Below are positions 1 through 64,000 of a DNA stretch of 64,000 nucleotides, piece by piece. The notes beneath the pieces were generated by a model, which had not been told where the DNA came from, ran no database searches, and worked only from the letters and a program-made list of their open reading frames with translations. Origin of the DNA: Candidatus Eiseniibacteriota bacterium (lineage in GTDB: Bacteria; Eisenbacteria; RBG-16-71-46). Numbering within the stretch: position 1 is the first letter of the stretch; every line of letters starts with the position of its first letter. A program made the position numbers and the translations under genes. Location: positions 160,001-224,000 of the forward strand of contig OY970342.1 of the NCBI GenBank assembly GCA_963717505.1. Direction: 5' to 3'.

Positions 1-2718
1 GACGGCAAACCGATCACCACCTGGTGTGACGAACGGCGACTCGACCTCCGGGCGCGGGTCGAGCTGTTCCTTCAGGTTTGCGACGCGGTGGAGTTCGCGC
101 ACCGCCAGCTGGTCGTCCACCGCGATCTCAAGCCCGACAACATCCTGGTCACGGACAGCGGCGAAGCGAAGCTGCTCGACTTCGGAATCGCAAAGCTGCT
201 CGAGGCGGGTGTCGAGGTCGCGATGACCGGCACGCAGGCCCGCGTCTTCACGCCCGCCTACGCGACTCCCGAGCAGTACCTGGGAGGCACGGTCACCGTA
301 GCCTCCGACGAATACCAGTTGGCACTCGTGCTCTACGAGATGTTGACCGGCCGCCGCGCCCATGGGGACGCGGCGCATTCGCCGCTGCAGCACCAACGCG
401 CGGTGCTCGAAACCGATCCTGAACGGCCGAGCCGCCGGGTCACTCGGGGTTCGGCCGCGACGCCCGCGGCGCCGTCCAAAGTCGATCCGCCCACGGACCA
501 CGCGCTGGCTGGTGCGCGCGCGACCACGGTCCCGGCCCTGGCCCGCTCCCTGGCCGGCGATCTCGACGCCATCGTGCTCAAGGCGCTCGAGCGCGAACCG
601 GCGCACCGCTATCCGACGGTCGAGGCGTTTCGGCGCGACCTCGAGGCCTGGTTGGCCGATCGACCGGTATCGGCGCGGCGCGCGACGTCGGGCTATCGAG
701 TGCGAAAGTTCGCGCGTCGCCATCGCGTGGCCCTGACCACCTCCGCCGTCGTCCTGGTCACGCTCGCGTCCGGCGTTGCCGGTGTCCTGATTCAGGCGCG
801 GGCGGCGGCGCGCGATCGCGACCTGGCGCGCGAGTCGGAGCGAAAGGCAACCGCGATCAACGACTTCGTGTTACGCGAGCTGCTGGAGTCGCCCACGCCC
901 GAGCGAGCACTCGGCCGCTCGCTGAGCGTCGCCGAAGTGCTGGCCAACGCGACCCGCACCGTCGGCCACGCCTTCCCCGGCGAACCGGGTATCGAGGCGG
1001 CGGTGCGCCTGACACTGGCGCGCAGTTACCAAGCTCTTGGGCGACTCGATCCTTCCAGGGAGCAGGCCGAAGCCGCGCTCGAGCTGCTGTCGACTCGGTC
1101 GCCCGATGCGCACGAGCGCATGGACGCGCGCGCGTTACTTGCGGAATTGGCGCTCGACCAGGGCAAGGCCAAGGAGGCACAGGGCGACTTCGAGAAGCTG
1201 CTTGCCGACCAGGAGAAGGCACTCGGGCCCGGTGATCCGGCGACCATCCGCAGTCGCGGACAAGTGGGTCAGGCACTGGCCGCGCAAGGGCACTGGTCAC
1301 GCGCCGACACGGCCCTCAGCGCCGCGCTGGCCGCGATGCCTGCGCCCGGCGACACGCCGTGGCAGCTCGCAGTGGATCTGCGGAGCTGGATTGCGGGCGT
1401 GTGGATCAGCCAGGGGCGAACCGCCGAGGCCGAGTCCCTGATTCAGGAGTGTCTTGCGATCGAGCGACGTCACCTGGGTCCCGATCATCCGCAGGTCGCG
1501 GCCTCGCTCCGACTATTGGCGGTGGCGCTCGGACGGGATCTGCGCGCCGAGGAGGCCGGCCGCGCGCTCGCCGACGTACTGAAGATGACCGTGCGTCTCT
1601 ATGGCGAGGATCATCCTGCGACCGGCGACGCCTACGCGTCACTCGCGGTGAATTTCGATTCACGCCTGATGCGCGATTCCTCCCTGGCGGCGGCGATCGA
1701 GGCAGCCCGCATCTACCGGCAGGCACTCGGCGCCGACCACCCGAAGACGTTGCGCATGATGCGCAACCAGGCCATCGACCTGCGCCGCGCGCGCCGTTTT
1801 CGCGAGGCCGATCAGGTCTACACCGAGGTGTATCGCAGCTGCGCCCGCACGTTGGGCCGCGACCATTGGCAGACCATCGAAGCGCTCAAGGGGCTCTCCT
1901 ACCTGCGTCTCGACGAAGGGCGCACCGAGGAGGGGCGCGACCTGGCGCGACAGGTGATCGCATCGTACGAGCGCATCGCGGCCGACCCCGACGCCGATCC
2001 GGCACGGCTCACCGAGTATGCGATCTATCTGGTCGAAGCCGAGCCGCCGGATGTCCGCGATCCGCAGCGCGCGGTGGCGGTCGCACGGCGCGCGGTGGAT
2101 GCGACGCAGCACGGCGACTACCTGGCGCTCCGAGCACTGGGATTCGCCCAGGACGCCGCGGGCAATCCCGAGGCAGCGATCGCCAGCTTGCGCGAGGCCC
2201 TGTCGTTGCCCGACGGGGTGCGCTCCTGGACGACCGAGGACAAGCTGGTCGAGGTGCTGGCGAGGCACCGGACGGCGGCCGAACTCGAGCGGGTGCTGCT
2301 CGGGCGTATCGAGGACCTACGCCGGCTGCGCGGCCCCGACGACCGCTACATCGCCAAGACCGAGCGACATCTCTCCCGCCTCTACCAGCGGCAGGGTCGC
2401 GACGACGACGCCGAGCGCATGGCCCGCGAGTCGCTGGGACAACTGCGCAAGACGCTGGCAGAAAACCACTGGGAAGTGGGCCGGGCCAAAGCGGATCTCG
2501 GCGCTCTGTTGGTCGCGCGACGCGCCTACGCCGAAGCGGAATCGCTTCTGGTGCAGGGATTCCGGATACTCGATGCCGATCCGGACATTCTGTCTTCGGT
2601 CATCGAGAACGTTCGAAGCTCGCTGGTGCGCTTGTACGAGGGCGCGGGTCGCCCGGCCGAGGCGCGGGCCTGGCGGGCTCGGATCATTTCCGGACACCCC
2701 GCCACTCCACCCCTTTAG
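1..2718 (+). CDS. Hanks-type Ser/Thr protein kinase with TM segment and C-terminal TPR repeats (5' end outside window)
   Basis: Frame open from base 1 (DGKPITTWCD...); HRDLKPDN catalytic loop, DFG, TPAYATPEQ; hydrophobic segment ALTTSAVVLVTLASGVAGVLI; repeated 'LGxDHP' TPR units. Confidence 0.93.
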   Translation, partial: DGKPITTWCDERRLDLRARVELFLQVCDAVEFAHRQLVVHRDLKPDNILVTDSGEAKLLDFGIAKLLEAGVEVAMTGTQARVFTPAYATPEQYLGGTVTVASDEYQLALVLYEMLTGRRAHGDAAHSPLQHQRAVLETDPERPSRRVTRGSAATPAAPSKVDPPTDHALAGARATTVPALARSLAGDLDAIVLKALEREPAHRYPTVEAFRRDLEAWLADRPVSARRATSGYRVRKFARRHRVALTTSAVVLVTLASGVAGVLIQARAAARDRDLARESERKATAINDFVLRELLESPTPERALGRSLSVAEVLANATRTVGHAFPGEPGIEAAVRLTLARSYQALGRLDPSREQAEAALELLSTRSPDAHERMDARALLAELALDQGKAKEAQGDFEKLLADQEKALGPGDPATIRSRGQVGQALAAQGHWSRADTALSAALAAMPAPGDTPWQLAVDLRSWIAGVWISQGRTAEAESLIQECLAIERRHLGPDHPQVAASLRLLAVALGRDLRAEEAGRALADVLKMTVRLYGEDHPATGDAYASLAVNFDSRLMRDSSLAAAIEAARIYRQALGADHPKTLRMMRNQAIDLRRARRFREADQVYTEVYRSCARTLGRDHWQTIEALKGLSYLRLDEGRTEEGRDLARQVIASYERIAADPDADPARLTEYAIYLVEAEPPDVRDPQRAVAVARRAVDATQHGDYLALRALGFAQDAAGNPEAAIASLREALSLPDGVRSWTTEDKLVEVLARHRTAAELERVLLGRIEDLRRLRGPDDRYIAKTERHLSRLYQRQGRDDDAERMARESLGQLRKTLAENHWEVGRAKADLGALLVARRAYAEAESLLVQGFRILDADPDILSSVIENVRSSLVRLYEGAGRPAEARAWRARIISGHPATPPL

Positions 2719-2751
2719 TCTCGAGCCGCCTCGGCCTAGCCTCCGCCGAGT

Positions 2752-3321
2752 TCATCGGTCGATCTCCCCCGCCAGTAGCTGGTGCAGCAGGGCGCGCGCC
2801 TTTCGCCAATCGCGCCTCACCGTGCGCTCGTCGCGTCCGATCGCCTCCGCCACTTCGGCCTCGGCGAGCCCGGCGAAGAAGCGCAACTCGACCACCAGCG
2901 ACAGGCGCGGGTCGATCTCGGCGAGCTTGCCGAGCGCGTCGTCGATCGCCAGGACCTCGTCGGAGCGATCGCCGGGCGCCGGCAGTTGGCTGTCGAGGTC
3001 GACGCGGACTCGATCGCCGCCGCGCTTGAGACTCGCGCGCTTGCGGGCATGATCGACCGCGATCTGCCGCATCGCCCGCGCCGCCACGGCGAAGAAGTGC
3101 TGGCGATCCGCGAACGCGAGGCGGGACCGATCGAACAGCTTGAGATAGGCCTCGTGGACCAGGGCCGTCGTGCCCAGCGTCGGATCGGACCGGCCACGGG
3201 ACAGCCGACGGCTCGCGAGGCCCCGAAGCTCCTGATACACCAGCGGCAATAGCTGGTCGATCGCGGACCGATCGCCGCCGCGGGCGCGCTGGAGCAGCTG
3301 TGTGACGTCGGAGCTGGTCAC
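2752..3321 (-). CDS. ECF sigma factor, kinase-associated type (ECF43/TIGR02999-like)
   Basis: VTQLL...LLPLVYQELRGLA, TLGTTALVHEAYLKL, RHFFAVAARAMR-like region, LRFFAGL..EVAEAIG..ERTVRRDWRKAR region 4. Confidence 0.92.
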   Translation of the reverse strand: MTSSDVTQLLQRARGGDRSAIDQLLPLVYQELRGLASRRLSRGRSDPTLGTTALVHEAYLKLFDRSRLAFADRQHFFAVAARAMRQIAVDHARKRASLKRGGDRVRVDLDSQLPAPGDRSDEVLAIDDALGKLAEIDPRLSLVVELRFFAGLAEAEVAEAIGRDERTVRRDWRKARALLHQLLAGEIDR

Positions 3322-3414
3322 GGAGCCTCGCGCGAGGTCGAGACGCGGAGTCCAACCGCCCAGGGCCGAGCCCTGGGTGCGTTCACATCGATCGCTCCCT
3401 CGAAGCGTCGATCC

Positions 3415-3918
3415 CTACTCGCCAGCCATCAGCGACTTGCCGACCGGCTCCCACAACGACGTGAGCGCGGCCATCTGGTCGGGCTTCAAACCCTTGCTGG
3501 TCGCCGCACCCGTCAATGCCTGCCCCACACCGGCCACCGCGTCCGCGTTGAGATTCTTGCCCGAGAGTGCGGCCAGCAGGTCGGCACCGCTGCCGGTCGT
3601 GGCCTGACCGGCGGCCTTCGCGATCGAATTGTAGAGCCCGTCTTTGGCCGTCACGATGTCTGCAGCGCTCAGGGCTTGCGCGATCATCGGGTTCGCGCTC
3701 AGGTTGGTGCCGAACTGATCGGCGAGTGACGTGACGCCGGCCGAACCACCGAGTGACTGGTACAGCGATGCGGCGCCGGTCGCGGCGGCGGTGGCGCTGG
3801 CGGCCATCGACGAAGAAGACGAACCCGCCGTGCTGGTCTTGTTCGAGCTGGAGCAGCCTGCGAGCAGTGAAACCGCCAGAACCAGAACCCCCAGCGGGCG
3901 AAGCGTGCGGGACTGCAT
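3415..3918 (-). CDS. Lipoprotein with group-I truncated-globin-like domain lacking histidine
   Basis: Lipobox LLAGC, Ser/Ala linker, then SLYQSLGGSAGVTSLADQF resembling the trHbN SLYxRLGG start; GAGG RBS upstream. Confidence 0.7.
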   Translation of the reverse strand: MQSRTLRPLGVLVLAVSLLAGCSSSNKTSTAGSSSSSMAASATAAATGAASLYQSLGGSAGVTSLADQFGTNLSANPMIAQALSAADIVTAKDGLYNSIAKAAGQATTGSGADLLAALSGKNLNADAVAGVGQALTGAATSKGLKPDQMAALTSLWEPVGKSLMAGE

Positions 3919-4057
3919 GGCGAACCTCCGAGGTAAGGGAACTCGGCTCCCGCCTTCAGGAGCCAGGGGAGCCTACACCCGGCGGCCTTGCGCGCGGCAA
4001 CGCGGGGCTTCATCCTGGTGTCCTCCCCGTTGAAATCAGGCCATCCGGAGGCCCCAA

Positions 4058-5212
4058 TTGCGCTCGCTCGTCGTTGTTGTCTGCTCGCTCGCGTCCCTGA
4101 TGCCGGCCACCAGCGGCGCTCAGGAACCCAGCGCATTCGTCGTCCGTCTGGGCGGCGACACCCTTTCCCTGGAACAGTTCACCCGCACACCAGCCCAGGT
4201 CCGAGGTGAATACGTCTTCCGCACGCCACGCAGCCTCTACCGCACCTACTTCATGGACTTGAACGCCGACGGCACCGTGCGCCGCTTCGAGCTGGTCACC
4301 CGCACGCTCGGCGTCGAGCCTGCCCCGCCTGTGTCCCGCGCCACCATCGAGTTCAAGGGCGACAGTGCGATCATGGTCACGCCACGCGGCGACAGCAGCG
4401 TGACGCGCACCATCGCTGCAGCCAAGGGCGCCGTGCCTTCGCTCAATGGCGTCATGGGGATCATGGATCAGATCGCGCGGCAGTATCGGGCAGCGGGTCG
4501 CGACACGCTGAAGCTCGACCTGGTCGCTCCGGGGGCGTCGCAGGTGCTCAAGGGCACCGTGACCCGGAGGAGCGCTGACAAGCTGCATCTGGACGTCGAG
4601 ACCTCGGTCGGCAAGATCCCGCCGTTCGTTCTCACCCTCGATCCGCAGGGAGGGCTCAAAGAATTCAGTGGCAAAGGCAGTGTGTTCCAGGCCGAAGGCG
4701 AGCGTATCAAGAACGTGAACCTAGTGGCGGCCACGGCGTTGTTCGAGTACCGGCCGCTCGGCGCGCTCTCGACGCGCGACACGGCGCGCGTGGCGTTCGG
4801 CGACTCGGCACTCTGGGTCGACTACGGGCGCCCGCAGAAGCGCGGCCGTGACATCTTTGGCGGCGTGGTGGCGTGGAACGAGGTGTGGCGCACCGGGGCC
4901 AATGCCGCGACTCAGTTCCACACCTCGGTCGAAATCGTGGTCGGCGAAGCCACGGTCCCGGCGGGCACCTATTCGCTGTGGACCGTGCCGTCCCCTACCG
5001 GTTGGAAGCTGATCATCAACCGTCAGTTCGGCCAGTGGGGCACGCAGTACGACGCGTCCCGCGACCTGGCTCGCGTCGATATGAAGGCCGAGACGCTCGC
5101 AACCCCGGTCGAGATGCTCACGATCGAGCTGGCGCCCGAGGGCGACGGGGTGACCCTCAAGATTTCGTGGGACAAGACACGCGTGTCGGTGCCGCTTCGT
5201 AAGAAGGCATAG
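4058..5212 (+). CDS. Secreted DUF2911-domain protein
   Basis: Signal peptide; C-terminal VDYGRPQKRGRDIFGG..WRTGANAAT..PAGTYSLWTVP..QWGTQYD. Confidence 0.85.
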   Translation: MRSLVVVVCSLASLMPATSGAQEPSAFVVRLGGDTLSLEQFTRTPAQVRGEYVFRTPRSLYRTYFMDLNADGTVRRFELVTRTLGVEPAPPVSRATIEFKGDSAIMVTPRGDSSVTRTIAAAKGAVPSLNGVMGIMDQIARQYRAAGRDTLKLDLVAPGASQVLKGTVTRRSADKLHLDVETSVGKIPPFVLTLDPQGGLKEFSGKGSVFQAEGERIKNVNLVAATALFEYRPLGALSTRDTARVAFGDSALWVDYGRPQKRGRDIFGGVVAWNEVWRTGANAATQFHTSVEIVVGEATVPAGTYSLWTVPSPTGWKLIINRQFGQWGTQYDASRDLARVDMKAETLATPVEMLTIELAPEGDGVTLKISWDKTRVSVPLRKKA

Positions 5213-5286
5213 TGAGCGCCCTCCCCCGACCCGGCCCATCGGGCCGGACGAGGGAGGGCGTGGTGTCTGCTCAGGCGCCGCGTCGG

Positions 5287-6597
5287 TTACTGCGGAACGT
5301 CTCCGCCTCCCCGCGCGTTGTTGATCGCGCGGTAGAGTTCTGTGGCGCCCGCCACATCGGAGTCCCCGGCCGGAGCGCGCGCACCCGATGCCATGCGCGC
5401 CGCGGGCCCGGTGCGGTCGACGATCAACGACTCGCCGTACCACTGTAGCGATGCCATCAGTTCCGCATGGCCGACGATGCCCTTGCCGCTGAAGTGGTTC
5501 AGCTCGGTCACGAACAACTCCCTGCGCAGGTCCTCGATCGGATCCTTCGGCTTCTTGTCCAGAAGGTCGAGCGCTTCCTGGAACTCGGAGCCAGGGGTGA
5601 ACTGGTACACATCGGAGAAGAAGGCGCCTTCGATCTGGTTGAGGAGCGCGATGAGGCTGGCGGGTGTGAAGCCATCCTGGCTCTTGCCCTTCTTCGCATC
5701 TTTGAACACCTTGATCCAGAACTTCGCCGGAACGCCGGTGCTGGTCAGGACGCCCTCGTTGAGATCGGTGGTCAGTTCAGCGGTCTGCGGCTTGAAGCCG
5801 AAGTCGACGGTGGCGTCGGGACCGAGCGTGATGCCGACCGAAGTCGCCGTGGTCGCTGAGAACGACTGGAACAGGTCCTCGTTGAAGTCGCTGGCCGCAG
5901 TGGTGGCGTCGATACGCACCGTGTACGTGCCGTCGAGCCGGCGGAACGAGTAGCTGCCGTTGGCGTCGGTCGTGGCGCTCGCCGTGCCAGCGCCATCGAC
6001 CAGCGTAACCGTCACACCGACCTGTCCGGGCTCATCGGCGGGATCCTGGCTGCCGTTCCCGTCGGAATCCACGAAGACAATGCCCTCGATCACGAAGCCG
6101 CCGCACGGGCCGGGCACCACGGCGGTGTCGAATCCGTGGCCGGCCTTGACTGCGACGCGCGTCAGACCCTCCGGGACGTCGCCCGAGAATTTGATCGAAT
6201 AGGTTCGCGACGCGTTGGTCCCCAACGATTGGCTCCACTTGACGCCGTACCAGCAGGTGATCGGGTCGTTGCCAATCGATGCGCCCGACGGCGACGAATA
6301 CACCACCGCCGGCGCACAAGGCGGGAGCTGGATTACGAAGTTGCTGAGCGTGGGGTCGCAGCCAGTGCCACTCACCGTGTAGGTGAAGGTGGTCTTGCCG
6401 CTGGCCACGGTGCGGCCGTCGTAGCGGACGCTGTAGCCGCGGACGATGACGCTCGGGCCGAACGTCAGGGGGGCGGATCCCTCGAAGTCTGAAATGCCGC
6501 TGGATTCCGGTGCCGGCGACATCGGCGTCTGCTGGCGGGAACAGCTCGTGAGAAGCAGAGTTAGCGTGGACAAAGCAAGCAACAGGCCCTTGCGCAT
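5287..6597 (-). CDS. Lipoprotein with SdrD B-like Ig domain
   Basis: MRKGLLLALSTLTLLLTSC lipobox; GIVFVDSDGNGSQDPADEPG..GVTVTL..TTDANGSYSF. Confidence 0.8.
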   Translation of the reverse strand: MRKGLLLALSTLTLLLTSCSRQQTPMSPAPESSGISDFEGSAPLTFGPSVIVRGYSVRYDGRTVASGKTTFTYTVSGTGCDPTLSNFVIQLPPCAPAVVYSSPSGASIGNDPITCWYGVKWSQSLGTNASRTYSIKFSGDVPEGLTRVAVKAGHGFDTAVVPGPCGGFVIEGIVFVDSDGNGSQDPADEPGQVGVTVTLVDGAGTASATTDANGSYSFRRLDGTYTVRIDATTAASDFNEDLFQSFSATTATSVGITLGPDATVDFGFKPQTAELTTDLNEGVLTSTGVPAKFWIKVFKDAKKGKSQDGFTPASLIALLNQIEGAFFSDVYQFTPGSEFQEALDLLDKKPKDPIEDLRRELFVTELNHFSGKGIVGHAELMASLQWYGESLIVDRTGPAARMASGARAPAGDSDVAGATELYRAINNARGGGDVPQ

Positions 6598-6742
6598 GGT
6601 AGGTAATTCTCCTGGGTGGGGGGCCCAAAGGGGGTGTGATTGCGTAAACCGCAGCCCAACACGGTATTCAATCATCCCTCACGCCGTCAACGAGTTTCGC
6701 GATTCTGGCGAGCATTGGCGGCTGCATGTAGGCTCGGCGGCC

Positions 6743-9361
6743 ATGTTCTCCTCGGAAGACCAGCCGACCGTCGGACCACCGCGTCCGGCGGCGAAACCCA
6801 CGCCGCCCATGGAAGACGACGAAACGGTCTCGATTCGGCCGGGAAACATCGCTTCCGGGCTCACGGAATCTTCCTCCGGCCGCTACCAGTTGCTACAACG
6901 CATCGGCTCGGGCGGCATGGGCGAAGTCTTCGAGGCCCAGCAGGTCGAGCCGATCCGCCGGCGCGTCGCGCTCAAGCTGATCAAGCGCGGCATGGACACC
7001 GAAGCGGTGGTCGCACGCTTCGAGTCCGAGCGCCAGGCCCTTGCGCTCATGGATCACGAGTGCATCGCCAAGGTGTTCGACGCCGGGATGACCGCCGACG
7101 GGCGGCCGTTCTTTGCGATGGAATACGTCAAGGGCATTCCGGTCACCGACTACTGCGACCAGAACCAGCTCGGCATCCGCAAGCGCCTCGAACTGTTCCT
7201 GCAGATCACCGAGGGGGTCCAGCACGCCCACCAGAAAGGGATCATCCACCGCGATCTGAAACCTTCGAACGTCCTGATCACGGTCCATGAGAATCGTGCG
7301 GTACCCAAGATCATCGACTTCGGGCTGGCCAAGGCCACTGCGCAGTCGCTGACCGATCGGGTCTTGTTCACCGAGATCGGCGAGCTGATGGGAACCCCGG
7401 AGTACATGAGCCCCGAGCAGGCCGAGCGGACTGGGCTCGACGTCGACACCCGCACCGACGTGTATTCGCTCGGGGTGTTGCTGTACGAACTGCTGGCCGG
7501 TGCGCTCCCGTTCGATTCCAAGAGTTTGCGCGAAGGCTCACTCGACGACGTCCGCCGCCGATTGCGCGAGATCGATCCGCCGACGCCCAGCACCCGGGTG
7601 ACCACGCTCAGACTGAGTCCTGAAGAGGCCAAGCGGCGTTCGGTCCCGTTGAGCGCGCTCTCGCGGCAGCTCCGCGGCGATCTGGACTGGATCGTCATGC
7701 GGGCGATGGAGAAGGACCGCACGCGCCGCTATGCGTCGGCCTCGGAACTGGCGGCCGACATCGTGCGCCACTTGAACGACGAGCCGGTGCTCGCCGGCCC
7801 CCCCGGACGCCGCTACCGGATCGAGAAGTTCGTCCGGCGCCACAAGGTCGAAGTCGCTACCGGTGCGGCGGTGTCGGCGGCACTGCTGCTCGGTTTGATC
7901 GGGACCGTGATTGGATTCGTCCGCGCCCGTCAGGCGGAACGAATAGCCACCGAAGAAGCCGAGACCGCGCGACAGATCTCGGACTTTCTGGTCGGCATGT
8001 TCCAGGTGGCTGACCCCGAGTCGACGCTGGGCAACACCATCACCGTTCGCGAGATTCTCGACCGTGGCGCCGTGCGCATCGAGCACGGCTTGAACGATCG
8101 ACCGCGGCTCCAGGCGCGTCTGCTCGAAACCATGGGCCAGGTGTACAAGAGCCTGGGCCTGTACTCGGCCTCGCAGCCCCTGCTCGAGCGATCGCTCGCG
8201 ACTCGTCGCAACCTGCTGGGCGAGATCCATCCCGAGGTCGCGCTGTCGCAAACCGCACTCGGGGATCTCATGCGCGTGGCCGGTAATCTCTCGGCCGCGG
8301 AGTCGCTGCTCACCAGGGCCCTGGCCACACAGGAGAAGCTACTTGGCCCCGAGCACCTGACAGTCGCCTCCACGCTGGTCGATCTCGGATCGGTGTACGT
8401 GGCGCAGGGCAAGTTCAAGGAGGCCGAACCGCTGCTCGAGCGTTCGCTGGCGATCCGCGAGCGACTGCTGCCGCCCGAGCATCCGGACCTCGGGCGCAGC
8501 CTGAGCGAGCTGGGCATCCTGCGCTGGCGCCAGGGAAAGTACGCCGACGCCGAAGCCTTGCTCGGCCGCGCAATCACAGTTTGGGAGAAGAGCCGCGGGC
8601 CCGATCATCCGGATGTCGCGCGCGCCCTCAACAATCTCGCGATCGTGCTGCGCAACGCCGGCAAGCCGAACGCCGCGGTGCCGCTCTACCAGCGGGCACT
8701 CGCCATCTACGAGAAGGCACTCGGCCCCGAACACCCGCGTGTCGCGACGACACTCAACAACCTGGGGCTCGTGCTCTACAGTCAGGGCGACTACGCAGCG
8801 GCCGCACCGATGTTCGAGCGCGCACTCGCGATCCAGGAAAAGGTGCTGTCCCCGGACCATCCGAACCTGGCGGCGACGCTCAACAACCTAGCCAACCTGA
8901 GGAAAGCGCAGAAGAACTACCCCGCCGCGCGCGCCCTGCTTCAGCGCGCGCTCGCGATCCGCGAAAAGTCGCTCGGTCCGGATCACCCCGACGTGGCGTG
9001 GAGCATCGGCGACCTGGGGATCTTGATGCGCGAACAGGGCGACTACGCGGGCGCCGAGGTGCAGTTTCGTACGGCACTGGCGACGTTCGAGCGGATCGGC
9101 CAGCAGGACGGCGTGGCGTGGACGCTGAACGACATGGCTCTACTGAATCAGCGTCGCGGCGACACAGCCACTGCGGAGAGCTACTTCCAGCGCGCGATCG
9201 CGACCTTCGAGGCCAACGTCAGCACCTCGCACCCGGATCTCGCGGAGTTCCTCGACAACTATGCCGGGCTGCTCCGACAGTCCGGTCGATCGGCCGAAGC
9301 CGAGCCATTGGCCAAGCGGGCGGCGGCGATCCGGAGCGGACAGCCGGCGATCTCGAGCTAG
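6743..9361 (+). CDS. Hanks-type Ser/Thr protein kinase with TM segment and TPR repeats
   Basis: IGSGGMGEV, VALKLIK, HRDLKPSN, DFG, GTPEYMSPEQ, DVYSLG; TM helix; many 'LGPxHPxVAxxLNNL' repeats. Start could also be ATG 6809. Confidence 0.95.
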   Translation: MFSSEDQPTVGPPRPAAKPTPPMEDDETVSIRPGNIASGLTESSSGRYQLLQRIGSGGMGEVFEAQQVEPIRRRVALKLIKRGMDTEAVVARFESERQALALMDHECIAKVFDAGMTADGRPFFAMEYVKGIPVTDYCDQNQLGIRKRLELFLQITEGVQHAHQKGIIHRDLKPSNVLITVHENRAVPKIIDFGLAKATAQSLTDRVLFTEIGELMGTPEYMSPEQAERTGLDVDTRTDVYSLGVLLYELLAGALPFDSKSLREGSLDDVRRRLREIDPPTPSTRVTTLRLSPEEAKRRSVPLSALSRQLRGDLDWIVMRAMEKDRTRRYASASELAADIVRHLNDEPVLAGPPGRRYRIEKFVRRHKVEVATGAAVSAALLLGLIGTVIGFVRARQAERIATEEAETARQISDFLVGMFQVADPESTLGNTITVREILDRGAVRIEHGLNDRPRLQARLLETMGQVYKSLGLYSASQPLLERSLATRRNLLGEIHPEVALSQTALGDLMRVAGNLSAAESLLTRALATQEKLLGPEHLTVASTLVDLGSVYVAQGKFKEAEPLLERSLAIRERLLPPEHPDLGRSLSELGILRWRQGKYADAEALLGRAITVWEKSRGPDHPDVARALNNLAIVLRNAGKPNAAVPLYQRALAIYEKALGPEHPRVATTLNNLGLVLYSQGDYAAAAPMFERALAIQEKVLSPDHPNLAATLNNLANLRKAQKNYPAARALLQRALAIREKSLGPDHPDVAWSIGDLGILMREQGDYAGAEVQFRTALATFERIGQQDGVAWTLNDMALLNQRRGDTATAESYFQRAIATFEANVSTSHPDLAEFLDNYAGLLRQSGRSAEAEPLAKRAAAIRSGQPAISS

Positions 9362-9630
9362 CGTTCTCCGAATCGCACCCGAGCCCGCTCGCGTGCCCGC
9401 TGCGCTTCGACCTCGCGATCACGTGGGGGTGCGGTGGTCACCATCGAGTCGAGCAATCGGTGCGCGACGCGGGTGACGTCGTCCACCGCGCGGTCGAACG
9501 CTTTCTCGTTGGCGCGCGACGGCTTGGTCGTGCCGCTCAGTTTGCGGACGAACTGCAGACAGGCCGCGCGGACTTCCTCGTCGGTGGCCGGCGGATCGAA
9601 GTTGAACAGGGTCTTGATGTTCCGGCACAT
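9358..9630 (-). CDS. DUF2277 family small protein
   Basis: MCRNIKTLFNFDPPATDEEVRAA.LQFVRKLSG signature. Confidence 0.9.
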   Translation of the reverse strand: MCRNIKTLFNFDPPATDEEVRAACLQFVRKLSGTTKPSRANEKAFDRAVDDVTRVAHRLLDSMVTTAPPRDREVEAQRARERARVRFGER

Positions 9631-9774
9631 GGCGTTCCTCGTGGATCTGGGTCGTTACGAACTCCGTGCAGTACCTTCCCGGCTCGCGCGCTATTCTAGC
9701 CGAACCCGAGCTCACCGAAACCCGGAGCGACGAACCCCGCCGGTCCGCGCGGGACCAACCCAGGAGCCATCCCG

Positions 9775-10425
9775 ATGTCCGAGACTTCGACCCTGGTCAC
9801 CGAGGAGCACTTTCATTACGTCGCAGCGCGCACCACCCCCGAGGACGATTTCCTGCGCGACCTGAAGCGCGCCGCCTCGGCGGCCGGCATTCCCTCGATC
9901 TGGATCGCGCCCGAACAGGCGAGCTTCATGCAGATCGTGCTCCGGCTGGCCAAGGCGCGCGACGTGGTCGAGGTCGGCACGTTGGCCGGCTACTCGGCGA
10001 TCGCCATGGCGCGGGCACTGCCCGCCGACGGCCGGGTGCGCACCATCGAGCTGGAGCCCAAGCATGCCGAGTTCGCCCGCCAGTGGGTCGCCAAGTCGGA
10101 CGTCGCCGGGCGCGTCGAAGTCGTTCAGGGCGCGGGCATGGACGTGCTGCCCGGCTTCGCCACCGACTCGGCCGACGCCGCATTTCTCGACGCCGACAAA
10201 TCGAGCTACTCCAAGTACCTGAAAGAATGCCTGCGCATCGTGCGGCGCGGTGGGCTGATCATGGTCGACAACGCGTTCGCGTTCGGTCAGCTGTTCGACG
10301 ACAGACCGGACGACAAGGAGGTCGGTGCGGTGCGCGCGTTCAACGACCACATGGCGAAGGTGAAGGAACTGCAGGGAGTGATCGTGCCGATCGGCGATGG
10401 GCTCTGGGTGGCCGTCAAGCGCTAG
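9775..10425 (+). CDS. SAM-dependent O-methyltransferase (caffeoyl-CoA/YrrM-like)
   Basis: EVGTLAGYSA, FLDADK, MVDNA, PIGDGL motifs; AGGAG RBS. Confidence 0.9.
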   Translation: MSETSTLVTEEHFHYVAARTTPEDDFLRDLKRAASAAGIPSIWIAPEQASFMQIVLRLAKARDVVEVGTLAGYSAIAMARALPADGRVRTIELEPKHAEFARQWVAKSDVAGRVEVVQGAGMDVLPGFATDSADAAFLDADKSSYSKYLKECLRIVRRGGLIMVDNAFAFGQLFDDRPDDKEVGAVRAFNDHMAKVKELQGVIVPIGDGLWVAVKR

Positions 10426-10472
10426 ACACCGGTCCAGCGCCGCGGTTGCGACGGCGCACTCGACGCGTGGTG

Positions 10473-12032
10473 CTATCGCGCGCGCCAGCGTTCTCCGTCG
10501 CGTGTCGCGCGCCCCTCGGCTTCGAGCTTCAGCAGGTGCGCGAGCAGTGATCGCTCCGCTAACGCCCACAGCTCGCGCGGCGTCTCGGCGTACGCGCGCT
10601 CGACCAGCTCGGCGAGTGTGCGCGGCTCATCGGCCAGTGCGTCGACCACCTTGCGCTCGCGCTCGCGACGATGCGCAATCAGACTCGCGATGCGGCGTGC
10701 CACTCCCCCCTGCGGCGAGCCGTGCGCGGGGAACATGGTCGCCACTGACTCGCGCCCCAGGCGCTCGAGCGACTCGATGTAAGCCGCCATGTCCCCTTCG
10801 GGCGGATCGATGATCACGGTGCCGCCGCCACCCACGATGTGATCTCCGGTGAACAAGGACTGGGTCGGCTCGTGCACAAAACACAGGTGCCCGCGCGCAT
10901 GGCCGGGCGTGTGGATCGCACGCAGGTTCCAGTGGTGCTGGTTGGCACCGCCCGCCAGCTCCACCAGGTCGCCGTCGGCAAGCCTTCGGTGCACTTCGAT
11001 CGGCCTCGCGATCTGCGCGAGCTGATCCGCGGTCCGAGCGTGGGCCATGACCGGAATGCCGTAGCGCTCGCGTACCGCAGGGACGCCACCATAGTGATCC
11101 GGGTGCGCATGCGTCACCAAAACGCATGCCGGCGCACGCCCGGCAGCCGCCAGCGAGTCGATCAGCGAGAACAAGGTCTCGAGCTCGTCGGGATCGTCGC
11201 TCCCAGGATCGATCACCGCCATTCCCCGCTCGCCGACCAGATACGCGTTGGTATGAGTCGCGGGGGGCAGCGGTCGCGTCTGCATCGGCTGGAGCACGAT
11301 GCCGTAGCACAGCTCGATTCGCCGCGCCGGCTGGCCGGCGCGCTCGGGTCCGGTGCGCAGGCGCGCGGCCACGTCTGAGGCCATGGGGTCCAGGCCCTGA
11401 TTCGCCGCCTCGGCCAGGTCGCGGAGCGTCACCAGGATCGGCGCGGCGAAGATCGCGTGCCCCCGTAGCCAGGCGTCGAGTGCCTGCTCGGGGGCAATCC
11501 ACGCTCCCAACTCGAGCTCGCCGGGCTCGATGCGCGGCTCCTGACCTTCGGGCACGCGCGCCAGGAAGAACGTGGTGTCGAAGCGCGCGGTGGAGAACGG
11601 CGGCGTCATCCACCGGCCGGCGGGCTCCAGGGCCTCGGCGCGAAACGACCAACCTTGCGCGCGCGCGATCACGGGCAGGCGCCCCGTACCCTCGAGCAAT
11701 GCGCGCTGGGCGGCCTCGAGGGCGGCGGGATCGGCCGGCGCGGTCGCACCGAGCAACACGCCGGTCTCTTCGAGGGTCTCGCGGATCGCGCACGCGCGCA
11801 GTGCGCGGTCGCGGTCGTCACCGGCTCCGGTGAGGGGCAGCTCGAGGTCGTCTTTGGCCACGCCGCCACCCGGGAACGCGCGAAATCCCGGCATGTAGGG
11901 CACGGCGTCGCTGCGCAGTACCCAGAACACTTCGGTGGCCGGGCCGCGGCCGCGCACCAGCACGACCGCCGCCGACTCGCGAAAGCGCGGCGGAACCGGG
12001 GCCGAATCGTGCGTCGCCGCGTTGGATTTCAC
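10473..12032 (-). CDS. Fused NUDIX hydrolase / metallo-beta-lactamase-fold hydrolase
   Basis: FPGG..CAIRETLEETG Nudix box; THAHPDH, HTPGHARGH, FTGDH, PAHG MBL motifs; GTG start assumed. Confidence 0.88.
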   Translation of the reverse strand: MKSNAATHDSAPVPPRFRESAAVVLVRGRGPATEVFWVLRSDAVPYMPGFRAFPGGGVAKDDLELPLTGAGDDRDRALRACAIRETLEETGVLLGATAPADPAALEAAQRALLEGTGRLPVIARAQGWSFRAEALEPAGRWMTPPFSTARFDTTFFLARVPEGQEPRIEPGELELGAWIAPEQALDAWLRGHAIFAAPILVTLRDLAEAANQGLDPMASDVAARLRTGPERAGQPARRIELCYGIVLQPMQTRPLPPATHTNAYLVGERGMAVIDPGSDDPDELETLFSLIDSLAAAGRAPACVLVTHAHPDHYGGVPAVRERYGIPVMAHARTADQLAQIARPIEVHRRLADGDLVELAGGANQHHWNLRAIHTPGHARGHLCFVHEPTQSLFTGDHIVGGGGTVIIDPPEGDMAAYIESLERLGRESVATMFPAHGSPQGGVARRIASLIAHRRERERKVVDALADEPRTLAELVERAYAETPRELWALAERSLLAHLLKLEAEGRATRDGERWRAR

Positions 12033-12116
12033 GGGCGCGATTCTAGGCCGGTGGTGCTGCCCCGTCACTTCGTGCGGAATGCCCCGGTCTGGTGCGGCGA
12101 ACCCGCGGGTTCGACC

Positions 12117-13007
12117 TCAGTCGCCCGGGTCGGTTGCGACGTAGACCCGGCCGTTGGTCGTCATCAGACGGATCGGGGCCCCGCCCTTGCCGAGCTCGGC
12201 GCGGAAGCGCCGGCCTTGACGGTCCGTGTATCGCCCCTCGATCCCGATGTCCATCTGACCGTTGGTCGTCCCGGTTTCGAGCGTGGCGTTGTAGCCGACG
12301 GGAATCACCAGGTTGACGGCGCCGTTGGTGGTCTGCAGGTCGAGACCCGATCCCTGCCAGTGGTCGCCGTCGAGCGCGACCGCGAGGGCGCCGTTGGTGG
12401 TGCGCCCACTCACGTTCCCAGACACGCGCTTGAGCCCCACGGCGCCGTTCAGAGTCTCGAGGTCGATCGCCCCCGAGACACCCTCGATCCGAATGCCGCC
12501 GTTGAAGGCCTCGAGGTCGAGGTCGGTGACATTCGGGGTGTATATGCGAAGGCTGACGCCCCACCAAGGCCCCTCGGTGCCGCTTCGTTCGGGGCCGGTG
12601 GTTCGAATCTTGGCTTGGTCGGTTTCAACCTTGACCTGCTGGGCGAGTTCGCGCGCATCCGCTTCGGACTTTCCCCAGGTCTGGACCTTGGCGAGCACCA
12701 GGACGTCCTTCTGCTTCCAGCCCTTGACCTGAATGCTGCCGTTCATTCCCGCGTCGACAATCAGCCGCTTGGCCGCGGCCAGGCGTGTTTCGCGGACTTC
12801 GCAGTGCCCGACACTCTTCCCGTTCCAGTTGTGGCTTTGGGACTCGTCGCACCATTCGTCCTTGGCCGACGGCTCGGGAATTTCGTCATTGGAGACTCCG
12901 CGCATGCCGGCGCGAACCGACGTGGCGCTGCCATCGAAAGCGGAGGCGACCGCGAGCGCGATCCCGAGCAGGATCGCGATGGAGGGCCCAACGGGCGGCT
13001 TGGTCAT
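12117..13007 (-). CDS. Secreted DUF4097 beta-strand-repeat (adhesin-like) protein
   Basis: Signal peptide; repeated 'T(T/L)NG(A/G)(V/I)' units. Confidence 0.85.
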   Translation of the reverse strand: MTKPPVGPSIAILLGIALAVASAFDGSATSVRAGMRGVSNDEIPEPSAKDEWCDESQSHNWNGKSVGHCEVRETRLAAAKRLIVDAGMNGSIQVKGWKQKDVLVLAKVQTWGKSEADARELAQQVKVETDQAKIRTTGPERSGTEGPWWGVSLRIYTPNVTDLDLEAFNGGIRIEGVSGAIDLETLNGAVGLKRVSGNVSGRTTNGALAVALDGDHWQGSGLDLQTTNGAVNLVIPVGYNATLETGTTNGQMDIGIEGRYTDRQGRRFRAELGKGGAPIRLMTTNGRVYVATDPGD

Positions 13008-13116
13008 GGGGAACTCCCATCCGGTTGGCCGGCAGTCGGGCCGCCGGCTGAGTGATCGTCGTCAGGGTCTAGGACAGGAGCGGCGGGAAAAGGGTTGGAC
13101 GCGATCTTGCGGGGGT

Positions 13117-14784
13117 TTAGCGACGAGCCAGCCACATTCGTCCCCCGAGGGCCAGAGCCAGGAATGACGCGGCCAGACCGGCCCACAAGAGGGGCAGCCC
13201 GCGGGCGACCGCCTCCGCCGAGCCACCGGTGTAGTCGAGGACGGCCACCCGGTTGATCGCCAGGTACCAGAGCAGCATGTAGAGCACTTCGAACAGTTTT
13301 CCGCTCCCGGTCCAGGCGCCGAGGGCGATCGCGAAGGCGGGTATGAAGCACGCCCCCGCGACGATCCCGGCGAGGTGCCCCCAGGCCCCGGCAATGAGGA
13401 CCCGCACGAGGACTGCGACGGCCACCAGGATCGCCAGCGCCACGCCGGCCATCCACGAGGCGAGCACCGGGCGTAGCACCGGACGCGGCGCCGACATCGT
13501 CAGCTCAACCGTGCCATGCCGTTGCTCGCGGCCTCCGAGGCTCGACCAGTGGAGCATGGGCCAGATCCAGAGGATCGGCAGCAGCCACTCGAGCACGACC
13601 GGCAGCGGCGCGAAGCACGCGCCGACCGTCAGCCCGAGGATCGGAACCCACCACCACCGGCTGGTGCCTTTCATGAGGAGAACGAACTCCTGAACGATGA
13701 GCGGCGCCAGAGTCGGGCGCCGGGCGTTTGCGGGGAGGGCGCTCAGATGCGTGATGCCCGCGGGCGCACCCACCGCGGCTGCCGGGGCGGCATCGACGAG
13801 TGAAACCTCCAGAGGCGCGCTCGCCGGCGCGCCGCGGATTTCGGGCTCGCTCGACGGACTCTTGCGTCGCCGGCGTGGCCGCTTGGGCTCGTCCTGCCGC
13901 TGGAATCGGTCGAAGATCAGCGAGGACACGCCGAGCAAGCCGAACGCGCCGGCGAGCCACGCGAACCGTCGCGACAGGATCTCGACGCTCCACTCGACAC
14001 CGGGCCACTCGAATGTTCGCGGCCGCCAGTTGGCATCCTCGTGGAAGTTGAGGCCGGCGGAGAAGTTTTCGAGCCGTGCGGGCTCCTGCGGATACGCGCG
14101 CGCTTGCGCCTGGTAGATCGAAGGCATCGCGGCCGAGAACCCGACGAAATCTGCGCCCGGCGGCGGATAGCGGCCGTCGCTCAGGCTGCCCGAGGTCTGA
14201 AGCATCGTGATCCACACGATGAAGAACACCACGTTGCCGAAACCGCCGCGCAACCAGGGCACGACCTCGAAGAACACCGCCACACTCGCGGTCACCGCCA
14301 TCGGCGGCAGCGCGATCCACAGAAACGGGGCCACCAGCGCCCACAGGTCGAGCCGCATGTCCTCGCCGCGCAGCAGCTGAAGTCCGCCGGCGGCGATCGC
14401 GACCACCGCGATCATCCCGGTGAGCAGGGCCATGTTGCTCAGCCACTTCCCCGTGACGTAGGCGAGACGCGTGAGCGGCGTGCTCGCGAGGATCTCGCCG
14501 ACGCGGGTCGCGCGGTCGCGATCCACCGCGTCCTTCACCAGATAGAACCCGGCGAACGACAGGAACACGCCGCACAGGATCGCGCACAGCAGGCCGACGT
14601 AGGCGGAGCTGTAGGCCGGTCGAAAGTTGTCGATTTGCATGGTGATGTAACGGGAATCGAACCGGGGCAGGAACACGTTGGCGGCCCCAACCATGGCGGC
14701 GGTGGTGACCAGCGTGCGATGCCGGCGTACGCGCTCGAGGAAATCGGCAGTCGCGACGGCGAGCGCGCCGCGCAGGAGACTCAC
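13117..14784 (-). CDS. ABC-2 type transporter permease
   Basis: Two multi-TM halves; EILASTPLTRLAYVTGKW; GTG start overlaps the ATPase stop (GTGA). Confidence 0.82.
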   Translation of the reverse strand: MSLLRGALAVATADFLERVRRHRTLVTTAAMVGAANVFLPRFDSRYITMQIDNFRPAYSSAYVGLLCAILCGVFLSFAGFYLVKDAVDRDRATRVGEILASTPLTRLAYVTGKWLSNMALLTGMIAVVAIAAGGLQLLRGEDMRLDLWALVAPFLWIALPPMAVTASVAVFFEVVPWLRGGFGNVVFFIVWITMLQTSGSLSDGRYPPPGADFVGFSAAMPSIYQAQARAYPQEPARLENFSAGLNFHEDANWRPRTFEWPGVEWSVEILSRRFAWLAGAFGLLGVSSLIFDRFQRQDEPKRPRRRRKSPSSEPEIRGAPASAPLEVSLVDAAPAAAVGAPAGITHLSALPANARRPTLAPLIVQEFVLLMKGTSRWWWVPILGLTVGACFAPLPVVLEWLLPILWIWPMLHWSSLGGREQRHGTVELTMSAPRPVLRPVLASWMAGVALAILVAVAVLVRVLIAGAWGHLAGIVAGACFIPAFAIALGAWTGSGKLFEVLYMLLWYLAINRVAVLDYTGGSAEAVARGLPLLWAGLAASFLALALGGRMWLARR

Positions 14785-15668
14785 GCGGCGGCGATCGTCA
14801 TGCGTGATTGGTGCACCGCGTCGAGATAGGCGTCCTCGAGCGTCGGCGTCGCCGGGCGGGCCTCGGCGGCCGGTGCGCTCGCGCCCACCGCGCGCACCTG
14901 CAGCCCGTCGGGACGCCGGGTGACGCCGACCACGGTCGTGCGTGCGCGAACTTCGGCCAGGGCCGCGGGTGCGATCGTCCACTCCCACACGCGCCCGGCA
15001 GCACGGGCAACCAGGGCTTCCGGCGACGCATGGGCGATCAGCCGGCCGCCGGCGATCAGGGCGATGGTGGTCGCCGCAGCTTCGACGTCCGAGACGATGT
15101 GGGTCGAGAGGATCACGATTCGCTCGCCGGCCAACTCGCCGAGCAGATTGCGAAAGCGCATGCGCTCTTCGGGGTCGAGCCCGACGGTCGGCTCATCGAC
15201 GATCAGCAGCGTCGGGTCGTTGAGCAACGCCTGGGCGATGCCGACTCGCTGGCGCATGCCACCCGAGAAGCTGCCCAGCGGACGATCCTTCGCGGCCGCG
15301 AGGTTGGTCAGCTCGAGCAGTTCACCGATCCGCCGCTCGATGGCCTGGCCGCCGAGTCCGCGCACCGCCGCCAGATAGCGGAGGAACTCGAGTGCCGTGA
15401 GATTGGGATAGACGCCAAAGTCCTGCGGCAGATAGCCGAGGCTGCGGCGCACGGCGTCGGGATCGCGCAAGGCGTCGATACCGTTCCAGGTCACGCGCCC
15501 GGCACTCGGCCGCGCGATGGTCGCGACGATGCGCATCAGCGTGGACTTGCCGGCGCCGTTCGGCCCGAGCAGGCCGAGCACGCCGGGGCTCAGTGTCAGG
15601 CTGAAGTCTTCGAGCGCGCGCACTCCGCCGCGGTACTGCTTGGAAACCCGATCGATGGTTAGTTCCAC
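14781..15668 (-). CDS. ABC transporter ATP-binding protein
   Basis: GPNGAGKS, FSGGMRQR, IVDEP, STH. Confidence 0.95.
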   Translation of the reverse strand: MELTIDRVSKQYRGGVRALEDFSLTLSPGVLGLLGPNGAGKSTLMRIVATIARPSAGRVTWNGIDALRDPDAVRRSLGYLPQDFGVYPNLTALEFLRYLAAVRGLGGQAIERRIGELLELTNLAAAKDRPLGSFSGGMRQRVGIAQALLNDPTLLIVDEPTVGLDPEERMRFRNLLGELAGERIVILSTHIVSDVEAAATTIALIAGGRLIAHASPEALVARAAGRVWEWTIAPAALAEVRARTTVVGVTRRPDGLQVRAVGASAPAAEARPATPTLEDAYLDAVHQSRMTIAAA

Positions 15669-15699
15669 GCGGGGAAACTACTCGGCGGCGGAACCGTCC

Positions 15700-15744
15700 G
15701 CCAGCGCGGCCATGCGCTGGCGCTATGCGCTGGCGCTATGCGCT
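15700..15744. repeat. Short hairpin plus 13-bp tandem repeat (ATGCGCTGGCGCT x2.5) between lat and the ABC operon
   Basis: GCCAGCGC-ggccat-GCGCTGGC stem; repeat units start at 15712, 15725 and 15738 (partial). Confidence 0.5.
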
Positions 15745-15749
15745 TTGGG

Positions 15750-17087
15750 CTACGCGCTCTTGGCCACGCTCATCTCCAGCGCTCGCTTGAGAATCCCGAG
15801 CGCCTGGTCCAGCTCCTCAGTGGTCACGTCAAGCGGCGGCCGGAAGCGCAGGCCGCGTTCGCCGCACGGCAGGATCATCATCCCCAGCTCGTAGGCTTTC
15901 TCGCGCACCTGATTGCGCAGCGTGCCGTCGGCAAAGTCAATTGCGCACATTAGCCCGCGGCCGCGCGCGTTGGACATCAGGTCGGCGCGGTCGCCCTGCA
16001 ATTTGTGGAGCCCCGCGAGCAGGTGCTTGCCCGTGGCCTCGGCACGTTCGACCAGCTTGTCCGCTTCCATGATCTCGAGGAAGCGCTGGCAGCGCACCAT
16101 GTCGACCAGATTCCCGCCCCAGGTCGAGTTGATGCGGCTGCCGACCTTGAACACGTTCTCGGGCTCCTCGTCGAGCTTGCCGCCGGCCATCATGCCGCAC
16201 ACCTGCGTCTTCTTGCCGAAGGCCAGCAGGTCGGGCTCGATCCCCCAGTGCTGATGGGCCCACATGCGGCCGGTGATGCCCATGCCGGTCTGGACTTCGT
16301 CGAAGATCAGGAGTGAATGGTTCTCGTGCGCGACGTCTTTGAGCGCACGCAGGAACTCGGGCCGGAAGTGATTGTCGCCGCCCTCGGCCTGGATCGGCTC
16401 GATCAGGATCGCAGCGATCTCGTCCTGCCGATCGCGGAACGCGGAGCGAATCGCGTCGAGCGACTCCTTCTCGGCGGCCATCACCCGCGTGGTCTCGGCG
16501 TCGGTCACGGGGAAGCGCAGCTTGGGATTCGAAACCCGCGGCCAGTCGAAGTGCGCGAACAGCTCGAACTTCCTGGGGTCAGCTGTGTTGGTCATGCCGA
16601 CCGTGTAGCCGGAGCGGCCGTGGAAGGCCTCGCGGAAATGGAGGATCTGTGTGCCTTTCTCGCCGCGCACACCGCGCCGGCGATTCTGGCGCACCTTCCA
16701 GTCCATCGCGGCTTTGAGCGCGTTCTCGACCCCGGCAGCCCCACCGGCGATGAAGAACACGTGCGGCAGGTGCTCCGGCATCGCAAGCCGCGCGAAGGTC
16801 TCGACGAATTCGGCCATTTCGACGGTATAGACGTCGGAGTTGGTCGGATTGACCAGTGCAGCGCGCGTCAGCTTCGCCAGGAATTCGGGATCGCGCAGCA
16901 TGAGGTGCCCGGGGCCGACCGGCATGGTCGCAAAGAACGAGAACATGTCGAGGTATTCGCGCCCGGTGCGTGCATCGTGCAGGTGGCGCCCCCGGCTCTT
17001 CTCGAGATCGAGCACGAGATCGTAACCATCGGCCAGCATGTGGCGCGCGAGGGTCTCGTGCACGCGGTCCGGCGTGATGCGGGTCAT
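15750..17087 (-). CDS. lat: L-lysine 6-aminotransferase (class III PLP-dependent)
   Basis: YLDMFSFFA, NPTNSDVYT, VENALKAA, FHGRSGY, EPIQAEGGD, FDEVQTG, AFGKKTQVCG, RINSTWGG. Confidence 0.93.
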   Translation of the reverse strand: MTRITPDRVHETLARHMLADGYDLVLDLEKSRGRHLHDARTGREYLDMFSFFATMPVGPGHLMLRDPEFLAKLTRAALVNPTNSDVYTVEMAEFVETFARLAMPEHLPHVFFIAGGAAGVENALKAAMDWKVRQNRRRGVRGEKGTQILHFREAFHGRSGYTVGMTNTADPRKFELFAHFDWPRVSNPKLRFPVTDAETTRVMAAEKESLDAIRSAFRDRQDEIAAILIEPIQAEGGDNHFRPEFLRALKDVAHENHSLLIFDEVQTGMGITGRMWAHQHWGIEPDLLAFGKKTQVCGMMAGGKLDEEPENVFKVGSRINSTWGGNLVDMVRCQRFLEIMEADKLVERAEATGKHLLAGLHKLQGDRADLMSNARGRGLMCAIDFADGTLRNQVREKAYELGMMILPCGERGLRFRPPLDVTTEELDQALGILKRALEMSVAKSA

Positions 17088-17578
17088 GGGGCGTCTCCTT
17101 CGGCTGCGGTCGAAACGAACGTTTCTTCCTTCTGGGTGGAAAGCACGAGCAGCGTGCGGGTCTGGCGCACGCCCTCGATCCGATTGATCTCTTCGAGCAA
17201 GAGGCGCTGGAGTGCGGCGACGTCGCGCACGCGGACCTTGAGCAACAGCGAGAACTCCCCGGTCACGTGGTGGCACTCGAGCACCTGGTCGACCTCGCGC
17301 ATGCGCTGGATGAACGCGTCTTCGTTGCGCGGGTGCTCGATGAACACTTCGACGAACGCAGTGACCGCAGCCCCGACAGCGGCCGGGTTGACCATGGCCG
17401 CGAACCGGCGGATCACCCCCGAAGCCTCGAGCTTGCGCAGACGCTCGTTGACCGCCGCAGTCGAGAGTCCGACGCGCTTGGCGACCTCGGCCTGGGGCAG
17501 CTTGCCGTCGCGTTGCACCAGGCTGAGGATCTTCCGGTCCTTGGCGTCCAGGAACCTATGGATATTCGGTGTCTTCAT
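17084..17578 (-). CDS. Lrp/AsnC family transcriptional regulator
   Basis: LDAKDRKILSLVQRDG..AEVAKRVGLS..ERLRKLE HTH; ECHHVTGEF; ATGA overlap with lat. Confidence 0.93.
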   Translation of the reverse strand: MKTPNIHRFLDAKDRKILSLVQRDGKLPQAEVAKRVGLSTAAVNERLRKLEASGVIRRFAAMVNPAAVGAAVTAFVEVFIEHPRNEDAFIQRMREVDQVLECHHVTGEFSLLLKVRVRDVAALQRLLLEEINRIEGVRQTRTLLVLSTQKEETFVSTAAEGDAP

Positions 17579-17702
17579 GGACTGACGAGTATATGTTCGG
17601 CACATATCGTACGCAACCGTAGAGTTTTCAGATCAACTGTCCCCGGGGACAGTTCGCGGGGCCCCGCGTGGTTTGGGCCGGCGTGCTAGGATGCTGCGCC
17701 CC

Positions 17703-18329
17703 ATGATCTTCGCTCTCGACCTCGAGGGGGTTCTCGCCCCCGAAATCTGGCCCATCCTTGGGGCCCACTTCGGCGTGCCCGAGCTGTCCCTGACCACCCG
17801 CGACATCGAGGACTTCGGCGAGCTGATGGCCCGGCGGGTCGAAGGCACCCGGGCCAAGAAGGTCCGGCTCAGCGACCTGGAGCGCGTCGCCCATCAGGTC
17901 GAGCCCTACCTCGGCGCCCGTGAGTTTCTGACCCGACTGCGGGGCCTCGGCCAGGTGGTCATCATCTCCGACACCTTCCACGAGTTTTCGGAGCCGCTGC
18001 TGCAGAAGCTCGGCGGGCACAGCCTGTTCGCCAATCGATTCGAACTGAACGGCGACGGGATGGTGCGCGGATTCAAGCTGCGCATCCGCGGCAAGAAGGA
18101 GCGCATCGTGTCGGGATTCCGCAGCGCCGGCTTCGCGGTAGCGGCGATGGGCGACAGCCTGAACGACTTGTCGCTGCTCCGCAGCTCGGACTATCGGGTG
18201 CTCTATCGGCCGGTCGATCGGCTGCGCGCCGAGTTTCCGGGCGATCCGGTCGCGGTCAATCTCGACGAGGCGCTGGTGTTCCTCACCACCGCGTGGCGCA
18301 ACGCGCAGGAAGAACGCGGCGCGAACTGA
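17703..18329 (+). CDS. thrH: Bifunctional phosphoserine phosphatase / homoserine phosphotransferase (HAD)
   Basis: LDLEGVLAPEIW, LTTRDI.D..ELM..R, ISDTF.EF, GDSLND. Confidence 0.88.
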   Translation: MIFALDLEGVLAPEIWPILGAHFGVPELSLTTRDIEDFGELMARRVEGTRAKKVRLSDLERVAHQVEPYLGAREFLTRLRGLGQVVIISDTFHEFSEPLLQKLGGHSLFANRFELNGDGMVRGFKLRIRGKKERIVSGFRSAGFAVAAMGDSLNDLSLLRSSDYRVLYRPVDRLRAEFPGDPVAVNLDEALVFLTTAWRNAQEERGAN

Positions 18330-18593
18330 CTCTTGGTCAGTAGGTTGAACTAAGGCTATCTACAGCTTCGCTCGCGAGAATCAGTAGCGCAGCGTTTCCA
18401 ACCTGCGCCGGCAAGTCAACCGAAATGTGCCGACCGACCTCCTGTTCGGGCGCTGGTTGCCGCCGCACTCGCCCGGCGACGGAAAGGTGCCACCGGCCGC
18501 ACCGACACGTGAAATCGTGGCGGGCACCTCGCGTGCTCGCCGGCCCTCGCTTCCCACGCTCGAACCACTGGCGCTCAAGGCCCAAATACTTGC

Positions 18594-19208
18594 CTAGTCG
18601 CTCTTCGCGAGCCCCTTGACGACGCACTGGAACACGCGGTTCACGAACGCATCGTTCAACGGCTGGTGGCGGACGAACATGCGATAGAACAACGGCCCGA
18701 CGAGCAGGTCGACGATCACGAGGGCCGGCACGTCCTTGCGTAAAGCGCCTGACGCCTGCGCTTCCCGAATCATCTTCGCGGTCCCCTCGCTACGCGGATA
18801 GAACAGTCCATCGAGCAGTGCAGTGCGGATCTCCGGGTCGCGTTGTGCTTCGCCCAGGAGCGACGTCAGCAACCGCCCCATCAGGTGATCCGACGCCCCG
18901 GCGATGCCCCGCATCTCGGTGCGGACGGCTGCCAGCGGATCGGCGCCAGACGGCGGCGGCACGGCTTCCGCGGCCATGCCCATCAGCAGCTCCACCACCA
19001 GGGCCGGGCGATTGGGCCACCAGCGGTAGATGGTCGTCTTGGCGACGCCCGAGCGGGCGGCGATCGCCTCGATCGTCGCCGCTTCGAATCCGCCCTTCTC
19101 GACGAGGGTACGGGTCGCATCCAGGATGGCGCGCCGCGCCTGCTGGCTGCGGGGGCGTCCGCGCGGGGGCGCGGTGGCTGGCGCTGAGGTGGAACGCTTG
19201 GGAGCCAT
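18594..19208 (-). CDS. TetR/AcrR family regulator
   Basis: GRPRS..AILDAT..ATIEAIAARSGVAKTTIYRWW HTH. Confidence 0.93.
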   Translation of the reverse strand: MAPKRSTSAPATAPPRGRPRSQQARRAILDATRTLVEKGGFEAATIEAIAARSGVAKTTIYRWWPNRPALVVELLMGMAAEAVPPPSGADPLAAVRTEMRGIAGASDHLMGRLLTSLLGEAQRDPEIRTALLDGLFYPRSEGTAKMIREAQASGALRKDVPALVIVDLLVGPLFYRMFVRHQPLNDAFVNRVFQCVVKGLAKSD

Positions 19209-19219
19209 GGCGACAGGTT

Positions 19220-19305
19220 ACGCTACGACACGTATCGTTATCAAGGCTTGGGGCCCGTTCCGCGCCCTCGAACGAAATACCTTGAATCGCTACGCTACGT
19301 ATCGT
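19220..19305. promoter_or_regulatory. Two imperfect palindromic TetR operators (consensus ACGATACG-N3-CGTATCGT)
   Basis: ACGCTACG-aca-CGTATCGT at 19220-19238 and TCGCTACG-cta-CGTATCGT at 19287-19305 in the divergent intergenic region; TTGAAT -35-like box at 19282. Confidence 0.7.
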
Positions 19306-19402
19306 ATCTATTAGTGACAACGGGTTGTCTCCGCCGGTCGCCGGGGTCCCGAGTCTTCGCCACCCGCCCGTGACGGGGCCACCCCTCATCCAAGGGGGAG
19401 CC

Positions 19403-20725
19403 ATGTCCACTTCGAAGATGGAATCTGTTCGCAGTCGTACCTCGATCCGAGCCGAACGCCCAATGATTGCTCTTCTACGATCTGGCCTGCTCGCCCTCGG
19501 ACTCTGCGCTGCCACCTCGCCGGCGGCGGCCCAGTGGTCGCGTGTCGACGCCGTTCCCGCGACCAATGTGCTCACGGTGCGGACCCTCGGCGACACCATC
19601 GTCGCGGGCACGTTCACCCGCGCCTACCTCAGCACCAATGCCGGTGCGAACTGGCAGCCCACCTCGCAGATCGGTGGCGGCGTGCCGATCCAGGCCGTGC
19701 TCGTGCGAAACGGCACGCTCTACGCCGGCACGAATCGGTCGGGCGTATTCACCAGCGGCGACTTGGGTCAGACGTGGCATGCGTTCAACGAGGGGTTGGT
19801 GGGCGGGATCGTGAACTCCCAGCTCGACGTCTCGGACCTCGAAGTGCTGGGGGACAGCCTGTATGCCGGGACATTCGGCGCCGGTGTCTATGTTCGTACC
19901 CTCGCCGGCGCGGGGACGTGGCACCATTTCGGCGAGGAGTTCGAGCCGAACCAGGCGTCCAACATCCGCGACCTCGCCGTGGGCGGGACGCGGCTGCTCA
20001 CCGACGCGGGCGCCAACGGCAGCGTGTTCTTCCGCGATCCCGGCGATGGCGATTGGACGATTTCCTGGCTCAACAACGTCGGTCTGCGTCCCAGCCTGGA
20101 GGCGTTCTCGACGGTGTGGACCGGAACGGGGTGGGTCGTGGCCACGGGTGTCGGGCGCGGCGTGTTCACGAGCACGCAGGGCCATGAACCGTGGACGTTC
20201 GTGGACCTCGGCCTCGGCTTGGTGAACTCGGGCACGGTGGCCACGCGCGGCCATCAGGTGTTCGGAGCGTTCAACCGCAACAACGACGTGGTGGTCGAAC
20301 ACAGTGGCGACGACGGCCTGACGTGGGATGTGCTGGACGTGCTGCCCAATGCGTTCGTCTTCCGGATGGCGACACACGGCACCGATCTCTATGCCGCTCG
20401 CGGCGATGGACTGTGGATCCGCTCGACCGCGACGGTGTCGGTGCCGGAACGTGGCCCGCACGCCACTCTGCGATTCGCGATCACAGGGCCGCAGCCGATC
20501 GGTGGCGTCGCACGCGTGCGCTTCGAGCTACCCGAAGCCGCTGCGGCAAAGATCGAAGTGTTCGACGTCACGGGGCGTCGCGTGGCTGAGCCCGTGCAGC
20601 AGCAGCTGGCGGCCGGTGCCCACGAGATCTCGTGGAACACACGCGACCTCGCTCCGGGCATCTACCAGGCGCGGCTGACGGCAGGGGGGCGGCAGGAGGC
20701 GGTGCGGCTGGTGCACGTGCAGTGA
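19403..20725 (+). CDS. Secreted BNR/beta-propeller protein with C-terminal FlgD-Ig/T9SS-like domain
   Basis: Signal peptide; SxxxGxxW Asp-box-like motifs (STNAGANW, SGDLGQTW, SGDDGLTW); C-term FDVTGRRV..GIYQARL. Confidence 0.82.
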   Translation: MSTSKMESVRSRTSIRAERPMIALLRSGLLALGLCAATSPAAAQWSRVDAVPATNVLTVRTLGDTIVAGTFTRAYLSTNAGANWQPTSQIGGGVPIQAVLVRNGTLYAGTNRSGVFTSGDLGQTWHAFNEGLVGGIVNSQLDVSDLEVLGDSLYAGTFGAGVYVRTLAGAGTWHHFGEEFEPNQASNIRDLAVGGTRLLTDAGANGSVFFRDPGDGDWTISWLNNVGLRPSLEAFSTVWTGTGWVVATGVGRGVFTSTQGHEPWTFVDLGLGLVNSGTVATRGHQVFGAFNRNNDVVVEHSGDDGLTWDVLDVLPNAFVFRMATHGTDLYAARGDGLWIRSTATVSVPERGPHATLRFAITGPQPIGGVARVRFELPEAAAAKIEVFDVTGRRVAEPVQQQLAAGAHEISWNTRDLAPGIYQARLTAGGRQEAVRLVHVQ

Positions 20726-20826
20726 TGCGCGCACGCGGCTAGCGCGGGGATGGCCATCGCACACAAGTTGCCCCGGTGTGATGACGATCGAGGCGGTGAG
20801 GGCTACGCGAGTTCGGCAGATGAAGC

Positions 20827-20875
20827 TCAGCCTCTCGTGACGCCGGTTCCGAAGCCGGTCGTCACGAGAGGCTGA
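20827..20875. terminator. Long hairpin between convergent genes
   Basis: TCAGCCTCTCGTGACG (20827-20842) pairs perfectly with CGTCACGAGAGGCTGA (20860-20875). Confidence 0.7.
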
Positions 20876-20902
20876 TGTTCCTGGGACCGACCGTGTATCC
20901 GT

Positions 20903-21355
20903 CTACCTGTGCATTGCGAAAATGAACTTCCAGTCCGGAGTGTCCCCGAGCCCGTACTTGGCTTCGAATGCCATGTTCGGGTTGATGTGGATTCCGCCGA
21001 TGAGTGCCCCTCCGAATTCCCAGTCGCCATCGCCGCCTTCAAAGTCGTACCAGGGGAACGACAGGCCGGCACCGATATAGGGCCTGAGGTCGGAGCTGGT
21101 CTTGAGGACGTAGTGCGCATCCAGGTTCGGAATGATCATGAAGACGTTGTCACCCCAGCCGAAGTCGATGCTCGGCACGAGGTCCATCTCTTCGCCCAAC
21201 GGGCGGGCGTTGTAGTGAAACCCAACCAGGAAGGCATCGGGGTCGATCGCCCATCCGATCTGGAGTCCGGCGCCTGTGATGCCACCGGCATGGGCGGGAA
21301 CGGCGGCAGTAGTCAGGACCACCGCAAGGATCATGAACGGCAGGGTGCGGCGCAT
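20903..21355 (-). CDS. Small outer-membrane beta-barrel protein
   Basis: Signal peptide ending PAHA; amphipathic strands, RPYIGAGL; AAAGGAG RBS. Confidence 0.75.
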   Translation of the reverse strand: MRRTLPFMILAVVLTTAAVPAHAGGITGAGLQIGWAIDPDAFLVGFHYNARPLGEEMDLVPSIDFGWGDNVFMIIPNLDAHYVLKTSSDLRPYIGAGLSFPWYDFEGGDGDWEFGGALIGGIHINPNMAFEAKYGLGDTPDWKFIFAMHR

Positions 21356-21797
21356 GGCGCTCCTTTCGACAAGTGGGGAACCAATGGGTCGTGGTCGGGG
21401 AGTGGTAGCGCTTGCCGCCCGTGGAGTCAAACATCCTTTCGGCTGGCTCACCCCCCGGCCCCCCACGGGCCCGCCCGAGCGGCCCCTCCGCACCCCTCCA
21501 CCTGCGGGATGCGCCGGATTCGCCAAACTCGACGTCACCTCCCGCACCGCCGCACGGCCCTCGCTTTCCTTCACTGCCCCTCTGGCGGGAGCCGACAGCC
21601 CGAACTTTGGTCGACATGCCAGGAACGCCCGCTCCCGCCGCGGGCGGCAGGCAACGGGTCAGACCATATGGAACGACCGGCTCGCGATCGTAAGGTCGTG
21701 CTTCTCGCGAGAGAAGACGACGGTGGCGGGGATGCCGCCACGCTCGATCGCGGGTTAGCGCTTGCGGCGCCAGAGCCGCATACGAAAGGAGCCGGTC

Positions 21798-22923
21798 GTG
21801 AGCTCGAACGCTATCACCTGGGTGGGGCTGGACGCACACAAGAACTCGATCCACGTCGCGATGCTGGTCCCGGGGCGGGAGGAGCCCCTGTGCTGGCAGG
21901 AAGCCAATGAGGAGACGGCGGTTCGGCGTCTGGCGCGACGGCTGACCCGCGAGGCGCCCGGTGAGGTGCGTGCCTGCTACGAGGCGGGCCCCCTGGGCTA
22001 TGCCCTCCAGCGGGCGCTCGAGGCCCAGCAGGTGATCTGCGAGGTGGTGGCGCCCTCGCTGATCCCGATCAAGCCCGGGGAACGGATCAAGACCGACTGG
22101 CGGGATGCGACGCAAGCTGGCCGAGCTGCTGCGCTCGGGGATGCTGACCGCTGTGCAACCTCCCAATGAGGCCGATGAGGCGTTGCGCGACTTGTGCCGC
22201 GGGCGCGACAGCGTGCGGCAGGACCTGATGCGGGCACGGCACCGCATGAGCAAGTTCCTGTTGCGCCGTGGCTATCGCTATCGCGACACCCAGCGTCACT
22301 GGGGTGTGCGACACATGAAGTGGCTACGGCCGCTCGGGTTCGAGCATGCCTCCGCCCAGGCGATCTTCGATCACTACCTGCTGACGATCGATCACCTCGA
22401 TGAGCGGTTGCGGCAGGTCGACGCCCACCTCGAGGCGTTCGGAGGACAGGAGCCCTATCGCCAGCCGGTGGCTTGGCTGCGCTGCTTCCGCGGCATTGAC
22501 ACGGTGACGGCGGTGAGTCTCGTCGCTGAGCTTCATGACTTCCGTCGCTTCCGATCGGCGCGTGCGTTGATGGCCTATCTGGGGTTGGTGCCCAGTGAAC
22601 ACTCCAGCGGTGAGCAACGCCGTCAGGGCAGCATCACGCGTGCGGGCAACCGCCACGTACGACGACTGCTGGTCGAGGCTGCGTGGCATCACCGCCATCG
22701 GCCCGTGCTCAGCCAGCCGCTACGCAAGCGTCGCGAGGGGCAACCCGCGCAGATCATCGCCATTGCGGATCGCGCGCAGGAGCGACTCCACGGGCGCTTC
22801 GTGCGCATGACCCGGCGTGGCATCCACTACAACAAGGTCGTCGTCGCCATGGCTCGCGAGCTCGTGGGCTACCTGTGGGCGACGCTTTATCCGCATGAGG
22901 TCGAGGCCCCACCCTCGACCTGA
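21798..22923 (+). CDS. IS110 transposase/recombinase, +1 frameshift at about 22110
   Basis: WVGLDAHK, CYEAGP, KTDxRDA then RKLAELL in the next frame; AYLGLVPSEHSSG..GSITRAGN; GAAAGGAG RBS. Confidence 0.9.
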
Positions 22924-22939
22924 ACGCTTGCGCAGCACG

Positions 22940-23140
22940 GAGAGAATCAGGAAGAAGGTCGGCACGATCCGAGGGCCGCGCGACTGCACTATGCGGTGAG
23001 CTAGCAGCATCGCCTGAATCCGCGATCTCAGACAGCGTGCCCTCTCGACGGAACACGGTCATGCGGCTCGGCCCGGGACGCCGGCGCAACCCGCGGATAC
23101 TAGAGTGACTCGTCGTCGAAGCGACCGGCCTTCTTCTTGA
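22940..23140 (+). ncRNA. Putative bridge/seek RNA in IS right end (boundaries approximate)
   Basis: GAAGAAGGTCGG near 22951 can pair with CCGGCCTTCTTC near 23125; internal ATACTAGA (23097-23104) equals the predicted circle junction; CACT and TCAG segments match the target flanks. Confidence 0.65.
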
Positions 23141-23230
23141 TCCACTCCGAAGCGGGAACAAACCAAACGGGCCACCCGCTGGGGTGGCCGTAAGGGACGA
23201 AACTGTGCCTTGACCTAGGGTCGTTCCATA

Positions 23231-25201
23231 CTAGTGAAGCAGCGTCACACGCTGCGTCGCCGACCCGGATTCGGCACGTGCATGGATGAAGTACAGCCCA
23301 CTCGGCAAGCGGTGGCTGTCAAACGTGACCTCATGGGAGCCCGAACCGAGCGGATCGTCCAGGAGCAGCGCCACGCGGTGCCCCGAGACGTCGTACACGC
23401 CAATCGAGACGTGTTGTGGGCGGTCCAGCGACACGATGACTCGCCATGCCCCCACGCCGGGGTTCGCGGTCGCCAGCGCGAGAGAGAGCCGCGGCAGCGA
23501 CGGCGGCAGGACCGACGTCACCCCGACCACAAACGAACCCTGACTCGGCGGGCTTCCGCTGAAGGCGTTGTCCACGGCCCTTACGGTCCAGCCATAGTGG
23601 CCCGTCGGTAATCCGTGAATCGTCCACAGCGTGTTGCGGCTCACGTTGCCGGGCTGCGGGATGAGTCCCGCGACCGCCTCCGCAGACCCGCTCAATCCGG
23701 GCCGCGGCGCCCCCCCGCCGGTGAGTTGCAGCTCGTAGCTGAGCGACGCGGCAGGAGTGCCATCGTCGTTCGACGCGTTCCACGAGAGCATCACCGCGTC
23801 CGCTCCAACGCTTGCCTGGAGGTTGGTCGGGGCGCTGGGCGCCGCATTGTGGCCAGGAGCGTCATTGCGAAACAGTTGCGCGCGAGACTCGATCAGGCCG
23901 TTCCCGCCGGGTACGTAGTATCCGCCGGCCACGAAGTAGTCGAGATCGCCGTCGCCGTCGATGTCGAACCAGGTGAAGGCGCCGCCCGTGTTGCCGAAGT
24001 TGGGCGCTGGAAGGGACTCGCCGGCCAGCGTGAAGACGCCGCCCTCATTCGCATAGACTTCCGAACGGCCGACGATCTCACCATCCCCGAGTTGCTGGCC
24101 GGTGATGAGAAGATCGATGTCGCCATCCGAGTCGTAGTCCGCCCATGTCACGCCCTCGAAATCGAGCCACGGCTCCGTGGGGCTCTGGAACTCGTGGACG
24201 ACATCCACCGGCGTCCACCCGCCCGGGTTCCTGAAAAGAATACGCACTACCGTCTCGCCCGTCTCGTCGGGGCGCACGAGATTGCCGCCCACGACGATGT
24301 CGAAGTCTCCGTCACCGTCGGCATCGCCCAGGTCGGCGGTACCGTATGAGATCACCGCCAGCGCGGAATCCACACGCGCCAGTGTCCCGGAGTCGTTCCG
24401 GTACAGGTCGACCGTGGGAGGCTCGAACTGGCCCATGGTGGCCAACATCAGGTCGAGGTCGCCGTCCCCGTCCATATCGGCCCAGGCGGTGGCTGCGGTA
24501 GTGGCCACCGGCAGCGGCTGTCCCGTGTCCGTGAACGTCCACGCATCGCCGGTCGCCGGACCGTCGTTGCGCAACACCATGGCCGGCAGTCCCTCGAATT
24601 CGCCCGACACGCATGGCAACATCAGGTCGAGATCGCCGTCGTTGTCCACGTCCGCCCAGGTCATGCTGCGCTGATCCATGGTGAGGAAATCGGACTCCTC
24701 CTGGTACGCCGGGAGCACCGTGGACGTGCGCAAAAGCGTACCCGCGTCATTCCGATAGAGGGTCGTCGACCCCTCCCCGCCCACGACGGCGTCCGGATCG
24801 CCGTCGCCGTCATAGTCGCCCCACGCCAGGTCACCAGCGCCAAAGAACAGATCGGTGGCATCCACAGACACGGGTGTGAACGCCCACGAGCCCCCAGGCA
24901 CCGGGCCGTCGTTGCGGTAGAGCGTCAGAAGGTGTTCCACGGACCCGAAGTAGACGACGTAGTACCCGGCGACCAGGAGATCCAGATCGCCGTCCGCGTC
25001 CACATCCGCGGGTGCAACGCTGGCGATCCAGAAGTCGGTGTTCGGGCCGGTGTTGAACAGCGTGTCAGTGAGTGAGAGTTCGGTGAATTCGCCCTGGGCG
25101 CGCACGGGTCCCGGAGCGATGGCACTCGCGAGGAGCGCGAGCGCCGCGCAGACGGTGAGCCTGGCTGCGCGAGTGCGTGGTGGCGTAAATGTGGGGGCCA
25201 T
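23231..25201 (-). CDS. Secreted FG-GAP repeat protein with FN3 and C-terminal FlgD-Ig/T9SS-like domain
   Basis: Seven 'D(V/Y/M)DxDGDxD' repeats; APSAPTNL..LSWNAS FN3; C-term YDVSGHRV..SGLYFIH. Confidence 0.88.
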   Translation of the reverse strand: MAPTFTPPRTRAARLTVCAALALLASAIAPGPVRAQGEFTELSLTDTLFNTGPNTDFWIASVAPADVDADGDLDLLVAGYYVVYFGSVEHLLTLYRNDGPVPGGSWAFTPVSVDATDLFFGAGDLAWGDYDGDGDPDAVVGGEGSTTLYRNDAGTLLRTSTVLPAYQEESDFLTMDQRSMTWADVDNDGDLDLMLPCVSGEFEGLPAMVLRNDGPATGDAWTFTDTGQPLPVATTAATAWADMDGDGDLDLMLATMGQFEPPTVDLYRNDSGTLARVDSALAVISYGTADLGDADGDGDFDIVVGGNLVRPDETGETVVRILFRNPGGWTPVDVVHEFQSPTEPWLDFEGVTWADYDSDGDIDLLITGQQLGDGEIVGRSEVYANEGGVFTLAGESLPAPNFGNTGGAFTWFDIDGDGDLDYFVAGGYYVPGGNGLIESRAQLFRNDAPGHNAAPSAPTNLQASVGADAVMLSWNASNDDGTPAASLSYELQLTGGGAPRPGLSGSAEAVAGLIPQPGNVSRNTLWTIHGLPTGHYGWTVRAVDNAFSGSPPSQGSFVVGVTSVLPPSLPRLSLALATANPGVGAWRVIVSLDRPQHVSIGVYDVSGHRVALLLDDPLGSGSHEVTFDSHRLPSGLYFIHARAESGSATQRVTLLH

Positions 25202-25282
25202 GGTCCCTGCCTTTCTCGGCCATGTAGGGAGAATCTGAGACGAATGGCTGACAAGCTGGCAGCGGCGGGGTCGGGTGCGTAA

Positions 25283-26701
25283 CTAGCGAATCAGCGTCAC
25301 TGTCCTCGATCCCACGCGGGATCCGGACTCGAGCCGGACCACGTAGATGCCCGAAGGCATTACTCTGCCCTGGGAGTCTCGGCCGTTCCAGGTGAGAGTG
25401 TGGGGGCCCGCCGCGAACTTCTGGTCGGAAAGGACATTCAAGCGCCGGCCGGTCAGGTCATAGATTCCGATCTTGACCCGTCCCTCGAGCTTGAGCGCAA
25501 ACGAGAGAGTCGTCAGCGAATTCGACGGGTTGGGATGGACACCGGTGAGCATCGTCTGGCCGTCGACGGCACCCGGGTCCACCGACGCCGTTCCGTCGTC
25601 CACCGTCCACATCAATGCATGATCCAGATTGTCCCCGGCGACAGTGCCGGTGCCGATGATCTGACCACGATTGTTGATTCCCTTCGCGACACTGTAGTGG
25701 CCCCCCGGCCAAACGCCGAGGTCGATTGCCTCGCCGTTGCGCCAGAGGATCGCATGCGCGTCGATGTTCGGGGAGCCGGCGTATCCTGCTACGTCGCCGC
25801 GATTATTCACCGCGGTTGGCGTCGCGGAGAAGAATCCGGAAGGCATCGGCAGCTGATTGATCGTCGGCGTGCTGTTGGGGTTTGAAATGTCATATCCCCA
25901 GGTGACCGGATAGATGTTGCTCTTCCCGGCAATCAAACCCGTATTGCTGATCGCGTAGGCTTCGCTTACGACCTGACCGCTCAGCCCACCGAGGCCGATC
26001 ATCTGACCATTGCGCCAGAGGAACCCGCGAATCAGCGAGCCGACCGCGCCGTTGCCGACCACGTGGCTCAAATCGTTGATGCCGTAGGCTTCGCTGTAGT
26101 TCAAAGGAGTGCCTTGACCCAAGAAACCTAGATCAATGGCCTCTGTGTCCTTGTTGGGCCACAGAACGGCGTGCGTGTAGTAGTTCGGTGCGCCCTCCTT
26201 ACCCGTACCCACGAGCTGGCCCAGATTGTTGATGCCGTGAGCCCTGGTGTGAAGGCCTCCGTAGAAGGGGTCAACGCCCGCCATCGCGGGTAGTTCGAAG
26301 GCGTCCCCGGCGGAATTCCAGTAGACGCCTTGGTACACATTGTCACCATAAACCTCGCTGCCAGCCATTTCTCTGCTGTCATTGATGTGCTCCGGGATCG
26401 CAGTGCTGGCGGGACTCATGTTCTCCGCCATACCCACGATGGCTCCGGAGTTTGCGTTCCAAAATGGTCGCAGCAGGGCGAAGGTATTGTCGTTCGCCAA
26501 ACCAACGGCGATCGGCTCGTTGTTGATCGCCAATCCGCTTGACCCGGTCCCTTGGGGAAGCAGTCCGAGGTCGGTAATGATGATCCGTGACCCGCCGGGG
26601 GAATACTGGATCGACTTCTCCGCCTCGGCGCTGGAGATCGACAGGGTGCTTGCGACGGCCGTGACGACGATGACGTTCTTGACCCAGCGCGGGGATGGCA
26701 T
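25283..26701 (-). CDS. Secreted HAF-type repeat protein with C-terminal FlgD-Ig domain
   Basis: Repeats 'SxAxGINxxGQxVG...HAxLW...xDLG'; PNPS..YDLTGRR..WNGRDSQGR.MPSGIYVVRL. Confidence 0.85.
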   Translation of the reverse strand: MPSPRWVKNVIVVTAVASTLSISSAEAEKSIQYSPGGSRIIITDLGLLPQGTGSSGLAINNEPIAVGLANDNTFALLRPFWNANSGAIVGMAENMSPASTAIPEHINDSREMAGSEVYGDNVYQGVYWNSAGDAFELPAMAGVDPFYGGLHTRAHGINNLGQLVGTGKEGAPNYYTHAVLWPNKDTEAIDLGFLGQGTPLNYSEAYGINDLSHVVGNGAVGSLIRGFLWRNGQMIGLGGLSGQVVSEAYAISNTGLIAGKSNIYPVTWGYDISNPNSTPTINQLPMPSGFFSATPTAVNNRGDVAGYAGSPNIDAHAILWRNGEAIDLGVWPGGHYSVAKGINNRGQIIGTGTVAGDNLDHALMWTVDDGTASVDPGAVDGQTMLTGVHPNPSNSLTTLSFALKLEGRVKIGIYDLTGRRLNVLSDQKFAAGPHTLTWNGRDSQGRVMPSGIYVVRLESGSRVGSRTVTLIR

Positions 26702-27156
26702 CGCGATACCTCCATTTCCAGGGTAAATGCCTGGTCGCCAGGTGTCGGCGAATCCGTCGGCATCTGGAGGGGTCGTTGCCCGTCACGTTTCTGGCGGGAG
26801 ACCAGAATACAACTTTGGCAGCGGTGTCCAGCCAACAAATCATCGAGCAACCTGTGTGCCCGACCGCATGCGCGACATGCCTTGGGGCAAGTCCTTTCAT
26901 CGCATGACGGGGAACCGCGGCTCGGCGTCTCGTGAACCGCGGTGAGTCGGCCGGCCGCTGTCAACTTGGCAGCCGAATCGGAAATCCTGTCAGGGCCGCC
27001 CTGATCGCGGCCCTCATGCCGCGGCGCAAGTAGGGGCACCACTGAACGTCTCCCGACAATGAGAGGATCGCCATTGCCACGGGGCGATCGCGCCGATACC
27101 TTCAAGGCAGCGAGTCGGCTCCTTCCGGTTCGCCCGCGGAGGATCGAGGAGGTGCC

Positions 27157-27435
27157 ATGAGCGTTGGGTCTGTGTCCGTCGCTCCGGCGGTGTCGCCGGC
27201 ATCCACGAACGATCGCCCCGCTCATCCTTCACGCACGCGCGCCTGCATCGCGCTCGGGCTGCTCATCGCGCTCGTGCTTCAGGCCGGCGTTGCACTGATG
27301 ACGCCGCGCGATCGCTGGACCGAGGATCGGGCGAGCATGAAGGCGCTGCGGCATGGCGCGGCCACGGTGAGCGTACCCGGGCAGGTCGCCAAGCCGGGCG
27401 TCAATGCAAAGGGCGAGATCGACCCGAATTGCTGA
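27157..27435 (+). CDS. Small hypothetical membrane protein
   Basis: GAGGAGG RBS before ATG; one hydrophobic helix. Confidence 0.5.
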   Translation: MSVGSVSVAPAVSPASTNDRPAHPSRTRACIALGLLIALVLQAGVALMTPRDRWTEDRASMKALRHGAATVSVPGQVAKPGVNAKGEIDPNC

Positions 27436-27482
27436 CGACGCCGCCGCGGCCAGGGGGTGATCGTGCACCGTCAGCTCAACGC

Positions 27483-28376
27483 GTGACCCACCGCTGCCAG
27501 CACGGGACGCGCCGGTCGAGATGGGGATCGAGCGGGCTGCTCCTTCTCGCCGCACTTGCGTCAGGCTGTGGCGTCGCTGTCCCGCTCGAGATCCAGCCGT
27601 TCAGGATCGAGTCGAGCGACTGGTACCCCGCATGGTCTCCGGATGGTACGCACATTGCCTACCTCCACTACGCGTCCGAGTCGTATCAAGGCGTCTGGCT
27701 CGTGGACAGCGCGGGCGCCGCGCCCCACCAGATCGTGCCGGGCGCCTGGCAGAGCCTCGATTGGTCGCCCGATGGGACGCATCTCGCGCTTGGCGGGAAC
27801 GGCATCTATTCCGTCAACGTGAACGGCGGTCCGCCCCAGGCGATCACGACGTTCGGTTTGTTGCCGCGCTGGTCGCCCACCGGCAACGAGCTTGCCTTTC
27901 AGAGTTACGACACGAGCGGCGTCGGAAGCATCGGGCTCGTGTCGCAGGACGGCAGCGCGCTGCGAGCGCTCGCGCCACCAGACACCGAGAGCTGGAGCGA
28001 GCCTGACTGGTCTCCGGACGGCACGCACCTCGTCCACGTTCGCAGGCTGCCGCGCGACGGCCAGTCGGATCTCTTCGTGATGGACACGACCGGCCATGCC
28101 GCGGTGCGACTCACAACGGACGGCAACGAAGACCGCGGGCCCGTGTGGTCGCCGGACGGACAGTGGATCGCCTGGAGCATCGGGACGTTCCCGCCCTCGA
28201 ACGAACTCTGGCTCATGAAGCCCGACGGCACGGGAGCCCACATGTTGGCCTACGGCGGGGATCCGTCATGGTCGCCGGACTCGCGTCAGCTCGTATACAG
28301 CGTGCTCCAGTTCAATATCGTCCGGCTCTTCGCGATCGACATCACGACATCGCGAGTCAGGCAGATCACGCGATAG
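27483..28376 (+). CDS. TolB-like PD40 beta-propeller lipoprotein
   Basis: Lipobox LASGC; six WSP(D/T) repeats; start uncertain. Confidence 0.85.
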   Translation: MTHRCQHGTRRSRWGSSGLLLLAALASGCGVAVPLEIQPFRIESSDWYPAWSPDGTHIAYLHYASESYQGVWLVDSAGAAPHQIVPGAWQSLDWSPDGTHLALGGNGIYSVNVNGGPPQAITTFGLLPRWSPTGNELAFQSYDTSGVGSIGLVSQDGSALRALAPPDTESWSEPDWSPDGTHLVHVRRLPRDGQSDLFVMDTTGHAAVRLTTDGNEDRGPVWSPDGQWIAWSIGTFPPSNELWLMKPDGTGAHMLAYGGDPSWSPDSRQLVYSVLQFNIVRLFAIDITTSRVRQITR

Positions 28377-28393
28377 GCCGCCGCCGCGTCTTT

Positions 28394-28432
28394 AGCTCGA
28401 GATTGAAGGTTCGATTCCTTCGCGGCGTACCA
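28394..28432 (+). pseudogene. 3' fragment of a tRNA gene (possible att-site remnant)
   Basis: T-arm GAAGG-TTCGATT-CCTTC, 7-nt acceptor strand GCGGCGT, discriminator A, CCA; no D arm or anticodon stem upstream. Confidence 0.65.
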
Positions 28433-28475
28433 CTCTCCTCGCCCAACTGAGTCGCGATCCGGCCTGGTGTGCGGG

Positions 28476-29456
28476 CTACCTCCCCTGCTCTTCGCCCGGA
28501 TGAACGGTGTCTGCGGGCGCCCAGAATCGACTGAACTTGGCCCACCAAGCCCCAACGACTTCAGGCGCGGGAATGCCAGGCTTGTCGTAGAAGGTGATGT
28601 ATTCGCCACCCGTTCGGGCCAGAATCCGCTCGTCTTGTGTCGAATACATCAAGGCTTCCTGGACTCGTTCGCGCACGAACGGATTCGGGTCCGCGATCCG
28701 ATCGACGAGTACCGGCACGACCCCGGGGCCCATTCTTCCCAGTCTCTCGGAAGCGTCCCAGAAGACGATCTCGACTTCGGAACAGCCACCGATCGAGTAG
28801 AAGGATGTGTCGGGGAGTTTTGCGACGTAGTGCGCCAGCGTATCGGGGTCGATCTGCAGCTCGCTCGGACTGAATGCAACCAAAATTGGTGTCGGCTTAG
28901 GTATCCCGACGGCCATGACGCTTTCGGCCCATGCCTGCCCTCGCGCCATCTCCGCCCGCTGCGCGACGCCTCCGGGCCGATCGACCCAGCGTGAGAACTC
29001 CAGAGTGCCCTGATGGGTTTCGAGGCTGTCACGCAAGACTCGTTGCCGAAGCATGGAGGCCGCCTGGTCCGCAAAGCGCGCCGCCCGCTTCCTGCCGGGA
29101 GAACCCGAACGCATGCCGACCACCCACACGTCCGGGTAATGCCCGGTCGCGGCCGACGCTTCCCGATACATGCGCCCGAGCTGCGGAGGCGCGAACGTGT
29201 CGTGCTGAGGAACGTCGGGGTGCCGAAAGGGGATTACCTCGATCGCTTTTGGCAGTCTCGAGCGAAGGAAATCAAAGAGCTCTTGATCGAACAGAACGAG
29301 CACGGCCGTGCTGTCCGGAATACTGGTCGACGCGATCCTCGCGGCCAGGACGCGCCATGGCTCCTGGCGCGCATGGCTGCAGGAGAGCATTCCGACGCAG
29401 GCCGAGAGCAAAAGAAAGGCAGCGAGTGCTCGGGCCTGTGGCATGGTCGCGCTCAT
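28476..29456 (-). CDS. Hypothetical exported protein/lipoprotein, possible C-terminal HEAT-like repeat
   Basis: Hydrophobic N-terminus ending GMLSC; 'VVPVLVDRIADPNPFVRERVQEAL'. Confidence 0.6.
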   Translation of the reverse strand: MSATMPQARALAAFLLLSACVGMLSCSHARQEPWRVLAARIASTSIPDSTAVLVLFDQELFDFLRSRLPKAIEVIPFRHPDVPQHDTFAPPQLGRMYREASAATGHYPDVWVVGMRSGSPGRKRAARFADQAASMLRQRVLRDSLETHQGTLEFSRWVDRPGGVAQRAEMARGQAWAESVMAVGIPKPTPILVAFSPSELQIDPDTLAHYVAKLPDTSFYSIGGCSEVEIVFWDASERLGRMGPGVVPVLVDRIADPNPFVRERVQEALMYSTQDERILARTGGEYITFYDKPGIPAPEVVGAWWAKFSRFWAPADTVHPGEEQGR

Positions 29457-29543
29457 CCCACTGGTTTTCGGCATCGGCCCGACGGTTTGCCAGCGGAGGC
29501 CAGGCGCCGACCCTACCACCGGGGAGACCGGCGGACTCTCGAC

Positions 29544-30233
29544 CTACAGCGCCCGCGCCCACTCCATCAGCAGATCCCGCTGCGTGAGATCGTCGAGCAT
29601 CAGATCGGGACCAAGGGCTTCCAGCTCTTCGCGACGCCGGGAACCCGTCGCCACCGCCACGACATGCGCGCCTGCGGCCCGCGCGCAGGCGATGTCGTGC
29701 TCGGTGTCGCCGACCACGACGCAGCGCGACGGCGACACGCCGTAGTCCCGCTCGAGACGCTCGACCGCCAGACAGGCGAGCGCATTGCGGTCGTGGGCTT
29801 CCTCCCCGTAGTTCCCGAAGCGAAAGCGATCAGCAATCGCGAAGTGCTCGAGCTTGATGCGCGCCATGCCAGTCATGTTGCCGGTGAGCAGGCCCATCAC
29901 CCAGCCCGGCTCGCGCTCGATCGCGTCGAGCACCTCGGGGACTCCGGCAAGCAGCCGGCCTCGCCCAGGAACGAGCCGAGCCCGCATGTGCACGAACACC
30001 GACTCCCAGAAGCGCTCCTCTTCGCCATTCGCGAACTTCTGGCCGTGCTTCTTCAGGATGTCGGCGAGGATCAGCGGCTCGGTTCGGCCGGCGAAGGCGA
30101 TGTCGCGCAGATCGTCGGCGGTGCCGAACTGATCGGCAACGGCGGCGGCGAATGCCTCTCGCGCCGCACCTTCGGTGAGCAGCAGCGTGCCATCGACGTC
30201 GAGCAGCCAGGCGAGCCTGGCGGGGGTCGTCAC
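29544..30233 (-). CDS. HAD-family hydrolase (phosphoglycolate phosphatase-like)
   Basis: LDVDGTL, LLTGN, VGDTEHDI motifs. Confidence 0.88.
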   Translation of the reverse strand: MTTPARLAWLLDVDGTLLLTEGAAREAFAAAVADQFGTADDLRDIAFAGRTEPLILADILKKHGQKFANGEEERFWESVFVHMRARLVPGRGRLLAGVPEVLDAIEREPGWVMGLLTGNMTGMARIKLEHFAIADRFRFGNYGEEAHDRNALACLAVERLERDYGVSPSRCVVVGDTEHDIACARAAGAHVVAVATGSRRREELEALGPDLMLDDLTQRDLLMEWARAL

Positions 30234-30243
30234 TCGCGGGCTC

Positions 30244-31365
30244 TCACGGGCCCGCCGTCGCGCCGCCGCGGAAACGCACGATCTGATCCTTGAGGTACTG
30301 GTTCTTGGGATCGAGGCGCGCCGCGCGCGTTTCGACCTCGATCGCCTTGGCGGAATCGCCTGAACGAAAGTAGACCTCGGCGAGCGTGTCGAGGATGTCC
30401 ACGTTCTTGGGCTCGAGGGCGACGCCGCGCTCGGCCGCGAGTCGTGCCTGGTCGAGGAAGATCCCGCGCGTCGCGCACGACCAGGCGAGTCCGTTGAGCA
30501 ACGATGCGTCCTTTTCGCGCCGGGCCAGCGCCCGGTCGAGTGTCTCGCGTACCCGATCGCGCTCGACCGCCGCGAGATCTTCACGGCCGGCTCGGTCGTA
30601 CTGCTCGGCGTATTCGAGGTGAGCCGCCGCGCCGTGGAAGCCTTCGTGGATCTGCCACACGCGCCGGATCTCCTTGATCGCGTTCGGATGATCTTCGACG
30701 CGCAAATCCACATAGCGATGGGCGTGCTCCGGACGACCGCCGGGACGCACGACGATCAGGGCCGCCGACTGCATGCCGCGCTTGTCGCCACCGGCGGCCT
30801 GACCCGCCTCGAGCGACGCGATCAGACGCTCGGCCAACTCACCCTTCGACTCCAGGAAGCCGCGGGCCATGCCTGAGGCCACCGCGGGACCCGCGAGGAT
30901 GTTCCCTTGCACCGCGAATCCGGGCCCGGTTTCGCCGCCCGCCCAGTCCATGCATTTGGGTCCGGTCCAGTTGGCCGCGCGACCGCGGGCATCGACCACC
31001 GCCACCTGACGCGACTGCCATCCCGCCGAGTCGTTGGCGGCCAACGCGCGCAGAACATGGTCCGCCGACATCCCGCTTCGGAGCATCGCCAGAGCCTGCG
31101 GCCCGAAGGACGGGTTGACCGACGCCTGGGTTGCGACGGCGCCTACGCCTGCCTCGGCCCACGGGACCACGAGGCCGACGCTGAAGTACTTGGATTGGAC
31201 CGCGACGCCCAACTCTTGAGTCACCGAGTCGTACGCCACGATCGAAAAAGTGGAGGGATCGTTACGCGCCGACGCGGTCGCGCACAGGGCCGCAAGCAGC
31301 ACCGCAGACAGAAGCCCGGTGAGCGACAGCATACGACGTTGGCTCGAATGTTTCGCGAGGCTCAT
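30244..31365 (-). CDS. Exported DUF1028 (Ntn-hydrolase-like) protein with C-terminal TPR
   Basis: Signal peptide; TFSIVAYD..LGVAVQS..GAVATQA, QGNILAG, AGGDKRG.QSAA, DLRVEDH; TPR LNGLAW..LDTLAEVYF. Confidence 0.85.
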   Translation of the reverse strand: MSLAKHSSQRRMLSLTGLLSAVLLAALCATASARNDPSTFSIVAYDSVTQELGVAVQSKYFSVGLVVPWAEAGVGAVATQASVNPSFGPQALAMLRSGMSADHVLRALAANDSAGWQSRQVAVVDARGRAANWTGPKCMDWAGGETGPGFAVQGNILAGPAVASGMARGFLESKGELAERLIASLEAGQAAGGDKRGMQSAALIVVRPGGRPEHAHRYVDLRVEDHPNAIKEIRRVWQIHEGFHGAAAHLEYAEQYDRAGREDLAAVERDRVRETLDRALARREKDASLLNGLAWSCATRGIFLDQARLAAERGVALEPKNVDILDTLAEVYFRSGDSAKAIEVETRAARLDPKNQYLKDQIVRFRGGATAGP

Positions 31366-31457
31366 GGGTTTGCTCCTGAAGCGATGGGCGTCCGTCGTGG
31401 TCGAGGGCGCCATGCTAGCATGGTGCTTCGCTCTGGTTCGTCCTTGCGAGGATCCCT

Positions 31458-32726
31458 GTGGATTTCGAGCCCCGTTCTCTTTCGTCACCTCGACTTCGGC
31501 CACCGGTAGTTGCGTTCCTCATGGCATGGATCGCGCTGCTGGCCATTGCCGCGTGCGCGGGAACAACCAGCGGCAAGGACGCACCCAAGACGCAACCGGC
31601 GCCGAGCACGAACAAAACTGCGCCCCCGCGCGTCGGGATTCCTGACCCTGCCCGGCTCACGATCGCCGAGTCCGAGATCCCGACCGACGCCGAGTTCAAT
31701 TGGTCGGTCACGCTCGAGATCGTGAACGCCGGCGACTCGGGCCTCTACCTGGACAGTTTGTTCTGTCTGGTCGAGGACCTCGATCCGGGCGAGACGCGCA
31801 TGCCGCGCAACCACACGCTCGACCTGCGATCACTGACCAAGCTGACGCCGTCACTGTCGGCCGGTGACGGCAACGTCATCCAGCACACCGGCCCCGCGAC
31901 CGCCGAGCACGCCAAGCTGACCTACACGATGCACTGTCATCGCTCGGTCGGTGCTCCGTTCACCTTGACCGTGGGCGTCGAAGCCAAGCCGGCTGGCTCG
32001 GCGGCCTATCCTTCGAAGCTCCTGGACGTCGACGGCCGCAAAGTCGAGTGCGTGCTGGTGCAGGCGCTGCGCGACACCGGGCGCGGTCCCGGCATCCTCA
32101 TGATCCACGGTCATGGGACGCACGCGCGGCACAGCATCCGGAGCGCGCGGCTGTTCGCGATTCGCGGCTACTCGGTGATGCTGGTGAGCATGCCGGGATA
32201 CGGCCAGTCGACCGGCCCCGCCGACTTCATGGGCCCGGCCACAGTGGCCGCAGCGGAGGCCGCGCTCGTTGAGTTCCGAAACTCGAGCAGCGTCGATCCC
32301 AAGCGCATCGTGGTCTGGGGGATCTCGCGGGGCGCCACCGTCGCCGCCGAGATGGCCGAGCGGGGCGGTGGCTTGCGCGGAGCAATCCTCCAATCCGGGA
32401 TCTACGACCTGTGGGCGACCTATCGCGCAACCAAGCTCCCGGGATTCCGCGAGGCGATCGTGGCCGAGGCCGGCGCCGACAGCGCCGCGTGGCGCGCTCG
32501 CTCACCCTTGCTACGGGCCAATCAGTTGAAGATGCCCATGCTGGTCCTCCACGGCGAGCGCGACGAAAACGTCCCGATTGCCCAGGCCCGCGCCATGGCC
32601 AGCGCCGTGCGCGCGGCCGGCGCCCCGGTCGATACCGTGTTCGCGCCCAAGTCCGCCCACGCCCTGGCCATCAACGACGTGAACCGGGCTGCGTTCGACT
32701 TCTTCGGTCGCGCTCTGGCGCCCTAG
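31458..32726 (+). CDS. Alpha/beta hydrolase (peptidase S9-like) lipoprotein
   Basis: IAAC lipobox; IHGHG, GISRG nucleophile elbow, LHGERDENVP, terminal His. Confidence 0.85.
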   Translation: MDFEPRSLSSPRLRPPVVAFLMAWIALLAIAACAGTTSGKDAPKTQPAPSTNKTAPPRVGIPDPARLTIAESEIPTDAEFNWSVTLEIVNAGDSGLYLDSLFCLVEDLDPGETRMPRNHTLDLRSLTKLTPSLSAGDGNVIQHTGPATAEHAKLTYTMHCHRSVGAPFTLTVGVEAKPAGSAAYPSKLLDVDGRKVECVLVQALRDTGRGPGILMIHGHGTHARHSIRSARLFAIRGYSVMLVSMPGYGQSTGPADFMGPATVAAAEAALVEFRNSSSVDPKRIVVWGISRGATVAAEMAERGGGLRGAILQSGIYDLWATYRATKLPGFREAIVAEAGADSAAWRARSPLLRANQLKMPMLVLHGERDENVPIAQARAMASAVRAAGAPVDTVFAPKSAHALAINDVNRAAFDFFGRALAP

Positions 32727-32905
32727 GGGAACCCGTGCAGAATGCCGCGACCGTCGCTGGGTCGCGGGGCGCCAGACCTCGACCACAGGCATCCTGGCCT
32801 GTCCGGGGTCGGCCTACGTGATAGACTTTCCCGGCGATGCACCCCCAGATTTCGCACCTCAGCCGATCGCGCCCCCTCCCTTCAGGCACCCGATCCCGGA
32901 ACCGC

Positions 32906-35431
32906 ATGCGCCTCAACTGGCTGGCGCGGGCCGCGACATTCGCCTGTGCGGTGTCGGCGCTCACCCTTTCCGCGGGATTGCTCGGGGTTGCTTGGGCTCA
33001 ACCCCCCGCGCTGGTCGAAGTCGACCTCGCGACCGACCACACGCTGCGAGACCTGTTGCGCGCCGGGCTCGATGTCATCGACCTTCACGATGGCACCGCG
33101 CGCATCCTGGCTCGTCCGCACGATCAAGAGCGGTTGGCGAGCATGGGGCTGACCCCTCGCGTCCTCGATCACGAGCCAGGTCGCACGCTCGCAGCTCGCA
33201 CGCGCGCCGAGCTGGCGGCGCGACCGGCGGCGAAGCCGGCACCTGTACGCGCTGCGGTCGAGCCCGACGGCAAGTTCCGAACGCACCTGCTGCCGCCCTT
33301 CGGCTCCGGTTCCATGGGCGGGTACTGGACCACGGCCGAGATCAAGATGAAGCTCGATTCGCTGGTCTCGACCGATACGCAAGACCTGGTCGCGGGCAAA
33401 GTCGACACCCTCGGCTATTCGCGGCAGAACCGTCCGGTCTGGGGGCTCAAGATCGCCAAGGCGGTCGGCGGCACCGACACGCGCCCGGTCGTGTTCCTGA
33501 ACGCACTGACCCACGCGCGCGAGCCCGAGAGCATGCAGGCGATCTTCTATTTCATCGACCACCTGATCTCGAACTATGGCGCCGATCCGTTCGCCACCCA
33601 CCTGCTAAACAACCGCGTGCTCTACATCGTGCCGCTGGTCAACCCCGACGGTTACGCGGTCAACGAGACCACCTACACGCACAGCGGCGGCACGGCGTTC
33701 GGCTTCTGGCGCAAGAACGTGCGCGACAACAACGGTGGCGGCTGGGACGAGCTGAACGACGGTGTCGATATCAACCGCAACTTCGGCTACAACTGGGGCT
33801 TCGACGACGAGGGTTCGAGTTCGGAGCGCATCTCCGACGCCTATCGCGGCCCCTCGGCGTTCTCCGAGCCCGAGACGCGAGTTCAGCGCGACATCGTGGT
33901 GGCGCTCGACCCGGTTACCAGTTTCTCCGTGCACACGTTCATGGATCTCTTCCTCCATTCCTGGGAGTACGACGACGTCCCCGCTCCCGACGCGGCGGCG
34001 CTCGCGGAGTGGACGGACGAGATGACACGCAAGAACGCGTATCTGGGCGGGCGCGCCGAACGCATCCTCTATCCGGTCAACGGTGGCTTCAACGACTGGG
34101 CCTATGGCGACGTGGCGCTCAAGCCGCGCTGCTTCTCGTTCACCCCCGAGATCGGAAGCGCCAACGACGGCTTCTGGCCGCCACCGTCACGCATCGTGCC
34201 CCTGGCCGAGGAGATGCTCGAACCGTTCTACTACATCACCGCCATCGCCGGCCCCCACATGCAGACCGACGGCATCGAGCTGGTCGAGGGCGCGATGAAC
34301 GCCGGACGGCTCACGAATCTCAGAGTTCGCGGCCGCAACGTGGCCGCCCAGGGCACCCCCGGCCCGGTCGTGTATGGCGCGCTGATTGCGCTCGATGCCG
34401 GCGCCAACGTACTGAACGGCAACGTCAACTATCCGCCGTTGGCGCCGCGCACCAGCGCTCATTCGTTCTCACCGTTCCAGGTCGCTCTCGACGACACCGT
34501 GACCCCGGGACGGCTCATGCGCTTCGCGATTCACTTCACCGCCGAGAACATGGTCAGTCGCGACACGATCGTGGTGCCGGCGGGCACGCCCACGATCCTC
34601 TACGCCGACGGGGCTTCGACCGGGCTCGGCAACTGGACCGTCGTCCCCACGGGCACCTGGGGCATCGTTGCCAACGACCCGGCGCATCCCAGTGCCTACT
34701 TCGAGGAGAGCCCGGCCGGCGAATACACACCGAGCGCCAACAGCCGCCTGACGCTGACCCCGGCCCTGAACCTGGGCGTCGTGGTGCACGCCTACGCGTT
34801 CTACGACGCGGTCTGGGAGTTCGAGGAGAACCAGGACTTCGGCGTGATCGAGGCCAGCACCGACGGCCTCACGTTCAACGCGGTTCCGGCCACGGGGACG
34901 ACGCCCGGCAGCGGCCTTGGTTTCCAGACGCTGGGCTTACCGGTTTACGCGGGTTCGCGCCGCACCTGGCAGCCCGAGATCGCGGACCTCTCGGCGTACA
35001 CGGGCGCTGGCAAGACCGCAGTCCGCCTGCGCTACCGAGTGCGCAGCAACACCGATACGAATTTCGACGGTCTGGCGTTCGACTCGCTGCGCATCGCGAT
35101 TTACGACCCGGCGAGCCAGCCGGGCCCGACGGCGGTCGGCGATGGCCCGATACCGGCGGCGCTCGAGCTGTCGGCGGCACGGCCCAATCCGGCGCACGGG
35201 CTGACCACCTTCGAGTTGGCGTTGCCGCAGGCGGCGTCGGTGCGGCTCGAGATCCTCGACCTGCAGGGCCGCCGCGTGCGCACGCTGGTGAACGATCGGC
35301 TGTCGGCTGGCCGCTTCGTCAAGGGCTGGGACCTGACGCGCGACGATGGACAGGTCGTGGCGCCAGGTGTGTACCTCGCGCGGCTCTACGGGCCCGCGGG
35401 CGCGGTCACGCGCCGCGTCGTTGTGTTCTAG
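32906..35431 (+). CDS. Secreted M14 zinc carboxypeptidase with C-terminal FlgD-Ig domain
   Basis: HARE, NPDG, WRKN, GVDINRNF, SVHT, FTPEIG; C-term PNP..DLQGRRVRTL..PGVYLARL. Confidence 0.92.
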   Translation: MRLNWLARAATFACAVSALTLSAGLLGVAWAQPPALVEVDLATDHTLRDLLRAGLDVIDLHDGTARILARPHDQERLASMGLTPRVLDHEPGRTLAARTRAELAARPAAKPAPVRAAVEPDGKFRTHLLPPFGSGSMGGYWTTAEIKMKLDSLVSTDTQDLVAGKVDTLGYSRQNRPVWGLKIAKAVGGTDTRPVVFLNALTHAREPESMQAIFYFIDHLISNYGADPFATHLLNNRVLYIVPLVNPDGYAVNETTYTHSGGTAFGFWRKNVRDNNGGGWDELNDGVDINRNFGYNWGFDDEGSSSERISDAYRGPSAFSEPETRVQRDIVVALDPVTSFSVHTFMDLFLHSWEYDDVPAPDAAALAEWTDEMTRKNAYLGGRAERILYPVNGGFNDWAYGDVALKPRCFSFTPEIGSANDGFWPPPSRIVPLAEEMLEPFYYITAIAGPHMQTDGIELVEGAMNAGRLTNLRVRGRNVAAQGTPGPVVYGALIALDAGANVLNGNVNYPPLAPRTSAHSFSPFQVALDDTVTPGRLMRFAIHFTAENMVSRDTIVVPAGTPTILYADGASTGLGNWTVVPTGTWGIVANDPAHPSAYFEESPAGEYTPSANSRLTLTPALNLGVVVHAYAFYDAVWEFEENQDFGVIEASTDGLTFNAVPATGTTPGSGLGFQTLGLPVYAGSRRTWQPEIADLSAYTGAGKTAVRLRYRVRSNTDTNFDGLAFDSLRIAIYDPASQPGPTAVGDGPIPAALELSAARPNPAHGLTTFELALPQAASVRLEILDLQGRRVRTLVNDRLSAGRFVKGWDLTRDDGQVVAPGVYLARLYGPAGAVTRRVVVF

Positions 35432-35440
35432 ACCTTCGGC

Positions 35441-37726
35441 CTAGTTCCCGCGCACACGCGCGGACACCGGAGCGGCCGCCGGCGACTCCGGCGTCATCCC
35501 CCAAAGCTGCTGGAGCACGAAGTCGACCACCGGGCGCATCTGTGAGTACCGGATGTCCCAGAGTCCGAACCCTGAGAACGTCACCGGTCCGCTCTCCGAA
35601 CCGTGGTAGTGGGTCATCACGATATAGTTCGGCGGCAGCGGATCGGGATCCAGCAACGTGGGGGAACCCGTTGCGCGGTAGAGCGTGTCGAGCACCGACG
35701 TCGATTTGCCACCGATGTCTTCAAGTATTTGGTTGTCCGCGCGCAAGTACTCGATGCTGGCGACCGCGGAGTACGGACGTGGGGGCGGCCACGGGTCGGT
35801 GGCAACCGTACGCAGTTGCAGAAGCGACGGTAGGACTGCGTACCGTGGATCGGCTTCGTTCCGTCCAAGAGACCGGGGGAACGTCACAAGAGGCTTGGCG
35901 ATCGTGAACTCGGACCGCCAGTGCGCGAACTCCCACATGAAGCGCCCCGGAACCAACTCGTTCCGGCCCGAAATGCTGGAGTAGGTCTTTGTGGGGAAGT
36001 CGTTGTTCCGGTCGTTGTAGGGATCGGTCGACGCGTAGCCAGCGCCGCCGCCCGCGATCCACACCGAGCCACCCTGCTCGATGAAGGCCGCGAGAGAATT
36101 GTATCGCCCCTGTCCGCTGACCAGACGTAAGAGAGTAGTCGGGTCCACGGGATCCGTCGGGGGTTTCGGGTTCCCCGCGCCTGCCAGATCGATCAGCCAG
36201 ATCACCCTGCGATACTGGGAGAGCACCGAGTACGGGATGCCACGCGCATCCAGGCCGCGCGTCCCCAGCGTGTCGAATCGATACCCGGCAAACAGTCCCG
36301 GCGGGCTGAGCGTGCCCGCGGGCTTGCATCTCCAGGGAACGCCGCCTCGAGCGTACAAGGCGGTATCCAGTTCGGAAGCCATGGGCCACGGCCCTGACGG
36401 CAGCAGCGGGCAGGATTGTCCCGCGGCAAACGCGTCACCGCGGAACCGAGTGTCGTCCACGATCAACAGCTCACGACGGTCCGGCAGAGGTACTGCCGGG
36501 ACGACGACGATTTCGACCTGCGCCAGAGAGATGTTCCCGAGGTTGTCCCCGGCCTCGATGTAGAAGTTGTGCCTTCCCCGCTTGAGCGACCCGGTGACGA
36601 ACGGGCCCACCGTCGCCGAGGTGACCCCGAGATTCCACTCACTCCAATGCTGGAAATCGTCCGGCCCCGAGCGGGGTGTCTCGTCGAAGATGTCCTCGAT
36701 GTCCAGAGCCCACCGGTATCCCGTGACGTTCGTGCCCAACGACGGAATCGCATACCAGTTGAACGTGACCGGCGTCTCGGCGGGTGTCTCCAGCGGGATC
36801 GCGTAGCCCAGTTCAACACCGGGGAGCACGTACTCGTAGTTGAAGGACTCGTTGAACACGCCCATTCGCGGCCCGACTTGCACCTCGCCAAACCCAACGC
36901 GGATGCGAGTCATGTTCGTGGTGAAACTGAAGACGGGACTGTAGTCGCCGGCTTCGTCGAACGCGATGACGCAGAACACATAGAAGTCACCAGGGATCAA
37001 GTTCGTGAAGCGGGTGGTGTCCGCGGCGGTGGAGTCCCAGCCCGCCCACGGACCCAGCGGGTGGTTCGCGTAGTAAGTACGCAGTGAGTCGGGGTTGCTG
37101 ACGGCAAGCCAATGTGGGAACTCGCTGGATGAACTCAGCAATATGTACTTGTACTCAACGGGCTCCTGTGTGTAGACGCCGTCCGGGTCGGAACCATCCC
37201 ATCGGAACGTCACTGTCGATGAAACCAGGAACGGGAACGAACTCGGTGGTGGACTGGTCAGCATGATTTCGGGCGGAATGTTGTCGCCGTAGAAACCCGA
37301 CGCGCCGTATCGGCGACCTGGCGCCCAGGTCGTCCACCGAGCGTACGGACAGGAACCGCAGCGTTCGCGTCCCGGTGGCATCCGGCGGTAGGGATCTCAA
37401 ATCGATCGTCCGTTCGCGCTCGTTCGTCTCGCGTCCAAGACTTCCCTGCCTAGCGCGGCCTCCGACTCCAGCGACCACTCGAAGTGGGTGACCTTGCCGT
37501 CGGCATCCTCGCCACGCCACGCGACTCGCAGGAGGCGCGCGCCCTTGCTTCCGCTCGCGCGTAGCGGCTCCAGTTCCAGCGTCGGCTCCTGATTCGCTCG
37601 CAAGAGGGTCGCCGGCGAACGATCGCAACCGGTGAGCCCGACCAGCAGGGCGCCGACCATCGTCCCGGCGGCAGTCAGCAGGTGAAGCCTCAACCCGGTC
37701 CGAATCCTACTTGTGCGCTCAGTCAT
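35441..37726 (-). CDS. Large hypothetical lipoprotein with Ig-like modules (split by apparent extra bases near 37294 and 37434-37438)
   Basis: LTGC lipobox; recurring 'WxGxDxDG' modules in both ORF parts; three frames join into one coherent protein; total span divisible by 3. Confidence 0.7.
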
Positions 37727-38441
37727 GGTAGCGACTCCTCAGCTGACCCCAGCTGGCGCGTGCGATCGGCACCACGCCACAGCCGGTGGTCCCGACGTAC
37801 ATCGACGGACGCCCCGGGAACAGCAGCTCGCACAGGTCGTCCTCGTGCTCCGGATAGTGGTTGTACGCCGCGCACGGCTCGCAGTCGCCCGAGGTCACGA
37901 GCCGCGGGCGCTGCGCCACGCCCGCGCACTCGGCGGGCAACTCATGGAACTCGACCCGCAGAAACGCCTCGCCAACGAACGCGCACTCCGGAAGGGGTGC
38001 ACGAAACTCGATCCCTCCCGTGCGCGAACCGGAGAGATCGGCTTCTACGGGTTCGCACAGCACGTTCGCGGGATCCGGGACCCGACAGCCCTCGCCCATG
38101 GCCGCGACGATCGAGACGGTCACGCTGGGCGTGCACGGGGTTTGAAACTCCAGCACGATCGCGGCGTCGACGACGTTGGCCGGTGCCCCCGGACCGCAGA
38201 CCTCACAATCCTCGGAGCGCAGCAGCGTGTAGTAGACGTCGCCGGGCGGTTCGAGGTAGTTGACGGTCCACATCCGCTCCGATTCCCCCAGCCCGCAATC
38301 GTTCTCTGCGAGCCCGAGGGTCGGAACTTCGTGGGCGGCGGTGGAAGGCAGTGGCTGCGGTTCGGGGGGTGGTTTCTTCGCAGTACCGGTGGCCGGGGAG
38401 GCCACGAACAGCATGAAGCACAACAAAAAGTGGGTTCGCAT
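37719..38441 (-). CDS. Cys-rich secreted protein with C-terminal SWGQLRSRY tail
   Basis: Signal peptide; many Cys; AAGGAG RBS; stop overlaps start of next gene. Confidence 0.75.
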   Translation of the reverse strand: MRTHFLLCFMLFVASPATGTAKKPPPEPQPLPSTAAHEVPTLGLAENDCGLGESERMWTVNYLEPPGDVYYTLLRSEDCEVCGPGAPANVVDAAIVLEFQTPCTPSVTVSIVAAMGEGCRVPDPANVLCEPVEADLSGSRTGGIEFRAPLPECAFVGEAFLRVEFHELPAECAGVAQRPRLVTSGDCEPCAAYNHYPEHEDDLCELLFPGRPSMYVGTTGCGVVPIARASWGQLRSRYHD

Positions 38442-38539
38442 TTGCGGTCTCCTTACGAACCCGGTCCAACCGAACTATGCACAGGCGGCGGAGTGATCGC
38501 AACAGGAATATACTTGCCTGCGGTCCGCCTGGGAGAACC

Positions 38540-40087
38540 ATGACCAACACAGTGGCCTGCAGGATATTCACCGCGATCGCTGCATTGGCGATCGCCCTGG
38601 CCCTGGTGGCACCGGCCTCGGCCCAGCCGAGCGAGCGACGGTCCGCTTCGGAGCCCGACCCGCTCATCCCGATGATCCGCCGCACCGACCGTTACCTCCA
38701 GCGCCACGAGGTCGACGGCGTCGTCATGGACTGGCGCGTCGTGATCAACGCCTCCGAAGCCGCTCGGCTCTCAGTCGTTCCCCAACTCCTGGCCTATACC
38801 GAGCTCTACCGCGTCCGACCCTCGCGCCGGATCCGGCGCGACATCCGCGATCGTGCCGACTACCTGCTCGCGAACTACGATCTGCTCTATTCCGCGAGCG
38901 TGTTCAACGGCATGCTCGGCTATGCGTTCTTCGAGGCCTACGAGGCGACCGGCGACGAACGTTATTTGACGCAGGCGCTCGCGGTCATTGCCCAGCTCGA
39001 GGCGATCCCGCGCTCCCAGTACGTCCTGAATGGCGGGCTGATGGCGGCGATGGCGTTCGCCAAGCACCACGCGCTGACCGGCGACCCGGAGTCCCTGGAC
39101 CTGGCCGGCGTCGTACTGGCCTCGCTGCCGCCCTATCAACACGCGGACGGTTGCTTTCCGCACTGGTGCTTCGGCTCGAAGGACGTCCACTACACCGACT
39201 GGATGTCGACCGAGCTGATCTTGATCGACCGCTTGATCGATCACCCGCTGATCGACCCGATGCTCGATCAGATCGTGGGCTTCATGGAGCAGCGCGTCGG
39301 CACCGACGGGAACACCAGCTACGAAGCGCCGTGCGACGACTACGAGGGCTGCGTCCAGTACTACTACAGCATCGCCACTGGCTGTGACATCGACGTCGAT
39401 TCGCGGGCGTTCACCAACGAGCTGGGCTACAGCGCGCTGCTGTTCGACCGCGCGGGCTCGGAGCGCTTCCTGCCGGTCATGCGCTTCCTGGCCGCGCACG
39501 AGCGAGGCGGCACTTGGCGCGACAAGTGGGACCTGTGGCCGCCACCCGAGGACCCCTACTACGTCTGGACCGCGGCCGAGACCTCGGTGGTGAACACCAG
39601 CCTTATCTTCTGGTCGCTGGCCAGCACGCTGAGCGGTCGGCGCGACGACCCTTCCGCGATTGCCGATTGGGATCCCGACGATCCCGGCTTCGGGGCTGAC
39701 GACCCGGACTCGATCGTCATCGCACTCCGCCCGGGGGGTTCGGCGCCGTACGAGCCGTCTGCTCCCACTCCGCGTCCCTCGGCGGGCACCCCCACGGGAA
39801 CCGATGCCCAGGGACTGCGCATCGAGTCGGTGGCGCCGAACCCGGTGCGAACCGTATGCACGATCCGACTCAGCCTTCCGGCCGCGAGTGCGACCTCAGT
39901 GGTGCTCTACGACGCCGGCGGACGGCAGATTCGGCGAGTCCGCGACGGCATTCTGCCGCCGGGAATTCATCTCATCTCCTGGGACGGGCGCGACGACGAA
40001 GGCCGCCTATGCGACAGCGGCGTCTATTTCGTGCGCGTCACCGCCGGCGACAACTCCGACGCCGAGCGTTTCCTGGTCGTGCGTTGA
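38540..40087 (+). CDS. Secreted helical (alpha/alpha-toroid-like) protein with C-terminal FlgD-Ig domain
   Basis: Signal peptide ending ASA; 'AYEATGDERYL' and 'ALTGDPESL' hairpin repeats; PNP..YDAGGRQIR..WDGRDDEG..SGVYFVRV. Confidence 0.75.
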   Translation: MTNTVACRIFTAIAALAIALALVAPASAQPSERRSASEPDPLIPMIRRTDRYLQRHEVDGVVMDWRVVINASEAARLSVVPQLLAYTELYRVRPSRRIRRDIRDRADYLLANYDLLYSASVFNGMLGYAFFEAYEATGDERYLTQALAVIAQLEAIPRSQYVLNGGLMAAMAFAKHHALTGDPESLDLAGVVLASLPPYQHADGCFPHWCFGSKDVHYTDWMSTELILIDRLIDHPLIDPMLDQIVGFMEQRVGTDGNTSYEAPCDDYEGCVQYYYSIATGCDIDVDSRAFTNELGYSALLFDRAGSERFLPVMRFLAAHERGGTWRDKWDLWPPPEDPYYVWTAAETSVVNTSLIFWSLASTLSGRRDDPSAIADWDPDDPGFGADDPDSIVIALRPGGSAPYEPSAPTPRPSAGTPTGTDAQGLRIESVAPNPVRTVCTIRLSLPAASATSVVLYDAGGRQIRRVRDGILPPGIHLISWDGRDDEGRLCDSGVYFVRVTAGDNSDAERFLVVR

Positions 40088-40118
40088 GCGGACGCCGGCC
40101 CCGGTCCGCTCTCCACGC

Positions 40119-41531
40119 CTAGTCCCCGGCCGTCGCAGCCACGCTCGTCCCGACAGTCCCAGGCCCTCCGGCCACCGGCTGGAACTTCTGGTTCGGCTTC
40201 CCTTCCTCCCACGGACGGTACTCGAGCGCGTAGCGAACCCGCTCGATGAGCGGCGGGTGCGAGTAGCGGAACCACTTGATGACGAGCGGCGGTTCGGGAT
40301 TGGACTTGTTCTGCAGGCCGAGTTTCATGAACGCCCGAGCGCCGGCGTCGTTCATGTGGGTGACTTCGAGGGCGAAGGTGTCGGACTCGTGCTCGATGAA
40401 CCGCGAATAACTGCTGCTCAGCGGCTGGGCCAGCAGCCCGACCAGGCTCAGGGCGATCCCGAACAGGGGGATCGACGCCAGGTCGTGGAGTTCCGTGAAT
40501 CCCCAGCTCCCGCCGAATCGGCGAACGGCCCAGGTCATGAACACACCCGCGCCGAAGAACAACCCGAACGCCAGAATCGAGAAGAAGCCGATCCCCTTCC
40601 AGATGTGCCCGAGCCGGTAGTGGCCCATTTCGTGGCCCATGACGAACAGGATCTCGTCGGGCTCCATGCCCTCGAGGATCGTGTCCCACAGGACGATCCG
40701 CTGCGAGGCCCCCCAGCCGCTGACGTAGGCGTTGTACTTCTTGGTCTGCTTGCTCTTGTCGACTTCGTAGACGTTGCGTCCGGGGATGCCGGCCCGCCCG
40801 GCAAGGTCGAGGATCTGCTGCTTCAGCTCCTGGTTCTTGAGGGGCACGAACTTGTTGAACATCGGGTCGATGACCAGGGGCGTGAGCAGCGAGAAGATGA
40901 TGACGACCGGCACCGAGCCGATCGCCAGGTGGATCCACCACCGACGCGGGGACTTGCGGATCGCAAAGTAGGCGAGAGCCACGAGCCCGGTGCCGCCGAA
41001 CACGGCGATCCCGATGGCCAGGCCCTTGAGCTCGTCGCCAATCCAGGCTCCGAAGGACTGGTTCGAGAGGGCGTACTGGTGCTCGACCGCGAATCCCGAG
41101 TACCACGACAGAGGGAACGAAAGAACGAACGCGATCAGGCTGTAGAGGGTGAGGTAGATCAGGCCCCGCCCGTACAGGTTGGGCGCATGGCGGTGCGCGA
41201 AGTCCCGGATCCGGGCCGAGAGCCGGGTGAACAGGAACAAGAGGCCGACCAGGATCCCGTAGAGAGTCCCGCCTACGTCGAGGACGACCTGGGTGGTCCA
41301 GTAGTTACGGGCCTCCGGGGTGTAGTTGGCCCGAACTTCGGTCAGGTAGTCGCGCGTCGAGGATTCGGACGGCGCCGCCGCGGCCGAATCGGCCATCGTG
41401 GTCGAGACCTGGGCCGGGTCCCCCCCTCCCGAAGCGGGGTTCTGCGCGATCGCGAAAGATGCCGAACTGATCAGTGCAAGCGCTGCGACGATCACGAGTC
41501 TGATCGCACGAGTTGCGGGCTCACGTCTCAT
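40119..41531 (-). CDS. M48 family (Ste24-like) membrane zinc metalloprotease
   Basis: NAYVSG..RIVLWDT, HEMGH, EHESD, YSHPP..ERV; several TM helices. Confidence 0.92.
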   Translation of the reverse strand: MRREPATRAIRLVIVAALALISSASFAIAQNPASGGGDPAQVSTTMADSAAAAPSESSTRDYLTEVRANYTPEARNYWTTQVVLDVGGTLYGILVGLLFLFTRLSARIRDFAHRHAPNLYGRGLIYLTLYSLIAFVLSFPLSWYSGFAVEHQYALSNQSFGAWIGDELKGLAIGIAVFGGTGLVALAYFAIRKSPRRWWIHLAIGSVPVVIIFSLLTPLVIDPMFNKFVPLKNQELKQQILDLAGRAGIPGRNVYEVDKSKQTKKYNAYVSGWGASQRIVLWDTILEGMEPDEILFVMGHEMGHYRLGHIWKGIGFFSILAFGLFFGAGVFMTWAVRRFGGSWGFTELHDLASIPLFGIALSLVGLLAQPLSSSYSRFIEHESDTFALEVTHMNDAGARAFMKLGLQNKSNPEPPLVIKWFRYSHPPLIERVRYALEYRPWEEGKPNQKFQPVAGGPGTVGTSVAATAGD

Positions 41532-41919
41532 CGTGGGGGTCTCCGAGATCCGTGTTCGGTTGGCCGAAAGATCGGATTCCTATTTCGAACCACACTCGAA
41601 AGAAATTTTCGAACTACCGGACCCGGAGACCGTAGTCGGAGGAAGCCGGGTGCACAAGGGTCCTCCGCGGACGAAGGAAAAGAAACGTCGCAAGCAAAAA
41701 AGCTGCACGGCGAAGCAAGACCTTGGGGTAAAGTCGTTGCGGCGCGAACGTCACGGACGGGAAACCCGGGACGGGAATGCCAATCAACGGCCCACGCCGT
41801 TACAGCGATCGGATCCGTCGTATTGAGGCCCGGCCAGCCTGTGCCGCAATCGGGCCTGCCGGCGTCCGATCCCCCGACGAGGCTATGCTTGGCAGGGCGT
41901 AGTGGTCGGGTTCGAAAGT

Positions 41920-41951
41920 GAAAAGACGCGGTCCCGAGACCGCGTCTTTTC
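41920..41951 (-). terminator. Rho-independent terminator (potentially bidirectional)
   Basis: GAAAAGACGCGGTC-ccga-GACCGCGTCTTTTC perfect stem with U tracts both ways, 40 bp after the stop at 41991. Confidence 0.85.
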
Positions 41952-41990
41952 CTTTTCCCCGGAACCCCACCGCAGTCGAGGCTGCGCGAA

Positions 41991-42710
41991 CTACTCGGCG
42001 GCGACGATGCGCCGCGTATGAATGGTGGGCCCGATTCGCGCCCGCAACAGGTAGACGCCGCGTTCGAGGCGACGTCCCACGTCGTCGCGGAAGTTCCAGA
42101 TGTAGTTCTGGACTCCGCCGGCGATCTGGCCGTCCTCGAGAATTCGAACGCGTCGGCCGGTCACATCGAAGATCTCGATCTGGACGTCGTCCTCGTAGGC
42201 CATCTTGAGCGTGAACTGGGTCGAGCCGCGCGCGGGATTGGGCCACACCTGCGACAACTCGACCGGAGGCCCGAGCGACTGGACCGAGGTCGTGCCGCCA
42301 TCCCAATAGGCGATGTTGGAGATCGCAGACCAGTTCGGTCTCTCATCGCTGGTCTTGACCGCGAAATAGTAGCCCACCCCCGATTCCAGGCCGTTCACCA
42401 ACACCTGCATCATCGAACCAGGCAGGCCGGGGCTGAGAAGGAAGTTCACCTTTGTGGCGTTGATGAAATTGGACTGCGTGATCGGGTTGCGGGAGTAGCG
42501 GAGGTCGAATTTCGATGCGGTGCCGACGTGACCGTCGTCGCCCGGAGTGGTCCACATCACGAGGACGCCGGCGGCATTCGGTTCGTTGGTGTTGCTCGAG
42601 GGTTGGGTGGGGTTACTCGAGAGGTTCGTGACGTTGTTCGAAGGATCGCTGGCCCAGGCCACCGCCGGGACTGCGAGTCCCAGCAGCAGGATGAATTGGC
42701 AAGAACGCAT
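41991..42710 (-). CDS. Small secreted FN3-domain protein with C-terminal FlgD-Ig domain
   Basis: Signal peptide; WTTPGDDG..GTASKFDLRYS..GL..YYFAVKT.DE; WPNP..FDVTGRRVR. Confidence 0.82.
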   Translation of the reverse strand: MRSCQFILLLGLAVPAVAWASDPSNNVTNLSSNPTQPSSNTNEPNAAGVLVMWTTPGDDGHVGTASKFDLRYSRNPITQSNFINATKVNFLLSPGLPGSMMQVLVNGLESGVGYYFAVKTSDERPNWSAISNIAYWDGGTTSVQSLGPPVELSQVWPNPARGSTQFTLKMAYEDDVQIEIFDVTGRRVRILEDGQIAGGVQNYIWNFRDDVGRRLERGVYLLRARIGPTIHTRRIVAAE

Positions 42711-43051
42711 GACGCCTCCCATTGCCTTGGGGCAATCGGCCGGGTTCCCCGGAAGTATTCGGATTTGAGGCGTCGGAGCGGCAAACGCATCCTGCGTAAT
42801 ATCGCCTCGACGCAACTGCACGCTCGGGCGTGCAGCAACGCGGGCCGTTGCCGCGAATGGAAAGCGGGGGACAGGATCCTTCCTTGCGCGGGCGGGTCCG
42901 CGGTGCCATCGGTTCTTCGAAGGCAACGCAGGTATACACAACGGGCCCGCACCTGTCGAAGATTTTTTCAGTGTTTCTGTTCCGTGCCTGTGAAGTGTTT
43001 AGAAACATTCGACCTGGATGGCCATTGTTTAGCCTTCGGGTTACATCGTGC

Positions 43052-44458
43052 TCAGCGAGCGACCACGATTCGACGGCTCACGGACTCCTCGTTCACCGCG
43101 GCACGAGCCAGGTAGACCCCGGGGGCCACGCGACGTCCGTCGCGGTCTTCGAGATTCCAAAGGAGCCTGGTGCGTCCGGCAGAAAACCGGCCATGCGCCA
43201 GCATCGCGATTCGCCGGCCCGAAAGGTCGAAGACCTCGACGCGGCCCTCGGCAGCACTCGCCAGCGTGAGATCGAATCGCACCGACGTGCGTGCCGGGCT
43301 CGGCATCGGGGCACCGAGTTCCAAAGCGGCCGAAGTCGGTGCGCCGGAAACTCCGGTCACATCGTCGTCGAGACCGTCGAACACCACCACGGCCGGAGGC
43401 AGGCCGACGGCGAGTGGGCCCGCGATCGGGGCGTCGTTGGCCGCCGAATACACGTAGACCCCGGGGGCAGTGAATCCGTTGTTGCACACGTAGAGCTCGC
43501 CGCGGTCATTGAGCGCGCAGTCGGGCAGACTGAAGCCACCCGGATTCGACAGGGTTCCGGTCCTGAGGCCGTTGGCCGGGTTCCACGAGATGAGCAGCGT
43601 GTTGAACGACGCGTCGCTCACGATCGCGTAGGCGTGGGTCGAGGTGTGCCACTCGAGGTCGCCCAAGTCCCCTCCCAGCGCGGCCTCGGTCGCGCTGACC
43701 CCCACTGACGTGAGCTGATTCGGATCGATGACCGCGACGCCACCGTCGAGCGCTCCAAACCTGCCGACGCAGCCCAGGTGAAAACGCCTCGCGACCGGAT
43801 CCCACGCGAACTGGGTCACCGGATTCGTCAGCGGCAGCACGATCGCCTGGACACCCGGCAGCGTCGGATTCGCGTCCACCACCTGGTCGGTCTCCGTGTC
43901 GATGACCGCGACCAGGCTGGTGTCGGTTGGCTGGAATCCGCCGTTGCGGTCGAGGCGCTGGAGCGCCACGAACAACCAGCGTCCGAAGCGGCCCATACGA
44001 TCCGCCTCAGGGATACCGTCGGCATCGGCGAAGGCCGAGAGGTCGATGGTCGGTCCCAGGGTGCCGGCGTCGGGATTCACGATGCGCAGGAACGAAGTGC
44101 CGTAGAGCGACACGTAGGCCTTGTCGGGTGCAACCAACACGATGTCGGACGGATTGGCGCCGTTCCCGAGCGAGAACTGGCGCAGCGTGCCGTAGCCGGC
44201 CGCCGCGTCGATGACCTGGACATTGTCGGCGCCGAAGCGATTGAGAACGTAGAGCTTGCCGAACGCCCATCGGGCGCGGGCGTCCGAGTGAACGGTGGCG
44301 ACGTCCGCCGACACCGCCCGGCTCGTCAGATTCACGGCGCTGAGCCCGCCGGTGACGAAGTCGGAGGTCAGCACCAGCGCACGACTCTGGGCGGCCTGGG
44401 CCGGCGGTACGCCGGCGGCGAACACAATGGCGGCGAGAAGCATGAGTTTCCGGTACAT
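43052..44458 (-). CDS. Secreted YncE/BtuG-like beta-propeller with C-terminal FlgD-Ig domain (putative cobalamin-binding)
   Basis: Signal peptide ending AQA; LYVLNRFGADNVQVID, GANPSDI..KAYVSLY, LFVALQRLD blades; directly downstream of btuB-like gene. Confidence 0.78.
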   Translation of the reverse strand: MYRKLMLLAAIVFAAGVPPAQAAQSRALVLTSDFVTGGLSAVNLTSRAVSADVATVHSDARARWAFGKLYVLNRFGADNVQVIDAAAGYGTLRQFSLGNGANPSDIVLVAPDKAYVSLYGTSFLRIVNPDAGTLGPTIDLSAFADADGIPEADRMGRFGRWLFVALQRLDRNGGFQPTDTSLVAVIDTETDQVVDANPTLPGVQAIVLPLTNPVTQFAWDPVARRFHLGCVGRFGALDGGVAVIDPNQLTSVGVSATEAALGGDLGDLEWHTSTHAYAIVSDASFNTLLISWNPANGLRTGTLSNPGGFSLPDCALNDRGELYVCNNGFTAPGVYVYSAANDAPIAGPLAVGLPPAVVVFDGLDDDVTGVSGAPTSAALELGAPMPSPARTSVRFDLTLASAAEGRVEVFDLSGRRIAMLAHGRFSAGRTRLLWNLEDRDGRRVAPGVYLARAAVNEESVSRRIVVAR

Positions 44459-44531
44459 GGCGCAGGTTTCTCCCTTGAGTGTTCGAAGATGGAGGGAATG
44501 GGTCACTGAGGCCGCGGATCGGAACTCGTTC

Positions 44532-46531
44532 TCATGGCGCAGGCCCGACACGGGCCTCGCATGCGGCGTAGATCGAGCGACCGGGCAACGGATAGCCGAG
44601 CACGTCATAGGAATGGACGTCGCCGAGATTCCGGCCTTCGAGCACGAACTCGAGCCCCGGAGTCAGGCGCCAGGATCCGCCGGCCCCGATCAATGCGCGG
44701 GCCGGGACCGACGTGCGGTTCGAGGGATCGAGATAGGTGAGGCTCGTGAAATCGACGTCGGTGAACAGGCCGAGGCGAGCCCAGCTGCCATCGAGCCGCC
44801 CGTAGATCCGGCTCCCGGGACGGCCGGGGAGCTGCTTTCCGATCCACGGCGCCCAGGTGCCGGCGTCGACCGCGCGCTGGCCGGTCCAGGCAAAGGTGGC
44901 GCTCAACCCGGCCCACGCCGAGGCGCGTGCCGAGACTTCGTCGCCTTCGATGCGCACGCTCGCCACGTTGGTCGGCCGAACGCTGGCCTGGGTCGGTCGG
45001 TAGAGAATCATGTCCTCGCCCCGGCTCTCGAAGTGGGCGTACTCGACCTCGGCCCAGGGACTGCCCGAACCGCCCACCCGGAGCACGACCGCCCGCGTCC
45101 CAGGTGCGCACGTGCTCGGGCTCGAGCGCGAGATTGCCGAGCACGCTCCCCTGGTTGCCGAACAGCTCGCCGAACTCGGGCGCACGCCAGGCGTCGGTCC
45201 AGTTGCCGCGCAGCTCGAGACCACGGGCGAGACGGATTCGCGCCCCGAGCTGAGGTGTGTCGATCTCGCGCGTAACGTCGGACTGGAAGGGAATCCCGGC
45301 GGTGCCGAGGCCGCGAATCTCGTCGGCAATGCGGTCCCAGCGCCGGGCGGCGTGCAGGAGGATCCGATCGACCGGGCTCGCTTCGACGATCACGGCCGCG
45401 CCCCAGCCCTCGCGAACGCTCTCCGGCGGATCGGCGTAGGAGTCGGCCTCGTTCGTGACCTGGGCGCGCTCGGCGCGATAGGACCCCGACGCTCTTACCG
45501 AGAGTCCGGCCGGCAGTCGATCCCAGCCGACCTCGGCGCCGACCTGCTCGCCCGAGAATCGGTCGTCGGAGTCGATCCGCCCCCAGCCCAGCTCGCCCAG
45601 CGGGTCTTCGAACTGCGAGCGCTCGCGACGCAGTCCGGCCTGGACATGAACGCCGGGCTCGAGCCCCTCGCCGCGGCGATCCAGCGTGAGTCGGGTCATC
45701 CAGCGCTCGAGGAACTCCTCGGCCTCGTGCGTCGTGATCGCTCCTCGACCCGGGAAGCCTTGCTCGCGGCGAAACCAGTCCTGGCGAAGTCCAACCTCGA
45801 ACCGGCGCGGTCCCCCCCACGCGAGGGCCGCGATCCCGTGGCTCGCCGAGAACTGATTGTTGGCGCGCGCGAAGGTGCTGTCGTCGGCCGGATTGAACGG
45901 CGTGCCGTTGTCGTCGAGGTAGTCGAAGTCGCCGCGTGATTCCTGATGGCCGGCGTTGACGTCGAACGTCAGGCGTCCGCGCCGGGCGCCGGCCAGACCG
46001 CGCGCTTCCCAGGTGCCGAACGAGCCGCCGGCCGCACGTACGTCGAGTCCGCGCGCGTGCGGAAGCGTCACCAGATTGATCGCCCCGGCCGGCGCCGGCA
46101 GGCCGAAGCCGAGCGGCACCGGTCCGCGATAGACCTCGATGCCCTCGAGTGCCGCGGCCGGAACGTCGCCCAGGCTCACCACCGAACCGGCGGCCGACTG
46201 GAGCGGCTCGCCGTCGATCAGCACGCCGACCTGGCTCGCCGGCGCGCCGCGCAAGGTCACGGTACTGAAGGCGCCGAGTCCTCCGTTCTGGACCACGCGC
46301 AAACCGGCGGCGCGCGCGAGTGCCAGACGGCAGCGACGAAACCGCGGTGCCCGGCGAGCGAACGTCGAGGTCCGAGACGAATCCGGTGGGTTGGCGAAGC
46401 TCGGCGGCAGAGCGCGGGCGGTCGCGCTCGACTCGAACCTCGGGGAGCAGGAGCACCGTGTCGCCGGGTGCGGTGGCCGGGGAGTCGGCGACGGCTGCGG
46501 TGAAGATCAGCAGCAGCCCGGAAACGATCAT
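44532..46531 (-). CDS. btuB: TonB-dependent receptor, probable cobalamin transporter (two apparent +1 frameshifts near 46325 and 45084)
   Basis: LPEVRV TonB-box-like; plug motifs VTLRG..VLIDG..IEVYRG..GAINLVT; RAPEFGELF, NLALEPE, GRNLGD..YPLPGR; cobalamin riboswitch upstream. Confidence 0.82.
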
Positions 46532-46644
46532 GGCGTCGCGCGCGCCTCAATCGAAACGGCCCCTCGTTGATTCGAAGAGGAGCCGGAAGGGAGCGCGGAC
46601 GCTCCGCCGCCGGCACCTTCTCGCGAAGCGCCGTGGTCGTGTTG

Positions 46645-46759
46645 CTTCCGGGCAGGTTTCCTGGCTCAGGGCCGTTGAGGACCCATTCACAGTGGCGGGA
46701 CCGCGGGGGTTTCGCACCCCTCTTCCCTATTACCCCACTCGATGCGGGCACCCGGAAGA
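46645..46759 (-). promoter_or_regulatory. Cobalamin riboswitch
   Basis: Minus strand reads GGTGC..AATAGGGAAG..GGTGCGAAACC..CGCGGTCCCGCCACTGTGA..AGCCAGGAAACCTGCC, closed by CTTCCGGG/CCCGGAAG. Confidence 0.93.
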
Positions 46760-46904
46760 TTTCGTCGACAAGGTGCGCTTCGCGCGTCGCGGCAGGTCAA
46801 GTGGATTCGCGCGCGCGTCGGGAGCGCATCGGTCGCAAGAGAATCGCGTTCGAGCACCCGTGGGCAATTGGACAGCGCCATGGCGAGGCGCGAAACTGCG
46901 GAAC

Positions 46905-47402
46905 ATGACGAACCGAGAACCCATCGACCCCGGCGTCACGATCGGTCACGTCCATCTGAAGGTGGCCGATCTCGATCGCGCGCTGGCGTTCTACAACGGC
47001 GTCCTCGGTTTCGAGGTCACGGCGCGGTTGCCGGCCGCGGCGTTCCTGTCCGCGGGCGGCTATCACCATCACATCGGGCTCAACACCTGGGAGAGCCGAG
47101 GCGGCTCGCCGCCGCCGCGCGGCACCACCGGTCTCTATCACGTCGCGATTCTCTATCCGAGTCGCAAGGCTTTGGCGGTTGCCCTGCGGCGACTCGATGC
47201 TGCCGGCATTTCACTCGACGGAGCGTCGGATCACGGCGTCAGCGAGGCGCTCTACCTCCACGATCCCGACGGCAACGGGCTCGAGTTGTATCGCGATCGA
47301 CCACGCGCCGAATGGCCGCGTGACGAGGGCGGCGGCTTTCGAATGATTTCAGAGCCGCTCGACGTCGAAGCCTTGCTGCGCGAAGCCCCCGCGACCGGCT
47401 GA
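46905..47402 (+). CDS. VOC/glyoxalase family protein (CatE-like)
   Basis: IGHVHLKVADL, GGYHHHIGLNTWES, GLYHVAI, DHGVSEALYLHDPDGNGLELY. Confidence 0.9.
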   Translation: MTNREPIDPGVTIGHVHLKVADLDRALAFYNGVLGFEVTARLPAAAFLSAGGYHHHIGLNTWESRGGSPPPRGTTGLYHVAILYPSRKALAVALRRLDAAGISLDGASDHGVSEALYLHDPDGNGLELYRDRPRAEWPRDEGGGFRMISEPLDVEALLREAPATG

Positions 47403-47528
47403 GCATTCCCCCTCGGGCTGACCGCGGCCTTCGAGGACCCAGGGTTCAGACCGCCGGCTGGAGCAGCCCCAGAGAAACGCCGACAACAGGGGGCATGCCT
47501 TCCACGACCCTCCCCGCCCCCGAGACCC

Positions 47529-49384
47529 ATGTCCGGTCGCTCGTGGCTTCGGCATTTCGGCCTGCTCGGCGTGCTCGCGGTCGGCATCGGTGTCGTGCGG
47601 GCCGCTCAGCTCGCCTGGATCAGCGACGACGCCTATATCTCGTTTCGCTACGCACGCAACCTCGTCGACGGGCTCGGGCTGGTCTACAACGCCGGGGAGC
47701 GGGTCGAGGGCTACACGAACTTCCTGTGGACGGTCTGGTGCGCGCTCGGGCTGCGACTCGGTGTCTCGGCCGAAGCCTGGGCGAACGCGACCAGCATCGC
47801 GTGCTTCGCGGCGACCATCGCGCTACTGGCTCGGCTTTCGGCGCGTCGGACGGCCGACCTCGGCTTCGCCGCACCGTTTCCGCTCGCGGCGCTATGGGTC
47901 GCCCTGCAGCCCGATGCCGGCGTGTTCGCGACCAGCGGACTCGAAACCTCGCTCTTCACGTTGCTCGTGGTCGCGGGCTACACCGCGCTGGTCGGACTCG
48001 GCGGCTCCACGGATGTGAGGCGATCGGCTGCCGCCGCGGCCTTCATGGGGCTGGCATGCCTCACCCGTCCGGACGGAGTCGTCTTCGCATGCTCGGGGGC
48101 GGCTACGTGCTGCTCGTGGCGCGGCCGCGGGCCCGCGCGGCGCTGGTCTACGGCGCGGTGCTGGCCGCGATCGGAGCGCCGTTCGCATGGTGGAAGCTCG
48201 CTTACTACGGCGATCTCCTGCCCAACACCTTCTACGCCAAGTCGGCCATGATTCCCTGGTGGGATCAAGGCTGGGCCTACGCGTGGCTCTACTTCAGCAA
48301 GTACCCGCCCATGATCGTGGGGCCGGTGCTGGTGTTGCTGCTCGCGGTCCTCGGGCGCAGCCGGCGCCCGGCATCGGAGCCGGGATCCTCATCCCCGATG
48401 TCGGCCCCTGGCTCCGGGGTCTTCGGTCCCGCGCTGTTGGCCACGGCGTTCGCGCTGGCCTACACGCTCTACGTGATTCGGGTCGGCGGCGATTTCATGT
48501 TCGCGCGCCTGCTGATCCCGGCCACGCCGTTCTACGCGCTCGCGGCCGAACTTGGACTCGCGGCGTTTGCCTGGCGCGCCGTCCCCCGACGCGCCGCAGT
48601 CGCCTTCGCGATTCCGGGAGTCCTGGCGCTGGCTGCGATTGGGCTGGCGCGCGATCCGTTCGACGACGTCGGCTGGGTGCGCGGCATCGTGAACGAGCGC
48701 GCCTACTACAAGGCTCGGGATCGCGAACGGATGGCCCAGGAGGGCAAGGATCTGCGTGAGCTGACGCGCGGACTGCCGGTGCGCGCCGCGATCGTGTGCG
48801 AGCAGGCGATCTCGGCCTACTACTCGGAGATTCCGGTGGTGTTCGAGGCGTGCGCCGGTCTGACCGACTCGGCGATCGCCCACCAGAGGATCGAGAAGCG
48901 CGGCCGGGTCGGACACGAGAAGAAGCCGAGCCTCGATTACCTCATCGAGTACCGGCGCGCCCACTTCAACATCGGCGCTCATCCCGGACTCGACCAGTTG
49001 CTGGGCCCGCACATCCCGGTGATCCGGCTCCGCTATCGGACCGCCTTGGCCACGCTGCTGACCTGGGATCCCGAGCTGATGGAGGAGTTCCGGCGACGGG
49101 GTGCCGAGTTCGAGGACTTCTCGGCCTCGCTCGATGACTTCATCGCCGACATGCCGAGGTACTCGGATTCGACGGTGGCGGGGATCTACGCCCGGGCGAA
49201 ACGCTTCTACTTCTCGGGCGTGGAAGACCCGCGGCGCGAAGCGCCCTTCCTGCAGCGACTGGCTCGCGACGGGCGACTTGCCGAAGTGGGCGGCTCCGCA
49301 TCGACCGTGGCGTCGGCCGAGTCGATACCGGATTGCCCTTGCGACGGTTTCGCTGGAGCGTCGACGCGCCCTAGCGATAGGTGA
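47529..49384 (+). CDS. Polytopic membrane protein, GT-C/arabinofuranosyltransferase-like (frameshift near 48090)
   Basis: DDAYISFRYARNL..G.GLVYN.GERVEGYTNFLW, SGLET, LTRPDG in first frame; YYGDLLPNTFYAK, VGGDFM..R, GLTD..IAH, GHEK in second. Confidence 0.8.
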
Positions 49385-50288
49385 GCTTGATCTGCCCCCA
49401 CGTCGTTCGACGAACCGGCGTCGGCGTCGTGTCCATCTGCAGGGATACGCGGGATACAGGGGCGCCGACAGACGGGCCCCCACAGCTCCCGATCCTCTCG
49501 GCGATCGGGATGAACTCCTCGAAGCTCTCGCACCGGGCCGACGCCGGGCGCGTAGTGGACGTAGCCTCGAGTCTCCGACCGTAACGTCCCGACCGAGGTT
49601 GCCGCTGTTGTCCGTAGCATGTGCTGAAGCCATAGTCGACCAGGTAGTCGACACGAACGCAATTCTTGAAGGTCCCAGCGGGAACGGTCACCGGCTCCAC
49701 CGCGACGATCTCGCCGTGTAGGAACACGTCGTCCGCGAGATCGGGAACCAATTGGAGGGTGAACGTGTTCCCTACCGAGACATCCGAGACCAACCACAGC
49801 CAGGCCTGCGTATCACTCTTGTTGCAGCGCCACGCGCCGATGTCGCCGGACGTCTTGAGATAGGCGAGTTCGCCATTGAGAAAGTAACCGTACGAGCCCG
49901 GAGCCCTGGTCTCCGGGCAATCGGCGTCGGACTCAACTTGCAGGATCTTGGTTCTCAGATCGGGGCGGGCGATCCACAGTTGGCGCAGGAACGGATCGGT
50001 CAGGGCCGGCTCACTCGACTCGACGAACGCCGGCCCGCTGATCAGCTCTTGACGCAGGTACTGCGCCTGGATCGCGGTGGGCGCGATCACGGTGCCATCC
50101 AGAAAAATGCGGGTCCGGTTCTCGACCACACTCGGCGTCAAGTCGAAGTCTTCGTACCGCTGAGCGTACGTCCAGCTTAGGCCGTCCTGGTTGGGCCACA
50201 ACTCGTCCATGGTCGGCTGCGCCATCGCGGGAACCGCGATCCATGCAGTGGCGGCGAGTGCGACCCAAACACCAATCCGCTTCGACAT
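49371..50288 (-). CDS. Secreted hypothetical protein with TWGQIKLTYR tail (paralog 1)
   Basis: Signal peptide; 'EPVTVPAGTF..C' motif; close similarity to adjacent gene; three compensating extra bases at about 49530-49616. Confidence 0.8.
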   Translation of the reverse strand: MSKRIGVWVALAATAWIAVPAMAQPTMDELWPNQDGLSWTYAQRYEDFDLTPSVVENRTRIFLDGTVIAPTAIQAQYLRQELISGPAFVESSEPALTDPFLRQLWIARPDLRTKILQVESDADCPETRAPGSYGYFLNGELAYLKTSGDIGAWRCNKSDTQAWLWLVSDVSVGNTFTLQLVPDLADDVFLHGEIVAVEPVTVPAGTFKNCVRVDYLVDYGFSTCYGQQRQPRSGRYGRRLEATSTTRPASARCESFEEFIPIAERIGSCGGPSVGAPVSRVSLQMDTTPTPVRRTTWGQIKLTYR

Positions 50289-50299
50289 TTCGGACGCCC

Positions 50300-51211
50300 C
50301 TAGCGATAGGTGAGCTTGAGCTGACCCCAAGACGCCCGGCGGACCGGCGTCGGCGTGGTATCCATATCCATCGAAACGCGGGTGGAGGGCTCCCCGAGGG
50401 GCGGCCCTCCGCAGTCCCCGATCAGTTCGACGTGCACAATGAACTCCTCGAAGCTCAGTACCGGTCCCACGCCGGGTGCGTAGTGGACATAGCCTCGCGT
50501 CTCGGCACGGAACGTGCCGGTGACATTGCCGCCAATGTCCACGCAGTCGCTGAAGCCATAGTCGACCACGTAGTCGACGCGGACGCAGTCCTTGAAGGTC
50601 CCGGCGGGGACCGTGACCGGCTCCACCGCGGCGATCTCACCGTGCAGGAACACGTTGTCCGTGAGATCAGGAATCAACTGGAGCGTGAACGTATTCCCGA
50701 GTGTGAGGTCCGAGACCAACCACATCCAGGCCTGCGTATCGTTCGCGTTGCAGCGCCACGCGCCAATGTCGTCGGGCGTCTTGAGATACGCCGACTCGCC
50801 TCTGAGGAGGATGCCGTATGCACCCGTCGCACCCCCCTTCGGGCACTCGGCGTCGGCTACCACCTTCATGATCTTGGTGCGCAGATCGGGGCGCGCGACC
50901 CACAGTTGGCGCAGGAACGGATCGCTCAGCGCGGGCTCGGACGTCGTCGCGAAAGCAGCCCCGCCGATCATCTCCTGCCGCAGGTACTGCGCTTGGATCG
51001 CGGTGGGCGCGATCACGGTGCCATCGAGAATGATCCGAACCCGGTTCTCGAGGACCCCGGGCTGCTCGAGGTCTTGCCAACGCTGCGCGTAGGTCCAGCA
51101 CAGGCCGTCCTGGTTGGGCCACAACTCGTCCATGGTCGGCTGCGCCATCGCGGGCGCGGCGACCCAGGCACTGGCGGCGAGTGCCACCCAAGGACCGACG
51201 CGGAACGACAT
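50300..51211 (-). CDS. Secreted hypothetical protein with SWGQLKLTYR tail (paralog 2)
   Basis: Signal peptide; EPVTVPAGTFKDC..YAPGVGPV; tandem paralog of 49371-50288. Confidence 0.82.
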   Translation of the reverse strand: MSFRVGPWVALAASAWVAAPAMAQPTMDELWPNQDGLCWTYAQRWQDLEQPGVLENRVRIILDGTVIAPTAIQAQYLRQEMIGGAAFATTSEPALSDPFLRQLWVARPDLRTKIMKVVADAECPKGGATGAYGILLRGESAYLKTPDDIGAWRCNANDTQAWMWLVSDLTLGNTFTLQLIPDLTDNVFLHGEIAAVEPVTVPAGTFKDCVRVDYVVDYGFSDCVDIGGNVTGTFRAETRGYVHYAPGVGPVLSFEEFIVHVELIGDCGGPPLGEPSTRVSMDMDTTPTPVRRASWGQLKLTYR

Positions 51212-51305
51212 CACCAGTTCTCGTGGCTGAGGGAAGCTGCCTTGGAACCTCAATGAGGCTAGTCCCTGTTGGCACCTGCGTCCAGCCCCAAATGCGGCTC
51301 GAAGG

Positions 51306-52001
51306 TCATGCCTGCCGGTCCACCGCCGCGCGCGCGCGCCGGAACACCGCATGCCACATCGGGCGGGTCAGCCGGCCGGTGTTCGTGTTCTGCCGACTCG
51401 GATGATACGAGCTGAGCAGCGTCGTCCTATCGGGCAACTCCGTCTCCGCGCCGTGGCCGAATTTGGGGCGCTCGCGCGCGGTCAGCCGCTGCTTCCAGCC
51501 CGACGCCGCGAGCCATGCATCGTGGGCGATGGCCCCGAGGGTGACCACGACACGGACGCGGTCGAGTGCCGCGATCTCGCGCTCGAGGTACTCGCGGCAA
51601 CGACCCAGCTCGACCGGCGTCGGCTTGTTGTCGGGCGGCGCGCAGCGCGCCGCTGCCGAGATCCAGCACCCAAGAAGTTTCAGACCATCGTCTCGCGAGG
51701 TCGACTCGGGCTGGCTCGCGAAGCCGAAACGGTGGAGCGCTTCGTAGAGCCAGTCGCCACTCGAGTCCCCGGTGAACATGCGGCCGGTGCGGTTGGCTCC
51801 GTGCGCGGCGGGCGCGAGCCCGACCATCAGCAGGCGGGCGCGCGGGTCGCCGAAACCCGGCACCGGACGGCCCCAGTACGTCCAGTCCCGATAGGCCGGC
51901 CGCCCCGCGGCCGCGACGCGCTCGCAGTGCGCCCGCAGGCGCGGGCAGCGCTCGCAGGCCACGATTTCGCGGGCAATGCGGTCGAGGGACGTGCGAGTCA
52001 C
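51306..52001 (-). CDS. Uracil-DNA glycosylase family 5 (UdgB-like, 4Fe-4S)
   Basis: CERCPRL, GLAPAAHGANRTGRMFTGD, RCAPPDNKP, YHPSRQNT. Confidence 0.92.
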   Translation of the reverse strand: MTRTSLDRIAREIVACERCPRLRAHCERVAAAGRPAYRDWTYWGRPVPGFGDPRARLLMVGLAPAAHGANRTGRMFTGDSSGDWLYEALHRFGFASQPESTSRDDGLKLLGCWISAAARCAPPDNKPTPVELGRCREYLEREIAALDRVRVVVTLGAIAHDAWLAASGWKQRLTARERPKFGHGAETELPDRTTLLSSYHPSRQNTNTGRLTRPMWHAVFRRARAAVDRQA

Positions 52002-52070
52002 GTCGCCCAGACTAGCGTTCCCGCCATCACCCTTGCCACGCCCTCCCGCACTTCCCTACAGTCCCCCGCC

Positions 52071-54050
52071 GTGCTCGAACGATTGCGGGCGGTCCTGATC
52101 GGCGGTCCGAAGAACTTCCTCGACCCCCGCATCCATCACGCGCTGGCCCTGGTCGCCTTCTTCGCCTGGGTCGGTCTCGGCTCCGACGGACTCTCGTCGT
52201 CGTGCTATGGACCCGAGGAGGCGTTTCGCGAGCTGGGTCGCCATCGCCACCTCGCGCTCTACCTGGTCGTTGCGATTGTCGGGACCGTCTTCCTCATTTC
52301 GGCCTCGTACAGCTACATCATCGAGTTGTTCCCGACCGGCGGCGGCGGCTACCTGGTGGCGACCAAGCTGCTGGGACCGACGCCGGGCGTGGTCTCGGGT
52401 GGTGCGCTGGTCGTGGACTACATCCTCACGATCGCGATCTCGGTTGCCTCGGGGTGCGACGCCATCTTCTCTTTCCTGCCGGAGGTCTGGCACGTTTTCA
52501 AGCTCCCGGTCGAGCTGGTGGTCGTCGCCACCCTGAGCAACATGAACGTGCGCGGGGTCAAGGAATCCATCTTCGTCCTGACCCCGATCTTCCTCGGCTT
52601 CATCCTCAGCCACATCGCGCTGATCCTGGTGGGCACCTTCGGGCACGCGACCGCGTTCCCGACGCTGATCCAGGACACCATGATCGACACCCGCGGCGCC
52701 ATCGACGAGATGGGCATGATCGGCGTCGCGCTGGTCTTCCTGCGCGCGTTCTCGCTGGGCGGCGGCACGTTCACGGGCATCGAGGCGGTCAGCAACAGCA
52801 CCGAGATCCTGCGCGAGCCGCGCGCGGTCACCGGGCGACGGACCATGCTCTACATGGCGATCTCGCTGGCGTTCACCGCCGGCGGCATTCTGCTCAGCTA
52901 CCTGATCAACGACGTTCACCACGAGACCGGCAAGACGCTGAACGCCTCGCTGTGGTCGACGTTGACTTCGGGCTGGCAGATCGGCGGCTGGAACATCGGG
53001 CCGGGGGTGGTGGTGTTCACCCTCCTCTCGGAGGGGGCGCTGCTGTTCGTCGCCGCGCAGACCGGGTTCATCGCGGGTCCGCGCACGCTGGCGGCGATGG
53101 CGGTCGACAACTGGGTGCCCAAGCGTTTCAGCCATCTCTCCGAGCGACTGGTCACCCAGAACGGGGTGCTCACCATGGGACTGGCCGCTGCGCTCACTCT
53201 GCTCTATACCGGCGGCTCGGTGCGACTGCTGGTGGTCATGTACTCGATCAACGTGTTCCTGACCTTCACGCTGACCCAGCTCGGCATGGTGCGGCACTGG
53301 ATCAACGTGCGCAGCGAGGTCGTACACTGGCGGCGCCGCCTTACCGTGGCGTTGCTCGGCACCGGCGTGACCGGTGGCATTCTGGTGGTGACCACGGTGG
53401 TCAAGTTCCAGGAAGGCGGCTGGGTGACGTTGCTGGCGACCGGAGGCTTCGTCGGCTTCTGTTTCATCGTTCGCACGCACTATCGGCGCGTGCAGAAGCT
53501 ACTGTCGTCGCTCGACGAGGTGCTGACCAACATCCCGATGCAGGACCCCAAGGAGCAGCCCGAGCTTGACCCCGAAGGCGCGACCGCGATCGTGCTGGTC
53601 GAATCGTATCGTGGGCTCGGGATTCACACGCTGCTCTCGATCCATCGCATGCTGCCGCGGCACTTCAAGAACTTCGTGTTCTGCTCGGTCGGCCTGGTCG
53701 ACTCCGGTCAGTTCAAAGGGGTTCGCGAGCTGGAAGCACTCGAGCAGAAAGTGCGGAAGGATCTCGAGAAATACGTCGCGCTCGCGAATCGAATGGGGTT
53801 CTACGCCGAGTATCGCTTTACCATGGGCACCGACCTGATCCAGGAACTCGAGGGTCTCTGCCTCGATCTGGTCAAGGAATTCCGGAAGCCCGTGGTGTTC
53901 GCCGGCCAGCTCGTGTTCCAGCGTGAGAACCTATTCACGCGTACGCTGCACCACGAGACTGCGTTCTCGATCCAACGCCGGCTGCAGTTCGCCGGCATTC
54001 AGGTCATCATCCTGCCGATCCGCGTCTGGGAAAAGAAGCGGTCGGCGTAA
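52071..54050 (+). CDS. APC-family permease (KimA/YdaO-like)
   Basis: GSDGLSSSCYGPEE, FPTGGGGY, VVDYILT, FTGIEAVSN; about 12 TM helices plus soluble C-domain. Confidence 0.85.
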   Translation: MLERLRAVLIGGPKNFLDPRIHHALALVAFFAWVGLGSDGLSSSCYGPEEAFRELGRHRHLALYLVVAIVGTVFLISASYSYIIELFPTGGGGYLVATKLLGPTPGVVSGGALVVDYILTIAISVASGCDAIFSFLPEVWHVFKLPVELVVVATLSNMNVRGVKESIFVLTPIFLGFILSHIALILVGTFGHATAFPTLIQDTMIDTRGAIDEMGMIGVALVFLRAFSLGGGTFTGIEAVSNSTEILREPRAVTGRRTMLYMAISLAFTAGGILLSYLINDVHHETGKTLNASLWSTLTSGWQIGGWNIGPGVVVFTLLSEGALLFVAAQTGFIAGPRTLAAMAVDNWVPKRFSHLSERLVTQNGVLTMGLAAALTLLYTGGSVRLLVVMYSINVFLTFTLTQLGMVRHWINVRSEVVHWRRRLTVALLGTGVTGGILVVTTVVKFQEGGWVTLLATGGFVGFCFIVRTHYRRVQKLLSSLDEVLTNIPMQDPKEQPELDPEGATAIVLVESYRGLGIHTLLSIHRMLPRHFKNFVFCSVGLVDSGQFKGVRELEALEQKVRKDLEKYVALANRMGFYAEYRFTMGTDLIQELEGLCLDLVKEFRKPVVFAGQLVFQRENLFTRTLHHETAFSIQRRLQFAGIQVIILPIRVWEKKRSA

Positions 54051-54061
54051 CGGAGACACTC

Positions 54062-54840
54062 ATGTACACGATCGATCTCTCCGGCCAACACGCGTTGATC
54101 ATGGGCGTGGCCAACCACCGCAGCCTGTCGTGGGCGATCGCCCAGTATCTGCACCAGGCTGGCGCCAAACTCGCGCTGACCTATCAGGGCGACCGGCTCA
54201 AGTCCATGGTCGAGGAGCTGGCCAAGCCGCTGGTCGACGTCCAGCTCATCGAATGCGACGTCACGCGCGACGACCAGATCGACGCGGTCGCCAAGCGCCT
54301 GGGCGAGACCTGGGGCTCGATCGAAATGCTGGTCCACGGCATCGCGTTCGCGCGCAAGGAGGATCTCGAAGGCGACTTTGCCGCGACGTCGCGCGAGGGC
54401 TTTCAGTTGGCACTCGAGATCAGCGCGTATCTCTCTGTCTGAACGTCACGAACCGATTGCTGCCGTTGCTCGAGAAGAACGGCGCGAGCATCGCGACCCT
54501 GTCCTACCTGGCCGCCGAGCGCGCGGTGCCGAGCTACAACGTGATGGGCAGCGCCAAGGCGGTGCTCGAGCAGATCGTGCGCCAGCTCGCGTTCGAATTC
54601 GGTCCCAAGAACATCCGGGTCAACGCGCTGTCGGCCGGGCCGGTGAGCACGCTGGCCTCGCGCGGCATCCAGGGTTTCGTCGGCATGCTCAAAGGCCACG
54701 CAGAGAAGGCGCCGCTCAAGCGCAACATCACCAAGGAAGAGGTCGGCAAGGCCGGACTGTTCCTGCTCACGGACTTGTCGAGCGGCATCACCGGCGAGAC
54801 GCTGTACGTCGACGCCGGGTATCACATCATGGGCTGGTAG
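54062..54840 (+). CDS. fabI: Enoyl-ACP reductase (frameshift at about 54431-54438)
   Basis: MGVANHRSLSWAIA, ECDV, LVHGIAFA, EISAY; then TLSY..YNVMGSAKA, RVNALSAGPV.TLA, GITGE.LYVDAG. Confidence 0.92.
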
Positions 54841-55056
54841 CCGCCCCAAAGCTCCGTTTTCCGCGCGGCCGCGCCCCCGGTGGGTCGCTCCAGCATCTGG
54901 CCATCTCCTGGCCACCGACGCCCCGCGAATCGAGTCCTCCCTCCACGAAAGCCCGTTCGCCCTCCACCCCCCGAACGTAGGAAGGGTCAGGCACCGTGGG
55001 TGCGGCTTCGGCCGAAGCCGGCCGCCGGTGTTTGGACCGAAAAGGAGGAGAAGGTC

Positions 55057-55260
55057 ATGAGGAAGCTCGTCGTCAAAGCCGTCGCCATCGCTCTGGCCCT
55101 GGCAGCGATTCTGCCGGGGATCAGCGCGGCCAAACTGGCGTCGAATCACAACCGCACCCTGCTCAGGGTGGTCGCCATCGCTCTGGCGCTGGCAGCCATT
55201 CTGCCGGGGATCAGTGCGGCCAAACTGGCGTCGAATCACAACCGGACGCTGCTCGGCTAG
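55057..55260 (+). CDS. 67-aa secreted peptide precursor with two tandem signal-peptide + KLASNHNRTLL cassettes
   Basis: AAGGAGG RBS; MRKLVVKA-VAIALALAAILPGISAAKLASNHNRTLL-RV-VAIALALAAILPGISAAKLASNHNRTLL-G*; copies differ only at synonymous sites. Confidence 0.85.
   Translation: MRKLVVKAVAIALALAAILPGISAAKLASNHNRTLLRVVAIALALAAILPGISAAKLASNHNRTLLG
55081..55260 (+). repeat. 90-bp direct tandem repeat (2 copies)
   Basis: 55081-55170 vs 55171-55260; 5 mismatches in the first 84 nt, all third-codon positions. Confidence 0.95.
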
Positions 55261-55336
55261 TCGCGGGCAGGCCGGCCCGGCGCGGAGTCTTCTGCTCCGC
55301 GCTCGGGCCAGCGATTCCGTCGCGAGAGGCGCATCC

Positions 55337-57649
55337 GTGCGACGCCCGCTGCTCGACCTTCGCGCCCGATGGCTCGGCGCTACAGGGCCCGACCGCGCGC
55401 GGATGGTGTCCCTACCCGCAGCCCTGAACGTAATCATTTGCCTCGTGTCGGCGGCGGTCGCCAGCGCCGACGACCCGGTCTCGCTCCCCCCACTGACCAT
55501 CGCTCGCGCCTCGGGGCCGATCGCCCTGGACGGAGCCCTCGACGATGCCGGCTGGCAGGGCGCAACCCCCATCACCACTTGGTTCGAGACCAACGTCGGC
55601 GACAATGTCGAGCCCCAGGTGCGCAACGTCGCGTTCTTGGCGTACGACTCCCGTTACCTCTATGCGGCGTTCCGGTTCGAGGACCCACGACCCGACGCGA
55701 TTCGCGCACCACTCGGCGATCACGACGCCATGCCGCCCTCGACCGACTACGCCGGCGTGATCGTCAACAGCCTGAACGACGGCAAGACCGCGCAGATGTT
55801 CATGGCCAATCCGCGCGGCGCCCAATACGACGCGCTGAACAGCGATGCCTCGGGCGAGGACAGCGCTCCCGACTTTCTGTGGGACGCGGCGGGCCGCATC
55901 ACCTCGACCGGCTGGTCGTTGGAGATGAGGATCCCGTACGCGTCGTTGCGCTACGCGAACCAGGCGGAACCGACGTGGCAGATCATGCTCCACCGCAACT
56001 ATCCGCGGGATCGGCGCTATCAGTTCTTCACCGCGCGAATCCCACGCGACGCCAACTGCTTCGTGTGCAGCTCGACCCCGTTGGTCGGCCTCGCCGACTT
56101 GCCTCGCGGATCGCACCTGGTGGTGGCACCGTACGTGACCGCGCAAGGAGCCCAAGTTCCCCAGGGCGACCCAGGCAGTCCACTCGAGACCCGGGCCACC
56201 GAGACCGACGGTGGTCTGGACCTCAAGTGGAGCCCGTCGACCAGCGGTGCCATTGATCTCACGATCAACCCCGACTTCTCCCAGGTCGAGTCCGATGCCG
56301 CACAGATCACGGCCAACGAGCGCTCGGCGCTGTTCTTCCCCGAGAAGCGTCCGTTCTTCCTCGAAGGCGTCGACCTGCTGTCCACGCCACTGCCGGTGGT
56401 CTACACGCGCTCGATCACGTCACCGCGCGCCGGCCTTCGCGCCACCGGGAAACGCGGCGGCACGGCGTTCACCGCGCTGGTCACCCACGATCGCGGCGGT
56501 GGGCTCGTGATCCTGCCCGGGCCGCAGGGCTCGGGGTTCGCACTTCAAGACTTCCCCTCCGACGTCGGCATCCTGCGGGTTCGTCACGACCTCGGGAGCT
56601 CGTTCGTGAGCCTGCTCGCCACCGGGCGCATGCTCGACCAGGGCGGCAGTAATCTGGTGGTCGGCCCGGACGCCCAGTGGCGACCGAGTGATTCCGACGC
56701 GCTCACAGCCCAGGCGTTGTGGAGCCAGAGCCAGACGCCGAACCTGCCCGAGCTGGCCGCCGAATGGGACGGCCGCGTCTTGAACGACCATGCGCTCTTT
56801 CTCGATTGGTCGCATACCACCGAACGGGTCGACTGGGTACTCGAGACCCTCGACATTGGCTCCGATTTTCGCGCCGACAACGGCTTCATGCCGCAGGTCG
56901 GATATCGCGAGGCGTATCTCGACGCCGGCTACACGCTGCGCCCCGATCAGGCGTTCGCCTCGCGGATTCGCTTCTTCACCGAGGACTACTACGACGTCGA
57001 GCCCGACGGGCGCCCGCTCAACCAGCATCTGTCTCTGGGGTCCGAGATGGACGGTCTGTGGAACAGCCTCACGCGCTTCGAGGTCAATCTCGAGAACGTC
57101 CGCGTCGGCGAGGCCTGGCTCCAGCGCTTCCGCCCGCGCGTGTTATTCCAGGCCAGCCCGGGTCGGATCCTGAACCAGTTCACGCTCGATACACGCTTCG
57201 GCCAGGAGATCGACTTCGACAACGCACGCGAAGGCGACGGAATCAACGTCGTGGCCAGCGTAACCGTGCGTCCGAACGCGCACCTCGAGGTCCAGGGCAA
57301 CAGCGATCTCAGGACCTTGAACGCCGCGTTGCCGGGCGGCCCCCGCATGCGGGTGTTCACGGCGGGGGTCGGACGCGTTCGTGCAACCTGGTCGTTCACC
57401 GCGCGTGCGTTCGTGCGAGTGGTCGGCCAGTACGTCGAGACCCGCCGCGACCCGACGATGTACACCTTCGAGGTCCCGTCTCGCGAGGCGGAACTCACCG
57501 GCTCGGCACTCGCCGCCTACAAGGTCAACTGGCAGACTGTGTTCTACCTCGGCTACGGGGACGCGACGACCTGGGCCGTGTCGCGGGCCGATTGGGCGCC
57601 CGGAGCCCGGGAAGTGTTCGCCAAGGTGTCGTACGCGTGGCAGGAGTAG
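55337..57649 (+). CDS. CBM9-like / DUF5916 outer-membrane protein
   Basis: IALDGALDDAGW..AYDSRYLYAAF N-domain; GLDLKW..DLTINPDFSQVESD..FFPEKRPFFLEG..YTRSI; beta-strand C-terminus FAKVSYAW. Start may be ATG 55403. Confidence 0.87.
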   Translation: MRRPLLDLRARWLGATGPDRARMVSLPAALNVIICLVSAAVASADDPVSLPPLTIARASGPIALDGALDDAGWQGATPITTWFETNVGDNVEPQVRNVAFLAYDSRYLYAAFRFEDPRPDAIRAPLGDHDAMPPSTDYAGVIVNSLNDGKTAQMFMANPRGAQYDALNSDASGEDSAPDFLWDAAGRITSTGWSLEMRIPYASLRYANQAEPTWQIMLHRNYPRDRRYQFFTARIPRDANCFVCSSTPLVGLADLPRGSHLVVAPYVTAQGAQVPQGDPGSPLETRATETDGGLDLKWSPSTSGAIDLTINPDFSQVESDAAQITANERSALFFPEKRPFFLEGVDLLSTPLPVVYTRSITSPRAGLRATGKRGGTAFTALVTHDRGGGLVILPGPQGSGFALQDFPSDVGILRVRHDLGSSFVSLLATGRMLDQGGSNLVVGPDAQWRPSDSDALTAQALWSQSQTPNLPELAAEWDGRVLNDHALFLDWSHTTERVDWVLETLDIGSDFRADNGFMPQVGYREAYLDAGYTLRPDQAFASRIRFFTEDYYDVEPDGRPLNQHLSLGSEMDGLWNSLTRFEVNLENVRVGEAWLQRFRPRVLFQASPGRILNQFTLDTRFGQEIDFDNAREGDGINVVASVTVRPNAHLEVQGNSDLRTLNAALPGGPRMRVFTAGVGRVRATWSFTARAFVRVVGQYVETRRDPTMYTFEVPSREAELTGSALAAYKVNWQTVFYLGYGDATTWAVSRADWAPGAREVFAKVSYAWQE

Positions 57650-57744
57650 TATTGATCCCGAAGCGCTGATAGACCAAGGCGTTGGGGGTGAAGTCTCGTG
57701 TTCGCCGCGTCACGTGCCCGACCCGCCCGCCGCCGAGGCTCCCC

Positions 57745-60700
57745 ATGAGCCTCGGCGCTCGTGCTTGCCTGATTGGGCTGATCGTTCAGGCATTCGCCAT
57801 CTCGTCCACTCCCCGGGCGCAGACTCCGCCACCGGTCACCCCGCGATTCTCCCCGGTTCTTCTGGTGCCTCGGCCGGCGCGCAGCACCGGAGCGGAATGG
57901 GATTCGCTCGAGCGCTTCGAGCGCACCGGACGTTGGGCCGCCTCGGAGAGTTTGGCCACCACATTGATCCACGCGTCGGAGGCTGCCGGAGCACGAAAGG
58001 ATTCCCTCGACTACTCGCGCGCGCTCTTCTACTTCGGCAACTCAAGGCTCATGCGCCGGCTTTACGCCGACGGCCGCGGATTCGAGTCCCTCGAGCGGGG
58101 CATCGGCATTCGCGAGCGCCGGGCCGGAGCCAACGACACGCTGTGCACCTGGGCTCACGTGAAGGCGGCGACGCTCTATCCGGAGGCAGGAGACCCTGAT
58201 CTCGGTCTCGCGCACGGAGAAGTCGGCTTGCGAAGGCTGCTGGCTCGAACCCCAACCGACACCTCCATGCTGGCGCAGGCGCACCTCGCGGTGGCGGCTG
58301 CCCTGATCGCACTCGGTCGCGACGCCGAAGCCGGCCCGCATTTCGAAGATGCCCTCCACTTTCGCGAGCGTGCCGATGCGGGCGAGGGGCGGCTCATGGT
58401 GCCGATGCTCGCCGAGTACGGAGGCTACTTGTCGCGAGCCGGAGAGCTCGATCGTGCGCGAGCCATGCTGCAGCGCGCCGTGCGCATCGCCGAGCACGAT
58501 CCCAACCCCGGATCCGATTTCTACGCCCAGTCCTTGGGCCGGCTGTCCTCGTTCGAAAATCGGGTCGGCAACGTCGCCGAGTCGATCGAGCTCGCGTGGC
58601 GTGCCTACGACGCCTCGCGTCGCCTGGGGGAAATCACGGTGCCCGCGCTGCGGGCGCGCACGGTGCTCGCCTATCGATTGCAGGATTTCGGCGACCCGCA
58701 AGGCTCGGTTGCACTGCTGCGCGAGATTATTCCGGGCCTCGAGACTACGGTCGGGGCGAACAACGCCCAGACGCTCAATGCCCGACTTGCGCTGGTCTGG
58801 GCCCTCATCGAGATCGGCGACACGGCGACGGCCGAGCGTGAGCTCGCGGCGGCGCGGCCGGCGTTGGCCACTCAGAATCCCAGGACCAGCAACAATCCGG
58901 TGTATGCGATGCAGCTCTCGGGCGACCTCGCGGGCCTGCGCGGCTTCCACATTGCCGCCCGCGAGACGCTGGCAGGCGCGGTGGCTCTCGAGCGAGTCCG
59001 GCACGACCCCTTCGGAGCCCGCGAGGCCGTCCTGCTGGCCCACCTGATGGACAACCTGCTCGAGCCCGCGGATCGCGACCGCGTCCTCGAGGTCGGGCGG
59101 CAGATCGACCGCCTACGCGACAGCACGCACGTTCGCGCCACCCCCGAGTGGCACACGCTACTCCTGGCTCGCGGGTCGGCGGAAGGGCGAGTGGGCCTGC
59201 AAACGGCGGCATGGGAACACGCGCTCGAGGCGGAGCGACTGTCCCGGGAACTCCTCACCTATCAGTTGGAGGCGTTGCCGGACGTGCGCGGGCTCCAGCT
59301 GGCGCGCGCGCTCGGCGGGCCGTGCGAGCTGCTGGCCGCGCTCGTCAATCCTGACTCGGCGGGCCGCGTGGCGACCGCCTGGGACCGCATCGTGCGCTGG
59401 CGCGGCGTCGTCGGCCACGAGATCGCCCGTCGCCGGGCTCCGGTCGCCGCCGCGAGCGACAGTGCCCTGGCTGCCGCCCATGCGCGATGGGTGTCCGCGC
59501 AGCGCCAGCTCGCCCAGCTCGTGGTCAGCGGGGCCGCGCACCCGGACGACCCGGAGAGCGCCGAACGCTTCTCTGCGGCGTTCCAGCGCGCCGAAGATGC
59601 CGAGCGTGCGTTCCTTCGCTCGGCGCGTGGCTCGGTCCCGGCGGATTCGGTGGCGGGGCTCGATCTTGTCCTCGACCAGCTCGATCCGCACCAGGCTCTG
59701 ATCGCGTTCACGGTGGCCGACCGCGGGGCGGGTCCCCCCAACCTCGGGGCGTTCATCGCCGACGGTGGCGAGCGACAGCCGCGCTGGATCACGCTCGGTC
59801 CGCTCCCGGAGATCGAGCACGACATTCGATCGTGGGTTCGGCTGCTGGCAGCGCCCCCCACGGCCGACCGCGATGGCGAACGCGCGTGTCGAGAGCTGGG
59901 ACAGAAGGTGCGCTCGCGGGTGTGGGATCCCGTCCGGCGCGCGGCGGGGAACGCCCGCGAGCTGATCCTGGTGGCGGAAGGCGTGGTGACCGAGCTTCCG
60001 TGGCTCGCACTCCCTGAGCCCCATGGGAAGTACCTTGCCGACACACCGCTGATCGTGCGTCTCGTGGATGCAGAACGCGACCTGCTGCCGGATCGATCGT
60101 CGACCGCCGAGGGTCGTGGTCTGCTCGCGGTCGGTGGCCCGAATTTCGGAACGCCGGAAGCCGCGGGCTCGGTGGCGCTGGCATCCGCAGGATCTGAACA
60201 CCGGATTCCGCCACGTTCACCGTGCGTGCCCCGGGCCTTGTCCCTGTCCGAGCTGCCGTCGGCACGGCGCGAGGCTGAGGGCATCGCTCGCTCGTGGCCG
60301 ACTCCCGATGGACCGTCGGATCTGCTGGTGGGCGCCGAGGCCAGCGAGTTCGCACTCAAGACCCACTCTCCGGGCAAGGCCGTGATCCACGTGGCGACGC
60401 ACGGCGTCATGCTCGACGATACCTGCCGCGCCGCCGGGCTTCCGGGCACGCGGGGACTGGGTGGCGTCGAGCCGCTCGACTCTCCCACCGCGAAGCCCGC
60501 ATCCCCCAAGCTCAAGAACGTGGCGCCGCCGACACGACCCGCGCTCCCCGACCCTTGGCTGGCCCGACGCGTCTGGCTCGCGCTCGCCGGCGCCAATCGC
60601 CCCGTACCCGACAGAGCCGACGAGAACGAGGGCCTGTTGACCGCCGAAGAAGTGGTCACGCTCGATCTGCGGGGCACGCAATGGGTCGTGCTCTCCGCCT

Positions 60701-60981
60701 GCTACTCGGGCGCCGCGCAGAGCTGGGCGCGCGAAGGGGTCCTGGGCATGAACCGGGCGTTTCATCTCGCAGGCGCCCGCGCGGTCATCGCCAGCCGATG
60801 GGCGGTCGGCGACGAGTCGGCAACCGAGTGGATGACCGCGCTCTATGAATCCCGCGCGCGGCACACGAGCGCCGGTGCGGCAGTGGGCGAAGCCTGCCGC
60901 ACTGTGCTCGCCAGGCGCCGCGCGCAGGGCCGCACCACGCATCCCTTCTATTGGGCGGCGTTCAGCGCCACCGGCGACTAG
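57745..60981 (+). CDS. Exported TPR-CHAT (caspase-like clan CD) protease
   Basis: Signal-like N-terminus; helical TPR-like region; IHVATHG and VVLSACYS dyad, GLLTAEEV, AGARAVIAS.W.VGD, HPFYWAAF. Confidence 0.9.
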   Translation: MSLGARACLIGLIVQAFAISSTPRAQTPPPVTPRFSPVLLVPRPARSTGAEWDSLERFERTGRWAASESLATTLIHASEAAGARKDSLDYSRALFYFGNSRLMRRLYADGRGFESLERGIGIRERRAGANDTLCTWAHVKAATLYPEAGDPDLGLAHGEVGLRRLLARTPTDTSMLAQAHLAVAAALIALGRDAEAGPHFEDALHFRERADAGEGRLMVPMLAEYGGYLSRAGELDRARAMLQRAVRIAEHDPNPGSDFYAQSLGRLSSFENRVGNVAESIELAWRAYDASRRLGEITVPALRARTVLAYRLQDFGDPQGSVALLREIIPGLETTVGANNAQTLNARLALVWALIEIGDTATAERELAAARPALATQNPRTSNNPVYAMQLSGDLAGLRGFHIAARETLAGAVALERVRHDPFGAREAVLLAHLMDNLLEPADRDRVLEVGRQIDRLRDSTHVRATPEWHTLLLARGSAEGRVGLQTAAWEHALEAERLSRELLTYQLEALPDVRGLQLARALGGPCELLAALVNPDSAGRVATAWDRIVRWRGVVGHEIARRRAPVAAASDSALAAAHARWVSAQRQLAQLVVSGAAHPDDPESAERFSAAFQRAEDAERAFLRSARGSVPADSVAGLDLVLDQLDPHQALIAFTVADRGAGPPNLGAFIADGGERQPRWITLGPLPEIEHDIRSWVRLLAAPPTADRDGERACRELGQKVRSRVWDPVRRAAGNARELILVAEGVVTELPWLALPEPHGKYLADTPLIVRLVDAERDLLPDRSSTAEGRGLLAVGGPNFGTPEAAGSVALASAGSEHRIPPRSPCVPRALSLSELPSARREAEGIARSWPTPDGPSDLLVGAEASEFALKTHSPGKAVIHVATHGVMLDDTCRAAGLPGTRGLGGVEPLDSPTAKPASPKLKNVAPPTRPALPDPWLARRVWLALAGANRPVPDRADENEGLLTAEEVVTLDLRGTQWVVLSACYSGAAQSWAREGVLGMNRAFHLAGARAVIASRWAVGDESATEWMTALYESRARHTSAGAAVGEACRTVLARRRAQGRTTHPFYWAAFSATGD

Positions 60982-60982
60982 G

Positions 60983-63499
60983 TCATCGCACCTTCACGAT
61001 TCGCGCGCTGGCGTCCGAGTTCGCAGTGCGGACCCGCGCAAAGTACACGCCTGGGGACGCCTCCCGACCGTTCTCCTCACGGCCGTTCCACGACAGAACG
61101 TGTTCCCCCGCGGTAAGACCTCGGCGGCAAAGGACCCGAACCCGCCGACCCGACAGGTCGCACAGTTCCACGGTCGCCTCATCCGCGACCGGCATGGAGA
61201 TCACGAGCTGGGTGGCGTCGTGCATCGGATTCGGGCGCGCGGAGAGTTGGATCATCGACGACGACAGCCCCGGTGATTCGTCGACACCGACCAGGGGCGC
61301 CTCGAAGCCGGCGATTCTGCCCTGGCGACGTTGCGACATGAAGTCGAACTCACCGCCAACATAGATGGCGCTGCCGACCCGCGCGATGACCCACACCGCG
61401 TCACTGGCGTCGGGATTCCAGTCCTCGAGAGTGCCGTCGGCCGCCTGAATGGTCGCCATCCGATGGCGCGTCTGACTCGCGATCGTTGAGAAGCCGCCAC
61501 CCACGAGAACGCTACCCCCGTCGACCTCCAGCGCCTGGATCCAGCCGTCCACCTCCCCGGCATTCCAGGCAGGTTTCGCCAGTCCGTTCGCGACTTCGAG
61601 GGCAGCGACCCGGTCGCGATTGAGCCCGCCGATGTTCGAGAAGTAGCCACCGACATACATCGTCCCACCATCGATCTCGAGGGCGCGCACAAAGTTGTTG
61701 GCGTTCGGGCTCCATCCGGTGAGGGCGTCGCCGGCGGAGGCGTCGAGCGCCGCAATGTAGTTGCGATTGCGGCTGCCGATGTTGGTGAAGTCGCCACCGG
61801 CGTAGACGATGCCGCCGCTGGCCGCCAGTGCATGAATCGGTGCATTGGCACTGGGATCCCAGGGCCTGACGTCGCCGGTCGTGGCGTCGATCGCCGCCGC
61901 ATTGGAGCGCGGGAAACCGTTGACCTGGGTGAACTGTCCGCCCGCGTAGACGGTGCCGCCGCTGATCGCGAGTGCGTAGGCTGGGCCATCGGCCATCGGG
62001 GCCCAGTCCGTGGGCACTCCCGTGTTCGCATCGATGGCGGCCAGGTATCCACGAGGCTGACCGCCGACGGACGCGAACCATCCGCCCGCGTACACGGTGG
62101 AGCCTTCGAGGGCGAGCGACGTCACCCAGCCCCCAAAGATTCCGATCCCGCGCACGTCCGGGTTCCAGGGTTTGGGCGCACGGGTGGCGAGGTCGATGGC
62201 CAGCAGCGCGTTCCGTTTCAGACCGCCAACATGCATGAAGATCCCGCCCGCGAAGACCGTGGATCCGCTCAAAGCGCACGCGTGCACGGTTTCGAACGGC
62301 GCCGGATCCCAGGCTCGGGGCGCTCCGGTCGCCAGGTCGACAGCTCCGAGATGGCGTCGCACTTCCCCACCGATCGAGGTGAAGTATCCACCGAGATAGA
62401 GCGTGCTTCCATCTCGGGTCATGGCGTTGACCCGTGCGGCCGCGCTCAGATCAGGGTTCCAAGCCAGGAGGCCCCCCGAGCCATTGATCGCCGCAAGCCC
62501 GTTGCGCTGGATTGAGTTGAGGAACGAAAACGCCCCGCCGGCAATGAGCGTCGGTCCGTTGACGATCAACGAATACACCGGGCCGTCGGCGACCGGCCAC
62601 CACGTCGTGGGTGTGTTGGTGGCGCCGCTCGTCAAGTTGAACGAGGCAAGATGCCCCCGAGGCTGTCCGCCGATGTTGTCAAAACTACCGCCCACGTAGA
62701 GCGTGGTGGAGGCCGAGGGAAACACCACGACTCTCACGGCCAGGGAGCTCACGTACTGATCCGGGTTCGGCTGCCATCCGGTCGGATCACCGGTGGCGGT
62801 GTCGATGGATCCAAGGTGAAGGCGGCTCTGGCCGCGAAGGGTCGTGAAATATCCGCCGACGTAGATCGTGCTGCCCAGCGGCAGAATGGCACGCACCGTC
62901 TGGTCGGCATTGGGATCCCATCCGGTCGCGAGCCCCAGCGTGGTGTCGAGCGCCGCGATTCGGTTTCGGTCCTCACCGCCGACGTGGGTGAATTCCCCAC
63001 CGACGTAGAGAACGCCCCCGCTCAAGGCCAGCGCGTGGACGGGCGCATTCGCGGCCGGATTCCAGGACGTGAGATTGCCGAGGGCATCGATGCGCGCCAG
63101 CCCATTGCGCACCTGGCCCGCCACCGAAGTGAAAGAACCCCCGACGTACCAACCGCCAGCGCCGTCCGCGGTGACGGCGCTCACGATGCCACCGAAGTAC
63201 TCACCGCTCGGCATGGCGCCTTCGATCATCGGATAGGGCATCAGCGGCTGCCCAGTGGTGACATCGATGCCACACCCGGCTCCCGTGTTCGGTGCGATGT
63301 GCGAGAACACGCCGCCGACGTAGAGCGTGCCCCCGGTCTCGACCATAGCCCTCACGGTCCCGTCCACGGACCACAGGTCGGTGATCGGGGTCTGCGAGGC
63401 AGCCACGGATGGAATACAGAGAAACATGAACAACGAGAGTGCGGTCCGAATTCCTCGATCCCGCGCGTCCGGAAGCCCGGCAAGCCGACAAGAGCGCAT
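60983..63499 (-). CDS. Large secreted beta-propeller repeat protein with C-terminal FlgD-Ig domain
   Basis: About 13 repeats of 'W(N/D)PxAxxxVxALAxxGxxxYxGGxFTxxGGxxRxxLAAxD'; PNP..DLSGRRVR..WNGR..PGVYFARV. Confidence 0.85.
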   Translation of the reverse strand: MRSCRLAGLPDARDRGIRTALSLFMFLCIPSVAASQTPITDLWSVDGTVRAMVETGGTLYVGGVFSHIAPNTGAGCGIDVTTGQPLMPYPMIEGAMPSGEYFGGIVSAVTADGAGGWYVGGSFTSVAGQVRNGLARIDALGNLTSWNPAANAPVHALALSGGVLYVGGEFTHVGGEDRNRIAALDTTLGLATGWDPNADQTVRAILPLGSTIYVGGYFTTLRGQSRLHLGSIDTATGDPTGWQPNPDQYVSSLAVRVVVFPSASTTLYVGGSFDNIGGQPRGHLASFNLTSGATNTPTTWWPVADGPVYSLIVNGPTLIAGGAFSFLNSIQRNGLAAINGSGGLLAWNPDLSAAARVNAMTRDGSTLYLGGYFTSIGGEVRRHLGAVDLATGAPRAWDPAPFETVHACALSGSTVFAGGIFMHVGGLKRNALLAIDLATRAPKPWNPDVRGIGIFGGWVTSLALEGSTVYAGGWFASVGGQPRGYLAAIDANTGVPTDWAPMADGPAYALAISGGTVYAGGQFTQVNGFPRSNAAAIDATTGDVRPWDPSANAPIHALAASGGIVYAGGDFTNIGSRNRNYIAALDASAGDALTGWSPNANNFVRALEIDGGTMYVGGYFSNIGGLNRDRVAALEVANGLAKPAWNAGEVDGWIQALEVDGGSVLVGGGFSTIASQTRHRMATIQAADGTLEDWNPDASDAVWVIARVGSAIYVGGEFDFMSQRRQGRIAGFEAPLVGVDESPGLSSSMIQLSARPNPMHDATQLVISMPVADEATVELCDLSGRRVRVLCRRGLTAGEHVLSWNGREENGREASPGVYFARVRTANSDASARIVKVR

Positions 63500-63601
63500 G
63501 AGGTTCCCCCTCTGGGAAAACGCCCACCCGGATGGCGGGGCAGTTCTCCGCGCATCGGGCTCAATGCTTCCTACGTTTCGGGGGACCCGTCCGAACACAC
63601 T

Positions 63602-64000
63602 TCACTGGCCTGCCGCGGTCTCGACCTCGAGTGCGTGCTCGTCATCGACCCGCACGCGCTCGAGCGGGCCGATCAGCCGCGCCCGCACGCGCCACAACAG
63701 GAACGCGGCGACACCCGCCAGACCGGCGACGAAGCCCCACCACAGGCCGACCACGCCACCGCCCTCTCGAAAACCGAGCCACAGGCTGACCGGCATGCCC
63801 ATCAGCCAGAAGCCGAGGATGTTGACCACCATCGGAGCCCGCGTGTCGCCGATGCCGCGCAGGATCCCGGTCGCCACCACCTGCAGGCCGTCGAACACCT
63901 GGAACACGCCGGCGATCGGGATCAACGCCGCGGCCACCGCCACCACCCCCGGCACCGAGGTGTAGAGCCGCGCGAGCAGCTCGGGGATTGCCAGCATCAT
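63602..64000 (-). CDS. MATE family efflux transporter (C-terminal part; 5' end outside window)
   Basis: FQVFDGLQVVATGILRGIGDTRAPM..GLWWG. Confidence 0.9.
   Translation of the reverse strand: MMLAIPELLARLYTSVPGVVAVAAALIPIAGVFQVFDGLQVVATGILRGIGDTRAPMVVNILGFWLMGMPVSLWLGFREGGGVVGLWWGFVAGLAGVAAFLLWRVRARLIGPLERVRVDDEHALEVETAAGQ

Follow-up and report, generated by a model that had tools for sequence, protein, structure and literature searches.

A tandem-cassette NHNxT peptide gene of an Eisenbacteria genome and its co-occurring kinesin-light-chain-type TPR protein

Here, we describe a small gene of an Eisenbacteria genome which, judged by its sequence, encodes a precursor with two tandem cassettes, each consisting of a signal-like segment and a polar NHNxT core. 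Its obligate genomic partner is the gene of a TPR protein of the kinesin-light-chain type. We favour, with a probability of roughly 0.5, the reading that the NHNxT peptide is exported and serves as ligand of the TPR protein, which would act as its sensor in a logic that resembles RRNPP systems but is not homologous to them. Coding constraint, conservation of the family, strict co-occurrence and adjacency of the peptide and TPR genes, and a predicted complex that places the peptide tail in the TPR groove were demonstrated computationally.

According to PMC10075063, the use of genetically encoded peptides as signals for cytoplasmic TPR receptors is considered a speciality of Bacillota and their phages. 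New here is a non-homologous peptide-TPR pair, defined by co-occurrence, adjacency and predicted complex, that extends to numerous little-studied Gram-negative phyla and in many cases is linked to ECF sigma factors, kinases or peptide exporters. The literature consulted gave no description of the NHNxT motif or of the peptide-TPR module; the supplementary gene-neighbourhood tables of the ECF classification (PMC7826278) could mention TPR neighbours. If this is a signalling system, it would bring peptide communication to diderm soil and sediment bacteria and suggest a new control of ECF sigma factors. Even if interpreted with the greatest caution, the pair would give thousands of unannotated tiny ORFs a function as carriers of NHNxT ligands, and would assign a defined ligand to a large class of bacterial kinesin-light-chain-like TPR proteins.

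The precursor gene and its peptide family

The window, i.e., the whole stretch of 64,000 nucleotides that was analysed, shows the following features at the peptide locus:

55043..55048, + strand: Shine-Dalgarno sequence AGGAGG, 8 nt before the ATG (direct sequence reading)
55057..55260, + strand: two-cassette peptide ORF, 67 codons and a TAG stop, encoding MRKLVVKAVAIALALAAILPGISAAKLASNHNRTLLRVVAIALALAAILPGISAAKLASNHNRTLLG; signal-like segment plus NHNxT core, twice
55057..55131, + strand: cassette 1 (M1-A25) with n-region MRK, h-region, LPG and ISAA; putative signal peptidase I site after A25, suggested by position statistics over 54 homologous units
55132..55167, + strand: core 1 (K26-R37), KLASNHNRTLLR, the conserved motif
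55168..55221, + strand: hydrophobic and c-region of cassette 2 (V38-A55), VVAIALALAAILPGISAA, without MKK and preceded by R33 and R37 of core 1
55222..55257, + strand: core 2 (K56-G67), KLASNHNRTLLG, which forms the C-terminal tail and is the predicted occupant of the TPR groove
55081..55254, no strand assigned: 90-nt tandem repeat, 1.9 copies with five synonymous differences (Tandem Repeats Finder and codon comparison)

Tandem Repeats Finder reports a period of 90 with 94% matches and 0 indels for the repeat. When both cassettes are aligned by codons, 28 codons specify the same residue; five of these differ (GCC/GCG, GCG/GCC, AGC/AGT, CGC/CGG and ACC/ACG), each at the third position and each synonymously, and codon 29 of the unit (AGG/GGC) exchanges R for G. 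Five synonymous differences out of five have P ~0.0025 under random placement over about 26 synonymous and 61 non-synonymous sites. A preliminary description of this DNA had reported a strong RBS and a duplicated 30-codon unit with five synonymous differences, and both were recovered, the latter down to the exact codon pairs; its view that the ORF is translated and constrained is in good agreement with the purely synonymous divergence. It had further held that the duplication does not stem from the assembly, which the five differences between the cassettes argue as well. Some caution comes from a 95%-identical relative on a short-read contig (run X4, one contig, depth 2.5) that lacks exactly one 90-nt unit; this may be an allele with one cassette, or the repeat may have collapsed when that contig was assembled. 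The cassette junction is spanned by no read-run contig with 31 nt on each side, and the contig of run X2 stops 11 nt into cassette 2.

The ORF is small and embedded in DNA of 67% GC, and fabI, located just upstream, is apparently frameshifted, pointing to indel problems in the assembly. Such surroundings would suit the view that there is no gene here, and that the ORF arose by chance or through a duplication during assembly of the GC-rich DNA. We consider this effectively refuted by the synonymous nature of the divergence between the units, the strong RBS, the dozens of homologues conserved as proteins and the co-occurring partner gene.

The peptide belongs to an unannotated family of about 38 aa, whose members run from MKK through a variable hydrophobic region and LLPG-AxA to an invariant xLxxNHNxTxLRG tail. 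Among 1.84 billion proteins, 45 representatives were found at E<=1e-3, two of them evident false positives. Two cassettes are present in 11 of 43 family representatives, and the arrangement of cassette 2 without MKK is repeated in 10 other two-cassette homologues and in locus L181. Motif statistics cover 54 units from the homologues, 43 of them terminal: the first N is found in all 54, H in 51, the second N in 47 (S in the other seven) and T in 50. The h-region varies freely, in contrast to the near-invariant tail, and the proposal that NHNxT is the better conserved part was borne out. The C-terminus lies exactly nine residues from the first N in 30 of the 43 terminal units. Three of ten two-cassette homologues have a first core decayed to NRNQT or NRSQT and retain the C-terminal one, which suggests that the C-terminal copy alone matters.

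Within the Eisenbacteria phylum, the peptide HMM matches 11 of 206 genomes. A six-frame scan of the entire genome studied here found seven NHNxT strings; the full motif context is confined to this ORF and missing from the other five strings. Neither the window peptide nor 12-14 relatives from other phyla gave a match above the curated cut-off in Pfam, NCBIfam and PADLOC. The word-indexed protein search returned the query itself and one 38-aa relative for the window peptide, and three proteins, none of them named, for the variant of genome G164; the ESM Atlas yielded no usable match, and a locus search with alignment A1 one locus. A resemblance of peptides of the form 'VKAGG..NHNETLVR' to a named family found no support in any library and was dropped. 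Candidate TPR-ligand peptides are KLASNHNRTLLG and AKLASNHNRTLLR.

The partner TPR protein and the predicted complex

The TPR partner comprises about 240 aa, is of the kinesin-light-chain type and carries no signal peptide. In 8 of 11 Eisenbacteria genomes, its gene is the next one after the peptide gene, on the same strand and with a gap of about 10-80 nt, and the orthologues adjoining peptide genes share 45-58% identity. A TPR HMM, built without three of the 11 peptide-bearing genomes, scores at least 226 bits in exactly these 11 and at most 141 bits elsewhere among the 206 genomes. The genome studied here has one orthologue (58% identity, E 7e-75) of 257 aa at genome position 225076-225849. 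The preliminary description had directed attention to the neighbours of such ORFs; here the partner is not adjacent, its gene being located 9.8 kb downstream of the peptide ORF, just past the window end.

TPR_10/TPR_12 are the only curated domains of the 257-aa protein (Pfam TPR_12, 1.6e-33), and the domain scan gave no HTH and no phosphatase as effector domain. A profile search of PDB sequences returned kinesin light chains as the best 14 of 23 matches (KLC2, E 4e-42). Foldseek with an AF2 model (pLDDT 89) has KLC, LGN and APPBP2 among the chains listed, and no RRNPP receptor is among them. An N-terminal hydrophobic segment is absent in 43 of 47 partner TPR proteins. A signal-less TPR protein and an exported-looking peptide are, on their face, mismatched in compartment, and no conserved importer was seen among the neighbours examined near peptide/TPR loci.

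Complex prediction, from which the copy of core 1 was left out, yielded ipSAE values of 0.77, 0.75 and 0.77, compared to 0.02 for the best of three controls; of the 80 solved complexes used for calibration, 58 reached the mark, as did 2 of 110 mismatched pairs. The pLDDT of the partner is about 60, and at least 70% of the contacts are common to the runs. On the peptide side, the predicted interface is formed by residues 56-67 only, i.e., the tail behind the AxA site, which is placed in the TPR groove with the lowest-error contacts at N60, N62, T64 and L66. On the TPR side, N55, N98, N182, H104 and D146 are predicted groove contacts. Of 35 invariant TPR residues, 13 fall within the 39-residue interface, where 5.3 are expected (P 4e-4). 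The score may stem from the model's memory of solved structures of kinesin-light-chain TPR domains with cargo peptides. The NHNxT peptide apparently serves a dedicated TPR protein as ligand.

The same residues contain a potential glycosylation sequon, N-x-T or N-x-S in 52 of 54 units, and on a periplasmic peptide this could be an N-glycosylation site. We regard N-glycosylation as very improbable: STT3/PglB (PF02516) has 0 matches in this genome (87% complete), the positive controls in four archaea having been detected; the residue at -2 is N rather than D/E, the whole NHNxTxL block is conserved beyond the sequon, and it is the TPR groove that is predicted to bind it.

Gene neighbourhood in this genome and in other phyla

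Downstream of the peptide ORF, the window carries the following features:

55270..55309, + strand: GC-rich hairpin without U-tract, just 3' of the stop (fold of 55255-55345)
55337..55387, + strand: probable vestige of the 5' end of a TPR gene, VRRPLLDLRARWLGATG, 76 nt after the peptide gene and in frame with the DUF5916 ORF
55403..57649, + strand: DUF5916 protein with its own signal peptide, the next gene (Pfam PF19313, E 6e-11)
57682..60981, + strand: TPR-CHAT protease-like protein with N-terminal hydrophobic anchor (Pfam CHAT, E 2e-47)

The folded region reaches -52.7 kcal/mol (z -2.34), with 3 of 200 shuffles equally stable; a promoter and terminator scan of 54700-55500 gave 0 promoters and 0 terminators. 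The probable vestige is the best non-self match of an HMM of the TPR N-terminus (14.5 bits, the next one 11.7; 80 kb in six frames), is located at the canonical distance of a TPR gene and has a counterpart in genome G016, MMRRWLRIVRARWLGG. DUF5916 was rejected as partner, as no relative lies beside the peptide in the other contexts examined. An orthologue of the TPR-CHAT protein (36% identity over 1057 aa) adjoins the peptide-TPR pair in G016; it is present in only 2 of 11 genomes and is possibly an accessory component within this bacterial family. A reading as defence system was likewise discarded, since it yielded generic kinase matches and one weak TPR match only.

Behind the TPR gene of this genome follow an ECF sigma factor and then a Ser/Thr kinase. 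The sigma gene directly follows the TPR gene here and in genomes G051 and G052, and sigma orthologues are found nearby in 6 of 11 Eisenbacteria genomes. An apparent TPR-sigma fusion in G051 was rejected as an assembly frameshift, the TPR match there lying in two frames.

Pairs of NHNxT peptide and TPR protein occur in Eisenbacteria, Acidobacteriota, Planctomycetota, Verrucomicrobiota, Rokubacteria, Gemmatimonadota and others. Of 80 genome loci and 80 metagenome loci with TPR relatives, 47 and 37, respectively, have an NHNxT ORF that ends on the same strand within 800 nt upstream; the controls in the genome set gave 3 of 80 downstream and 0 of 80 in antisense. In 21 of the 47 loci, two to ten leader-plus-core repeats stand within one ORF, and the earlier remark that a repeated signal sequence is unusual does not hold for this superfamily. 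Some relatives have GG-type leaders, or soluble leaders without hydrophobic segment, beside HlyD/ABC exporters. Among 35 loci of other phyla, HlyD is encoded immediately downstream of the TPR gene in six and an ECF sigma factor within 2.5 kb in ten.

Several of these observations would also fit an exported natural product. Multi-core RiPP precursors such as cyanobactins and microviridins consist of repeated cassettes of leader or recognition element and core, and a RiPP- or bacteriocin-like precursor of this kind would make the TPR protein a recognition, escort or immunity protein of the producer rather than a signal receptor. The repeats themselves and the C39-ABC/HlyD export in some loci are shared with such precursors, and the order of precursor(s), small binding protein and HlyD resembles bacteriocin loci. 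In G164, three precursor genes stand in tandem and are accompanied by a TPR-SET fusion and by a C39-ABC exporter plus HlyD, one Eisenbacteria copy (G050:C1) has a radical SAM/SPASM gene alongside, and the TPR protein shows a weak, sub-threshold match to the TPR protein of the FxSxx-COOH system (73 bits, cut-off 300). Yet no modifying enzyme is conserved across the 35 loci of other phyla and none lies near the window ORF; the TPR gene alone is universal, and the repeated element is predicted to bind this stand-alone protein. Moreover, the polar 8-residue element is invariant across phyla, unlike bacteriocin cores, and the repeated presence of ECF sigma and kinase genes nearby speaks for regulation. 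We hold this explanation to be rather improbable.

Proposed export and sensing, and comparison with known systems

By its sequence features, each unit looks like a Sec-type signal-like segment with n-, h- and c-regions, followed by a conserved polar core of 12-13 residues, as had been described before. A is found at -1 in 45 of 54 units, P at -6 in 45 and K/R at +1 in 48, and 49 of 54 agree with the -1/-3 rule (A/G/S/C at -1; A/G/S/C/T/V/I/L at -3), which considers sequence features only. Some variants, from one Eisenbacteria family and in many cases from metagenomes, begin with a short hydrophobic stretch and have neither K/R n-region nor AxA (e.g., 25-31 aa). From their sequence, they look more like membrane peptides with N-out/C-in topology than like Sec substrates, and the minimal variants of the Eisenbacteria family do not show the pattern of a Sec signal.

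These variants raise the question of a membrane tether, with uncleaved anchors that are N-out/C-in as single cassettes and hairpins (N-in, loop out, C-in) as double ones. A cytoplasmic NHNxT tail would then recruit or sequester the TPR protein and, via this, the sigma factor at the membrane. Positive charges favour the inner side of the membrane, so the two to three positive charges in the tail of minimal variants that lack n-region charges would direct it inwards. The signal-less TPR protein, the decay of first cores with retention of the C-terminal one, the fixed tail length to the C-terminus and the engagement of the tail alone in the predicted complex are consistent with this. Pro-Gly at -6/-5 and small residues at -3/-1 are, however, strongly conserved, which is typical of a cleaved signal and needless for an anchor; the MKK n-region favours N-in, and the occurrence of the same core behind GG-type or soluble leaders beside HlyD/ABC exporters in other phyla means that the anchor is not general. 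A tether seems rather improbable to us.

Under the preferred reading of an exported ligand, the precursor would most likely be exported and cut by signal peptidase I, which would release the NHNxT peptide(s). The core (K/R)LxxNHNxTxL(R)(G) would be the specific ligand of its dedicated kinesin-light-chain-type TPR protein, which would sense the peptide after re-uptake, or else the unexported precursor, and would relay the information to the adjacent ECF sigma factor. Export, cleavage site, fate of the second cassette, re-uptake, sigma link and output are steps that we infer; the GG-type leaders and HlyD or C39-ABC exporters of relatives support export, and the recurrent sigma-gene neighbours support the sigma link. 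Further points count against an exported ligand. The core hardly varies between phyla, in contrast to strain-specific pheromones; peptide and TPR genes are 9.8 kb apart in this genome; and a second internal signal would, after the first cleavage, have the wrong orientation in the translocon for signal peptidase I. Tentatively, and with clear reservations, one may go further and regard NHNxT peptides and their TPR partners as a widespread, unrecognised cell-cell or self-sensing system of diderm bacteria, an RRNPP analogue of independent origin. The TPR protein could then be a peptide-controlled regulator, e.g., an anti-sigma factor, of the adjacent ECF sigma factor; multiple cassettes would set dose or valency, and the window ORF would be a Sec-exported two-cassette form.

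A likeness to Phr, PapR and AimP had been suggested in the preliminary description. It stands insofar as there is a dedicated, signal-less TPR partner that is predicted to bind the tail behind AxA; it fails insofar as this partner is of the kinesin-light-chain type and no RRNPP homologue. As described in PMC10075063 and PMC9765709, the RRNPP(A) systems (Rap-Phr, NprR-NprX, PlcR-PapR, PrgX and AimR-AimP) belong to Bacillota and their phages. They share with our pair the patchy two-gene module and the propeptide of about 40 aa with an N-terminal secretion signal, here a putative one, and a C-terminal active part. In these systems, the small ORF lies beside the gene of a cytoplasmic TPR-type protein; in our pair, this is so in 8 of 11 Eisenbacteria genomes, and in the genome studied here the two genes are 9.8 kb apart. 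In contrast, the TPR protein here is of the kinesin-light-chain type by sequence and fold and has no HTH or phosphatase domain; ECF sigma factors, Ser/Thr kinases and HlyD exporters recur in its neighbourhood, the hosts belong to diderm phyla and the core is nearly invariant. Tandem Phr propeptides likewise contain more than one copy of the mature peptide. According to Felipe-Ruiz et al. 2024 (PMC11343458), these precursors have a single signal peptide in front of a pheromone part that alone is duplicated, and the copies are set free by extracellular proteases; in our ORF, each core copy has a hydrophobic signal-like segment of its own.

Among solved structures, the TPR partner is most closely related to kinesin light chain TPR domains with cargo peptides (PDB 6FUZ, 6FV0, 6SWU, 3ZFW). 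There, too, a short linear peptide lies in the concave groove, in 6FUZ and 6FV0 the C-terminal peptide of a protein, and the predicted complex has the same geometry. These proteins are, however, eukaryotic motor adaptors that bind tryptophan- or tyrosine-acidic motifs, with neither an NHNxT ligand nor a two-gene module. For ECF43 and related sigma factors, PMC13147305 and PMC7826278 describe a Hanks-type kinase gene behind the sigma gene and no classical anti-sigma gene, and a Ser/Thr kinase gene follows the sigma gene here as well. Our locus differs in the TPR and NHNxT peptide genes that precede the sigma gene, a partner that does not appear in the relevant parts of these two papers, and in the sigma factor itself, which retains an acidic DxxDxxQE-type stretch (DTSDLVQE), unlike the consensus given in PMC13147305.

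The two-cassette ORF and the NHNxT family

Judged by its sequence, the ORF of the window appears to belong to a widespread, unannotated family of NHNxT peptides, each paired with a kinesin-light-chain-type TPR protein, and to be its Sec-type form with two cassettes, a cassette denoting a signal-like segment plus an NHNxT core. The finding is real and of greater interest than it seemed at first; secretion, processing and signalling are putative. The strong RBS and the duplicated unit named in the preliminary description are present as follows:

55057-55260, plus strand: peptide ORF of 67 codons, AGGAGG 8 nt 5' of the ATG
55081-55254: tandem repeat, 90-nt unit, 1.9 copies, 94% matches, no indels (Tandem Repeats Finder)

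Both units lie in frame and encode identical residues at 28 codons. A codon-by-codon reading reproduces the five differences described before, all at third positions and all synonymous (P ~0.0025, with ~30% of sites being synonymous). In agreement with the preliminary description, the copies thus diverged under protein-level constraint and do not represent an assembly duplicate. Computationally, it is firm that the gene is translated and constrained. A contig from the short-read run X4 (207 nt, depth 2.5; a relative ~95% identical) joins 55164 straight to the sequence after cassette 2, with exactly one unit missing, and represents either a single-cassette allele or a repeat collapsed in that assembly. 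The preliminary description also suggested that signal 2 could take its n-region from the Arg residues in core 1; by the established rules of Sec topology, a hairpin or stop-transfer product is at least as likely.

The window peptide has no match above cut-off among the Pfam and NCBIfam models. An HMM from a four-sequence alignment, run against 1.84 billion protein representatives, matched 45 proteins at E<=1e-3, 13 of those at E<=1e-10. Two long repetitive proteins (representatives P0012 and P0034) were regarded as false positives. A typical member has 38 aa and consists of MKK, a variable hydrophobic stretch, LLPG, a small-x-small site and (K/R)LxxNHNxTxLRG, followed by the stop. Residues were counted in 54 units, leaving out P0012, P0034, the duplicate P0010 and three proteins of the type found in genome G164.

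Residue counts in 54 units, by position relative to the first N of the motif
First N: N in 54/54
+1: H in 51/54
+2: N in 47/54, S in the remaining 7
+4: T in 50/54
+6: L in 48/54
-5 (-1 of the putative cleavage site): A in 45/54
-7 (-3 of the putative cleavage site): A, S or G in 47/54
-10 (-6 of the putative cleavage site): P in 45/54
First residue past the putative cleavage site: K or R in 48/54

The C-terminus lies exactly 9 residues beyond the first N in 30 of 43 terminal units, and only M1, N and H are invariant columns in the 21-sequence family alignment. Position counts and alignment thus speak against the objection, raised in the preliminary description itself, that NHNxT might be no more conserved than the h-region in homologues: the polar tail is conserved across the family, the hydrophobic part is not. 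Two full cassettes occur in 11 of 43 true family representatives, the window's own included. The two units of such a protein are more alike than either is to the units of other proteins, which implies repeated duplication or concerted evolution. In a six-frame scan of the window's whole genome, the full motif context was found in the window ORF alone; five other NHNxT strings look like chance.

The TPR partner in Eisenbacteria

Contexts were gathered for all peptide matches in the phylum Candidatus Eisenbacteria. In genomes G016, G045, G172, G050 (contig 42), G189, G166, G051 (contig 38) and G199, the peptide gene(s) are followed on the same strand, at a distance of ~10-80 nt, by the start of a gene for a TPR_10/TPR_12 protein of ~240 aa with 45-58% identity between genomes. 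The peptide HMM matches 11 of 206 genomes at E<=1e-3; a TPR HMM yields 226-387 bits in those same 11 and <=141 bits in every other one, so that both phylogenetic profiles match exactly. The TPR HMM was built from 8 of the 11 genomes, and those not included still score (G000, 304 bits; G052, 258 bits; G164, 226 bits). The conserved tail and the TPR protein are, on computational grounds, firmly an obligate pair.

The genome of the window has a sole TPR orthologue (58% identity, E 7e-75; the runner-up TPR protein reaches 7e-24 over partial length):

Genome 225076-225849: TPR orthologue, 1.1 kb beyond the window end, 9.8 kb downstream of the peptide gene
Between peptide and TPR genes: DUF5916 (plus), TPR-CHAT (plus), beta-propeller with T9SS sorting tail (minus), MATE efflux (minus)

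Together with the one full-context motif ORF, this gives one peptide gene and one TPR gene in this genome. Downstream of the TPR gene, beyond an 88-nt gap, lies an ECF sigma factor gene, which precedes the gene of a Ser/Thr kinase carrying a DUF4384 domain.

A stretch at 55337-55387 (plus strand), 76 nt past the peptide stop and in the frame of the DUF5916 ORF, reads VRRPLLDLRARWLGATG and resembles the N-termini of partner TPR proteins (MMRRWLRIVRARWLGG in G016, MGRILLELRARWSAHF in the window's genome). It looks like the vestige of a TPR gene formerly located after the peptide gene; the intervening genes would have replaced the body of that TPR gene or moved it away. The 17-mer CCCCG(A/G)ACGTAGGAAGG occurs at 54969-54985 (plus strand), 72 nt 5' of the peptide ATG, and at the 3' end of the G016 TPR gene (locus L048, 8247-8263, minus strand), and is absent elsewhere among the 177 loci examined; it may be a shared regulatory site. 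Upstream of the peptide gene, the enoyl-ACP reductase gene fabI (54062-54840) lies in two frames (54062-54442, then the frame of 53923-54840, with the break at ~54420-54445). Contigs of relatives have one base fewer at each of two places there (54429 and 54437, or 54431 and 54439), which suggests assembly indel errors or a real frameshift.

Distribution, leaders and neighbour genes

One genome per species was scanned for a conserved TPR stretch, which gave 279 pattern matches; 238 encode relatives, and the best 80 were kept. A same-strand NHNxT ORF, ending <=800 nt 5' of the TPR match and having its last NH[NS]x[TS] <=14 residues from the stop, was found in 47/80 loci, compared to 3/80 in an equal downstream window (all three real extra peptide genes) and 0/80 in antisense. 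The loci are assigned to Acidobacteriota (Blastocatellia, Thermoanaerobaculia, others), Planctomycetota (Gemmataceae, Pirellulaceae, Phycisphaeraceae), Verrucomicrobiota, Rokubacteria, Gemmatimonadota and one 'Deltaproteobacteria' MAG. The same scan of metagenome contigs found an upstream NHNxT ORF in 37/80 loci, 69 of the 80 having >=200 nt of upstream sequence. In one of them (L181), 86 nt separate the end of a two-cassette Sec-type precursor from the TPR gene downstream, which has 55% identity to the one in the window's genome. The peptide-TPR module hence reaches far past Eisenbacteria.

Four kinds of segment precede the core among the loci examined:

Sec-like signals: Eisenbacteria, Rokubacteria, Verrucomicrobia
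Double-glycine-type leaders, LTDEELDGIKGG: match to a pneumococcal pheromone model, weak and below threshold
Lys-rich 'LKVKTNVKAGG' segments
Acidic 'EEIEEIIAPG' or 'IVKLEERIAPKL' segments

Within one ORF, 2-10 leader-plus-core repeats were found in 21/47 loci. Tandem arrays include 10 repeats with GG-type leader in a Planctomycetota locus (L123, 1665-2336), 8 of the same type in Blastocatellia (L143, 1191-2405) and 11 in Solirubrobacteraceae (L177, 615-1097), the latter ORF lying 1.4 kb upstream of the TPR gene. Minimal variants of 25-31 aa, e.g., MLNIILALISAVVDRLATNHNRTVLRG, located directly upstream of the TPR gene, have neither a K/R n-region nor an AxA site (L053, L054, L065, L066; metagenome loci L183, L189, L234, L254). 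In a Rokuibacteriota MAG (L115), the TPR ORF (2519-3613, plus strand) extends into a C-terminal ...RLSSNHNETLVLD... tail and is followed by a second NHNET ORF (3570-3890, plus strand); it is either a TPR-peptide fusion or a read-through from assembly error. G164 carries three tandem 43-aa motif genes (MKTQTHLKAGRLASNHNETLVREGRR...KKAK) without hydrophobic segment (L052 = G164:C110, 8750-9205, minus strand). Their neighbours encode a TPR-SET fusion (226 bits against the partner TPR HMM), HlyD, a C39-peptidase ABC exporter and a sigma-54 activator.

The neighbour scan covered 91 of 147 called flanking ORFs in 35 loci; it excluded a few short terminal ORFs and any ORF that overlaps a peptide or TPR gene, whichever the strand. 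An ECF sigma factor was found in 10/35 loci, and an HlyD protein gene lies directly 3' of the TPR gene in 6/35. Within Eisenbacteria, sigma orthologues (42-69% identity) are located near the module in 6/11 genomes and a TPR-CHAT orthologue in 2/11, the latter flanking the module in both module-bearing genomes of the window's bacterial family. These TPR-CHAT proteins (window 57682-60981 and L048 9389-12667, both plus strand; 36% identity) have an N-terminal hydrophobic anchor. A CRISPR-associated TPR-CHAT protease controls an ECF sigma inhibitor, which offers a lead for the CHAT neighbour; the proteins might process or sense the exported peptide. A further Eisenbacteria peptide copy (L050, G050:C1, 9042-10728) has an ECF sigma gene directly after it and is flanked, in divergent orientation, by an ABC ATPase and a radical SAM/SPASM gene. 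HTTM-domain and di-haem oxidoreductase (DHOR) genes surround the GG-leader NHNET precursors of two Blastocatellia loci (L133, L143).

Predicted complex and possible mode of action

The TPR protein is modelled with eleven helices (mean pLDDT 89.4). Kinesin-light-chain TPR domains, several of which were solved with a cargo peptide bound in the groove, are its nearest relatives of known structure in both sequence and fold, ahead of LGN and the C-degron receptor APPBP2; the structure chains listed as relatives in both searches include no RRNPP receptor. One complex was predicted from the TPR protein (9-sequence alignment) and window peptide residues 38-67 (10-sequence alignment), with ipSAE values of 0.77, 0.75 and 0.77 compared to 0.02 for the best of 3 controls, a partner pLDDT of ~60 and >=70% of contacts common to the runs. 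In calibration, the tool's mark was reached by 58/80 solved complexes and 2/110 mismatched pairs. Since kinesin-light-chain-peptide complexes are already solved, the passing score may partly be memory and denotes likeness and a plausible groove-tail fit, not binding. The confident predicted interface comprises peptide residues 56-67 (KLASNHNRTLLG) only, with the hydrophobic segment outside and the lowest-error contacts at N60, N62, T64 and L66. Within its 39 residues on the TPR side lie 13 of 35 invariant residues (N55, G58, K62, H97, N98, G101, L102, H104, A140, D146, G147, N182, H188) vs 5.3 expected (P 4e-4). The predicted fit of the tail to the conserved groove is computationally firm.

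A constant core behind exchangeable export and processing signals, as well as the exporter genes, speaks for export of the core itself. In the Eisenbacteria form it would be exported via Sec and cut by signal peptidase I. No N-terminal hydrophobic segment was found in 43/47 partner TPR proteins, all Eisenbacteria ones included. In the other 4 loci, three partners are secreted proteins of ~180-200 aa ending in NHNETLVRD, so a TPR protein and its partner apparently share a compartment. For a TPR protein in the cytoplasm, this leaves three ways to meet the motif: as re-imported peptide, as in RRNPP systems; as precursor before export, acting as escort or sensor of its own production; or as a tail remaining inside the cell. 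The last, a membrane tether, is favoured by the minimal variants lacking n-region charges and by the decay of the first core in 3/10 two-cassette homologues; overall, we consider it rather unlikely. That the ORF encodes a natural-product precursor, which the TPR protein escorts or against which it confers immunity, likewise appears doubtful. We assign a probability of about 0.5 to the reading that the ligand is exported, that the TPR protein senses it and that the output goes to the ECF sigma factor.

Such sensing would work like RRNPP systems, by analogy and not by membership in that family. Both combine a small propeptide, which bears a signal and has its active part at the C-terminus, with a cytoplasmic TPR protein dedicated to it; in contrast to RRNPP receptors, the partner is related to kinesin light chains, and the test for an effector domain on it was negative. 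In the available text of PMC11343458, the pheromone of phage Rap-Phr systems is tandemly duplicated behind a single signal peptide, whereas here the signal-like segment is doubled with the core. For the NHNxT motif or a peptide-TPR-sigma module, we found no description in the abstracts and article passages covered by the literature searches. A classical anti-sigma gene is absent, which makes the TPR protein a candidate regulator of the adjacent ECF sigma factor. The sigma factor of the window's genome retains an acidic DTSDLVQE stretch; the ECF43 consensus, in the part of PMC13147305 at hand, is without it.
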